Positions 1 to 64,000 of a DNA stretch of 64,000 bases are shown piece after piece. The DNA comes from Xylographa opegraphella (taxonomy: Eukaryota), in assembly GCA_022813865.1 (NCBI GenBank), contig JALDZX010000043.1, positions 1 through 64,000 on the forward strand. Reading direction: 5' to 3'. Numbering within the stretch: the stretch's first letter is position 1; each line of letters starts with the position of its first letter. The translations under genes and the position numbers were made by a program. The notes beneath the pieces are model-generated. The model saw only the letters and a list, made by a program, of their open reading frames with translations, did no database searches and was not told the origin of the DNA.

Positions 1-62
1 AACCCTAACCCTAACCCTAACCCTAACCCTAACCCTAACCCTAACCCTAACCCTAACCCTAA
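1..62. repeat. Telomeric repeat array (CCCTAA)n = TTAGGG on the minus strand; chromosome left end
   Basis: About 10 perfect AACCCT units from base 1, ending abruptly at 62. Confidence 0.99.
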
Positions 63-641
63 GTCCAGAATCCCAAAGGGCAAAAACTCAAAAAAAGAAG
101 GAGAAAGGACCTCGAAGGGATCGCTAGTAGAGGCCACGCCCCTACGTTCTTCATCTTTTTCCAGAGCCTTAATATTAAACATTTTTCGTTGAAACATTTC
201 GCGACCCTCGGCCTTAAGGTCCATGAGTCGACATTTCTTAGCTGCCAGTTTAGCAGCCTCTCGAGCCACCAGCTTAGCAGCTTCGACCTTCGACGTCTCA
301 AGCCTGGTCTCAAGCCTGGCTAGTTTAGCAGCCTCTTGAGTAACCAGCGCAGCAGTCTCGACTTTTGACGCTTCAAGTCTGGCTTCAAGCTTAATAATCT
401 TTTTACGAAAACGACGTTTGTTTTCTTTTAATGCCCTTCTGTCGGCATCGGTAACAATTAACGAACAACGTGCTTTCACTTCAACATATTTTGCGCAGAA
501 GTCAGAGTCTGCAGAGATCTAATACAATTTACCCTCCTTGACACAGCGATCGCAGGGATGCATTGCGAACTTTCCCTTTTCACGAATATCGATAGATTGA
601 ACCTTTCGGCGATGGGAACTAGATGACTTATATTTAGGCAT
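63..641 (-). pseudogene. Decayed Zn2Cys6-like + coiled-coil ORF, probably an LTR-retroelement accessory ORF, truncated by the telomere
   Basis: Manual translation from ATG 641: MPKYKSSSSHRRKVQSIDIREKGKFAMHPCDRCVKEGKLY*ISADSDFCAKYVEVKARCSLIV...KLEARLEASKVE...GILD, then telomeric LG repeats. Spacing is C-x2-C-x6-Y-x8-C-x2-Y-x6-C. One in-frame TAG at 519-521. Absent from the ORF track because the frame runs off the window end. Confidence 0.75.
247..390. repeat. Degenerate direct repeat, period 75 bp (25 codons), inside the subtelomeric ORF
   Basis: 247-315 agtttagcagcctctcgagccaccagc...ctcaagc versus 322-390 agtttagcagcctcttgagtaaccagc...ttcaagc. Confidence 0.9.
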
Positions 642-883
642 AATAAAGGGAAGCTGCTGGAATTCTTTCGGAGCAAGAATCTGGCGGGGGGAGCTAGTAA
701 TAAGGTTCTAACCTATACTGTATAGAACAGGGGTTGGATGAACTTTAGTCCGATGCCTCCGTTGCCTCAGTGGCCTCGAGTCGCCAAGACATGAGAGGCA
801 TGGGAGGCATGGGAGGTAACCTCGAACAGGACTTCTATATAGAGTGGAGGATTCCCTTTGTTATGGAAGGCGTGTTCAACTCA

Positions 884-1045
884 TGTTATGATCTTAGGAT
901 AATAGACTTCAATACAAACACCCTGTACGAAGACTATTACTCTTGGAGAACTATTAGACTGCTACTATGCCTTCCTATTTACTCATTGACGAATCCAACC
1001 CAGATCCCTAATCGAACTATACTAGTGAGAAGAAGGATCGTAACA
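884..1045. mobile_element. LTR-like unit (~162 bp) of a Ty3/gypsy-type retroelement, degenerate
   Basis: Starts TGTTATGATCTT and ends AGGATCGTAACA (reverse complement TGTTACGATCCT): TG...CA termini with a 12-bp imperfect inverted repeat differing only by C/T. Interior is TpA-rich. Confidence 0.6.
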
Positions 1046-1099
1046 TTCAATTATATTATATAACAATTAATATTTTTACCTTTTATCATATTTACATCG

Positions 1100-3796
1100 T
1101 TATTGCTGCATTCGCATCGAGGCCATGGATCGGAAATTTGGACTCTGGGAAGTTCTACTGCTTTTTCTTGCCTCGACAGGGGGTCGACTTCGACTGGTTC
1201 TTCGCGGACCGTCTGCCTGGCTACCGCGACGACTGAAGCTCAAACGTTCCTCGACCTGGCTCTTCCTTCGCTGTTTGACGTGATCGGGGACCATTCGTCT
1301 CATATACCGGTCAAGGCTCTCACACAGTCGATCCAGCACCCACTCGCTTTCGCTCTCGTCGGCCATCATCGGACTGTCCTCCCCGATCCAGTCCCACTCG
1401 ATCAGACCCTCTTCTTGCTCTTCCTCCTCGACTCCCGCTTTCTGGGCCCCGGGATTGAATTGACTGAACCTGATCAAGCGACTGAACTCAACCCATTCCT
1501 CGTAGGAGTAAGGTTGCTTATCCCCGCGACTCAATTCATCGGCCGTGCGACGGATCGCAACCGCCAGCTTCCGAGCAAGATCGTGCTCGTCAAGGTCGTC
1601 GTCTGTGGCCAGCTGCTCGATAGTAGGCTTCAGGTTGAGGTCAGGATCTTCCGCAGGTCCTGGAAACCCGCCCTTGATCCGTTTCTTCTCAGCACGTCTC
1701 AGAAGCCATTTATCCACATAATGCATGGCAACAACGTGCTTGTCAAGAAATGCGCGGAACTTTCCCTCCTGAGGTAACACCGTCCAATCAGCCAAGGCGA
1801 AGGTCCTCCGTTTATAGCTTGCAATGACAGTATCTCCCATATCGGAAATCAATATCGTCATAGTGGGAACAGCGACGAGAGACCATACAATGAAAAAGGG
1901 CTTCCCAGCATTGGATTTAGGGGCGAGATCTCCGTATCCGATTGTCAACAGCGAGACATAACAGAAGTATAGAGCTTCAAAATAGCTCAACCCTTGTTCA
2001 CTTTGCTCCACGCGCCAGAAAACAACAGCTCCAACACACCATAGCAACCCGACTGGGAACGGTCAGTAGACTGTCAGAAGAACTCGAGAAGTAGGGGAGC
2101 CTACATGCAATGACAGACATGGTCAACGCGAAATACTGCTTGAAGTGTTTGGTACTACGCTGGATGGCTCGCATTGCGTCGAAACGGTCTTTCTCTTCGC
2201 GAAGGATGAGGAGCTTCGTTCTTTGCGTCCGCACTCTCCTCAGTCGTTGTATGGGCATAGTTATGGAACGCCGGCTCATGAAACTGGACGATTTAGAAAT
2301 TGCTGACATCGGACTTTTGAGGGGGCTTAAAGGGCTCTTGAGATTCTTCCACGTTTTTTGGCGATCGGGCGAGCCTCCCCTTTCCAAGTCAATATCCGGG
2401 TCAAATGCAATAGTGCGCTTTTGAGGATCAAAGGGTGCAGATATCGATGGTCGCGGACCTTTCTTTTGTTTATGCTTTTTCAATTGTTCCTCTGACTGAT
2501 ATTTCTGCGCAGCTTCGAATGAGTTGGTGACTGCGCGGTCGAATGTACGTGCTCGTTTCGTCTCTACGTGGTGTTTGATGACTTTGTTGTGGCCGAGTTC
2601 TTGCGCAAATTTCCGGATACTGGTAACCATCAAACCCAGGATAATGATACCACCGACCGAGTAAGGAAAGACGAGCCCTCTTCCCGCATCGTTTGGAGCA
2701 TAAAAGTCTCCGAATCCAACGGTGAGAACGGTGACGTCTGCAAAGTAAAGAGCATCAACATAAGACCATCCGCAAAGCTTGGAAAACACGCCTGCTCCAC
2801 CTGCGAGCCAGAAAAAAAACATCATGGTTTGGAGGATAAGATTCCGTTGTTCGTCAGTCAAATCAAAGTGCTGCGGATAGTGTCCAAGAAAATAACCCAG
2901 CATATTGACCATCAGCATCATAGAAGCGATGAGATACAGGGTGGCAGCAATAACGGCGTGCCAGAAGCCTTGAGAATAGGTTTGAAGTGGTTGTACCGGG
3001 GGCACAAATTTATCCATCGAGATCGTTATTCCCATCAGCTAAGTGGGACATCGTTAGGAGGCTTTCCAATATGATATGGCAGCGCGCTGTAGCCTAGTAG
3101 ACTCACAATTCCAGTAGCGAAATACCACAATATAATGGTCATCGGTAAGGCTACGATATACCGTATCCGTCTCGTGAAATTGAAGAGTAGGAAGACATTG
3201 CCAATGAAGCCGCAAAACAAAGAGGCTGCGTTGAGCGCGATACACCTAGCGACAGTCAACAACAGGAATTCCAAGATGCAGGGACCACAGCTACCAGTGG
3301 GGATCGGCGTAGCCAATCGAAGCGTCGTCAATCCCTGGGTAGTCAGTGTCATAATTGTTCCTCCACGAAGTAATCAGAGCAGCAATGGACAAGACATTCG
3401 CCAGAGGACCAATAGTAGCCGCAAGGAGCGGTATCGCGGTTGAGGCAAACCACCAGTCCCTGACATCGTGAGAAAGGTCAGCTCCTGTGCTCTTTCGCCG
3501 TTGCTACGATGTTATGCTTACTGCTCTTCATCGTCATCTGCACCCCGCATATGGAACTTCCAGAATTCTCGGACATATGTATGCGAACGTTCGAGAGGGA
3601 TCGAGGCCTCGTCATCTTCTCCATCATCGACATGGCCAGTCATATCATTATTCTGACTGTCACGCTCAATCTTGTCCTGCAAGATCGGTGCTTTGCTCAA
3701 TCCCTCTACATTATCGTCCTTATCACTTTCGAACGTTCTTCGTAGAGACTCCCTCGCGGTCGTGGCACTGTCCGGAGGAGTCCCGGAACCGTCCAT
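1100..3796 (-). CDS. TOK1: TOK1-type two-pore outward-rectifying K+ channel (spliced)
   Basis: Two pore loops, LTVGFGD and LTIGYGD. The exon after intron 3460-3521 reads DWWFASTAIPLLAATIGPLANVLSIAAL. Many TM segments. GT-AG introns join the ORF pieces. Confidence 0.93.
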
Positions 3797-5178
3797 GGAG
3801 ATGAAAATCTACTGGAGGAATCCAGCATAACAACCTCGACTCAAAACGTATTGGAAAGTCTCCGAATCCCGCGGAGGCGTAAGTAGATCCGGATCGCTAT
3901 ATAATGCGCAGACGGAGATAGAGCGGGATCATTCCAACCGCAGAAGGGGGAAGGGTGCTTCGGACCAACTCATGGGAGATGAAACAACAGTATGGTTGGT
4001 AGACGCAATGATTGGAATGCAAGATTTATATGATCTGATGTTTGACGAGCTGCAACTCGATGCTTGCATATAAGACTGATGATAAGATACAGACATCTCG
4101 TACGAGATCACCAAGCCTTCCGCGGAGGCCGACTGGCGTCATAGGGACCTAGTTCGCGATATAGTTGACGATTGGCCTGCAGATGCAAAGATAAGCGGCC
4201 GTGCACAAGGGCCAAGTCGCCCGAGATTCCGTGCAGAATTCGGATTAGGGACTAATTTGACCTATTCTTAGCGATCGGCGTCCGATGTCTGCGGGGGGCG
4301 GCCTCGGCAAGACTCGAGCAGCAACAACATCAACATTCTGCTGGACATCACGCCGATAATATCCGCGGAAGGATACCTTAGAGCGCGTACTGTCATCCCG
4401 ATGAGTGCTGTCCCATTCTCCCTCAAATGTTGAGCCCGGCACTGCTTTTCGCAACGAATGTACCTACCCATTGTCCTATTTACGTTACGGTAACAGCACA
4501 GTCTCCCGCCGCCGCCACGTTGATTCGCTGCGAGTCGAGGTTATCCATGCATCCTGCTGGTTGTTCCCATGGCACAAATATCTACATATAACGATCATCC
4601 AAGGCCAATGGTGTGGATTCGGCCGACGAAGCCGCTGGATACACGGTCGTGAAAGCAACACTGGAGGGCATTGCCCGGGGTTGGATCATCTACTTTTGAT
4701 TAGGCATGACTGATAGGATGAGCAGCTAGTTCGACAGGGCAAGGATTATGAAATGTTCTCTGGCCAACCAGATTTGCTGAGCAATCTTTGCAAGTCCAAG
4801 TACGAGTTTCTTGTATATAGGCAGAGAAATAGTGAGGTTTGACCTAGTTAGTTCGTGGCCGTAAATCCTTCGACACACAGACCATGCATCCCAAGTCCCT
4901 TCTGTAGGCCGTTGTTTGAAACTTCTGTCTTACAGTGATCGCCATATTCAAGCATCGACCGGAAAGACGCCTGTCGCTAAGTGTTAAATCGACCGGTCTC
5001 AGGATAAAGATACATCACACTGCGTGAGAGCGCTTAATCCCAGTAGCGTCTTCGGCTACTCGTGATGGCGCGTGGGCTCGCTATAAGCGCAATAGCCGCC
5101 ATATACATTGAGGAGATGAAAATAAGCCATCACTTAAGTACCACCGAGCATAGTCGTGCAATATCCGACACCCTCAGG

Positions 5179-7481
5179 ATGGACGGTGAAACGTTTGTTT
5201 CAAACAATATGGCCGCGCATGGAACAAACGGGCTTACGAGTGATGCGACTGTTTCAGCGACAAACGATGCATCTCAGTCCTCAAGCACAGGTACAGTGGC
5301 TGCTTCTCCCTGAACCAAGTGAACGGCTTGTCGTGACGCGTTTTGTTCTGACTTCTGCTTCTTGTACAGCTGGGTCTCTCATGCCAAAACTTGAGACTAC
5401 TGACTCGAGCAATAACTTACCTACCATTCCTGATGCCTCACGCGCCCCGACAACTTCAGTATCCGACAATCCTCTCGACGCGCCGGAGGCGCCGCGTCCG
5501 GATGAGGAGGACGACGATGGTCAGGAAGATGGGGAGATGGGTGGAATGGACGAGCCTCCCAAGCAGGAGAATGGAAGTCCCGAAAAGGCTGAGGCGGATG
5601 ACCAGACACCGCAGCAAGTCGACACTGGCGCAGGAGGCCAGACGCTTGAGGGCGCCGCAACCTCCACGCCATCTGCTCAAGCACACCTGATTACACAAAC
5701 TCATGCTATTGTCCTACCCAGCTACAGTACCTGGTTTGATATGCACAAGATTCACCGGTTGGAGGAGAAAGCCATGCCCGAATTCTTCAACAGCCGGAAT
5801 CGTAGCAAGACTCCAGCGATATACAAAGATTATCGGGATTTTATGATTAACACCTACCGAATCAATCCAACCGAGTATCTTACGTTCACTGCGTGTAGGA
5901 GGAACCTTGCAGGAGACGTATGCGCAATTCTGCGAGTTCATGCCTTCTGTGAGCAATGGGGTCTTATCAATTATCAGGTTTGCGATCCTCCACTGCTTTC
6001 TCAGGTTTATTTACTGAGCCTTATAGGTCGATGCTGACAAAAAGCCGACCGTGATTGGCCCCCCTTTCGCGGGACATTTTCGAATCACTGCGGACTCGCC
6101 ACGTGGCTTGCAGGCTTTCCAGCCGGCCGCCAAAATCGAAAGCACTTCCGGGCAACCATTTGGACCTACGGAACGGGCGCTTGCTGCCACTCCATTAAAA
6201 AAATCGGAGCTTATCATGGAAGGGCGGAGAAATGTGTTCGATAGAACCGGCAAAGACTTGACATCAGCATCAGAAGCTCAAGCAAATGGGGAAGGTAGCA
6301 GCATTATTGGAGCAGCAGATGCTGAATCTGCCACCAAGACTGTAGAGAAACTGGCCAAAGAACTGACGAAACCAGTCTATTGCCGCACTTGTGGGGTTGA
6401 TTGTACCCGAGTCCGATGGCACAGTGCAAAAACGTCCAGCACAACTGGTTCGACTCCAACTTTATACGACTACTGCACGTCCTGCTTCGCTCAGAGCAAG
6501 ATTGATAGCAGCACGAATCCGGTCGAATATGTCAAACTTGAAGATCCAGAATACTCCACCATTCAAGATCGGGACACTCCATGGACGGATTCTGAACTGA
6601 TGCGTTTACTGGAAGCAATCGAGCTCTTCGACGAGAACTGGAACTCTATTTCTGACCATGTAGGAAGCCGTACACGTGAAGAGTGTGTTATGAAGTTCCT
6701 CCAACTGGAAATTGAGGACAGTTACCTCGAAGATGGGCCCGAAGCTGACCCTTATATGGCTCTTAACACAGGCCAGCTTCCTTACAATCAAGGCGTGAAT
6801 CCCGTGATGTCGGTTGTAAGCTTCTTGGCTGGCATGAACCCTCCAGCCGTTGCGGCTGCTGCTGCCGGAAGATCGGTAGCCGAGTTGAAGTCTGCCTTGG
6901 AGAAAGAACGAGAGACGGGCAGGCTGGGTCGCGAATTTACAGCACGTCAAGGAGAGGGTGCCACAAAGTCGACAGAGGGAGTGAAGAACGAAGATTCTAT
7001 GGACGTTGATCATGCCGAGAGCCCACAAGCAGATAACCGCAACCAAGTTGTTCTCTCCCATGACAGGCGCGAGCCATCTGCATCACTTGCCACCCTTGCC
7101 TTGGCTTCCTCAGCTGCGCGCGCTTCTGCTCTAGCGACACACGAAGAGCGGCACATGACGAGTCTCGTTGCGGCAGCTGTCAACGTGTCACTGGAGAAAT
7201 TAGAGCTCAAGCTAGCCCAATTCTCGGAGATGGAAAGTATCCTGCAAGCAGAGCGGTTGGAGTTAGAGAAGGCGAGGCAGCAGCTGTTTTTGGATAGATT
7301 AGCATTCAAGAAGAGGGTCCGAGAGGTACAAGGGGTCTTGAGAAAGCTGAAAATTGACGACAGCAGGCTTGGGACGATTGGTGAGCAGAAGCTTGGGTTC
7401 GTGAGCGTCACCGGTCGAGCTGAGGACGATGTGCGACCTTTGGGCGTGGGCGACGAGGGCTTTCGAGGGGTAGAGGTGTAG
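5179..7481 (+). CDS. RSC8: SWI/SNF-RSC complex subunit (Rsc8/Swi3/Ssr family)
   Basis: SWIRM domain (PSYSTWFD...[30 protein letters not shown]...EQWGLINYQ), ZZ-like [12 protein letters not shown]/Myb [14 protein letters not shown]...W...[15 protein letters not shown]-terminal KLELKL coiled coil. Confidence 0.92.
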
Positions 7482-8037
7482 GTCCCGCTACTAACATAAC
7501 CATTTCATCGTGGCTTCAGGACTAGGAGTTTCAGGGGTAGGAGCTTTGCGTATCTGGTGTCGTAGCCTTTGCGCCTCCAGCTTTTCTTTTACGGCCGAGT
7601 CCTCCTGGTAAGCTACTGGTTTGGGGTAGAGATGACTTTTCGGCTTGCAGGGTTTGTACTTGTACTAAGTGCAGCAGCTCAGATTGTGAGGATAGCTCAC
7701 CAGAATTGTAGGTTAGCAAGACATGATTAGTTAGTTTGGGTTGGAATTGGTTGGGACTGAATAATCAGGAACAACTGTCACCACAACTGATTTACATAAT
7801 ACTGCGAATCAGAATGACTGAACTGCATAGTACTCGGTTCAAGGTGTATCAGCGATTGGGACACGCCAGTATGTCATGTAATTTGTTGCACATGCACGGA
7901 CTCGACACACAACAGTGTTGGTTCTAAAGCAAGCCGGAGAAGCGGTTCTTCCGTAGCCGCATACACGTCGAGCTTACCTTAGTGAACCTTGGTGATTCCA
8001 CGGCAACGAACCCGTCTGAAATGTTCTGCTCCTGAGA

Positions 8038-10436
8038 ATGCCCCGACATCGACCCCCGACTTCCGGGTATGCTCGACTTTCACAAGCGGACGAAGAGCTG
8101 GGGAATGGCTACCAAGACGACTCCGATGAAGATGACCACTATACAAATGCCCATGTCCTCTCCGTTTCGGCGCCGCAGTATGCCCCAATTCAACCACAAC
8201 CGCAAGGACACATGCAACTGCCTCTGGATGGATCTGGCTTGTACAGGAAACGCCCGGGAAGCCGGCGAAGGGGCAGGAGCAACTCGTCGGGCGTGGACAT
8301 AAAAGCCATCAACGCTCGGCTTGAACGCTGGGCAGGAGAGATAGCTTCCAAATTTAAGATCAACAAAGTAAAAGGCAAGTCGCAGGAAGAAGAGCAGCTG
8401 GAAATCCATTACTCTGTCTTCCAGCCTCCGGATGGCATACGACCAGAAACTGCAGAGACATTACAATCGGAGGTCACGGCCACTCAGGAGCCACGGATGA
8501 CAAAGTTGGAATATGATGATGTGGTGGAAAGCGTGAGGATTGCAATTGAGCTAGGCGTTCATCCGAAGATGATCTCGCAAGGGAGTTCCGGCAGTTACTT
8601 TGCTCGAAACACTGATGGAAAGGTCGTGGGAGTCTTTAAACCTAAAGACGAGGAGCCATATGCATCTAGGAACCCCAAATGGACAAAATGGATCCATCGA
8701 AATCTTTTCCCTTGCTTCTTTGGCCGAGAGTGCTTGATACCAAATCTTTCATACGTTTCTGAGGCTGCAGCTTATGTGCTGGACAGTAGACTTAGGACTA
8801 ACCTGGTCCCCTATACCGATATAGTGCATCTTTCATCAAAGTCCTTTTACTATGACTTCTGGCAAAGATCTGCATTCTACCGAAAGCGAAAACCATTGCC
8901 AGAGAAAGTGGGAAGTTTTCAGGTGTTTTTGAAAGGGTTCAAAGATGCCAATATCTTCCTTAGAGATCATCCCTGGCCCGATCAGACAAACACGGGATTC
9001 AGGCCAGAAGATGCGCCGAAGAAGAAAAGGGCGCCCTGGGCCGAAGACTGCCGACCGCGAGGTGCACCATTGGTCGATACCGAGGCAAGGCAGGGCCAAT
9101 CCAGGCCAGCTTCTACGAACGATGAATTAGGTCCACGGAGGTTTTTTTGGAGTGAAGCGTTACAACAGTCATTTAGAGAGGAGCTCGAGAAACTGGTCAT
9201 TCTTGACTATATCATGCGTAACACAGACCGTGGTTTGGATAATTGGATGATCAAAGTGGACTGGCACAAACAAGAAGTTTCGATTGTCTCTGAACCTTCG
9301 AAGGCAAAGAGTTCTTATGAATCTCACTTACACCCTGTCCCTCACCAGCCTGGAGCCACCAGTCTTTCTGACCCTTACAGACGTCAAGAAAACATGAGCA
9401 GCATTAGCCGTTCTGCGATACCTTCGAACATTCACGACACCAGCAATCCCCCCACTATCTCCATTGGCGCCATTGACAACAGTCTCTCATGGCCATGGAA
9501 ACATCCGGATGCAGTAAGTAATTGTAGGCCTTGCCTTGATTGTATAGCGCTAATGACGTCCAGTGGAGAAGTTTCCCATTTGGCTGGCTGTTTCTGCCAG
9601 TCTCATTGATTGGACAGCCTTTTTCACAAAGGACTCGGGACCATTTTCTTCCATTGTTGACGTCCACGGAATGGTGGAGCCAGACACAAGTGGCTCTCCG
9701 GCGGGTCTTCAGCCAAGATTCCGACTTCAAGGAAAGGATGTTTGCCAGACAGATAGCAGTCATGAAGGGTCAGGCATGGAATGTGGTCGAGACCCTGAAA
9801 ACTCTGGACCATGGTCCGTTGGAGCTTACAAGGAGGGCACGTGTGTGTGTCTGGGATGATTTGGTCGATATTCCTGTGGCTATACCACTAAGGACCCCCT
9901 CTGCTGAAATGCGTCGGCGCACCGATACCGGATATCCCCATATGGATGAAGAGGAAGAGATGGATATCAGTGCCGCGAATGGATCATCTTCCAAAGTACA
10001 TCCCGATCTACTCAATCTCTCTCCACCCACGTCAGAACTGCCCAACCCGAACCGGTTCGACCTGTCCAGAAACCTCAGCACTTCCGATCTTGGTCAGCCA
10101 CACGACAGAAACGCAACTTCTGCGGCGGAAGATACGGCCAGACTGAATCGGAGCAGCGATATGGCAAATGGAAACAAAGCTCGACCTAGTCCTATCCGAA
10201 CGCGGACTCGTGCCAGTTATGACGGACATCGGAAACGAAGCAGTACCGGAGGTCACCACCGCCGATACTCTCACTCGATGCGAGGCGGCACCAGCTCATT
10301 CTTATACGACGGTGATGATTTGGAGGGCGATTTGGGCTACGCGGCCGCGGAAGGCATGGAGGGCAATCAGCGCAAAGTCATTGTGGAGCGATTAGAAACG
10401 GTCAAAAGCAAGAACCCAGTGTTCACATGGTGTTGA
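8038..10436 (+). CDS. LSB6: Type II phosphatidylinositol 4-kinase
   Basis: ISQGSSGSYF, VFKPKDEEPY, LDYIMRNTDRGLDNWMI, AIDNSLSWPWKHPD|intron|WRSFPFGW, C-terminal PVFTWC. Confidence 0.95.
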
Positions 10437-11662
10437 ATCATCACGAGAGGTTTCTTCGGCATTTATAAGTATGGTGTTTAGGGTTGTATCATCATCGCAT
10501 GGAGGTCATTGTAAACAATATTCTGTAATCCCTCGCCGACCACAGTTAGATGGAGCATGTACTTATAAAAGGTGTTCAACGATGATTTCGAAGCTCTATC
10601 AATGGCCATTCACTGTACTGTACACCGTGTCGTATATTGTATTGACATTACAAGAATTGATCTATTGTAAAGATCATAATTGCCAACGGTCATCCAGGTG
10701 TGAGAAGGCAATGCAGGAGAATCTATCCAGTAGTGCTCTACACCGAGGCACCCCAGATTAGAGCACAAATTCCCCAAGAACCATTATTCATAGGTACCTT
10801 GTCAGTCCAAATCCGCTCGCACCATACAAGTAAAGGCAATCTCCAAACCGTGAACCCAACAAGCATTCCTGCCCTATCTCATAATCGCTATCTCGAATAT
10901 AACACGAATGAAGCCCCCTGAAGGCCTCCCCCCCCTCCTTCCCGGGTCACCTGCCTGCATTGGATCTGTCCGCAGGAGTCTCGATTGCATTTAATATACT
11001 ATTATATGTAAAATGCATACCGACCGCTATATCTGACGAGTGCGGCAGGGAGTAAAGAGCCGTGTGCAAAGGGTGGGGAGGGAGCTTTGGAAGGGAGCGA
11101 ATTGCACTCATCATAGCGGATCAACTATAACTAGACTACGTGAAATAGAAATCCTTCTGGTAATAGAGAGACGGGCACTGTACCTGGACCGGTGGACTGA
11201 CAGGAAGATTTCCAAGGGCAGACTTGGTACTCTTGGAGCATGTGTGGTGTCTAGACAAGCAATACGAATCTAGCAATTTGAAGAAAAAATCGGTTGTCAG
11301 AGCCGTTCACCCAGCCTTTCCCATTCGTCAGTGGAGCATGGCGTCCGCGTATCTACCTATCCTCCCAGCGCTAAACATGCAAATCAGGAAGCTGTACCAC
11401 TGTCACACCCGGGGCTATCTAGAATACACCGATCCCCCGTGCGATTTCCCACTCCGGGTAACGTTGGGCAGCCCAAACAGCAACACCACTATGTCCGGTT
11501 GCTTCAAGGATGTGCAGGAAGCCAGAAAGAAGGACGCCATTCGTGCCATGATATCATGCCATACATCATGAAGAGGTGAGCGATTTGCATACGGTGAAAG
11601 GATAGCCAACGGTGTACACAATTCGCGTGGTAGTCGCTCAAAGCAAGAACGTGACGACACGA

Positions 11663-14286
11663 TCAAGCGAGGTAGCCTAATTCGTCAGACTCTAAACGTT
11701 CAAGGTACTCCTTCTCGATAAGTTGGTCAATGGACTTTTTGATGTCGGATATTTTGGGCGTGAAGCGTGATTTGATCTGGTTGATGGTCTCCTGAACGAG
11801 CTGGACGTGCTTCATCTTCTTCCGCGATTTCATAATACGCACAATAGCAGACTGGCGCAGGGGCATATGGTCAGTATAAATGGATAATAAGGAAATTCAC
11901 GAGTCGCTAAAGAATGTACACTGACCTGCATCAGAAGCTTGCGATCCTCCTCGATGGTCTTGTGCGTATCCTCAATTTCTTGCTTCTGCTCCGACTTGAT
12001 CGCGATGTTTAGATTGACCTTGACTTTCTTGTTCTTGAAGCCATAATTCAATTTGTACCTCGTGCCATGCTCTGGCTTTGCGTTCTCGGGCTCCGGGAGG
12101 ATGACCTTTGCCTTGACCATGACGCCGATTGAGGGGTCGAGATGTTCCGCGGAAAGAGCGGTGGCTTTCTCCATATCGTCGTAGGACACCCAGTCCGCGT
12201 CGTTGAAGAGAAGGAGGATACCCATCTGGTAAGTTGAGACTTGGAACGTGTACGGTATTTTTCCGTTGAAGAGAGCGAAATTGACCTTCATTTCCCCTTT
12301 GCACAGCTGCCATAGCCACGTCAGCTTGCGGCCGCTGTGCTTTTCAAAGTAGAATTTCTGAAATCGTTCATAAGTTTTCACGATATCCTGAGGAGGAATA
12401 AATGCTGTTGCTGGAGGTTGCAGCGGCCAGAAGCCAGTACCCAAAACGTAATACGATGGATCCACGGCCTTCTTCAAGTCCTCTTCATCCAGGACTTTCG
12501 ATTGCCAGTCCTTGTAGTTGCTGTTGAGATCTTTGGAAATTTGTATGTCTTGGAACATACGTTGCAGTTTGTTGGTGTATTCGAATCCGCAAGCTTCCTT
12601 CAGCTTCCCAATCATGCTTGTCTCGGCTTCATCGGAAGCGGAGCTTGCATGGACCAAACGTTTAGCAAGCATTCGCGAATAGAATTTCTGGAACACATCC
12701 TTGTCCTCGATGTACTTGAATATTGTCATGATCTGAACAAGCTTGTTCTCCAAGTCCGACTCTTCCGGGCTCTTTGCACTCTTTTTCAACAAGGTGTCCG
12801 TATACTTAGCAAGGAGTTCAGGCGATCGTGTGGACCCTGTCTTGCAGACCTTGTTTCGGTTGACAAACTCCTTACAGGCATTGTCGAGCGACCGCACAAA
12901 TTCTGACTCTCCCGCAAAAGCCTTGTCGACTAGTTTCTGGTACTGCGAGTGAACCTCCAAAAGCGCATCGACATAGATCTTGGGCTCCAGGGCATCCTCC
13001 TCCGCAGCCACTCTATCAACCGCACTCAAACCAGCCTTTCTTACGTGTGCTTCGAACTTTGTGCGCAGTGGCTCGAGACCTCCAGAAATGCGGGCCAGTA
13101 GTTTGTACATGCGTTCCAAATCCAGCTGGCGATCATTATCGAGCAGAACCTGAAACTCGTCCCGGAGTAGAATAGAATGTGCAGTAACAAGCACCTCCAA
13201 GCATGTCTTCATCAATGGGTTCATTATATCCGGATGCAGGTACATTCCGACTCGCTCTTTCTCCTGATCGAGTCGATCTTCGGCCTTCTTCATATATTCA
13301 ACCACACTGTTTTCCGCCACAAATTGTTTCGACTCTTGTTGGTAGAACGCATTTGTAGCTGCCAAAAATGGTCGCTCGAAGTAGTACCGATATACATCCA
13401 GCGTGGATTTCGTACTGTCGGTTTCGTCGAGGCCCAGCGACACGAAGGAGTCGACGATGCTCTTGATCTGCGCTTGTTCTATTGTCTCTCCGTTCCGTTG
13501 CTTCTCGACCATTTTCAATACCGACGTCATGACGTTGGTGTGGATATTCATAAAGAGCTGTTCCCTCCACTCCACAAGATGCAGTGTGTACACATCGTAG
13601 ATATCCTTCTTTCCCTCATCAATCTCTCGCTTGACCCAGTGACGATTGAGATAGCGGAAAAGATGGTTGATGTATTTGGCCGCCGTTGTGTACCTATTCC
13701 ATTCGCGAATGTAGAAGCTCAGTAGTGCCTCATCAGTGTGTCCCTTAGATTGCTCGTGAATGAGGTTAAGGTGGGATTTGAGATAATTTTTGAGATTTCG
13801 ATAGAGATCTTCACCGAGGAGATGTGCTTCGATAAAAGTCAGTACGTCTTGAACAGACTTAACGGATATGAGTACCACCTCCTCGATTCGTATGAGCGCC
13901 TATAATCCCACCCGTTGTCACTGCTTTTTGTGAGGTACAGAAATTGTGCACGGCTCTGTAGAGATATGATCAGCTATGGGAATGACCGCAGACCAGCGAC
14001 AGCAATACGTATATATCCCCATGTACTAGAAAGAACGATTAGCCCTGACCAAGGTTGGGTTCTACACCGGCAACTCACGGTCTCCATGTTGACACCTTCT
14101 CGAAGACGCCCCATTATCAAATCCACCCCCGTCTCAAGATAATTCCACCTACATCATGCGTAGAACCATCAGTCACGTTTCCAAACTGGTTATAGATCTC
14201 AGGCGAGATATGAGTAGAGCTCGATCAAGCACTTACGTTCCCGCGAGATCATCCTTGCTCGGGGCAGGAGGCATCGTGATAGTCAT
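11663..14286 (-). CDS. CUL1: Cullin-1 (SCF scaffold, Cdc53/CulA)
   Basis: LFRYLNRHWVKRE, PELLAKYTD, FKYIEDKDVFQKFY, GRKLTWLW, neddylation region AIVRIMKSRK, LIEKEYLER. 5' exons from ATG 14286 include a 17-nt exon (14009-14025). Confidence 0.96.
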
Positions 14287-14858
14287 GTTGGCGCAAAAGA
14301 ACTTCCTTGCCTGTGGGCAGGCAGAAGATGAGAAGGCTGCTAAGCAGGAGAGGCGTAAACTGCCACCTAAAACTTTGTAGACAACGACAGCCCTGCACAA
14401 AGCAGCATGACACGAAGGCGGAAGAGGACAGCTGTAACAAGCAGAGGAAACCCAAGATAGTTCCTCGGATCCTAGAATTCAAGAATGTGTTACCGGCTGG
14501 GTCGAATGATCATTCACAAAGTCACAACTCCACCCAGAAAAGCCACTCGAAGCGGGTGGCTGAGCCGGCCTTACGGGGCCCATCTGTCGCGGCTAACAGC
14601 GGCTAGTCTATTTGTGTACCTGGAAGCTCTACTCGTACAGGCCTTTGGGGTTCGGAACTCAGTTGCTCTCAAGGAACTTTGTGGGATCACAAAAATGGTC
14701 ACTGATCACACGAGCAACAGGGTCTGTTGGATTATGGTCCCGTAATGCTTCAACTAGATTTACGCATTGTATTTGAGCTCCAAACAGTATCAGACACTGA
14801 AAATGCCACCAGTTTCTCAAAAAAAAAAAAGCACTTCCCTTGTAGACTTCCCCTCCAG

Positions 14859-15395
14859 TCAAGCTATATCTAGCATCGGACCCTCCTGGCCATACACTGG
14901 ATCATGATCAAACCACTTCAGGTGTCGAATGCCGTCAATCTTCTCCTTCTCCGCCTCCCGCCCGTAGCACATATCCCAATGCATGCCGGTAGGATACGAT
15001 CCCACCATCTCAAACCCACCCTCGATATCTTCCAGCAGCCGGTGGCCGACCCCGGCCGGTATCACGATGACGTCTCCCTTCTCAAGCACCGCTTCGACGT
15101 TCTTCGGATTCTCTTCGCCGCCAAAGCAGAGCTTGGCTTTGCCGTTTGAGATGGCTAGGACTTCATGGGAGGTGGAATGGAAGTGGGTGGTACTGTACAT
15201 GGTAAAACGCCATTGAGGGCTCACGATGCCGATGTCGCGCAGATGCGATTCTATGGTTGCAGCGCTTGCGGAAGAAGGGAAGGCGGAGTGGTAGATGAAA
15301 AGCGGGTGGTGCTGGATGGAGGTGTTGGGAAGGAGCTTGTATGGTGGGATTTGGTATTTGGAGACACGAAGGGTCTTCAGCGGATTGGGCTTCAT
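14859..15395 (-). CDS. Small cupin-fold protein (YjlB-like)
   Basis: LLPNT...PLFIYH, metal motif HFHSTSHEVL, GDVIVIPAGVGH, MVGSYP, DPVYG; single 178-aa exon. Confidence 0.85.
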   Translation of the reverse strand: MKPNPLKTLRVSKYQIPPYKLLPNTSIQHHPLFIYHSAFPSSASAATIESHLRDIGIVSPQWRFTMYSTTHFHSTSHEVLAISNGKAKLCFGGEENPKNVEAVLEKGDVIVIPAGVGHRLLEDIEGGFEMVGSYPTGMHWDMCYGREAEKEKIDGIRHLKWFDHDPVYGQEGPMLDIA

Positions 15396-15620
15396 TGCTA
15401 TTGCTGCTCTCGATGCAGAACAAAATCGAGTGTGAGCCGTTGAACGGTTATCACATTATGTACCGATTTTCAGGTTCAACGACGTCATAAGGACACCATA
15501 TGCCGTGGGTATCAATCCAGAGCTGATACTCCTTTACCAGCACCAGTACCCCCTCACCAGTAAACCCCCCTTCGCTATGCAGAGATGGCCGCAGTGACCA
15601 AGTAGACCGAACAAAAGGTT

Positions 15621-16822
15621 TCAGATTCCAACACCAATCCGCTCAACCACTCTGTATTCCCATGTTAGCAATGTTGATAGCGAATCAGGTGGTTGCTTAC
15701 CGTAAAACGCTTATGGAAAACGTCATCATCCAAGCTATCAAAGCTATGAGAAGTACAGAAGCCAAAGCCTCTTGTTGGCGGCACACCAACTGCCCGAGCG
15801 GGCAGAAAGGAGGAGTAGTGTAGGCATCCGTGATGGCTTCGAATGCCAGACTCAAATTAGCGGAGTCGAAAACGATGAAGAATATGTCCAAGAATATCAG
15901 ACGCATTTTTGCTTTCGCAGATCGGAGACCCAGTGGCTTTCCCGTGTATTCGTCGCGCGTAATGTAGACGATGTACACGAGGGCAATGGCATCGATGATG
16001 ATGGCCATTATGGTCGAGGCACTGTGCGGTAAGCTGGAAGTCCTCTGATATGCTCGGTATATAAGGATACCCAGTACTAGGGCCGCGAAGGAGAATGACC
16101 ACACGATCAACCGGAGGACCAGCGGCACAATCGGATTCCGAAGGACCGTCCGCTGGAGGCGTATGTACCAAGCTTGTTGACGGATGCGTGTACTGCGTCC
16201 CCCAGGTTTCTCAAGATCGGATACCACCGCAACCTGCCACGGTTGAGAGTAGTCTGGCCCGTTCTGTATGAGCCACTCTTCGTCAACACGTTGCCCACCC
16301 TCGGGACTTGTGACTGGGTATGCAGTTTCATCGGCAAAAGCCCTCCATCTCGAGCCGATTTCGCTGATATGATGGCGAGTAGTCGGGGGCGTAGATTCTC
16401 TATCGGCGTCATGGAGATGACCAGGTCCTTGCTTTTTTTGCTTGGAAGAAGGACTGTTATTGTGCTGGGCGACCTGCGCGTCTGGTGGTTGTTTCGGAAG
16501 GAGTTGTGAGCTTGCATCCAGCGTTTCATCTTCTTCGTCGATAGCCTTGGCCCAGACTATGTCACATCCTAGTTTCAGCAAAAGATATCTCGATGACCAT
16601 TGGATTACCACATAACATGTAGAACATAACTGAACACTGACCTGGGCTTGCCCTCACCCGCCGCTGGGCTGCAATGTTGTCCACGGCCGCATCTCCCCCC
16701 GAAGAAGCGAGCGTTTTCTCATTCGAAGATGTTGAAGCAGACCTATCCTCCTGAACAGCGCCATTGTCCAGTAACTTCTCCGCCAAGGCTGGACCTTCCA
16801 GTGGATTGGTAGCATGATTCAT
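15621..16822 (-). CDS. SRF1: SRF1-like regulator of phospholipase D (C-terminal multi-TM domain)
   Basis: PLVLRLIVW...YITRDEYTGKPLGLRSAKAKMRLIFLDIFFIVFDSANLSLAF...QQEALASVL; last exon RVVERIGVGI*. The start could lie further upstream (16930). Confidence 0.75.
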
Positions 16823-17314
16823 CAGCTGTCCATGTGTCGCCTCAGTCCCGACACTTTGGCTTCGGAATGGGCTTGCAGAATGGAGTAGCGATACTGCTCG
16901 CGTCCGAAAACCTCCCTCCGGTGAAACCATTCCGAGGATCAGAATGGCGAAGCGGGGAGAGAGGGCGCTGGTTGCGCCGCAGTCTCACTCAGCTTCGAAA
17001 CGACATTCACATCTTGACATTGAAAGACAGGTTCCCGGGTGCGCACCGATATCGACCATTGCTCCGGGTTGGCATTAATTGAAAGTTGGATTATTTAGAC
17101 CGGCGCTGATTTGGTGATCCGGAATTTGACGGCGCTTGCGATCGCTTCAGAGCCATGACGTGCCTCTACGCGTTTGCAGACACGCATGTAATAATTCAAT
17201 AAATAATTCAGTCAATGGAGTACGAGCAACAATAGCAAAATCGCCCAAAGCATCCACAACCTCGTCTCCATCGCTCATTCTCCCCGGATAACAGCGTGCA
17301 ACCCACCCGCGCCA

Positions 17315-18607
17315 ATGCGGCTCTTCCTGCTCCCCATCTCCACCCGCCGCTCCCTCATCTACTGCCAAAGACTGAACATTCAGCTGACATCCCAGGAAAC
17401 GTACGTCGAAAAGGTGACCGCCAGAGCCGGCGCGACGTGGGTGAAATGGGAGAGCGCGGACTCCGGGTGGCAGAAGAAGCTCACGGGGTGGGGCAATGAG
17501 CTATTCAAACGCATCCCGTTCGAAGAGTGGGGCCTGAAGAGCATCCCGCCGCTCAGCACGCGCCGGCCAGCGGAAGACGTGCCCGGGCAAGAAGAGACGG
17601 ACGTGATATACCCGCCCTCGGTCATCAAGCCGGGCACGGTGTTTGATGTGCTGCAGAAGCTGGCGACGGAGCGGCAGTCGTTGCATCGGAAGCGGATGTG
17701 GGGGAGCATCGCTGGGATGCCGGTGACGATACCTTTTGGCTTGATTCCGATGTGAGAGTTCTTTGTGTGGGGCCATTCGTAGATCGAGCTGTGTGGGGAG
17801 AGCCGTGCCCTGACATGACCGTCCAGACTACCGAACATACCTTTCTTCTACCTGGTTTGGCGGGCCTGGTCGCATTGGCGAGGTTGGTGACCCTCACGAG
17901 GACAATGGCAGACCTACTACTAACGTCAGAAAGCATTCTCGGGCTCGAAGCATGTTGAACATCTGCTACAAGAAGGACTCATAAAATCAGCACCTTCGGA
18001 TCTACTGAGCAGAATATACAGCCTACAAGCGAACAAGTCGTTCGGCAGCCAATTCTATCCTGACTACTGCGCCTTCCTGAGGGAGTGGAAGACGGTCGAG
18101 GAGTCCCAGAAGGACGAAGAAAAAGACATAGTCAACGCGATGGCGACATTATCCAGCAATGTCCACGAACTGGTCAAGGAGATGGACGAACTACTACAGC
18201 CACCTGAATCCGGACTCAATGTGTCCACACCCACAGATAACGCTCCCCCTCCACCCCCCAACTCCAAACCTGACACCAACCCCCAACCCACCTCCACCGA
18301 ATCCCACATCCAAACCCTAACCACCAGCTCCCAAACCCTCAAACACCGCCTCTCCGCCCTCAACCTCCGCACCACCCCACCCATACCACCACCAACCCCC
18401 GACTCGGCGGAAGAAATGCTCCTCACCCCCGGCAGCGGCAAGCTGCTCGCGGACGCCCTACAGCTACACGAGCTCGAAGCGGAAATCGAGCGCGCGGTCG
18501 CGCAAGTGCAGCAGAGCCTGGCTGCGGAGACGGAGCAGAGGGAGCAGAAGGCCAAACTGGACACTGCGGCGAGGGTAGGTGGGAAGGGGAGCGGGGAGAA
18601 GGAGTGA
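17315..18607 (+). CDS. Mitochondrial K+/H+ exchange-related (Mit_KHE1-like) protein, 3 exons
   Basis: MRLFLLPISTRRSLIYCQR...W...SGWQKKLT.WGN..FKRIPFEEWGLKSIPPL, then LPNIPFFYLVWRAWSHWRAFSGSKHV, ending ELEAEIERAVAQV. Confidence 0.8.
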
Positions 18608-19245
18608 GGGGCGTGGAGAATAGGGGTGGAGGACTGCCTCGGTGATGCGTGGTGGCTGGGAAGAGGTCATGGGGGTGGAGGATCCGTCGAGGCGGCGGTG
18701 GTTTTGTGAGGGGCTGCTCGTCTTCCCATAGCGCCGATGTACGCGCGCGTGTCTGTGGATGCAGCTTTCCTTGGTGGACCAGTGCTGGTGATGGGGGTAT
18801 GGACGCACGCACCGACACGGTCGACGTAATCGAGAACCCAGAAGATGCGCCTTCACGGACGCTCGGTTGGCACGTCCATTTTAAATATAACCACATCAAC
18901 GGAGGGGAGTCGCTTGGGAGGTTTAAATACCACAACGACGATCACAGCGGCGTGAATTACGAACCCCAAGACATAGAATAAATCGATTGCGGTTGAGATG
19001 GCAATAAGTAGCATGACATTAGACATTACAGTCCCAGTCGTCACTGCCATATGTGCTAGATCCTTCCCTTCCATGTCCGAGAAAATATGAGAATCGCCCA
19101 TGGCTCATTAGAAGATAGACCCGATTGGAAGTAAGAAACCTTCATCCCCCCTCAACACCTGCAATCGCATCGTGCCGTTCCCTAGTCGTACAACAAGCAG
19201 AACACCAGCTAATGACCCCCAACTACAAGAAAAAAGCCAAGTCAG

Positions 19246-22200
19246 CTACGAATACCCGAACCCATCATCAGAATCGTCCCCGAAATCACTGCACGTCGCC
19301 TGCTGCGTGACCGTCGTATCCTGCTCTGTGTACACCATACTCTGGTTCCCGTTACTGTCGGTGTCCACCTCAGTAAAACTTGTAGCCTGTTGCTGCTCAG
19401 TGAAGGTGCTCTGGTTCGCAAAGAAGCTGGAACTCGTCCCATCCCCGGTTTGCTCCGACGACATCTGTAGGCTCGTACTGCTGGTGTTGACAATTGCAAG
19501 GCCGGCGAGAGGACTCACGAGACCGCTGGCATTGGGGTCCAGACCCAGACCCGGATTGGTGGAACTACCAATGCCGCCGGCAAGACCGGCCAGGGGACTC
19601 TGCATGATGCTGGTGTCCAAACTTGGCGAGTCGGTAGCCCCAGCATTTGTCTCGCTGGTTGCGTTCAAGCTGGTCGTACTATCGTTGAAGCCCAGCCCGG
19701 CCAGAGGACTTGCATCTCCACTACCGAGTCCAGCGGCGGCAGCAATGCTGGCTCCAAACGGATCAGCGGTAGCGGATTGGAAGCTGGTCGGAGTTCCGGG
19801 CCCAACAGAGGTAAATCCCGGATTTGTGGCTGCGTAGAAGGGATCGATGGAAGCGAGATCGGTGGCCGTGTTCATGAAAGATGCAGGATCTTGGCCGCTG
19901 TCACTAATCGGGTCGGCACCCTGACTGGCAACAATTCCCATGCCAGCCACTAGCAGTCCAGGATCAAGTCCTCCATCATCACCAGAATAATATGTTGGCG
20001 CATTGACGTATGTCGGGCCAACGTTCATCATGGTATTGGGATCATAACCATACCCAGGAGCTTGATACATGCCTGGAGCTGCACTAGGATTCGCATAGGA
20101 GGGAGCATTTGATGTGGTGGTATTGAAGTTAAAATTTGTGGGAGCGGAAGAATACATTCCAGTACTGGGATCAACTACGTTCGCTGTATAAGTGGGGTAG
20201 CCAGCATCTGAGACCATTGAAGGATCTGTGTTGTTGGAGCTGCTGTTTTGATTGTTGCTGGGATTACTCCAGACGTTGGAAGACGTACTGTTGTTCAAGC
20301 CTTGTGTCTGATTAGGTGATCCATGTTGATGTACATGTTGGTGATGTCTGCTGATACGTTGCGGGTTTAGATTCAATGCAAGGGTAGGAGAGAAGGTGAT
20401 TCCTGATGGATCTTGGCCAGTGGAATTTGATTGTGCTGTATTACCTGATGGTCCTGCTATCGTAGTATACGTTGGAGGTCTTCCAGGATTTGTATTCTGC
20501 TGGGCTGCCAGATTGGCTTGGGTAAGGGCCGGGTGTTGAGCTGCAGAAGGCCGCCTGTTCGTCACACTTGGGTTGACGCTTGAATTAGATTGGTTGGCCG
20601 TGGATATCTGAGAAGCTGTAGCATGGGGATCATCAGTCGGCCGAGCATTCGTAGACTGTGTATGCGGGAGTGGATGATTTGACGGAGATTGTGGTCCTTG
20701 CCCGGTGCCATTTTGTGAGAATTCAGGGACTTGATGGTTATTCGGTGTATGTGCAGAGCCTTGACTCGGCGTACCAGTTGAGCCCTGGCTGACACCATAT
20801 GCCGAAGGGACCTGCGAACTGTGGACGGAAACTGAGGCTGGGCGAGATCGTAAGTTTTGTTGATTCATATGTATCTGCTGTTTCGGAACACCAGCTGGGG
20901 CCTCGTATATGCCACTCAACTGAGGCTGAAATGCGGTATTGGCCGTCCCCACACCGGAAACAGACCGTGTACCTCGAGAGGCGTCGAGGTTTCGAGAACC
21001 AGATCCGTTTTGGGTACCTGCATTTTGGAGGGAAGTCACACCACCAGGTGACGCACCGGAGTTTTTAGCAGCTGTAGCAGCCGTCATAGGCATGCTGGCA
21101 CTGCGATGGCCTGTGGAGTTTGGCATGGCCGATCCAAATGGAGCTTGAGTCGCAGAGGCCTGATGTTGTTGCTTGACTTCTGGCTTGGCCACTTCTTTTA
21201 GATATTCTAGTGGAGCCAAACCTACTTTTGTATTTCCTTTGACCCTTGCCTTGCACCAACCGTCGTTCTCCAACTCCTCGCTTTTCTCCACGATCTCGAT
21301 ATCATCCCCCTCGTGGAAGATAAGCTCCTCACCGCCCTCATCCTCCGGAGCAAAATCATAGAGAGCTATCGCAGGGGTGAACTTGCGAGGCGGAGGTGGT
21401 GCTTTACGACGTATCATGGAAGCCGGGCGCTTGGTAGCTAGAGGCTCGGACGGAAGCGGAGCGGGGCTCGGCGCTGATGGGCTGGGAAAGTATGAAGCAG
21501 AACTTGTCAGTGGTGAGTTTGAGGAAGCGGAGAAAGACGGCGTTAGCATTATGGGAGCCTGGTTGGACGGAGAGAAACTCTGCGCTGAGTGATCCACCAA
21601 AGAAGGACTAATTGGTGCTGAAGCTGTGGCCGACTGAGAGGTTGGCGAAGCCATCATCGTGGGTGTAGATGACGGAGACATTGGTTGACCAGTCAATCCT
21701 TGTGTAGTTGTTGGTCCGGGCGAGGAAACTGTGGATTGTGGTGCTGGTACTGCGTGCGATGCAGGCCTTGGGTATGATCCTGTTCGCCTGGTCGCATGTC
21801 CCGCATGTGTTATTACTGCTCCTATTCCGACTGAACGTGCAGGAGCAGCACCGCCGGCGTCAGTGCTGCTGGTCAAATTGGATGCCGAAAGGCCACCAAT
21901 GTCCACAGAAGAAACCGAGCTTGCGACTGACATCCGGTGATTGGAAGTGGACGTAGTGGATGGTTGCATCGAGATTGGACTGGGTGGTTGCGCTTGGTTC
22001 CACTGCTTGATGGCGTGCTGCCTGCTCAACTGAGCACTTTGAGAAGGCATGATAATCACCCAGGCTTCAATTGTCGCACGATATTTGTTGTCGAGTCTCA
22101 GATGAGGTCCCTTCAAATCCAGATCCTTTGCGCCGTTGAGCACGCAGAACCCAAATTTCGTTCCCATCCAATTGATCAGCTCAATGTGTTGCTTGTAGTA

Positions 22201-23233
22201 AGCAATCACCGCCATACCGGCGGGCATCCGCTCCGCAGACGTAATCAGCCAGTAGAGGACACGGCCCATAGCCTCACCTATGTGTTTGTCCGCCTTCTCC
22301 ACGTCGTAAAACCTCGTGTTTGAGTCACCCGATAAGAAGCGCCAGTCTTTAATGGGACCAGCATCGCGCCCCATCAGTGGCTGCGGAAATCCATGAAAAT
22401 CGAAGTGTTGGATGAGCTTGTTGAATATGTTTTTGTGGTTTCGAACATCCGTGAACGATTTACTGGAGTACCGAGTGGGCGTCAAGGACGGGAAGTCTGT
22501 CTCGCTGTTAAACAGAAAGCCGCTTGACGGGAGGGGCGAACATACTTGGAAAGATAGAGTATCCAATGTCTGTTGGGCGTAATAAGCCGGCCGTCGTTGC
22601 CAGAGTCTTGTAGGCATCCAGATTCGCAGTCAAGTTCTCTCTGAAGGCGTCCTCCCCAATGGCGGCCCTGAAGATCTGCTGTATGATATACGGACCTAAT
22701 GGGGGATAGGTTTGCTTGTAGTTCGGCAAGCTGCTGCTGAGCTCGGCTGTGATGGCGCCGATGAAATAAATTGAAGTGAAAACACTGTTCACCAGGATCG
22801 CATCCGCAAGTTTCTTCGACAGCGATTGGAAGAGACGGTTTGCATTGACGGAGAATAGCTCGACCTCGATATGGGTCGAGGCGGCCGTCAAGGCCTTGGT
22901 CAGCGCTGGTCCGGAGACAAGTCCAGCTTCCCCAATCCGCTGGCCCAGAGTGCGCAAGACATAATTGACGGTCTCGTATGCTCGCGCCTCGCGCTCGGGG
23001 TCGACCTGCAAGCTGACGGGGGCGGTGGTCCCGTCGACCGTGACCGATCGGTTGAGAGTCTGAGGGCCGGCAGCCGCGTGGTGGTTGTTTTGGAAATTAT
23101 CGACTGCGTGTTTGACGTGAGGGGCGACCTTGGCGACGGCACCGACGAGCTTGATGGCCGCGACGCCAGCGGACAGGAAGCCTGTCGGATCCGCACCCGA
23201 GACATTGTCGGCGACATTAAGGAAGGACGACAT
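19246..23233 (-). CDS. Large (~1310 aa) protein: unrecognised N-terminal domain, S/P/T-rich linker, SH3 domain (~21195-21380), N/Q/S-rich tail
   Basis: The 241-aa and 1123-aa ORFs join in frame through a ~48-nt intron (GTATGT donor at ~22546, TTTAAC branch-like site, ACAG acceptor at ~22499). SH3 motifs: AIALYDF...EELIFHEGDDIEIV...DGWCKAR...GLAPLEYL. Confidence 0.8.
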
Positions 23234-24454
23234 CGCATGGTGGTTATGACGGGAACTTTGGAGCTGTCTCGAGCAGTCAAGTATGCTGGACGGGAACGAT
23301 GAGTATCGCAGGCGGCGGCGCCAAGAGGTGGCTCCAAGGAGGCTCCAAGGTCGCGGCCAGTCCGCAAGCTGGCTCCCCGCCTGCTGAGCTTTGGTATTGG
23401 GCCTCGAACATCACTGGCCCGCGAGGTGGTGCTAAAAACGCCCGAGCGTCCCAATTCTGCTGAGCGCTACTGCAGCGTGAGATTTAGGGAAAAAAGACGC
23501 AAGGCTGAACGAGGACGGGAAGAGAGTCACCGCACCGCCCCTCGATCAGCAAGCGTCCCGGCTGAGAAGAAGACCAGTAGCTGATCGAGGCTTCGAAAGG
23601 TATTGAATCTTTCGTCGGACTCGTTCCAGAACCCTCATCTGTCGAGACACTCACCATGGTTCCAGAAATATGGAAAGAAGAAGGTACTGTGTAATAACTG
23701 CGTAGAGAGATAGGATGTGGGAAAAGGTTACGGTGCCCTAAGGTATCTTCGCTACTACTCCACACTAACCCCGCTGGGGACCTTAACCGAGCTCACCCAT
23801 CCCACATGGTGCAGCAGCGACTGCGACACAGCCAATTGGAACCGACCCCCACTTTTTAGCGCAACGCCTCGTCACTTGGCAGCAGGTGCACGCGGGCGGT
23901 GATGGAAGCGAGGATGTTCACAGCAGGTAAAGAGGTCAGGTATGATGGTGCGATAGAACATCCACGACCCTCGCAGAGATATGCCACACTTCGCTTCCAT
24001 CGCTGACCAGGCACCCTGTCCCGTCCATCATGGAGGGCCGGCAGCATGTTTCGTTCGTTCCACCGTCTCCCAGTGGATGCGGGCCAGTGCCCGCGGCTTT
24101 GCTGCTTAGGACACAGTGAGGTTTGTAGTTCCGTGCTCTGGCCCAAGATAGTCTACCATGTTTACTGTGTACATAGTATGAATATGGTACGAGTAGCTAC
24201 CGCCCAACTCGATCGTCATTGGCTTGCTCTCCCACCACCATGAGGTCTGGCCGCAAGCGCCGCGACTCTTTTCCCAAACCGTGGGTGTATGCGGTGCGCT
24301 AATCGAGGCTGCGGCCACGAGGCTGTCGACCGCGTCGTGGTGGGATGGAACGGGGTCGCTGATAAATGACCGAGCTTTCCTTCCGCCGCTTCTGCTGAGG
24401 GCGTACTGCATCGACTCTTCGTCAGCCTCGTCACCACCTGTGTGAAGACCGACT

Positions 24455-25562
24455 ATGAAACATCGCTCGTGCGGCCTGCTGGCCGCCCTCATCCTGCTCG
24501 GTACCTGCACCTCGTCGGCGCAGGCGGCCCCGGAGTCCATCTCCCAATGGTTCGACAGCCTGATGCCCCCCAAGGGCCAGAGCATTGAAGACGAAATCGT
24601 CTGTTACAATCTTCCCTACGGCGCCATCGGCTTCGTCTCCCACCTGCTCACCTACTACACCATCACCTTGCTCTACCTCAAACGCTCCCCGTGGCTGCCA
24701 TGGAAGAGATTGACACACAGCAGCCTCGACAAGGTGCTGGCAACTCTGACCTTCCTCGCCACCATCATCCTGTCCCTGTTCACCATCGTCCGCTGCTCTC
24801 AGCGCTGGCCCTTCATTCTGGTCGCCATCTGGAAGCTTTTGCTGGCCCTCACCCTGTCATTCTGTGCCTGGGATGCCGCTCGCGTCTCGTCCCGAGAGAA
24901 GAAGTACCTGGCCGATGCGAATCGGAAAGGTGGGAAAAAGTCTCAATATGAGTACGACCGAGTCGAGACGGCGGAGCAGCACTACTCGCACACTGGCTAT
25001 CCCATGCATCCTCGGCCGACGTATAGCCCATCAGCCGAAACCGCGAAGCAAGCCGTGCTTGCATTTAGGACCAACGTCTCCTGGTGGTGGCTTTTCCTGT
25101 ACTGTCTCGGCATGACGATTGGGTTCGTCGGTTTGGTGTCTCTGGTGCTTTTGACGTGGGAAAATAAAGATGTACGCATTGTGACCTACGTCTTTGGAGG
25201 CGTGGCCGGAGCCGGAATATTGTTTACAATAGTCGTCGTGGCAGGCTGCTGCTATTGCGATGACGAGGAAGACGCGAAATCAGGGTGTGCCAAGTTCTGG
25301 AGTGTCGGCGCTTGGACCTTCGGTGGAGGACTGACGGTCTGTGTTGGATGTGTGATGGTGTTTGGGGCCTTCTATAGCGATTGGATCCTAGGCGCCATCG
25401 CTCATAACCTTGTCGGCGTTCCGGACTCAGGCGATGGGATCTCGTCCATCTTGTACTGGGTAAGCCTCCTCGCCTTTTCTGCAGTTTCTGCGTGCATGGC
25501 TAATATCGTACGATTCTCAGACCTGGTTTGGAGTGAAACGTTTGCCGTTTTTCGCCACATGA
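24455..25562 (+). CDS. Uncharacterised fungal multi-pass membrane protein with signal peptide
   Basis: Hydrophobic N-terminus, CYNLPYGAIGFVSHLLTYYT, several TM stretches, FYSDWILGAIAHNLVGVP. Intron 25460-25520, last exon TWFGVKRLPFFAT*. Confidence 0.8.
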
Positions 25563-26039
25563 ACTCACTTTAGATATGAAGAAATGATCGTCATGCTACG
25601 GCGTTCTTGGAAATTGCGTGGAATAGTTGCGAACGTCTCCATGCTCCGAGCAAGTTTGGCTGATATGAAGGATGCTGTGTTCCTCGTGAAGTCTCCATTG
25701 AGGCAACCGATAACTTTATATCTTTTATCGTAATTGCAGTCCCACCAAGAAGTAACATTGTTCATGGCCCATAATGGTTCCCTCGGTGCGTTTCAGTTAC
25801 CCGAGGTTAGTAGAGCTACATCCAAATGCAGGTACTCCCGATCAGCCATTGTCCTTTTCAAGGTTATGCCACGAAGATGTCTCTCCGTCCCTCGCCCACC
25901 ATTATTATCCCAGCTTCAAGGCCGTCCATCGCTCCTTGAACGTTCGTCCGCTTGTCTCGAGCTTGACCTATGTCAGTATTGAGGGCCTGTGTTGGGATCC
26001 TGGCTAATAAGAATATCTTGCCGTGAATAAGTCTATTAC

Positions 26040-27239
26040 TTACGGCTCCGTTGATTCACGACCTAGTAAAAAGTGCTTGTAATTCCTCGCCAGCTGTTTC
26101 ACCCCATCTTCGAGGGACCAGCCCTTAGTTTTACATATCAAGCGGACGATACCCTCGAGTAATCCATCCATACGCTGTCCTGCACAATGAAGGTCACTCT
26201 CAACGAGGATACGGTCATCGGGCACGGCTTTGATAGCCTCGATTGCCTTGACCGAGTCTGGATTGGAAAAATTGATTACTTGAGAAAAGGAGAAGAATAT
26301 GACGGCAGGAATGGAAGGATTGAGATACTGTTTGAGATGGCCTGAGGGACCGGAGTACGAATGCATACATATCTGTGGTGGGTATGGCTTGGGTGGCAGA
26401 TGGCCATCGTTCGACAGATCTGAGAGCTCATGATCGTGGGCTGCCGTGGCACTACCTCTTCGTTTCTGTAATCGCTTACTGATAACTTTTCGCTCGTGGC
26501 CTTGCCATGTCTCTTGTAGCGTCTCGAAGACAATGCCGTGGGCTGCGACGCCGTGGACAGATACCGCCCGGTCCAACTCGCCCGCAAGGTGGAGCTGAGC
26601 CTTGAATATCTTCCGCTGGTGGTTCATTTCGACGTGGTACGGGGACAGCTTCCTGCCATCTCTCGAGCCAGGGGTTAAGCCGGGCTCAGGCTCCTTTGCT
26701 TGGCCAGACCTGGTGCTTTCCGGTAACCGGAACGAGCGGTCAAGACCTATCTCTCCTACGAGGGCGATGGGATGTCTGAGCAGGTGCTGTTTGGTTGTGG
26801 CCAGCAAATCCGAAAGAGCTCGAGGTTCTGGCAAGCTCTGGATGAACGCCTCGTCCTCCGGAGATGGACTGATAACATTTCTGTAGTGCTGGACCTTATC
26901 GATTTCGGATGGTACCTGTGCAGTGCCTTCACTAATGTCATCGTAAATCTGATGCGAGAACCACGGATGCCAACCGAAGGCAGGCACTACCCTACACGAT
27001 ACGTTCTGGCTCCCCAAGCCGTCGCTGAATGCTTCTATACCAGCGGCCATCTCGTTGGCGGCCGAGAGAACCAGTTCCTGGTCTTGGGATCTTGTCGCCA
27101 TTATGGTCAAGGTCTTTGCTTTCATATACGGGATATCTTTCAGAGAGGATACAGTATCTGTCGGATGGCAGTGAGCGTCGAACACGCCAAGGTGCCAGGG
27201 GAATGGCTCCTTCTCCACATCGTCTTCATGTGTTGCCAT
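26040..27239 (-). CDS. SCN1: TatD-family nuclease (Cut9-interacting Scn1-like)
   Basis: FDAHCHPTD, PAFGWHPWF, VGEIGLD, VSVHGV, MHSYSG, ILVESDLH. Confidence 0.88.
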   Translation of the reverse strand: MATHEDDVEKEPFPWHLGVFDAHCHPTDTVSSLKDIPYMKAKTLTIMATRSQDQELVLSAANEMAAGIEAFSDGLGSQNVSCRVVPAFGWHPWFSHQIYDDISEGTAQVPSEIDKVQHYRNVISPSPEDEAFIQSLPEPRALSDLLATTKQHLLRHPIALVGEIGLDRSFRLPESTRSGQAKEPEPGLTPGSRDGRKLSPYHVEMNHQRKIFKAQLHLAGELDRAVSVHGVAAHGIVFETLQETWQGHERKVISKRLQKRRGSATAAHDHELSDLSNDGHLPPKPYPPQICMHSYSGPSGHLKQYLNPSIPAVIFFSFSQVINFSNPDSVKAIEAIKAVPDDRILVESDLHCAGQRMDGLLEGIVRLICKTKGWSLEDGVKQLARNYKHFLLGRESTEP

Positions 27240-27543
27240 TATAGAATGGCGGCAATGGCAAATCGTGATACCGCGAGCTCGCCTTCCGTAGAGGCTCATT
27301 GTTCAAATAGCTATTTTACGCGAACGATGAAGTCATCCGAAGATAGGTCCTAGCCCTGTCATGGGCGTTCGGACCCTCCGTCACATGCAAATCACACTGT
27401 CGCTGTTCACGGCTCCAGCAATATCTGCGTTTCACTGCGTGTAGGCCTCACTCCTGTTTCGCTCGCTGATTCTGCTCAAGACTGTAATGCTCTGCGATGG
27501 CGACACCTTTGACATCTGTCCTATATAATAACTGTCCCCATCA

Positions 27544-28281
27544 ATGTCGATATTCCTTTCCATCGTGCTCACGCCCTTCATCCTCCTTGTTTCAGTTCCC
27601 CTCTTCATCTTCGCCGTCATCACCACGAGCCTCGCATTCTCGACTCTATTTCTCCGGGTCTTGATTGTCTATGTCGAGCTCGCCGTTGTCGTCGTGCATA
27701 ACCACTTCTCCCTTCCACCCCCACCCAGAAAGGAAGCTTCACTCTCCCGCAAGAAGTCCGGACGCAGCATTGCAGGCTCTCGTTCCTCGTCAGGCTCCTT
27801 GACGCCGAAGCTCCCCGTCCCCGATAGCGGCATCTATCCTGCCACGCCGCTCGCTCGCGACTTCGAAGGCGTTGGCGGTTGGCGCTTCCCCGACGATGGA
27901 GACGATGACTCCGAAGCACTTTGGACCGGCATGAACGCGCGGCTCGAGCTTCCAGCGCTCGCGAGCCTAGGAAGCGAACTCAAGGCGAAACATGAGCGAA
28001 GCCTGACAACGGGGGCGCTTATCGGCGATCGGCTGGCGAAAGGGATGATTTCCCAGAGACCGAGACCCGTCTCGGCGTTTGTGAGCGGTACAACAAGTCC
28101 TGAAGAGGTCTTTGCAGGAGCACGGGCCAGCCGTAGCGCCGCTGATCTAGGTGAAGAAGGGAGGGGGGGCCTGGGATTGGGTATGAATATGGGGAAAGCG
28201 CGAATAAGGCACAGGAAGAGCTCGAGTAGCTCAACGGGTAGTTCAGGAAGGACGATACAGACTCTGGGGATGACGGGATGA
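27544..28281 (+). CDS. Hypothetical protein, hydrophobic N-terminus and low-complexity tail
   Basis: 245-aa ORF with PLFIFAVITTSLAFSTLFLRVLIVYVEL and RDFEGVGGWR...W.GMNARLELPA, which look like conserved motifs. Confidence 0.7.
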   Translation: MSIFLSIVLTPFILLVSVPLFIFAVITTSLAFSTLFLRVLIVYVELAVVVVHNHFSLPPPPRKEASLSRKKSGRSIAGSRSSSGSLTPKLPVPDSGIYPATPLARDFEGVGGWRFPDDGDDDSEALWTGMNARLELPALASLGSELKAKHERSLTTGALIGDRLAKGMISQRPRPVSAFVSGTTSPEEVFAGARASRSAADLGEEGRGGLGLGMNMGKARIRHRKSSSSSTGSSGRTIQTLGMTG

Positions 28282-28629
28282 CGAAAAGTGGATGCATTGA
28301 GCGACATCGGTACGCGTGCGGGAATGGAAGTACAACCGGTTCTGTTCCACCGTTGGTATCCCAAAGAGCGGTTAGGTAAAGTACGGATAAAGTAAGGGTT
28401 TTGTAGAATTTTTGGCGCAGGAAGGAAGGGGAAATGTCGGGAAATGGGTTGATAATGAATTTCGGCGGATACTGACCCGACATTGGGCCTACTGATGGGC
28501 GGAACTCATATACTTGACGAATTATATTGACCCGTTGAATAACTACAACCACCGAAAAATCACATATCAACTATCTGGCTCATATTTTACTGATCTTTAA
28601 TATTTACAACGACGAATCCAACCCATCCT

Positions 28630-29771
28630 TCAAGCGCTCTTCAGTTTCTCCGTCATCTCCGGGACCTTCTCGAAGAGGTCTCCAACGAGGCCCACATCCG
28701 CGACCTGGAAAATTGGCGCATCTCCATCCTTGTTGATTGCGGCGATCACCTTGCTGTCTTTCATACCAGCCAAATGCTGAATCGCTCCCGAGATGCCGAC
28801 AGAAAGGTACAGTTGTGGCGCAACGTTCTTGCCCGTCTGTCCAACTTGCAGACTATTATCTGCAAAGCCGCTGTCAACCGCCGCGCGCGATGCTCCAATC
28901 GCAGCCCCTAACGCGTCTGCTAGCGGCGGCATAATGCTGTCAAATTGTTCTTTCGACTTCAAGCCCCTTCCACCAGAGACTACCTTTCCAGCAGTAGCCA
29001 AATCAGGTCTGTCTGACGTCGCAAGGCTCTCTGAAACCCATTCGGTAGGGCAGGCTGCGTTGGAATCAACGCCTTCGGCGATCTCGGCGGACCCATCTCC
29101 AAATTCAGCCGCCGCAAAGGCGGTCCCCCTGATTGTTATAATTTTGATCGCGTCGGAGGATTGGACGGTCAGGATTGCGTTTCCAGCATATATTGGTCGA
29201 ACGAACGCTGGATCCGACTTAGATCGTGAAAATAGTATAGCTGAAGTACTCACTGTCTTCACTCTCGATAGCGGTTATGTCTGATATCTGCTGAACATCC
29301 AGAAGAGCGGCTACTCTGGGCATCAAGTTCTTTCCGAAGGCAGAGTGCCCCGCAATGATATGTGTAAACCCTCCTTTCTTGATGTTCTCGACCAGTAGAG
29401 GTGCGTAGTTTTCTGGCAGACCCTATCAACGTGGGTGAGACAAGCACCTTCACAGCATCCGCAAGCCAAGAGAACTATACTTTGTCATATGCACCGTTTT
29501 CCACCGCGATGATCTTGTCCAATCCATTAGCCTTGGATGCCTCTGCAGCAACGGCTTTGATATTGCTCCCGGCGATAAAACCAGTCACTGGACCACCGAG
29601 CTTCTGAGCAGCGGTGACTGAGCTGAGTGACGCAGGCTGTAGTTTTCCCACGCGTTGCTCGAGAATTGCGAGCGTTGATAGAAGTTGGGAGCGGAGGAAT
29701 TGCTGGGCCCGGGGATGTCGATTTGCCAATCTTAGCTGCCTTGCAGCAGCTTGCCGAACGGTCAGATACAT
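28630..29771 (-). CDS. ETFA: Electron transfer flavoprotein alpha subunit, mitochondrial
   Basis: [57 protein letters not shown]; Arg-rich presequence; two introns. Confidence 0.96.
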
Positions 29772-30144
29772 TCCGAAGACACGAGACTATTCGGAACCAC
29801 AATCTTAAACACCCTCCGGGATTCCACAGATTACTTCGTATCGCTCGCTGGTGGTTTGTAAGGAGGCAATTAGCATTGGTTTTGCGGGGGATCATCAACG
29901 GTTGTGGTGGGTCCCAAGCTAGGCCGAAAAGAGCTTAAAATTCTGGCATATGACCGCAACTTATCGGCTGTCCGAAGCCCTATCTGCCATCTTGGTTTTG
30001 ATAGCACCGACCATCATTCCAGCTGCGGAGGTCGGGCATCCTTCCACCTGGGCTTTGCGAGAACCGCTGGAAGATTTTTGCCTTCCTGAGCACAAAGTAC
30101 TTAATGGGTTCACGATAGGCTCGGCGGAGCTCAATTGGATATAC

Positions 30145-32161
30145 AATGGCACCAAGGTCCAGAGAGTGGATGCGGAAGGTGTCTGTCATCGCTGCAACGA
30201 TCACATCGCTGGCATGTGGCACCAATGTAAGAATCTTCTAATGTTATATGCTAGTTGCTCACGTTCGACAGTACATCTACTCAGCATGGGGACCGCAATT
30301 CGCCTCGAAGTTGAACCTATCATCTACACAGAGCAACCTTATCGTGAGGACCCTAGTCCAGTCGTTGATGTTTTCTCACGTTACAAGGGTGTCTCTGGGA
30401 ATCTTGGCATGTATGCCAGTGGAATACCCATTGGGTTGCTGGTGGATGCCAAAGGTCCTAAACCAGGAGTATATCTGGGGTGCGCAATGTTGGGTATAGG
30501 ATATTTTGCCCTGTATAGCGGTTCGTCCTCTTCGTCTTTCAACGAAGCGAGTCTCATCATTCATCAGCATATAATGATGGGCCGGGGGTTACTGGTATGC
30601 CATGGCTCTGCTTATCTGGCTTTTTAACCGGAGCCGGAGGTTGCGCAGCGTTCTCGGCCTCGATCAAGACATGTGAGTATGTCTCCTTGCTCAGCTGTCA
30701 TGCCTAATCGTTGATAGCTGCGCTCAACTGGCCGACTCATCGGGGAACCGCCACAGCATTTCCTCTCTCGGCCTTTGGGCTGAGCGCCTTTTTCTTCTCG
30801 TCCATTTCGACAGTGGCTTTCCCGGACAATACGTCACGCTTTCTTCTGATGCTCGCGATTGGGACTTTTGGCATGACTTTCATATCTTCATTCTTCCTTC
30901 GAGTGATTCCGCCTCCATCTACGTATTCCGCAGTCTCTTCGGACGAGTACAGGGGCGGGCTCCGATCGAGTCGACTGCACCGCTCCCGATCTGGAGATAG
31001 CAAACACGGAGCCATACGCGAGCCATCAGAACCAGGTATGCATCATGCAGCTCCCAATGGCTCGTTCCCCTTATCCAGGAGCGAATCCGAGAATGCCAAG
31101 ACTCATCTGAGCGTTCCCGACCTCCCTAACACGGAAGCAGATGAGACATCCTCGCTAATGTCGAAATCTTCCGTTTCGGGTGCTGGGGATCTCGAAGAGA
31201 ATGGCGAGAGCACGGCTCACGATCCACATCATCTAGATATACGAGGAATGGCTCTACTTCCCAAAATAGAATTTTGGGAACTCTTTATCCTATTAGGCCT
31301 ATTGACAGGCATTGGATTGATGACAATCAAGTGTGTTTCTTTCATCGTAACCCTCACTCTGCATTTACTGATTGGCACTATAGTAATATCGGCAACGACG
31401 TAAGTATTTTTTGATGGCTCGGTGTCGCATCCTCTGACCTGAAGTAGGCACAAGCATTGTGGAGTCACTACGATAACAGTGTTACTCCAGGCTGGATACA
31501 AAGACGTCAATTAATACACGTGTCCATAATATCGGTTCTGAGCTTTACCGGTCGGCTTCTCAGTGGTCTGTCTGGACTTATCCTAAAATTGAACAATTTG
31601 CTCAAATTTTTGAATAGGCATCGGCTCTGATCTTATTGTAAAGAAGCTTCACATGAGTCGTTACTGGTGTTTATTTATTTCGAGTGGGCTCTTCTGTGCC
31701 GCCCAGCTTTGCGGTGCCCGTATCGAAAATCCGAATCAGCTTGTCTACGTGTCCGGGACAACAGGACGTAAGTAATGCCACAAGCACACATCCTGCACTA
31801 CTCACAAATCCCTGCAGTGGCATATGGCTTTCTCTTCGGTTGTTACCCTTCAATAGTGGCAGAGACGTTTGGTGTTCACGGGCTCTCTCAAAATTGGGGT
31901 TGTATGACCTTATCGCCGGTCCTCTCCGGCTACATCTTCAACCTCATCTATGGGAAAATATATGATGATCATTCAACAATCACGCCTGACGGGCGACGGG
32001 TCTGTCCAGATGGGTTGGGATGCTACCGCAATGCTTATTGGGTCACCTTCGGAGCCAGTGTGGCGGGCGTGATTATCAGCTTGTGGAGCATCAGGTATCA
32101 CCACGTCATCAAGCTGAAACAGGAGCGGAGGGAATTGGAGGAAGAGAGCCGAGAGGCTTAG
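30145..32161 (+). CDS. MCH1: MCH1/nodulin-like MFS transporter (multi-exon)
   Basis: SLACGTN|YSAWGPQFASKLNLSSTQSNLI, AALNWPTHRGTATAFPLSAFGLSAFFF, GIGLMTI|NIGND, AYGFLFGCYPSIVAETFGVHGLSQNWG. Confidence 0.88.
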
Positions 32162-32245
32162 TGTGCAGCTGCGGTTCTTGCCCTTTGCCTGTTCACATTG
32201 ACGACATCAAGCATAGATTATAGACTTAAAAATGACCTTGATATT

Positions 32246-33888
32246 TCAGCGAAGAAGATTGAGCATTTCTGGAATACTGGTGAACTTTTCACGCTCCTTG
32301 CCCCTGATCTGGCCGCGCCTTCTCTCTTCCGCGTCGATCGTTTGCCAATCCTCCCAGCTTACTGTCTGCCGAGATCGAATCGCAGCCTCCGTTTTGAGGG
32401 AATCCCAGCCCCCTTTGATGGGTTCAGTAACGTTGCTATCGCGCAAAGATATGCCCCCCTCCCAGTCCCCGGCAATGGCTTCAGCGGACGCAAAAGCATC
32501 GTCCATCGTCGTCGCAATCACACCCGTAGGCCCGTTCTTGACCCACCCGGTACAGTACATGCCTGGGATATAGGTGACCGGACCCTCCGCTCCGAGGGAC
32601 GAAGCCACGATGCGCCCGTTCGACGCGGTGGGGATGGTCCCTGTCGAGTCGTCGAAGGGGATGCCGAGCTGCTTCATGCCGGGCAGAGCTTCGGATTTGT
32701 AGCCGATGCTGCGGAAAGCCAGCGACGTGGACATCGTGGTCGTTTCGCCCGTCGGCTGTACTTTGGCGCTGGGGTCGGAGTGGTCGGGCGATTGGAAGGC
32801 TGTTTTGGCGAAGGTCATCGCGGTGAGTCGGGTGCTGTTGTGAGGGGGGGGGCCGCCGACGAAGGAGGTTGGCGATTGGAGGAAGTCGAGCGACCATGAT
32901 TTTTGCGCGGGTGGGGATGGAGTGTTGGAGGAGCCTTTCATGAGGAGTTGGGTGAGGCGCTTTTGCACGCGTGGTAGCTTGGTCGGGTCGCGTGGGAACA
33001 GGGAGCTGTCGATGGGCTCGAAGGCGACTCCCTCGAGCGTCATCAGCTCTCGGATCTCCTTGATGGTGAAGGATGCCTGCATGGGGCCTCTGCGACCGAC
33101 AATGCGGACACGCTTGACTTTGCTCGCGCTCAGAGCCGCGAGGGCGCGCTCCGTGATGTCCGTTTTGCGGAGGCGGTCCACGTCGCTGAGGAGGGTGCGA
33201 GCGATGTCCAGCGCGACGTTTCCCTGGCCGATGATGATGGCTTCCTCGCCGAGGTCGAGGCGCGGGGACAGATTGGCGTATTCGGGAAGGCCGTTGTACC
33301 AGCCGACGAAACCGCGGGCGGAGTAGATGCCCTCGAGCTGGTCCTCGCCAGGAATGCCCAGGCGACGGTCTTGCGAAGCGCCGTAGGCGAAGAGGATGGC
33401 GTTGTAGTGTGGAAGCATGGACGGCAGGGGTAGATCGTTGCCGATGTCTAGGTTGCCAATGAAGTTGAATCGAGGAGAGCTGGCCACGTCCGTGAACTTG
33501 TCCTGGCAGTTCTAGAGATAGGATATTGTGTCAGCCAACTGGCAGCGTTCCGCATATACCGTCGTCCTTCGTAGAGCGCTGGAGAGTCGCAAACCTTGAC
33601 CTCTGGATGGTCCGGCGCAACGCCAAACCTCACCAGTCCATAGGGCACCGGCAGCCTCTCATACATGTCGACGACCGCATTCTCGATCCGGGACATCACC
33701 CTGTAAGCAGCGTAGAAGCCGGCTGGGCCGGAGCCGATGATGGCGAGGCGAAACGGTGGTCGATTGTGCACGACATGGTGATTGTGTCGTTTTGAAAGGT
33801 GGAGAAGTGGTGACCAGACCGGTAGCAGAGGCCGTCGATGGCCTCCAAGGCGTCTGTGGCATACGGCGGCGGCATCTCGAAGGATCAT
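32246..33888 (-). CDS. ARH1: NADPH:adrenodoxin oxidoreductase, mitochondrial
   Basis: IIGSGPAGFYAA, PYGLVRFGVAPDHPEVK, IIGQGNVALDIAR, VGRRGP, GWVKNGPTGVIATT, GKEREKF; one intron. Start may be 33939. Confidence 0.94.
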
Positions 33889-34104
33889 TGAGAGATCATA
33901 GGGCCTTGAAATTCGCCGTTCCGATGACAGAAACTCCATGTGGCGTTAGCGTCCGATTGTTGCCCGGCCAATGTTATCCACTGATTACCGCTGTCTCAAC
34001 CCAATACGCAACCCTACGATAACAGATTGCTTGCTTTCACATCTCCGTGTATATACTCTCTCGCAAGAGCCTGTTCCTCGTTCATCCATCTCATTATCGT
34101 GAAC

Positions 34105-35702
34105 ATGGGCGTTGATCGGCCATTCCTCTACGACCGCCCATCGCGATACTCCTTCACCGGGCCCACGGACAAAGGCTTCAATCCCAAAGCCGTGTCGCAC
34201 GCCAGCTGGACATCTCGTCCAGCGCCCCAGAAACGCGATGGCCCACTTATCAACTCCCAAGAGCTCAACCGGCATCCGGACTCTTACTTTATCGTGTACG
34301 GTTGTCCTTCGATTGCTTCGACCTAGCACGCACATATACTGACGCCTTAGTTTGCTTCAAGACCGTACGGACAGTTGGACTGGAAACCGTTGAGCCGGAA
34401 TACGAAAGACAAGGTCAATTGGACGCGGCGAGTGCTACGGCTGTTCCGCGTCTGCGCTCTGCTCGCAGCAGCTGGTCTGCTGGTGTGTGTCATTTGTGTC
34501 AAAGGCACGGACAGCACGCTCGGATGGATCATCAGGATCGCAGTACGGAACCACCCCCCGACTCTGGTCTTCAAGCAGACGCTGATGGTATGTGACAGCC
34601 GGGCCTTGCGATCCTCCACACCGTGTACGCGATATACCACCTCATGCGATCCTCGAAAGACAGAACGCCCTCGTCGTCGGCCAGCTACATGCTATTCGCG
34701 GCCATCGTCGACGCCGGGCTCATCCCGTTCTTCGTCTTCACGGCCATGATGGCGCGGGCGCAGAACACGGAGCCCAGCGACAGCGCGGGCCACTGGGGCA
34801 CACTGTTCGGCAACGACGCGGCCACGGCGAAGATCATCTTGTCCACCTTCCTGCTGAGCGTCGTCGGCGGCGCGCTGCTCCTCCTCTCGCTCTGCATCTC
34901 CGTCTACCTGGCCGTCATGTTCCGCAAGATCGCCAAGCTGCCGCCGGACATGAACCCGCTGGAGGACAACCTCACGTCGCGGCACAAGCGCAACAAGTCG
35001 TCCGTCTCGGCGCCGCTGATGGAGTTCACGGACCGGGAGAAACACCTGTCCGCGCCGCTGACGGATAGCCCGCGAGCGGTCCCCTTTCTGCACACGAGGA
35101 CCGATTCCTCCGACAGCCAGACCACGTCCCACCGCCGGCCCGGCACCGACAACCGCTCGTCCACGACCGACCTATCCGCATATCAGCACCACCACCCGTC
35201 CTCGAACCACTCGTGCCGCGCCACCCTATCCGCACCCCCAAACAGCACCCCACCCCACCCCGCCCCCTCCAGCACGTCCTCCCAACCGCCCACCTCCAAT
35301 CGCTCCTCACGCACCAACTTCTCGCGCCCCATCGACCCCACCACCACCACCACGCTCCCCTCCCCCCCCTCACTCCCTCACCACCCGCTCAAAACCTATG
35401 ACTTCACCAACACGCCCCCTCGCCCGCTCATGATGAACCCGCCGACGCCGCCGCCCGCCACCTCGCGCGCGCTGCAGCCCGCCAACGGCAACGGCCGGCC
35501 GCGCGCGCACGCCCGCGGCGATAGTTTCGGCATCGTGGGCGATAAGGCGCGGTTTTATGGGAGTTTGTATGCCGGGCAGGGGCAGGGGATGGGGAGGGTG
35601 GTTAGTTCGGGGAGATGGGCTGCGGGGGAGGGGATGGGGATGAGGGTCCGCGGGGTGAGCGGGAAGGTGGCGGAGGAGGGGAGGGCGAATTGTCAGTTCT
35701 GA
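34105..35702 (+). CDS. Fungal membrane protein (about 4 TM, MARVEL-like layout) with P/S/T-rich tail
   Basis: Exons MGVDRPFLYD...FNPKAVS...NRHPDSYFIV | PYG...LRLFRVCALLAA | ...PSSSASYMLFAAIVDAGLIPFF...FRKIAKLPPDMNPLEDNLTSRH. Confidence 0.75.
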
Positions 35703-36491
35703 AGAGGGGGCGTAAAGGGGAGGGGGATGGGGATGGGAGGGGGGGGGAATGAATCAGCAGGTACGCCGACGTGCTGGGGCGTATTTGTACGTTCTGCACA
35801 TGTCGTGTATGTACTTCAGCCTCCCTCTGTGATCGGATGGTCCTTTTGTTCCGGTCGGTTGAACCCTCCGTTGATTCCCAGGGGTGAAGTGGGGGGGGGT
35901 GGGTTGGGATATAAGATGCAATGCACGCATGTATGTATGTAAGTATGTATGTACGGATCTACGTAGCATTGAGCCAAAAAACGAAAAAAGGGGATTTCAA
36001 GCGACTTATATATTACATCCGTAACCACCTACGCGGAAAAACCCACACCCATTTTCACAAGAGAAACACAACAACAGAACAACACACAACCCCACACTCC
36101 TCCAAAAAAAAAACTCGAACCAGACCAAAGTATTATATATTATACTGCGCGCCGCACCAGAACGACGAAGCGGATCTATGTCTATCTATAGGGTGTAAAG
36201 GGTAAAAAAAAAAAACACGTGCACTAATATACCGATTGAATTCACCGCGCGGGAGGCTTCCCCATACCAACCCAACACGCGGCATCCTTTGCTGTTCATT
36301 TCGAGTGCCGGCCCTGCGCAGGGCCACAAGGTAGTTGCGCCTAGATGGCGAGTTCGTGGGGAGGGGGAGAAAGGGGGGGGGGGGGGTTGAGGACGATGTT
36401 GCGTGCACCAGGGCTGGACTCGGCATCTGTGCTCTGATCGTAGGGTGAGGCGCGTCGGCAGCGCCGGCGTCTCGCTCAGGTGGCGCTCTCC

Positions 36492-39400
36492 TCAAGGCTG
36501 CTTCTTGACGTCACCCTCCTCGCCCTCGCCGTCGAGCATGTGCGTCAGGCCGGAGAAGGACAGCTTGCTGGCCGAGAAGTGGACGGCGACGAGCCAGGCG
36601 CAGGCGACGTTGACGAGGTGGTGGAGCTGGTAGGCGAACGTGACACCGTAGATGGCGGCGTACATGGCGAGGAAGAAGAAGAGGATGTTCGTAACATGTC
36701 GGAAACTGAATGGGCGAGTTAGCCATGGCAGAGGGTGAAGATAGAAAGCACAGCTAATGAAAGGAAGATTCTGACCTGGTAGTGATTCTCGGTATCATTG
36801 TGCCGCCTGTCAATGTCTCGACAAGCACGATGAACGGCATTATGGATAAAACATTATGGTGTGATGAGAACGGTGTGAGCCAGTGGACGGCGAGATTGTG
36901 GACCCAAACCACCAGCACAGGGATATTGATAGGTAGGATCCAGAGCATGAGGATCAGGATGGAGTGAGCGTAGTTGTAAAAGTTGCAGTGGAGCCCCGAT
37001 CGCTGTAAAGGTCAGCCATATTTACCAAAGAACAAGACGCAAAGCAGAGCGCTCACGGTATCACGAGCTAACCGCAGCGCTCGCGTGCAGGTTGCTATCT
37101 GTACAATGCATGCCACCATGTACGCGAATTGATACGGTATTATTGTCGAGACAAGGAAAAGAAGAATGCCGGTGGTAATGATACGCCTTCGAGGCGATAC
37201 AGACGTGAAAGCTGGAGCGCTCGTTCGTTGTCTATTACATGTTAATGCCCGTGAGCAAAGACGTAACGATCACTCATACCTTCGGTCATCGTTCCTTATC
37301 CAAGCCGGCTTTGTGGTCAGGAATGAGTAGAAGTACGACAAGATGTGGATGATGGTGAGCGCGGCATAGTTGACCAGGACACAGACGCCAACACTTACGA
37401 TGCCAAAGAGCGGTACCAAAAACCAAAAGAAAGAATCCTGCGATCCAAGCAGTGCGTCGTTCTTGGTAAAGTCCATAGCTGTTGCATTGGTGCTGGTTGC
37501 CCATTCGAGAGGACCGGCTGTCGCGGGTTTCGCATGATCGGAAACCGAAGCTAAAGAAATTGCAATGAGTGACAACGCTGCGAGTAGCATCGGGAGGGAC
37601 CGCCTCAAGCACAGATCCAAAGCTTCGGCAAAAGTGATAAAGACTCCTAGATTCTATGATCAGCAATGAGTGTGACACACGCATCTGAAATGCCTTCTTA
37701 CCTGTTGCATCATGAACCATGAACTGCTTCCGCAGCACAAGAGCGACAATGAGCAAGGAAAATGCGACAACGACTGTCCTGTATCGCATGTATAGCTTCC
37801 CCAAGCTGCCAAAGATGTCTACCTCCAATGTGATCTCGATTGAGCTGTTGCAATTGGGATCGGACCAGAGCTGCAGTGACAAGCCACTCGCACTGCTGCG
37901 CCCTTGTAATGGCGGTGGCAGGAACGGCGCAACACCGTGGAAATTGATATTGGCCTCTTTGACATTGACAAAGTACTTCGATTCATGTGGATCCACGAGA
38001 TATTGTCGTAAAAGAGGAGTGAATAGTTCTGCCTCGCCACCACAGGCTTGAGCACCGACGGTCAACTTGTATGCCAGGAGGCTTGAGTGCATCGCTGGAA
38101 TCTTGATCTCGCTCACCATCGGCCGGTCCGCAGACAGTCTCACCCGCAAGCCCATCATGAGGAGACGCCGCAGTGCCACGTCGGCAGAGACCAATGAGTC
38201 CGGATTGTCGCTGAACTCCGCTATGGCCCAGCCTGAATCCGGAGTATTGGTCTTGTCTATCACGGCCACGAATTGGTGCTCGGTTAATTCTTCGATCTGA
38301 TATTGAAGGAACGATAAGGGTGGAGAACCTTCAAATGCGTTTCGGGACGTCCTTGTGGACGCGGGCAACGGGATCACGTCCGAGGCGGCATTCTTACAGG
38401 CCAGTCTGGTCGAGCCGGAGGTCGTGCCGGACAGGTCCATGCTCATGGAGAAGAGCGTGGAGGCGTGGCCTGCTTGCAAAGGAAAGACGCTGCAGAAAAG
38501 CACTTCCAGCTTGCCCGTACCACCAGGGACATCCAAAGGTTGGTCCGAGAGTAGGGTGAATTTGGTTCCGCCAGGTGCGCCTTGCGGTGGTATCGGCAGT
38601 AAATATGCCTGCGGCTTCCCCGAGTGGCCAAAGTCTCGGAGGGTGAGACGCTCCCCCGCCGAAAGGATCGAGTTCGAATTATCCTCCAGGGTGAGAAGGG
38701 TCGTAGGCTCCTTTTGCGACAACGTTTTCTCGGCCGCCTCTTCCATACCGGTGAGGTACCACCGCTTGAAGATCTTCATGCGATCAGCTCGGGGCTTGGT
38801 TTGCCCAGGGCGCCGTACATCAATGGCCTCTATCAACGACCGAATGATGGGCTTTCGGAGCTGATCGCACCATAAGATCGACAGATGATCCGCGCCGGTC
38901 CAGACGTTGGGGATGGACGAAGTGTAGACGGTAAAGCCGTGAGTCTCAGGGACGAGGGAGGCGAGACTGGTGTAATCCGACGGCACGATCTCATCGAGAC
39001 CGCCGCCGGCGATGGAGATGAGGGTGACGTGCCAAAGCGGATTGTTGTTCGCCCATCTCTGCGAGTATGCTTCGCGCCAGTAATCGTTGATCCTTTGGTA
39101 GGTGCGAACGATGTCGGCGTCGAAGGACACGGGTGGTCTCGCGTGTGGGGTGGACATGGTGATGATGGTATTAATGGAATTCGATTGGTAGTTCGGCATG
39201 ATCAGCATGGTTCGAGCCACGATACCACCCATGGAGTGGCCTATTAGGATGACTGAACTTGGGTCGGGTAATCCGGGGTCGCGTCTGGAGCGTCGGGGGT
39301 TATGGTATAGCGAGAGTATGTATGCAACAGCCTCGTTCAGGTACTCGGCCTGGTCCAGCAGGGTTTGTCCGTGAAAGGCGGTGATGTCTTCGTTGAAATC

Positions 39401-40173
39401 GGCGGTAAAGAAGTCGAGGCTCCTGATGCCCGCCTTGAGAGCTTCGGGGTCTTGCTGGACATGGTTGTGAAAGTATACCGCGGCTTCGGAAGCGAGTGGT
39501 CGGACCTGCTTGTGACTTCCAGCGTTGCCCGTAATGAACAAGACCGGGACACCCTTGACCTGCACATTGTCAGTTGGGCACCCTCCCACCGGCTGAACTG
39601 TTTTCCTCTCACCATCGTATCCTCATCAATGCCCTCCTCTCGATAGAGGTAGAGTGAATATTTGCTGGCAAACCTGGTGTGTTCGGTGTCAAAGTCGGAC
39701 AGTTTGGCAAACATGGGCGACATGTATGACATGTTGCAGCCCTTGGGGTCGCGCTGTCGCGTGAGAACGGAGCGCACCATGCAGTAGAGGAACAGCACGG
39801 ACAACACGGTGACTGCGCTGGTCAAGAGCGACCCTCGCCACGGACTGCGGTGGATGCGTGAGCGCCGCCAGTCCTTGTGTTCGGGCATTTTGGCCTCCAC
39901 TGTCGATTGCGACTTGGGAGGCAACGCATACTCCAGCTTCCTCACGTCTCCGTAGGTCTCGGACTCAATGGACCAGGCATGCTGGGTCAAGGGTGCGGTG
40001 GAAAGTGCCTTTTCAACCTTCCTCCGGTCGAGGGTGTCGGAATGTCTGGTCACGTCGAACTTGGCAGTCGTAAAGCTGCGGTCCCTCTCATCGTCGTCCA
40101 AGGGGGCTCCTTCGGCCGTCACGGCTTCATCTGCTGGATCCTCTTCGGTGGAAGCCGAAGACCGTCTTCGCAT
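36492..40173 (-). CDS. BST1: GPI inositol-deacylase (PGAP1 family)
   Basis: KYSLYLYRE, GVPVLFITGNAGSHKQVR, catalytic GHSMGG, ISIAGGGLD, ADHLSILWC; multi-TM C-terminal exons ending DVKKQP*. Confidence 0.93.
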
Positions 40174-40519
40174 TTGAATCAGGCACTTGGTAAGCCGAAC
40201 ATGAATTGGTCACCGAGCCACCGGGAATGCGTCGAGGTCGCTCTGAGGTCACTCGGCAGCGAAGCAATTGAGGGCAGGAGTCGAAGCTTTTGGCTGACAG
40301 GGAACGGAGGCTGGGCGAGCTTGTGTCAAACGAGTGAAAATCTGCTTTCCGACACGGATGATTGGTTAGTTGCGGCACGGGGGGTGGAAAGGTTTCCACA
40401 CGGACACGATCGCGCACCTTTTGGAGGCCCTGGGCGTGAAAGGAACGAGTTTGGATCCAAAAGGGATGGTATCCAAGATGTACGGAGTACAGAGGGAGAG
40501 ATGTGCGGGAGATGTAGGT

Positions 40520-40603
40520 AGTGGCAGTGGCAGAGACAGTGGCAGTGGCAGTGGCAGTGGCAATGGCAGTGGCAGGAGTGAACAGGAACGAGAACAGGAA
40601 CAG
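40520..40603. repeat. Compound hexamer microsatellite, (GTGGCA)n then (GAACAG)n
   Basis: tggcagtggcagagacagtggcagtggcagtggcagtggcaatggcagtggc, then gaacaggaacgagaacaggaacagga. Confidence 0.85.
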
Positions 40604-41317
40604 GATTCAGCTCAATCGCCGGAGGGCCAGTTCAGTCGAAGGCGCAACCCACACAATAATACGGAGTAGATAGTCTCGACAGTCTATGTCCCTCCCCTTA
40701 CCCTCTACCGTAGTTTCAACACGATAAGCTTCGGTGCAAAGTGACTGACTTTGCAACACGCGCACAAAGACGGAGGCTGGCCCGTGGCGCGTGCACCGAG
40801 AGAAAAGGCTTCCCGCCTAGCCCGCTCTGGCTCTAGCGGGGCCTGACAGTGGCGCTGATGATAGGCTGGACAGGGGTCATGATCAGTGACATCACCGGCG
40901 CGCTCTGCAGCTGATTGAAACATTCTTGTTCAAGGCAGCAGCTGTGGGCGTGGGGGTATCTGCCACCACCACGTCTACGGAGGTACAGCTACTACTATAC
41001 TACTACCCCCTCAGGAAGCAACTAAAACCAATTCCATAGTATTCCAACCAGATCGTGCAATTCTACCACGACATCGTCTTCCTCTAAAGTATGCCTGGCC
41101 TCCTCCCAACTGAGCCACCGTCATCTCATAATCTCGACCGCTCGAGCCATGACGACGGGACGGAGGCCGCATTGGCGCCAAGGAGGTGGCTGGCCTGTTC
41201 TAGGTAAGGTAGGGACCGTAGCCGAAAGCGTCCGTCGGAAAGCACGGACGGCCAACTTCCCCTCCGCGCCTGAGGAACCGACCGACTCGGGGGCTACTGC
41301 TTCCAAACCCGAAGGTG

Positions 41318-41483
41318 GAAATACATCATCAAAAAGGTTTCTAGGAGAGTGCGGTCAGAGTGGTAAAAAACGTAGCTTCAGGCTAGATACTCGCGATGTA
41401 GAAATACATCATCAAGAAGCTTTCTCGGAGAGCGCGGTCAGAGTGGTGGGAAAGAGTAGCTTTACGCTCGATACTCGCGATGA
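41318..41483. repeat. Diverged tandem duplication, period 83 bp
   Basis: Copies start gaaatacatcatcaa at 41318 and 41401 and share ggagag.gcggtcagagtggt and gatactcgcgatg. Confidence 0.9.
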
Positions 41484-41692
41484 ACATCCCAAGCGATGAG
41501 ATGCTACCTCTGTACATTGCACTGGCACCGAGGGTCTCCCGGTCAGTACACACCTTACTTGCTCGTAGAAGTAATCATGCTCGACCTCGTCTTGAACTGA
41601 TTCATCGACCGCATTCCCGGCTCCGAGGTACCAGCTTCACAAGAAGGGAAGCCGTCCATTCTACCTTACCGTAGTGCGCACGACGACGACTG

Positions 41693-43791
41693 CTACACCG
41701 TCAACGGACCCACGTGCACTTCCTCCCGCGCTCGCAAGCGCGCGAGCCGTGCCGACGCCGACTGCTCCTTCTGCGTCCGCCGTTGCTGCGCCTGCAGCTT
41801 CGCCAGTCGCCCGCGCGCGCCGAACTTCACCTTCGTGATCATGTCGGCCGCCTTGCCCTTGGTCAGCTGCTCGGGCCGGAGCTTGCCGTCGACCTCCTTG
41901 AGCTTGTTGAGGAAGGCCAGCTGCCCGCTCGTCGCCGCCACCTTCCGCCACGCCTGCCCGCGCCCGATGATGTACCGCGGGAAGGTCTCGGCCGCGAACG
42001 TGTCGGCCGCGTGCACGGCGTCGCTAAACGTGTCCGCCCGCGCCACCTCGCGCGTGCGGCTGTACGGCCGCCACTCCTTCTCCAGCACGAGCCCGCTCGA
42101 GACGCGGGCGTTGTAGCGGATCTGGTACGCCGGCTGCGCCACGCCCGTCTTCTCGATCGTGAGGTACTCCCCGTCCTGGCTCGAGAGCACGTAGCGGTCC
42201 TCGGCCACGTGCACCCACGCGAGCTGGCTGATGCCTCTGATGTGTCGCTCGCCCGAAGTATCGTCGATGAGATCATACACCGAGTCATAATCCGTGAACG
42301 TGATCGTTGAACTCGGAACTCTCCCGGTGTCGGTGCCGGTCGAGGTTGGGGGGCGAACGTCGGCGACTTCCAAGTCGTTCTTCTGCTTGAGCTCCTTGAG
42401 CTGCTCGACACCGGCCTCCTTCACCAGCTCGGACGGATCCAGTCCGAAGAGGGTGGGAATCGTGACCACCCCGGTCTCGAGCGAGGCTACCATGTCTATT
42501 ATATGGCAGTTCTCCTTGCCAGGGTGAAGGCGCATCCCTCTCCCTATCATCTGGACGAGCAGGTTTCGTGACCTCGTGGGGCGCGCAAGCAAAACACAAT
42601 CAATATTGGGAATATCCGTACCCTCCGTAAACACTCCGCAGTTCAGTAGCACGGGGAATTCCCCACTCTTAAAGGCATCCAACAGTTCAGCCCGGGTCTT
42701 ATTGTGGGTGTTTCCCGTGACAAATCGTGCATCGATCCCATGTTTCCTAAATGTCATTGTAAGCCCGGACACATGAGCTAGATCGACGCAGAAGACGATC
42801 GTAGATTTCCGACCGTGGGCCCGAGATAGCCACGCACGAACAGCGATGTCGTTTGTTTCGTTGGTGTTCACGGCACTGGAAAGTTCGCTTTGCATGAAAT
42901 CTCCAGAGTTTGATTTTGAGACTTTGGATATGTCCGCTTTGGATTGGACGGTCGTGAAGATGACGTCGGACAGCCACCTCTCCCCTATCATGTCCACATA
43001 ATCCCTAGACTTGATCAGCATGCACCTATATTGAATCTATACTCAGCTGTACTGACTTATGGTACACAATATGATCAATCGCGGCCCCGAGGCGTAAACC
43101 GTCAAACCTCGAAAGGGTAGCTGACACACCCACCAGAGCCGGCGACGTTGCACTAGGCTCCAAGAGACCGAAATGCTTCAGGGTCTCCATATAACTGGAA
43201 GCAACAATGTGATGGGCTTCATCGACCAGCACCAGCTTGAAGCGCTCGGGGTAAAATTTGCTCATACGGTCTCCTGAAGCTATGCTCCTGACGGAAGCAA
43301 CTGTGATATCAGCAGCTCCAGATGCATGTGTCCTGCCCATCTCGATCTCAATGGACTTTGTGGGATATGCGAGGGCACAGTGGCGGGCCGCTTGCTCGAC
43401 GAGCTCCCGGCGATGGGCAAGGATGAGGGTTTGTGTTGCTTCTCTGGCTGGAGCCTTGACCCGGTCAACCAGTTGCGTGAAGATGACCTGGCCGAAATAT
43501 CAGCATCTGGTCAGACTCACGGAAGACGGAGGTTCGCAAACGAACAGTTTTGCCACTGCCAGTGGCGAGAGACACCCCGAGCCTCTTGTGTCCCCTCGCG
43601 AGGTGCGCCAGCACAGCCTGAATACATTCTTCCTGGTATTCTCGTAGCTTGATCTGAATAGGATGGCGTGAGGCGAGGTCCAGCTCTGTAGGCTGCTTAG
43701 TACTTGCGGATCGTCTCCATAGTGCTCGAGGAGAGACTGGTGGTCTTGCTGAGCAGTGAAGCTTGGTGAGGCTCCGGAAAAGAGCTGGCAT
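41693..43791 (-). CDS. IRC3: Mitochondrial DExH-box helicase Irc3
   Basis: [69 protein letters not shown]. Confidence 0.92.
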
Positions 43792-44316
43792 GCTTCATCG
43801 TGAAGGTGGACCTGGTGAGTATGTGCTTCGCATACTGCCTAAGAGTCACGACCGGCAATTCAACAATGAGATTGGACTACGGAGTACATCTCGGCTTGAT
43901 GAAAGTGTAAAGCATCACCGGGTAGGTGGGTGGTCAAGATAGGTTCTGAAAAAGGAAGTGCCGAACCATTTTGTAACATGAATGGGTAGCATAAGTTACA
44001 ACGAAGCCCAATGGCCACAGCAGTGTTATCTTTCATGCAAAGGATATCATCATGTAGGCTATTTAACAGTACACCAACTCGAACCCTTCATACATCTTCC
44101 GCCATCATGATACGTCACTTGGGCTCTTAGGCACAAATCCTCGACGATAAACTGGCACTGCCGATTTAGTAACAGCTCACAGTCATCTAAGCTCGAGAAA
44201 ATCACATCACGGATTCTTTTCTACTCTTTAGTCATTTATAAGCATTACGGAGCCTCAAGGCCTGTAGCCACAAAGTGCTTTTCTTCGCTGTCGCTGTCCT
44301 TCCGGTTGCTTTATAG

Positions 44317-47300
44317 TTACCAGCCGCCTTCCTTTGGTGTCAGAGGCTCTATGTTCCAGATGCTATCAGCATACTCCACAATACACCTGTCACTCGAGAA
44401 GAAACCCATTCTCGAAACGCTGGTGATACACTTGCTGATCCATTCATCTTGGTCTTTGTATGCCTCGTCAACAAGAGCCTGAGTCTTGATGTAGCTATTG
44501 AAGTCATCGCTGACAAGGTAGTAGTCGCCGTGGTCGGTGACAGAGTTCACGAGTGCGGAAAACGCATCAGCATCTCCAAAGGTACCGGAGCGGATCGCGT
44601 CGAAGACTTTGCTGAGGTCGGGGTCGACACTATGATCCCCATAATTATGGTTATGACGGAGGTCCTCCACGTCTTCTGCGAGATTGCCAAAGAGGAAGAT
44701 GTTCGATTCACCAATTTCACGAGTAATTTCGATCTGTGTATATTTAGTATTTGTTCCAAGCTTGTGAACGTATCACTCACATTTGCACCATCACAAGTGC
44801 CAATTATCAAACCTCCATTCAGCACAAATTTCATGTTACTGGTACCACTGGCTTCAGTACCAGCCGTGGAGATGTGCTCGCTGATGTCCGACGCTGGAAT
44901 GATAATCTCTGCCTTGCTGACATTGTAATCCTCCAAAAAGATACATTTCAGGAGATCGCCTACATCCTTGTCATTGTTAACCACCGAACCTACCTTGTTG
45001 ATCAGATGGATGATGGTCTTGGCCATCCAGTATCCCGGCGCAGCTTTACCGCCGAAGATAGACACACGTGGTGCAAGCTTCTTGCGTTCTTCAGGAGTCA
45101 TGGCCTTGATCGTAAGATATCTGTGAATCACTCCAAAGATGTTCATTTGCTGCCTCTTGTACTCGTGTATTCGCTTGACTTGAATATCGAAGAGCGCCTT
45201 CGGATTGACGCTCACTCCAGTGGTCGTCATGATGTGCTGCGCCAATCTGACTTTGTTGGCATATTTGATCTCTTGCCATTCCTTCTTGAAAGCTTTGTCG
45301 TCAACATAGTTTTCCAGCTTGTTCAGCATGGTAAGGTCCTTGAAGATGTCATCCGTTCCGACTTTCGTAGCAATGAGGTCAGAAAGTCGGGGGTTTGCCT
45401 GGTGGAGCCAACGTCGAGGTGTAATACCGTTAGTCACATTGGTGAATTTGTCGGGACCATAGATTTTCACAAAGTCCTTGAAAATGGTTGTTTTGATCAG
45501 GTCGGAGTGCAGTTCTGCCACACCGTTGACCTTGTGGGATCCAATGATGGCTAGATAAGCCATACGGACCATCTTTGGCTGCGATTCTTCAATAATGGAC
45601 ACCCGTGACAGTATTTCACGTTCCTTGGGGAATCTTCGTTCGACCGACTGCAAGAACTGTAGGTTGATTTCGTAGATAATCTGGAGATGACGAGGAAGCA
45701 AATTTTGGAAGAGCGGTACAGACCACTTCTCGAGCGCCTCTGGGAGCACAGTATGATTCGTGTAACCGAAGGTGTTTGTGACGATACTCCACGCCTCATC
45801 CCATTCAAGACCCTCAAGATCAACAAGAATGCGCTGCAACTCCACGATTGCAAGAGTTGGATGAGTATCGTTAAGTTGGATTGCGACCTGATCGGGGAAG
45901 CTTGACCAAGCCCTCTTGGTCTTCTTAAAGCGGCGAACGATATCGTAAAGCGAAGCGGCACACCAGAAGTATTGTTGCTTCAGACGTAGCTCCTTTCCAC
46001 GCTCTAGATTGTCGTTGGGATATAGTACCGCAGAGATGGTCTCTGCTCTTTGTTGATCTCCCACGGAGCTTTCATATTCACCAGAATTGAACTTCTGGAA
46101 GTCAAACTCGCCTTTGGCGGCCTTGCTAGACCACAGACGCAGGTTGTTTGTGGTAGCAGTTTTGTAACCTGGAATCGGGACGTCGTACGCCACAGCATCG
46201 ACAATCTCACCACCTTCCCAAACCGCGATGTTCTTGCCACCCTCGTCCCTGATTCCCATCAACAACGCTCGATGCTTATGTAACAACAAACTTACTGGTA
46301 TTTCCTAACGTGGCCATAAAATTGAATGTCCACTGTAATGTCATGTCTGGGGAATTCCCATGGGTTGAAGTCGAGCCAGTAGTCAGGAATCTCAACCTGA
46401 TATCCGTCGATGATTTCTTGCTTGAAGATCCCGTATCTATATCGAAGGCCATAACCCCATGCTGGGTAATTCAATGATGCAAGACTGTCAAGGAAGCAGG
46501 CGGCCAAACGCCCCAGACCACCGTTACCAAGAGCAGCATCATGTTCTTGAGTGATGACATCCTCAATCCGAAAGCCGAGGTCGGCGAGCCCAGCTATCCA
46601 AAATCAGAAACAATAGACTAATGGGATCTGGTAAGTGCAGACCTTTAGCAACGTCCTTCAAGCCCACGTTGAGCATAGCATTGTCAAGAGCTCTACCCAT
46701 CAGAAATTCGAGCGACAAGTCTAAACACCTTACATCAGAACATATATCGGCAAACTCCATTCAAGAGTCTCACAATAAACACGCTTCTGATCTGCAAAGG
46801 TCTGGCGCTGCTGAGTCTTGTTCCATTCTATGACCAATCGATCCCGGAACGCAAGGGAGGCTCCGGAGTAGGCGGCACTGAAATGAACTTTGATCAGTCG
46901 CAGGGGTCAAGCCATCAGATACAATACAGTGGAATCTTACAGCTCATCGCAATTGAACAATGACCGAGCCAAGGTAGTCTCAATATGCCGAACAGTCTCT
47001 GACTTAAGGAGTGGTGAGCATCATCTATGAGCCACTCAGAAGCATGGCCCATACCTCAAACTCCTCTCTGGTAGTAAAGCCACGAGCAGACTAGACAGCT
47101 GTGAGTCGACTAGCTGACCACACAAGGAACCGGGTAATGCATACAAATTTTCTCCAACTATGTTTCATTAGCTAAGACGGTTGAGGTATATCACAAGAGA
47201 ACGGAAATGCTTACGCTTCTCTTTGTCCCTCGGGAATGCTGGCCTCGACACTCTTGATCTCCTGAGCACTGAAGCCGGTGAGAGCTCGCTTGTGCTTGGG

Positions 47301-47387
47301 TCGAGTGAAAGCGGGGCCGACTGGGCCTTGGAGCTCGGAGATCGGGGCGCTGGTGGACGGTTTTCGCTCACGGACTTGAGTGGCCAT
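44317..47387 (-). CDS. GPH1: Glycogen phosphorylase (multi-exon)
   Basis: [56 protein letters not shown] site [15 protein letters not shown]. Confidence 0.97.
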
Positions 47388-48466
47388 GGTGACTGAATGG
47401 ATTGAGGAGAATAAAGTAGAGGGGGAGGATGATTGAGGGATAGGGCAGCAGGAAGTGGTTGTGGACGGACAAGCCGGACGGAGTTTCAATGGGGTTGTGG
47501 GGAGCTAAGATTACTCGTCGTATCGTCAGCTAAACCGGACTAGGACCTAGTTCCATCGAGGGGTACTCTCTAGTGCGTTTGACCAGCTGTGGGGCGGTGT
47601 TTATCTTAGCGGCCCGCGCCTGTTCTGCTTCAGTCCAAGCTCGCCAATCGGCCAGGCACAACGTGCGTGCCCCAGACAATTGCTGTATCATGTACCTATC
47701 AATAAGGTGAGGTAGCTTCCAGCAGACCCCGATGTAGCTGGCGGTCTGAATCAGACCGCATGTTCCGTGCTGCTGCGAAAACTCTGGTACCAGTCACATT
47801 GGCTACAGCACTAGCACAGAGGCATGTCGACGAGACATTCATGGCCACACTGATTCGAGTTTCATTCCATTGTCCTCATTTCCTAGTCTGCGTCCTTGCC
47901 TGCCACAATGGTACAGACACTGGCTATCTCTCAACGGTGCCGCTCTCCATGCTGTCCTCTGGAACACTCACGCGCCAGGTCCCTTGGTTCCATATCAAGC
48001 CACGTTGCTGCCATTCACGGATCACCGAGGCGGCCACAGAGACGTAGTCCCTGCCGGCGTCCTGCTGGATCCCCCATGCCAGAGCACCCCGAAGACCATA
48101 GGCACGAAGCCGCCGTTGCACAAGCACGCATGCCTCTTTCGCTGCCAACAATGGACAGCTGTAGAAGCTCGCAACCCAATCATTCAAGCATTACACACAT
48201 GTCCCGGATCAGGAAGCTTTTGGCAGCCAAGGTCTCCAACAAAATTCCACGCGCAAATCCTCTGCACAATACCCAACCCCGACACCGCGCAATGGGTTCA
48301 TGACTCCGAGGACCATGTTCCGTGTTGTCCCATCCATGGCAGACCTCCTCACCCAAGATTACAATTACAGCCGCCGACTCCGGCGAAGAGGGCAGAAACA
48401 TAGATGTCGCTAAATATGCACAGTGCAGAAGAGTGTTGATGCAGTTCACCGTTCAGGCCCTCTCGG

Positions 48467-49802
48467 TCAGAGTATGCCTGATTCTGCCAGGGCGTTGTGC
48501 AGAATGGTGTCCTTGACCGCGGCAAACACGAGTCGAATGTTCGAGGTATCGGTTGCTTGGGTGAGACTGCAAAGTCGGTCAGCTACTGTTCGATGGTTGC
48601 ACGTGGATGAGCAGTCCTTACTGGGGATACAGATTAAGGTGCGCTCGGTTGACCTGGTTGAACCGCCATAGCAGATACTTGGCAGCTCGATTAACGTCGT
48701 TACCGCCGGAGTAGTCGGGGAAGTAATTCCCTAGCGGGGATCGCCCAAGTTTGGCTTTGAAGAGGTCGACTTTGTTGAGGAAAAGTATGATGCTGGTTCT
48801 CATAAACCAGCGCGAGTTTACGACCGAGTCAAATAGCACGAGGCTCTCCATCATACGGTTCTAGGTTTCAATTAGTACTGTGACCAGCCTAGCGTACGAA
48901 CGAGGCGTACCTGGTTGCTTTCCTCAAGCAATACCTGATCATATTCGCTCAAAGCCACGCAGAATATGATGGACGTGACATTCTCGAAGCAATGAATCCA
49001 TTTCTTTCGCTCACTGCGCTGACCACCCACGTCGAACATACTGTATGTCGTTGTCAGCTGCCATGCAGTTGTGTGGAAAGATGTACTCTTACTGTATGCT
49101 GAGCTGGCCCATGGTAAACCTTGTTTCATAAATACCAGTAGTCTTTGTTCGAGCTCGCAATACATCAGCCTCAATGGGGATGTAATCAGGTGAAGCAATC
49201 CGCAGAGCCTCCTCGAAGAAACTGCCAGGCATTAGTCTCCAGCATTGAACCGCATTGGAATATAGAATTGTTCCACATACTACGGGGCGGAGTCCATCAG
49301 GTAGAATTCGCTCTGATGATCCATGACCTGCGCGATACTAGCATCCTGCCATATCGAAACGACTGACGTGCCAACACGTGGATCGAGTGGCTTGTGTGGA
49401 TCTGGATCCACCACGTATGACAACAGGTATTCCGCGTTCTCGTCGTTGAGGGGGTTCGTTGGTTCAATCTCGAATTGCTGCATAGCCATGATGAGCGCCT
49501 TGGCGCAATCGATCACGTTCTTGTATATTGTCAACCGGTAAAGAGCAAGCTCGTCGACCGTGTACCCATTCTGATGGATGATCTTCATCTGCTTGACTAT
49601 AGTGGACTTGCCACTCTCCCCAGAACCTATATCATATAAGTCGTTGAGCCAGAAATCGCGTGATGTGCATCTTACCAAGCAGTAAAATCTTGCATTCCTT
49701 TCGCAGTCTTCTCGAGTCTTCCTCGAGTCCTGCATCAATGGCCCTGCTTCTCTTTTTCTTTTCCACCTCCTCCGAGCTTTCGGAGCTCATACAGGCGCCC
49801 AT
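48467..49802 (-). CDS. ganB: Heterotrimeric G-protein alpha subunit, fungal class III (GanB/GNA-3/MagA type)
   Basis: MGACMS N-terminus, [39 protein letters not shown]-terminal KDSGIL*. Confidence 0.93.
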
Positions 49803-52800
49803 CGCGAGTTCCGAGTATCTGTGTGCTTTCCAACCTCCACTTGACCCAAATCCTCCCACTAGATCAAACCGAAGTTCTCCAGGATAGCAATTTCTCTCTC
49901 AACTCACAACCTATAGCACTGCTGTCGTGAGGCTTTCGGCGTTGTCACTGAGAGACGGCCTCTGATCGTAACCTAGGGTGACGCGATGTTTGCGCAAATT
50001 GCATGTAATCTTTGACTAATTTGCAGATACCTGAGGAACCAGGCTATATCGTAGGATGGGCCGTGCGCCCGGAAATGTCTTGTCCAAACGCTAAAAGTTG
50101 GGTAGACAAATGATTTAGTGTCTGGAAGACAACGTATGAATTGTTTACCGTGGCGCAATTGACAGTGAGAAACACAGTAGGTTATCGCAGGTCGAAGTTC
50201 CTGCTTCGTTGTGATCAGGATGCAATGGGTGTGAAGCTTAAGTCACTGTATGTACAACAATCTGTCCACGGAGTAGTTGGAACCGCTGGATCCAATGCAG
50301 AGTACTTTAGATCGTCGCTTGTCGATTAACGTCCCTGGTCTTGTCGAGGCAGGCTTGGTGTTTCGCAGAGGAGGACGCTGGTCATGCCTACGAAGTAACG
50401 TCAGAAGCAGATACGAGACAAAACGAGGCGGAGTGGCCCATGCGGTGTAGGAGAATATGACCGGGCCCGTGGTGTCCCAGAAGATGATATCTGCCGGCCG
50501 GTGCAGCGCTGAACAAATGAATCCACCTTACCTTGGCTCGGGGTGATGGATGGTAACAAAGCGTGCTGCACAATGCCGCCGCCTTCTCCAGGCTTTGTTC
50601 GTGTACTCTTGGCGCGCCGAATGAGGCTCTGGTTCAGAGGGAGCGGGAGTGTCGCAGCATGAGCAGGTGGACAGTGGTTGAGCAGGTGTCGTCGACAGTG
50701 TGGAGACGGAGCTATCACGGCCTGGGACTGGGATTATCGAGCTGCTTGACCGGCAAAACAAGTCCAGTAGTCCACACGCTACCTTCGACTTGGTCCCTTA
50801 GTGTGGCTCTCCAGAGGATGGAAGTTGCAGCGATTCGCCTACAGCCAGAGGTAAAAGCTGTCGGGCCCGGAGGGAGAGGAGCCGGTCTTACATAAGATTA
50901 ATGAAAGGAATAATGAAAAACTCAACGCATCAATAATGAATTTTCTTCCTATTCTTCTCATTCTCTGCCACTCTCTTTCATCCACTCTCTCGTTCCCATT
51001 CCTCCACCCACCCGTCCGGTCCATGGCGATAACATCGTCGATAGCTCGACTCACCCGCCTATCCACGACTCGGTCCGACTGGTCCTCTCTCCATTGACCA
51101 CGAAGCGAGAAAGTCTGTCGCCTGTTAGGGAGGCCGAGATGCAGCAGGCCATGCGGGCTTGCTGCTCATGCCTTACGGGAAATTGCTCAGATCTGAGCCT
51201 AAAACCTCCCGGATTTACGTCCGACTGCCTTGTTTCCGCCTGTCGTTTCCCGCCGCACTCCCAATGAATATCGCAATTCTCGTCACGGCCCCGAACATTA
51301 CGTCTGATGCCGCGGCCGCGTTATGGCGTTGCATCGACAATCCCCAAGAGATTCCGACTCTCGGCGCAGGCGTCCTCTGGAATCGTGCAAGCATCGCGCT
51401 ACAGGCCAGGCGGCTTCATGTATTGGATGCATCGCCATGCATAACTACCTATCGATATGCCTGTCGGGAAAGGCTTGGTAGCGAGCTGCATTGATAACGC
51501 AACAACGCTAGGCCGCTACTTTATCGGAATCCTGGGCTGGTGTCTATAAATATTGCATCAAGAAGACTGAATATCGATCATTTCACCAGATACCATAGAT
51601 GTGCGATCTTGCCCGTGGCTTATTCCCTGGAAGATTAAACTCGAACGGGAACGTGAAACCAAAATTGGCTTTGCGGCTATACCCTTGGGTCATCGCAGTC
51701 GAATACTTCGCGGCGCGGGAAGAAACTAATGTGGAAATGAAAAGCACGAACTACTATACCAGCTTTATTGTCCAGATGAGTCTGGTATGAAATTTTGCAG
51801 ACTGAGCGCCTGTCTATGAGTACTAAGGTATCCACCGATCAGTTTCGATTCAATGTCTGCAATTATTAACCATGTACGGAGTACCTCTACCGGTTATAGA
51901 CACTTTGATTCTGAAATGTTGTAATTAGTCTTTGATCAAGGCTCCTTGATATCTCCCTCGGATTTGAGTAATGCAAGCACTGCGAACGTCCGCGGAATTG
52001 TGTCTTCGTCTCTTGATGTGCAATCTTTCCACAATGCTTTGTTTCCACAATGGACTTTGGAGCAGGCCTATGCGGACCAGGTCCACTCGTCGGTCTTTCT
52101 GTGGCACCCGGTGCGATAGCCGCAGCTCTCGTTCTAGGTGTTTCTGCGTCGATCGTCATTCGTGCCTGGATCGAGCCGGTGGTTTTACATTGTTCACGTA
52201 CATTATTCACCTATACTTTCTCCTAGAATCCGCAACTACCCGGTCTTTTTACTACGCTAGTACTTTTACTGGAAATATCTACGCTTTCCGAAAACCATAT
52301 GTTGCTGTAACGTAGGAGACAGTATCCTGTTTCATAACATTTTGTAGCGCTATACTTTCTCTCCATTGCGTAGCGTGTCCGAGAGCTCAAGGTTTTATTT
52401 TCTCATCATCTACTATAGGCAATCGTGTTGGTTCGAGGCGTTCTTATAAGTATTCTATGTTTATTTGAGTACAGATTCACGAAAGATGGCTATGCGATAT
52501 GCGCTAATAGTATTCACTTAACTATTAGAAGCTGAGATCGCATCAAGGACCATAGGTACAGCGTCTAAGTCTACATGATAGACAGAAAAGTGATTCATAT
52601 ACTTCTAGGAATACTTCTCCTGACACGCTTTACCACAAAGGGACTCTTGTCAAATTCGAACGTACAAAAATTTCACCGACACAGATAAAGCATCAACAAT
52701 TCAATTGAAGTGGAGCCATGATAGATGAGATACCTAATAGAAGCACGTTCTACACAGAAGACACTCCAAGTCGACTCAAGTTTCCTAATATTATCAGATT

Positions 52801-52964
52801 ATAGACCACCATGCAAATACCATACTAATTACAAGCTCCAAACACAAAACAAAATATCGACAAAGGCCCACGCCGCCCACTCCCAATGCAAACCATGCGG
52901 AAATGCAGCAGTGCGCACAAACAGCCATCCACTAGTTCTCCCATTAAAGTTTATCGACTGTAGA

Positions 52965-55900
52965 CTAGATCTCGCACAACAACGCCTTTCGGATCTCCTC
53001 ACCCAAGCGCTGGACCTATCGAGCATGTTAGCACGCGTCATTCCATTATTTCCTACCCACACCAGACTATGCTCTACTTACATTCGGCGCCTTCATCATG
53101 GTGAAATGGTTACCCTCCACATGGGAGCACACTACATTCCCCTTCCCGACCATGGCATCCCAAAGATTCGGGCCAAAATCTGTTCGATTCTCTAACAGCC
53201 ATTGGGCATGCCCGTAGGGATACGGCTCCGGACGCGGGTCATTCGGTAGCTTGCAGACGCCGTCCTCGCACCAGATAGCAAAAGTCTTAGGAGCCTTGGC
53301 GGCGTCGATCTGGCGGGCGGAGTAGGTGGAAAGAGCGTTGATGGATGACTGGAAGTGAGGCAGCAACCAAGGTGGAATCTTCTTGGCGCCGGAGTCGGGA
53401 TCACCGAGCAGGCCGATCTCGTTGAACCACTTGTGTAGGGAAATAGGGAGGGGCTCGATAATGAGCGGGCAAGGAGCGTCGATCAGCACGAGCCGCTCGA
53501 CGCAGTCGCCCGCGCGGATGAGCTGCTGCGCAGACTCGAAGGCGATGACGCCGCCAGCGGACCATCCCTAGTGGAGCATTAGTTGTTTGATCATGTGTAC
53601 AAATGTAAGACATCGAGAGGGCAGAAGAGAACACTTACGCCGACAATGTACGGGCCCTGGGGCTGGCGTCGCTTGATCTCTTTGATGAAGTGCTCCGCCA
53701 TGCCCGGCACGCCACAAACATACTCCTCCGGCGTCTTCATGTACGGGGAGTTGAGACCAAAGACACAAACGTCCGGTGATATATTCGGGATCCCCACGTA
53801 GGAGGTCGCCGATCCGCCTCCATCCGGCACAAGGAAGAAGTTCTTCGTCGCCGTCTTTGGGTTCCCTTGCAGAATGACGGAGGATGCGAATCGCGGCTTG
53901 GGAGGGAGCATAAGAGCCGGGATTTCCTTGATACCCACATTCATGGCCACCTTCTCGGAAATGTTGTCCACCTCGATCGGCATTCCGTGAGACGCTGCTG
54001 TCTCCAACGCTCGGACAACTTCTGCGTGTGCGTAAGTATCTTTGTGTCCTAGCGGAGAGTCTGGGGTCTCGGGAGATGAGCCAGGAGTTTTCGAGGAAGA
54101 TCCTCTGCTACCGACCTGGTCGGAATCGAATTCGGACGACCTCGGAGAACTATTTTCCGATATGTCGCTGTCGTCTGACAGGGGCTCCAGTGTGGAAAGA
54201 TATCCCTTAAGCGATCCGATGGTGGGATAGTCTGTAAAGAGAGTAGAGTGCACATCTAGCTCCAGGTCTTCGCGCATTCTGCCGCTGATGGCAAGCTGCA
54301 TCAAAGAATCACACCCCATATCTGCCAGACTGTTGCCGTCCGCTAGTTCGCTCATGTCGACTCCACACTCATCGGCGATGATCTCCATAACGGAGATCGT
54401 GACCGATTTCGAAAGAGAGACCTTCTGCTCAACTTTCAGAGTGACTGTGGACGTGGGAGTTTTCTCCGTGGTGACCGCCATGGTAGACATCTCGACCTGC
54501 TGTTTAGCCGGAGATGGGCGTTGAGGAATACCTCCTGCTGGCGGAAGAAGCGTATCCAGAACTCGGCGAGGAATGCATTGGAACAAGACTCCACCGAACA
54601 ATCCGACTATCTTGTTTCCATCGAGGAGGTACACGTCCCCAGCGACCATCTTACCCTCGGCCGGAAGCATCCGCACGTATGTTCGATACTCCTTTCCGGG
54701 CACCATGGCCTCCGCGAAACGCATCGATTGCCAACCGTGCGACACATACACCTGCGTCTTTGCGTCAAGGGTGTCATTGGCATTCATGATGAAACCCGAT
54801 AGGTGACCAACGCTGTCAATCCAGTATGGTGCGCAGGCGAAGTTCTGTCCTTCCTTGACCGGCTGAGGAACAATCTGAGCGGAAGCCTCCAGATTCTTGG
54901 CGTCCATTACGATTCTCTGCATTCCTCGGAATGTCTCCTCGTAATCCACGAACGAAGCAAAAAGCTTGTAAGCCATTCCTTGGAGAAGGACATGTGCTTT
55001 ACTTTCTTGGGCCTGCTGTTGCAATGCCTCCACGCGACCTTCGACCAGATGTGCAGCTCGCGACCATTCGGAAAGCCAAGCAGCCTTATCACCATACTCG
55101 ACTACACATTTGCAGTGTTCTGTGGTTCCGGTGGTGAAATAAATATCGATGCGATTCCGGCTCTTGTCAGCACTTGCCGTGATCTTCAAGATTTGAGGAG
55201 CGCCAGGTTTCGCAATCAATGACCTCGGGACCTCGACATCTCGGACATTGATGCCAGGTACAGGCGCATCAGCTGGTAGATCGCCCATCTTCCGGTACAT
55301 GTGCTCGGCAATAGTAAAACCGATATCACCATAAATAGATGACGGACACAGTGCAGCACCATTGACCAAGTGCCCCGAAACAACGGCATAAAGGTCAGGA
55401 CGGTTGATGTCCGACTCGGCCACAAGCGTTCCTTTGCCGTTAGCATACTCCTCATGGACGATCTTCTGCACTGTAGTCGTGGAGAGGCTTGGAATGGGTG
55501 CGGCAATTGTCTTCAAGGCTGGAGCATCACCTTTGGTGAGGCACCAGTTATTCACATACTGAAGCCAGTAGTTCTTGAGAGCAAAGCTGTATGCTGGAAG
55601 TTCAAGAAGCTCATGAGCGTCAGTGAAGTCCCTGTGGTATTCGTTCCAATCAACGTTTACGCCCTTGTTATGCAGCAGACTTGCGGTTGATGCAAGGGAA
55701 GTCCAGACAGGCTCGTTTCGGCGGAATGAAGGGCCTGCGGATATTGATGTACCGAGAGTCGCTTTCACAAAGCCGAGACAGACTGGATGGGGGCCAATTT
55801 CGACAACGACTGTCTTCTCGCCGACGAGATTTGCTTCTCGTCCAGCTGAAAGTGCTCCTACGAAGTTCACCGCTTCGCGTGCGTGTCTGCACAGATATTT

Positions 55901-58900
55901 AGCATTGATTTCACCTCCTGTCAATGTCCTGCTGAGCAGAGGAGACAGTAATGGGGTAGATGGAATGTTAAATGTGATTGTCGAAGCGATGCGTTCGAAA
56001 TCCCCCATGATTGCTTCGACTTGGGAGGAATGAAAAGCATATGGCACATTCAGCTTTGTTGCTTTCAGACCCCGCTCGTCTAGAGCAGCTTTGGCTATCT
56101 CGATATCGGATGTTTGACCGCTGAGAACGGTTTCGGCTGCACTGTTGACGCAAGCGATTTCGATCTTTCCATCTTTGAGAATGTCCGCTAGAGCAGAAAC
56201 ACCTGCCTTAACAGCCAACATAGCGTGAGAACCGGCAGTGCAATGAGTCTCGAGGAGTCGTGCTCGCTCTCCAACCAGGTAAATGGTGTCACTGATCGAT
56301 AGGACACCGGCAGCATTAAGAGCGGCATACTCGCCTAAGCTGTGCCCTATGACCACATCTGGCTTGACTCCCCATGCAGCCCAGAGGCGACTCAGGGCCA
56401 TCTGAATACATGTCAACCCCACTTGAACCAATGTCGGCGTTAGCGATGAGACGTCGTCTACTTCTCCGATGATGAGTGGTAAGAAACTGGGGAAACCCAG
56501 AGATTTCGCGATTGAATCGAATTCGATTATATCTGTTTTGAACTGCTTGGAAGTTTCGAAGAGTTTGGCACCGAGAGCTGCATAATGAGAGCCTTGACCT
56601 GTAAAGGTGAAGGCTACCGTCGGAGCTAATGATGTTGGTTCAATGTCTGCTTCAGCAGCCTTTGCAAGAGCGACCTTCAATTGAGGAATATCTGCTACCA
56701 CAACAGAAATTCGATAATTATGATGTATTCGCCGAGCAGTAGTTGTATAGGATAAACTAGGTAACGACACATCTGGAGACTCCTGAAGATACCCAACGAG
56801 ATTTTGGAGGTTGCCTTTGAGAGAGGACAACGCACGAGCAGAAGTCGACACCACATGGACTGGGCGAGCATCTCCGCCGATAATTCTCTTGAGCGGAGCA
56901 TCCTCGATGAGGGTTGCGGTATTCCCTCCAGCTGCACTAAAGTTGTTCACAAATATGCGGCGAGGAGTAGATCTCGCCTCCAAAGCTGTTGGCTTGAACA
57001 CGATATGAACGTTTCGTTCCGCAAAATCTTTTGGAAATCCTTTGTTCATCTCCTTCTTGATACCGACATGGGGTGGAATGGTATTATGCCGAAGCATCAG
57101 CAAAGATTTTATAAGGGCTGAGACTCCTGAAACAGCTTCTCCATGACCAATATTTGCCTTCACCGAGCCAAGATAAAGCTTCTGATCTGCCCGTCGCTTG
57201 CGATGAGCCGGAGCAAAAACGTTGGTAACGGACTTCATCTCTGTTCCATCTCCGGCCTGTGTGCCAGTACCGTGCATCTCTACGACGCTGACATCCAATG
57301 GGTCAACACCGGCCTGGTCAAGGACTTTCTTATACAGAATCTCCTGTGTCTTCCCGTGAGGATGAGTGATGGATATCGCATCGGCAGAGTGGTTTGTGGC
57401 TGACGAAAGAATAACTCCGAGGATATTGTCATGATCGGCCTCAGCGTCTTCCATTCTTTTAAGAATCACTGTGCCGATGCCGTCTCCGCGACAGTAGCCA
57501 TCTGCATCGTTGTCGAAGGTCTGACATGGGCCGACTTTGCCGAGGAACTGCCCCTTACTGAGGCCAGAAAAGATATCAGGGTTGGTCATTACGTTGGTGC
57601 CTCCGGCCACAGCAGTATCACAGTCGCCCGCCCATAAAGAGGTGCATGCCAATTGGATTGCTGCCATACTGGACGAACATGCAGTGTCGACACTGAAGCT
57701 AGGACCACTGAACTTGAAGTGATAGTTGATCCGACCCTTAGGAAATTAGCTCATGTATCCTGTCATACAAGCTCAAGCAGTGATGATTACCGGACCGAAA
57801 GCTCTCACGCCTCCAGTGATGAAATACGTATCAATATCCTGCGCCTCGTTGATTTCACGCCAGTCGTCACTCGTTTGGCCATAAAATGTTCCAATTCGGT
57901 CCAGATGAGTCGATGGAGTCCGGTTGGGGACGTAGCCTGACATCTCGAGAGCTTCGAAGGCCGTGAGCAAGGCGAGCCGCTGCATCGGATCGGTCTGCGC
58001 CGCTTCTCTGGGCGACATATTGAAGAATCGAGGATCGAATAGTCCGGCGTTGTCGATAAAACATCCGAAGGGAGTATGGCTAGTATTCTTACCTTTTCCT
58101 GTAGGATCAAAGTGAGCTTGAGCATCAAATCGATCGGGTGGGACCTGAACGAGACACTGGTTAACTCGAGGCTTTTTTCCAACAAATTGGCAGCACCAAC
58201 CTCTTTGTGCATGTCAAGGCCCTTCATCAGGACTTCCCAAAGTCCTTCAACGTCTGCTCCACCCGGGAATCTACCGGACATACCAACAATAGCGATCTTA
58301 CTGCTCCGAAGACTGCCTGCGCCAAGATGGCCAGATGGCGACTGTCCTAATTGACGATCGAGAAGCGAGATTGTTGACTTCGTTCTAGTCTGAAGAGCAG
58401 AGACTACCGTGCTTGCAGCGTTGGTGGGTCCAATTGGGACCACTCTGCCTTCCCCCTCGACAGTGGACATCCTCGACACGCATTCTTGAAGGATCAATTC
58501 GAAATCGATAGGCTTGACAAGGATGTCAGCTACCACCTCCTCAAGTAATCCTATCATGGTGGTCGCAGCGTATTTGATTCCATTCGATGCTGATAGGATG
58601 GCGACCCGCGGCTTAGCCGAGGCAAGGCATGCCCCAGTGCATTCATCGACTGTGGAAAGTATGTCGGCGATAGTAGCGTCGTCGTGCAGGTGAGAAGCAT
58701 GATATGGTCCCACAATATGGGTTTTGAGAAAACGCGAGTTCTTGAAACAGTCCGACGTATCAAACAATTTGCGCAGCGTCTCGGGAGGACCACTGACTGT
58801 AACGCCGGAGGGACTGACCGCGCTGATGTAAGCATGCTTCAGTGTAGGAATCGACTATAGCACTGGTCAGTCAATTCATCACAATAGGGGAAAATAGAGC

Positions 58901-59527
58901 AGGGTCTGACAGTCTCAGAGTGGAAGTTTTCCAAAGCATTTCTGGCAACTACGTTTGTTATACCAGACACGATGAGAGACCAGCTCTCCGCGCCGTCTCC
59001 CCTCGTCCGCAGTCTATCAGCAACAGAGTCCACATGAACACCAATACGGAAGGCGATGCGGACGGTCGCCACAGCAAGTGGAATGAATGATGCGGGAGAA
59101 GAAAAGGTAGATGCCGCGCAGGCAGCTAGAAGGCCCGTACACAGTCCGATCATACACTTTTCTCCAGACAGCAGATTGGGGCATTCCTCGGCCAAGCTTG
59201 AAAAATATGTTCAGTTGCGGTCAAATCAACCAATGGAGCTGCTTACCCGATGAAATGCGCCAGTTGAGCAATACACAGCAAGGCATTCTCTATGGGCGCG
59301 GCCCTCCGTTGAGCTCTGTGGTATATCTCTAGGAACTCCAAAAGATTGTTCATAGGGGGGATATGCTGCCGTTGGAGTCGAGGCAGTTTGGAAATGTCAG
59401 CACGGAGAGCTGTGGTAACATGGTTCAGGAAGGATGTGACCAGGGTCGTATGCTCCCGCTGGAAAAATATCCGATGTAGAAAAGGGTATACATCGACGGC
59501 TTGATCGCCAAACAAGAGAACGTCCAT
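52965..59527 (-). CDS. Non-reducing iterative type I PKS, SAT-KS-AT-PT-ACP-TE
   Basis: SAT LFGDQ/GLCTG; KS DTACSSS, EMHGTGT, NIGHGE; AT GHSLGEY; PT GHLVNG...[14 protein letters not shown]; one ACP GCDSL; TE GWSAGG (after an intron) and GNHFTMM; last exon [16 protein letters not shown]. Confidence 0.96.
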
Positions 59528-61315
59528 TTTTCGAACGGGATGGACAACTCGCTGTCGACGATTCCAGCCTGGTGACAATGGTGCAAAGTGGTATCAGCGA
59601 AAGACGTCTCGGTATATCCTATATACCACGTCTACCCGTCCTCGGGCGAGAGGGAGCATCTCTAGAACTCGTGAAGTCAGTACATTTGATAGCGTGCTCT
59701 CTATCGAGAGGCAGAGACTCGGAGCGGCAATACAGTCAGCCACTGGTGCAATCCTCTATCGAGCTGAATGGAAGCTGCAGGTCTCGGGGAACCGATATCT
59801 CGGTAACCACGAAGGTCCTTATTCGGGGACCTAGATCTCACTTGCTGCCTTTCAATCTCAAGACTTTTCCCGACGACCGCAACACGCGTGAGACGCATGG
59901 AACACACCCGGAACGTGGACGCGGTATCGTCAGTACGTTCTGACGTTCTGCAGGGTCCCACATCCCGACTGGATATATCTTCCCGTAAACGGACGACGAG
60001 CACACAGTTGTTCCGAAGAGTCCTCGCAATGAAACATCAAGACTACAAGTATTGTCCGCTGATGTCATCAAATTCATCCTCGGTGACTTCTTGCAGTCGT
60101 TTCCCTCGGTGCGAGCCATGTACGGGCATTGGGCAAGAGAAGCACAGACGGACGATGAAAGCCTCGCTCACAGCTCATCATCATGCACGTCCCTCCGTAC
60201 ACTCAGACGGATCCCATCAGAGGACCCCGATCGAGGTGGATCTCTATCTTGGACGCTAAAACACATATTCCTGCTCCGTGAACACCGACAAAGTCGATAT
60301 GCGAGGGTAGCTGTCAAGGCCGCAATGGCCACCATGATGCCGTCGCCGCCGCACAGGAACATTCCAGAGCAATGCGGGCCTGCTGGAGGACTCGTACGCA
60401 TCACTACCACGACCACGTACCGGCACTGTGTTACCAGACCAGCTCTCTGCTACAGAGAAGAGGTAAGGAAGCTGTGGCTCAGTGCCCAACATCACCGGAG
60501 ATAGTCCCGATGCGCAGCCCGGCGCAGAGCCCCATCTCGATTGCCACACCATAAGACCATTACCGTTCGGCACACGGCCATGTCTTGGTCGGTAGAAGAC
60601 CGGGTCCGATGATCGTAGATATCGTGCCAAAGCCGGGGCTCAGACGCGAAGCGGCATCTTTCTGCGCCGTTGGATGACGCTGTCAGGGGTGAAGGAAACC
60701 CGCCGGCTAAGGAGGGCCCGGTGATTAGGTCATTAGACCCACCTGTTGTCGCAGATGGTGGCGGGCGCGTTAGCTGGGTCTGCGCTCTAGGTTTAGTGGG
60801 CCCCATCGCCTAAGCATAGCTCGGTCCGCTGGGAGGCTACTTCGGGGATGTCAACTAAAATCAGCCTACTTTGTGGTGTATCGTACTCCGCAGGCGTGGG
60901 GACAGTGGCGTTGAGGAACGAGCTCTTTTTTATTTTTCTTGGTGTCTACTATTGAGGAAAGTACTACAAGCGGATATTCATAGTAGCAGTTTCCAAGGGA
61001 CGGGACGACAAGTATAGGATTTTGGCACTCTGCGAGAATTCTGCTCGTGAGATATCGTCTAATGGCCATCGCGCGCGAGCGCTGTTCGACGGGGCTGTTT
61101 CTCCCGTAATACATACGTAATCTTCTACGTGCCCCCAACGCCCGCCTGGTGGCTAGCCGTGTATCTATCGCTTGCAATGCCTGCCCACCCATCGACTGTA
61201 TTCCCCCCCCCTAACCTATACCCCTTCTCTCACAACTAAACAAAGACGCCTTTATGAACCCCACAAGACCCAGCAGCACATACACAGACACAGCGAGAGC
61301 CCGGCTTGGGCGCAA

Positions 61316-62656
61316 CTAAGCGGCCGAGGGGCCCTCGCGGTCCTGATCCAGCGCGACGGTGGCCAGCTTCAGCCGCGCGCCCAGGCTGACGGTGAGGGAG
61401 GTGCAGGTGAGGCGCTCGTAGTCGGGCTGGAGGCGCTGACCGGCGAGCTTCAGCTGCGCAAGGACGGCCTCCATCTTCTTGATGCCGATCAGGGCGACTT
61501 CGCGCTTCAGGCGGCGCTCGTCTTCGAGTTCCATCTGGCGCGGGTGGGGGGCGGTGGTGCTGGTGGTGCTGGTGCTGGTTGTGGTTGTGTTGCTAGGGCT
61601 GGTGCTGCTGCTAGTGCTGTTGTTGTTGGTGGTGCTGCTGCTGCCTTGGGGATCGCGGTCCGGGGCGAGCAGGAGGAGGTCCTTGGCGTCCGGCACGGTG
61701 ACCCAGGCTTCGGTGAGGGAGAGGACTTTGCGCAGCAGGGCGGCGAGGACGATGAAGGCGTCGATGCTGCTGTCCTCGGCCTTGCAGGAGGGGCAGCGCA
61801 GCATGGTGGCGCAGCACGAGGTGGCGTCCTCGTTCATGTCGAGCACGATGGCGTAGTTGAGCGTGGGCAGGTCGGACGAGGGCCCGGACTGCGCTTGTGG
61901 GAAGCTTTGGTGCAGGTTCTGTAGCATCTGGAGCATGATCACCAGGCAGGAGCAGGGCATCGGCTGCTGCTGCTGCTGCGCCGGGAGTGGTGGCTGCGGT
62001 TGCTGGTGCTTGTCGGTTGACGACGACGGGGCCATGCTGGAGGGGAAGGCGGGCGGGAGGTGGTGGTGGTGGTGGCGGTGGTGGTGTTCGGCGGAGGAGG
62101 AGGACAGGCTGGGCGGCGGCCAGATGGAGGAGAGGCTGGAGGAGGAGGAGTGCGTGGTCGGGGTCGAGGGGCTGCTGAACTGGCGGAAGGGGGTCAGCGG
62201 GCTTATGGTTATAGGGTCGTAGGCGGCCCAGATGTCATGATCGTGCTGCGACTGCTGCCAGCAGCTGCTGCTGGCGCCGTCAGCCGCGGTCGTTTCACCA
62301 GTGGGGAAGTGTGTCATGGCCGAGGCAGCAGACGCGTCGGGGAGAAAGGCGTCGAAGATGGAGTGGGACGACGCGGCTGCTGGAGGTAGGTGCTGCTGGT
62401 GGCGGTGGTGATGCTGGTGATGCTGGTGGTCCTGGTGTTGCTGTTGCTGCTGCTGCTGCTCGGCGCCGTTGAGCGTGACCCGGACGCCCATCTTCTCGCC
62501 GTTCTTCCAACGTCCGCCGCGGTTGGAGATCCCGTAGTCGCACGCCGCTCCGGAGGCCAGGCAGCGACTGCAGATCGGGGACTTCCGGTTACACCGGACC
62601 TTGGCCTTGCGGCAGGGGTCGCATGTTTGACGGAGCTTTTGCTTTTCGACGGGCAT
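61316..62656 (-). CDS. AflR-type Zn(II)2Cys6 pathway transcription factor
   Basis: LRQTCDPCRKAKVRCNRKSPICSRCLASGAACDYGISNRGGR; C-terminal CSCL...CCATMLRCPSC region; poly-Q/H/S/T linkers; single exon. Confidence 0.88.
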   Translation of the reverse strand: MPVEKQKLRQTCDPCRKAKVRCNRKSPICSRCLASGAACDYGISNRGGRWKNGEKMGVRVTLNGAEQQQQQQQHQDHQHHQHHHRHQQHLPPAAASSHSIFDAFLPDASAASAMTHFPTGETTAADGASSSCWQQSQHDHDIWAAYDPITISPLTPFRQFSSPSTPTTHSSSSSLSSIWPPPSLSSSSAEHHHRHHHHHLPPAFPSSMAPSSSTDKHQQPQPPLPAQQQQQPMPCSCLVIMLQMLQNLHQSFPQAQSGPSSDLPTLNYAIVLDMNEDATSCCATMLRCPSCKAEDSSIDAFIVLAALLRKVLSLTEAWVTVPDAKDLLLLAPDRDPQGSSSTTNNNSTSSSTSPSNTTTTSTSTTSTTAPHPRQMELEDERRLKREVALIGIKKMEAVLAQLKLAGQRLQPDYERLTCTSLTVSLGARLKLATVALDQDREGPSAA

Positions 62657-64000
62657 GGCCTCTTTTCACTCCGTCACTGTGATCTTCGGCGAAAGGGAGG
62701 AAGGGGGGATGGGGGGTGAGAACTGAAGAGGCGCTGGTCAGAGCTTTTCGTTCTCGTGGTCGTTGTCCGAGAGTCCGTAAACGAGGGGGCAGAAAGGAAA
62801 GGACCGACAGGAAGGTGAGGGTGGATCCGACGGACTTATCATCCAGAGTGGCCCGGCCGCTGTGGTCGTGGTTTGAGCGATGTCGACCTCATTATTAGGG
62901 ATGTAGGTTCACCAGTGCGTGGTATGGATCTACCTATGGATAGGTCCATTCTGCACGACCTTGCGAGATGGTGCAGGGCTGGCGATGCTAGCCTGGGTCT
63001 TGAAGTCATGCAGTTCCTGTCCAGATACAGTTTCCAAGGGATGGTGCTGTAGGACGAATCGATTTGGCGAGCGAGAAAGTTCTTCTTAGGCGGCATTCGT
63101 TTGCTCAGCAGAGATATCTGGAAGAGCCCGGCAAAGTAAGGACGGTCCACGTCACGCCACCCAACGAGAGCCAGTCCAGTGCGGTATGAAACAGCCGTAT
63201 TCACAGCTGCCATTGGCTCCCACCGACTGATCCGCATTGGAGTGGAGAGCTTCTTAGGCTGGGGCCGAGAGGGAGCTTTCGATCAGTTCCCACAGCGGAA
63301 GTGAGGGACCTGTCCCTGGGCGAGTTGCTTAGCTCGGCGGATAAGGAAGTGGCTACCAAGTATAGAATCAAAATAGAGTACGAAGGTTCGCATGACGGCT
63401 ACGGTAAAGCATACCGGTGACAGAGGCAGCGTCCGGAGATGAAGCAAAGTTGCTTTTCATGACGCGACACGATTCGACAGTACGGGCTGCAGCGGCAATA
63501 TGATGACTGAGATCGCAAGGATAACCGCTGTAACAAACGATAAGGGACATGCCAGAAAAGAAGCATCACACATTGCGTCAACGACGGCCTCCCTCATGCA
63601 GCAAACCGTTCGCCGAAAGTATGAAAAGCTTCCACTCAGAGATCCGAGAAGGCCGCTTCTTTCGCTATCCAGCCAAAGTTCAGGTGCTCGCGTCTCGAAG
63701 CCTCACACCGCCACTACGGAGCGGTGCCACGTCGATCATCGGTCCATGCGCTCCAGCCTGGGGCTGAGGACGAGGTGGAGGTTGCAGTCCTGGTCGGAGG
63801 CATTTCCGCATCTCCTTCTCGTCGGGGCTCGACAGCAGTCGGAAGTCGCACCGAAAGCAAACCCCGACTGCCGGCCTTTATCCAGAGATCTGTATCCAAA
63901 CGACACTCCCACTCGCACCTTTTACTGGCCGACGCCCGATGGGCAGAGGTGCTGTGTCACGACGTGGACGTGGACGTTGCACGAATCATAAGCCGGCATT

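What the first reader, a model, noticed from the sequence alone, without database searches (positions are those of the whole stretch)
1..641. Telomere attached inside a decayed Zn2Cys6-like ORF; the frame reads into the TTAGGG array
Seen: a minus-strand frame from ATG 641 has only one stop (TAG 519-521). It then stays open up to the telomere (...GGG ATT CTG GAC TTA GGG TTA GGG), with no spacer or degenerate repeats at the junction. It has exact binuclear-cluster spacing, but Cys3 and Cys5 are TAT. Those two changes and the TAG each fit a CpA->TpA change, the usual RIP signature. From memory, short Zn-cluster-like/coiled-coil ORFs occur near the LTRs of fungal gypsy elements. Inference: this end arose by breakage inside a RIP-inactivated retroelement followed by de novo telomere addition.
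Basis: partly seen in the sequence, partly recalled or inferred. Interest (0 to 1): 0.72.

Follow-up and report, generated by a model that had tools for sequence, protein, structure and literature searches.

The report
Telomere capping a truncated fungal retrotransposon
A fungal chromosome ends inside the broken tail of a dead jumping gene, a known kind of chromosome healing, and the damaged reading frame at the tip is that jumping gene's own backwards-facing accessory gene, whose intact relatives encode a small zinc-cluster-like protein of untested function.

Summary
Observation confirmed. Bases 63-1045 are the last 983 bp of a plus-strand Ty3/gypsy chromovirus: pol tail, polypurine tract and 3' LTR (698-1045). 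Telomere repeats are joined directly at 62/63, and single-copy genes start right after the LTR. The minus-strand frame is the element's antisense accessory gene, placed like brtn of Botrytis Boty elements. All six Cys codons alternate Cys/Tyr among 22 genomic copies and are nearly invariant in 18 homologues from other genomes. An intact, unrelated chromovirus carries the gene at the same place. The frame running into the telomere means nothing: 2 of 3 frames are open there, and the stop at codon 41 precedes it. Best reading: truncation healed by telomerase (about 0.78). No read data bridge the junction, and the order of RIP and breakage is not shown. The TAG may not be a RIP product. The protein is Zn2Cys6-like but lacks the Gal4 DNA-contacting lysine (0 of 18); a model suggests an antiparallel dimer. 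Healing inside transposons is known from Magnaporthe, and this scan noted the antisense gene before in at least 6 other genomes.

The parts
1..62 (+). Telomere array (CCCTAA)n at the contig start, 10.3 perfect copies
   Evidence: the three other telomeric contig ends carry arrays of about the same length
62..63 (.). Telomere/retroelement junction, no spacer; possible 0-2 nt seed
   Evidence: 4 of 8 informative copies, including the two nearest, continue with TT where the array begins with TT; 4 continue with CT
63..641 (-). Antisense accessory ORF of the chromovirus (brtn-like position), dead: stop at codon 41, two Cys codons read Tyr, last ~15 codons lost at the junction
465..554 (-). Six-cysteine (Zn2Cys6-like) module, codons 30-59
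   Evidence: the homologue model's head superposes on Gal4 8-41 at rmsd 1.9 A over 34 residues, Z 2.1
519..521 (-). Premature TAG (codon 41)
   Evidence: copies have Glu 9, Thr 4, Gln 3, other 6 of 22
244..393 (.). 75-bp tandem duplication inside the coiled-coil region, not seen in the other aligned copies
   Evidence: 14 transitions and 2 transversions between the units
65..127 (+). Last ~20 codons of pol downstream of the chromodomain, overlapping the tail of the antisense ORF
   Evidence: read by eye against the pol-frame translation of full-length copy L058
683..697 (+). Polypurine tract
   Evidence: present before this LTR start and before other 3' LTRs, absent before 5'/solo LTRs
698..1045 (+). 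3' LTR, 348 bp; starts TA where many copies start TG; ends CA
   Evidence: shared right boundary in about two dozen copies, 44 LTR starts in the assembly, very high summed depth in run X1
1046..1050 (+). Right half of the presumed 5-bp target-site duplication; partner not found
1100..3038 (-). Single-copy two-pore K+ channel gene (TOK1-like, name recalled), first host gene, about 1 kb from the telomere
   Evidence: Ion_trans_2 in two frames; single-copy depth

Best explanation
A Ty3/gypsy chromovirus inserted just beside a K+ channel gene with its 3' LTR facing the gene (shown). The chromosome was later cut or eroded at a point inside the element, in the short overlap between the end of pol and the end of the antisense gene. 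About 5.4 kb of the element and everything beyond were lost from this end (shown by comparison with full-length copies). Telomerase added repeats directly on the free end, perhaps using a 1-2 nt seed (inferred). Whether this was fission at an internal insertion or erosion of an older repeat-rich end cannot be told; I lean to erosion. The ORF is the element's own antisense accessory gene, with its ATG 57 bp from the LTR edge, so probably driven from the 3' LTR (inferred). Intact relatives encode a basic helix, a Zn2Cys6-derived head without the Gal4 recognition lysine, a ~70-residue helix and an acidic/aromatic tail (shown by alignment and model). My committed guess for its function is a nuclear trans-acting regulator of the element (about 0.45; inferred, untested). 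This copy is dead, and its run into the telomere is a by-product.
For: Element anatomy: (full-length copies of ~6.4 kb with two LTRs; gag, RT, RNase H, integrase, SH3 and chromodomain on the strand opposite the ORF). The homology ends at the array while copies continue for 15 more codons. None of the 3 other assembled telomeres shares the block. Bases 64-676 lie on one contig at single-copy depth (141 against 163 for the flank), and none of the 10 listed loose ends continues there into element sequence (17 not shown). Precedent: 19 of 24 de novo telomeres in Magnaporthe grew from 1-4 nt seeds, and telomeres sit on truncated transposons there (PMC7367193 passages). ORF family: 19 homologues, Cys columns 17-18 of 18, same position in an intact, unrelated element L097 (probability 99.5%, E 1.2e-22). 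Model pLDDT 85. 16 of the 19 listed Foldseek rows, including the top 12, are Zn2Cys6-type proteins (family assignments partly recalled). Homodimer score 0.45 against best control 0.00, contacts agree in at least 92%, pLDDT at least 81; the mark was reached by 21 of 30 solved homodimers and 0 of 23 monomers, in eukaryotes 17 of 29.
Against: No laid contig bridges 62/63: the longest record starts at 64, so the junction rests on the assembly alone. The assembly is a 241-contig draft with only 4 telomeres, so most ends cannot be compared. The seed is not certain, as the T in the nearest copies could itself be a RIP product. No reciprocal half with the matching target site was found. The fold evidence is weak in absolute terms: Foldseek E at least 0.31, Z 2-3; Pfam Zn_clus is below its cut-off in all 19 homologues. 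Only 1 homologue outside this genome was seen in DNA context. The dimer pass may reflect the model's memory of coiled coils.
Confidence: 0.78

Rival explanations
1. Assembly artefact: the contig was joined to the telomere loop of the assembly graph, and the element really continues.
For: Short-read-type draft (241 contigs); the Logan contig starts at 64 and does not enter the array; the first two bases after the array are the same at this end and at C219.
Against: No internal array of 3 or more units exists in the assembly that could seed a false join. All four arrays are contig-terminal and about 60 bp long, each with its own junction. 64-676 is unique, at single-copy depth. Telomere-bearing contigs may be filtered out by the tool as human-like.
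Confidence: 0.08
2. The block is a fixed subtelomeric element shared by chromosome ends and spread by recombination or break-induced replication.
For: Only 4 ends are assembled; shared subtelomeres would collapse and be missing. Some copies lie near contig ends.
Against: 0 of 3 other assembled ends carry it; the nearest copies are only 71-83% identical; depth over 64-676 is single-copy.
Confidence: 0.04
3. Chromosome fission specifically: the break hit an internal insertion in gene-rich DNA, and the other half survives as a separate chromosome end.
For: Housekeeping-type genes (SWIRM/Myb, PI4-kinase, cullin) lie within 14 kb, and no further copy of the tested repeats was found in 1046-64000.
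Against: The three other ends are equally abrupt, so this may be the lineage's normal end structure; no 5' LTR with the matching target site (a weak negative in a draft).
Confidence: 0.3
4. The ORF is a host Zn2Cys6 transcription factor gene, or a working gene that uses the telomere as coding sequence.
For: Six-Cys spacing; one homologue cluster holds a Bipolaris maydis protein labelled Zn(2)-C6 domain.
Against: 45 tblastn-type matches in this genome, with the inspected ones in repeat DNA; fixed place between chromodomain and polypurine tract; the stop at codon 41 lies upstream of the telomeric part.
Confidence: 0.02

Closest known systems
De novo telomere addition on truncated transposons and rDNA in Magnaporthe (Pyricularia) oryzae (PMC7367193, PMC8381367, PMC1635262; passages read)
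   Same: Telomere repeats joined directly to a truncated element or to unique DNA, often at a 1-7 nt seed; ends without a subtelomere exist and are stable.
   Different: There the truncated elements are mainly telomere-targeted non-LTR MoTeRs; here it is the 3' end of an ordinary LTR chromovirus, in a lichen-forming fungus, with single-copy genes 1 kb away.
brtn, antisense gene of Boty-like gypsy elements of Botrytis cinerea and Sclerotinia (Zhao et al. 2011, title seen in reference lists only; described in PMC7264820 and PMC8365987)
   Same: Antisense ORF between pol and the 3' LTR of a fungal chromodomain-bearing gypsy element, present in most copies.
   Different: Sequence homology to BRTN was not testable here. 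The 2020 review says that no clear similarity to other proteins is described for such ORFs, whereas this family has a Zn2Cys6-like head and a coiled coil.
Gal4-family Zn2Cys6 transcription factors (Gal4, Ppr1, Put3, Hap1, Pho7)
   Same: Six-Cys spacing, head fold (rmsd 1.9-2.3 A over 33-36 residues), following dimerisation helix, acidic tail.
   Different: The basic recognition residue of the first loop (Gal4 Lys18, recalled) is Gly in 15, Ala in 2 and Asp in 1 of 18; Pfam hits mostly match only the second half of the profile; the modelled dimer is antiparallel rather than parallel; the protein is under 240 aa and element-borne.
Retroviral antisense/accessory proteins (HTLV-1 HBZ recalled; accessory factors discussed in PMC7264820 section 7)
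   Same: Antisense gene next to the 3' LTR encoding a basic region, a dimerisation helix and an activation-like segment.
   Different: Analogy only; no homology was tested and the domain type differs.

Membership tests
Ty3/gypsy chromovirus | Two LTRs with TG...CA ends | tested here: met
   Full-length copies L058 and L059 have two ~362-bp LTRs; the window keeps only the 3' LTR, with TA for TG.
Ty3/gypsy chromovirus | pol order RT, RNase H, integrase | tested here: met
   Pfam on copies L058 and L059 read with X at stops; lost from the window copy.
Ty3/gypsy chromovirus | Chromodomain after integrase | tested here: met
   PF00385 at E 4e-9 and 3.5e-9 in both copies.
Ty3/gypsy chromovirus | Polypurine tract before the 3' LTR; 5-bp target-site duplication | tested here: inconclusive
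   Tract present. The duplication cannot be seen in the truncated copy; L059 shows a matching 5-mer on both sides.
Antisense aORF between pol and 3' LTR (brtn type) | Position and orientation, present in most copies of the family | tested here: met
   same in L097.
Antisense aORF between pol and 3' LTR (brtn type) | Sequence homology to BRTN | not testable with these tools
   Paper not held; no brtn entry in the two supplements searched.
Antisense aORF between pol and 3' LTR (brtn type) | Antisense transcription | not testable with these tools
   No RNA run was listed.
Gal4-type Zn2Cys6 transcription factor | C-x2-C-x6-C-x5-12-C-x2-C-x6-8-C (pattern recalled) | tested here: met
   Met in intact homologues; in the window copy two of six are Tyr.
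Gal4-type Zn2Cys6 transcription factor | Basic residue at the Gal4 Lys18 position that reads CGG (recalled) | tested here: not met
   0 of 18 homologues have K/R/H/Q; Gly 15, Ala 2, Asp 1; the window copy has Gly.
Gal4-type Zn2Cys6 transcription factor | Pfam Zn_clus above the curated cut-off | tested here: not met
   0 of 19 reach 21 bits; 7 of 19 give weaker hits, best 20.5.
Gal4-type Zn2Cys6 transcription factor | Binuclear-cluster fold | tested here: inconclusive
   Top Foldseek rows are Zn2Cys6 proteins but E is at least 0.31; Z 2.1-3.0.
Gal4-type Zn2Cys6 transcription factor | Zinc binding and sequence-specific DNA binding | not testable with these tools
   Needs biochemistry.
De novo telomere (chromosome healing) | Canonical repeats joined directly to sequence that continues elsewhere | tested here: met
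   on the assembly.
De novo telomere (chromosome healing) | Short in-frame seed at the junction | tested here: inconclusive
   TT in 4 of 8 informative copies including the two nearest, CT in 4.
De novo telomere (chromosome healing) | Junction confirmed in reads; ancestral longer end known | tested here: inconclusive
   Only Logan contigs were available; none bridges the junction.
RIP-mutated repeat | Strong excess of C-to-T/G-to-A transitions between copies | tested here: met
   LTR pairs: 82 transitions, 6 transversions.
RIP-mutated repeat | CpA-specific context | tested here: not met
   CA 31, CT 27, CC 19, CG 5 of 82; CA plus CT bias is reported for Botrytis. Window 63-641: TpA/ApT 0.94, (CpA+TpG)/(ApC+GpT) 1.15.

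The most novel reading that the evidence does not exclude
A widespread clade of ascomycete chromoviruses carries its own antisense accessory regulator built from a Zn2Cys6-derived head that has lost CGG recognition and from an antiparallel coiled coil that holds the two heads at opposite ends, a fungal counterpart of retroviral antisense regulators. In addition, this lichen-fungal lineage keeps no true subtelomeres: its chromosome ends are repeatedly reset by breakage in repeats and healing, leaving housekeeping genes 1-2 kb from the tip.
Probability: 0.3. Interest if true: 0.65.

Novelty: new variant of a known kind. Interest (0 to 1): 0.33.

Why it matters
The telomere junction is one more natural case of chromosome healing and matters little alone; it would matter more if abrupt, subtelomere-free ends prove to be the rule in this lineage (4 of 4 assembled ends, a biased sample). 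The antisense gene matters more. The function of antisense ORFs between pol and the 3' LTR is an open question (PMC7264820). A Zn2Cys6-like head with a dimerisation helix and an acidic tail makes that question testable with intact natural homologues. This dead, truncated copy is not the best place to study it.

Tried and rejected
Word-indexed protein search with the window protein: 0 of 507 candidates. PDB sequence search with the homologue profile: one chance row at E 0.18. Wide structural search returned only generic coiled coils, best Z 7.0; the viral library gave nothing at E 0.001 or better. A single-sequence model of the head alone was poor (pLDDT 59) and was not searched. The 18-sequence alignment was too divergent for a DNA scan; a 5-sequence subfamily gave 1 locus from 198 pattern matches. 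Target-site partner: 0 matches. No RNA holder listed. Runs X2 and X3 gave next to no cover. The bacterial promoter scan is irrelevant to this eukaryote. Telomere-targeted insertion was rejected: the array joins internal sequence, not an LTR end. Function of the (Leu-Gly)n read-through was rejected. Literature searches for a described zinc-cluster accessory gene in fungal gypsy elements gave none by titles and abstract starts; subscription journals are not covered, and Zhao 2011 could not be read. PMC6431247 passages held nothing relevant. One search was seen as a listing only. No earlier scan notes exist for this genome or this sequence.

Full report
OBSERVATION. The window is the start of contig C180 of a 24.7-Mb, 241-contig assembly. 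The best named match of its cullin is Xylographa trunciseda, 96% over the first 300 residues, so the host is a lichen-forming ascomycete (class recalled). Bases 1-62 are 10.3 perfect telomere units. The minus-strand frame from ATG 641 has one stop at 519-521 and runs into the array as (Leu-Gly)n. The six-Cys spacing with Tyr at codons 40 and 52 is as described. Two qualifiers apply. The relaxed motif occurs once more elsewhere in the window's six frames, and 2 of 3 frames over the telomere repeat have no stop. So neither the motif alone nor the read-through is beyond chance.

WHAT THE DNA IS. Bases 63-1045 have 48 matches in the genome (40 of 127 candidates scored). About two dozen copies end at the same base, 1045. 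LTR starts map to 698, with a polypurine tract in front in 3' copies only; 44 such starts are in the assembly. Copies L058 and L059 are about 6.4 kb with two LTRs. Read with X at stops, they give gag, RT, RNase H, integrase zinc finger, Tf2-type SH3 and chromodomain on the strand that matches the window's plus strand; the opposite strand gives no Pfam family. The window therefore holds the last 983 bp of a plus-strand chromovirus, and the ORF is antisense, between chromodomain and polypurine tract, its ATG 57 bp from the LTR. In full copies the ORF continues 15 codons past the junction, and the last ~20 codons of pol overlap it at 65-127 (read by eye). Single-copy genes follow at once: K+ channel domains at 1100-3038, SWIRM/Myb, PI4-kinase and cullin within 14 kb. 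No further copy of the fetched repeats lies in 1046-64000.

THE ORF FAMILY. A protein search of the genome gave 45 matches. Among 22 distinct copies from the 29 other loci fetched, each Cys position alternates mainly between Cys and Tyr: codon 40 Cys 8, Tyr 14; codon 52 Cys 8, Tyr 12, other 2. A full HMMER search gave 19 homologues. In the 18-sequence alignment A2 (15 of those hits with the Cys head, P0008, P0003, P0012 and P0017 left out, plus P0021, P0025 and P0026), four Cys columns are invariant and two are 17 of 18. One cluster holds a Bipolaris maydis protein labelled Zn(2)-C6 domain. The atlas returns 30 unnamed Ascomycota clusters at up to 0.95 for a homologue. The one homologue obtained with DNA context, L097, is an intact chromovirus with an intact antisense gene at 395-979 between chromodomain and polypurine tract.

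PROTEIN ANATOMY. A model of homologue P0007 (pLDDT 85) shows a basic helix 10-25, the Cys head, a helix 68-137 and a low-confidence acidic/aromatic tail. Of 19 listed Foldseek rows, 16 including the top 12 are Zn2Cys6-type proteins, but E is at least 0.31. The head fits Gal4 8-41 at rmsd 1.9 A over 34 residues, Z 2.1. Against membership: no homologue reaches Pfam's Zn_clus cut-off (0 of 19; 6 of the 7 weak hits cover only the profile's second half), and the position of Gal4's CGG-reading lysine (recalled) is Gly 15, Ala 2, Asp 1 of 18. A two-copy model scores 0.45 against 0.00 for the best of 3 controls, contacts agreeing in at least 92%, pLDDT at least 81. The mark was reached by 21 of 30 solved homodimers and 0 of 23 monomers (eukaryotes 17 of 29, but 1 of 7 without an older solved relative); zinc rode along, unlike the calibration. 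The contact pairs (85-102, 81-109, 92-92) are antiparallel, unlike the Gal4 dimer as I recall it. A coiled coil may pass from memory. The protein works like a small zinc-cluster regulator in anatomy but is not a canonical Gal4-family member. I put nuclear trans-regulator of the element at about 0.45, a structural, tethering or anti-silencing role at about 0.3; all untested.

RIP. The two LTR pairs differ by 82 transitions and 6 transversions; contexts are CA 31, CT 27, CC 19, CG 5. The family is RIP-damaged, but not in a CpA-only way. The window copy is mildly affected: GC 45% against 20-30% in most loci, TpA/ApT 0.94, substrate index 1.15; in 16 of 16 pairwise comparisons the other copy is the more AT-shifted. 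The Cys/Tyr differences fit RIP. The stop is uncertain: the nearest copies by transversion distance (L024 0.025, L011 0.030; 8 copies compared) have GAG or GAA at codon 41, and only 3 of 22 have Gln. A 983-bp remnant could still be hit after truncation (inference), so the order of RIP and break is open.

THE JUNCTION. Only 4 contigs carry telomere arrays, all terminal and about 60 bp. The other three share nothing with this end and also abut gene-rich DNA; this sample is biased toward ends with unique neighbours. At the junction, 4 of 8 informative copies, including the two nearest, continue with TT, the start of the telomere unit, and 4 with CT (L006 and L015 do not reach the site). A 0-2 nt seed is possible. 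One DNA run holds the stretch, possibly the source sample. Its contigs cover 64-676 at depth 141 against 163 for the unique flank; none bridges the junction, and none of the 10 listed loose ends lies there (17 not shown). The junction is neither confirmed nor contradicted. No 5' LTR with the matching target site was found.

KNOWN. In Magnaporthe, 19 of 24 de novo telomeres grew from 1-4 nt seeds, and 17 of 23 truncated MoTeRs had seeds at their telomere junctions (PMC7367193, passages). Ends on unique DNA without a subtelomere are described (PMC1635262, passages; PMC8381367, passages). [quoted passage not shown] Zhao 2011 was seen by title only, so homology to BRTN is untested. Seven searches found no paper on a zinc-cluster identity (open library only). 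This scan noted the antisense zinc-cluster gene before in at least 6 genomes; two of those notes dispute the motif for their own families. I had reached the arrangement and brtn before that look-up, and those notes are not independent support.

VERDICT. Real feature; two known kinds meet by chance. Chromosome healing inside a truncated chromovirus is the best reading (0.78), and the ORF is a dead copy of an antisense accessory gene. The headline read-through is a by-product. The family's non-canonical zinc-cluster anatomy is the part worth pursuing, in intact homologues. Interest 0.33.

Noticed in passing
L065 (G000:C179) last ~170 bp: This telomere grows out of a tract of about 15 degenerate hexamers that differ from the telomere unit, inside an open frame, with a mitochondrial carrier gene about 600 bp inward. 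It may be healing at a telomere-like microsatellite or a trace of an altered telomerase template.
   Followed up: partly
L064 (G000:C170) 1-630: Telomere, about 385 bp of extremely AT-rich DNA, then a solo LTR of a second family, then a P-type ATPase piece, an Rft-1 gene and a DEAD-box helicase within 6 kb.
   Followed up: partly
L066 (G000:C219) end: Telomere joined directly to unique, GC-rich DNA, TauD gene about 2 kb inward; the two bases next to the array are the same as at this window's junction.
   Followed up: partly
window 698-1045: Summed depth over the LTR in run X1 is hundreds of times the single-copy level; one variant position alone has depth 58,382 against 163, so far more LTR copies exist than the 44 seen in the assembly.
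   Followed up: no
L058, L059 LTR pairs: RIP-like mutation in this genome hits CpA, CpT and CpC and largely spares CpG (5 of 82), so the TpA/ApT index stays near 1 even at 20% GC.
   Followed up: partly
window 53591-62665: A non-reducing-type polyketide synthase (SAT, KS, AT, ACP domains) lies next to a Zn_clus plus AflR-domain regulator gene, about 55-63 kb from the telomere.
   Followed up: no
L097 (metagenome contig) 395-979: An intact chromovirus with open pol and an intact 194-codon antisense six-Cys gene whose stop lies close to the end of pol.
   Followed up: yes
homologue P0007, residues 116-127: The family's conserved E-x2-N-I-x-E-L-E motif lies in the modelled dimer interface; the antiparallel geometry suggests it packs on the partner's Cys head.
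   Followed up: partly
window 11833-13899: The cullin-1 best named match is Xylographa trunciseda (96% over the first 300 residues), then Trapelia and Ptychographa, which places the host among lichen-forming Lecanoromycetes (class recalled).
   Followed up: yes
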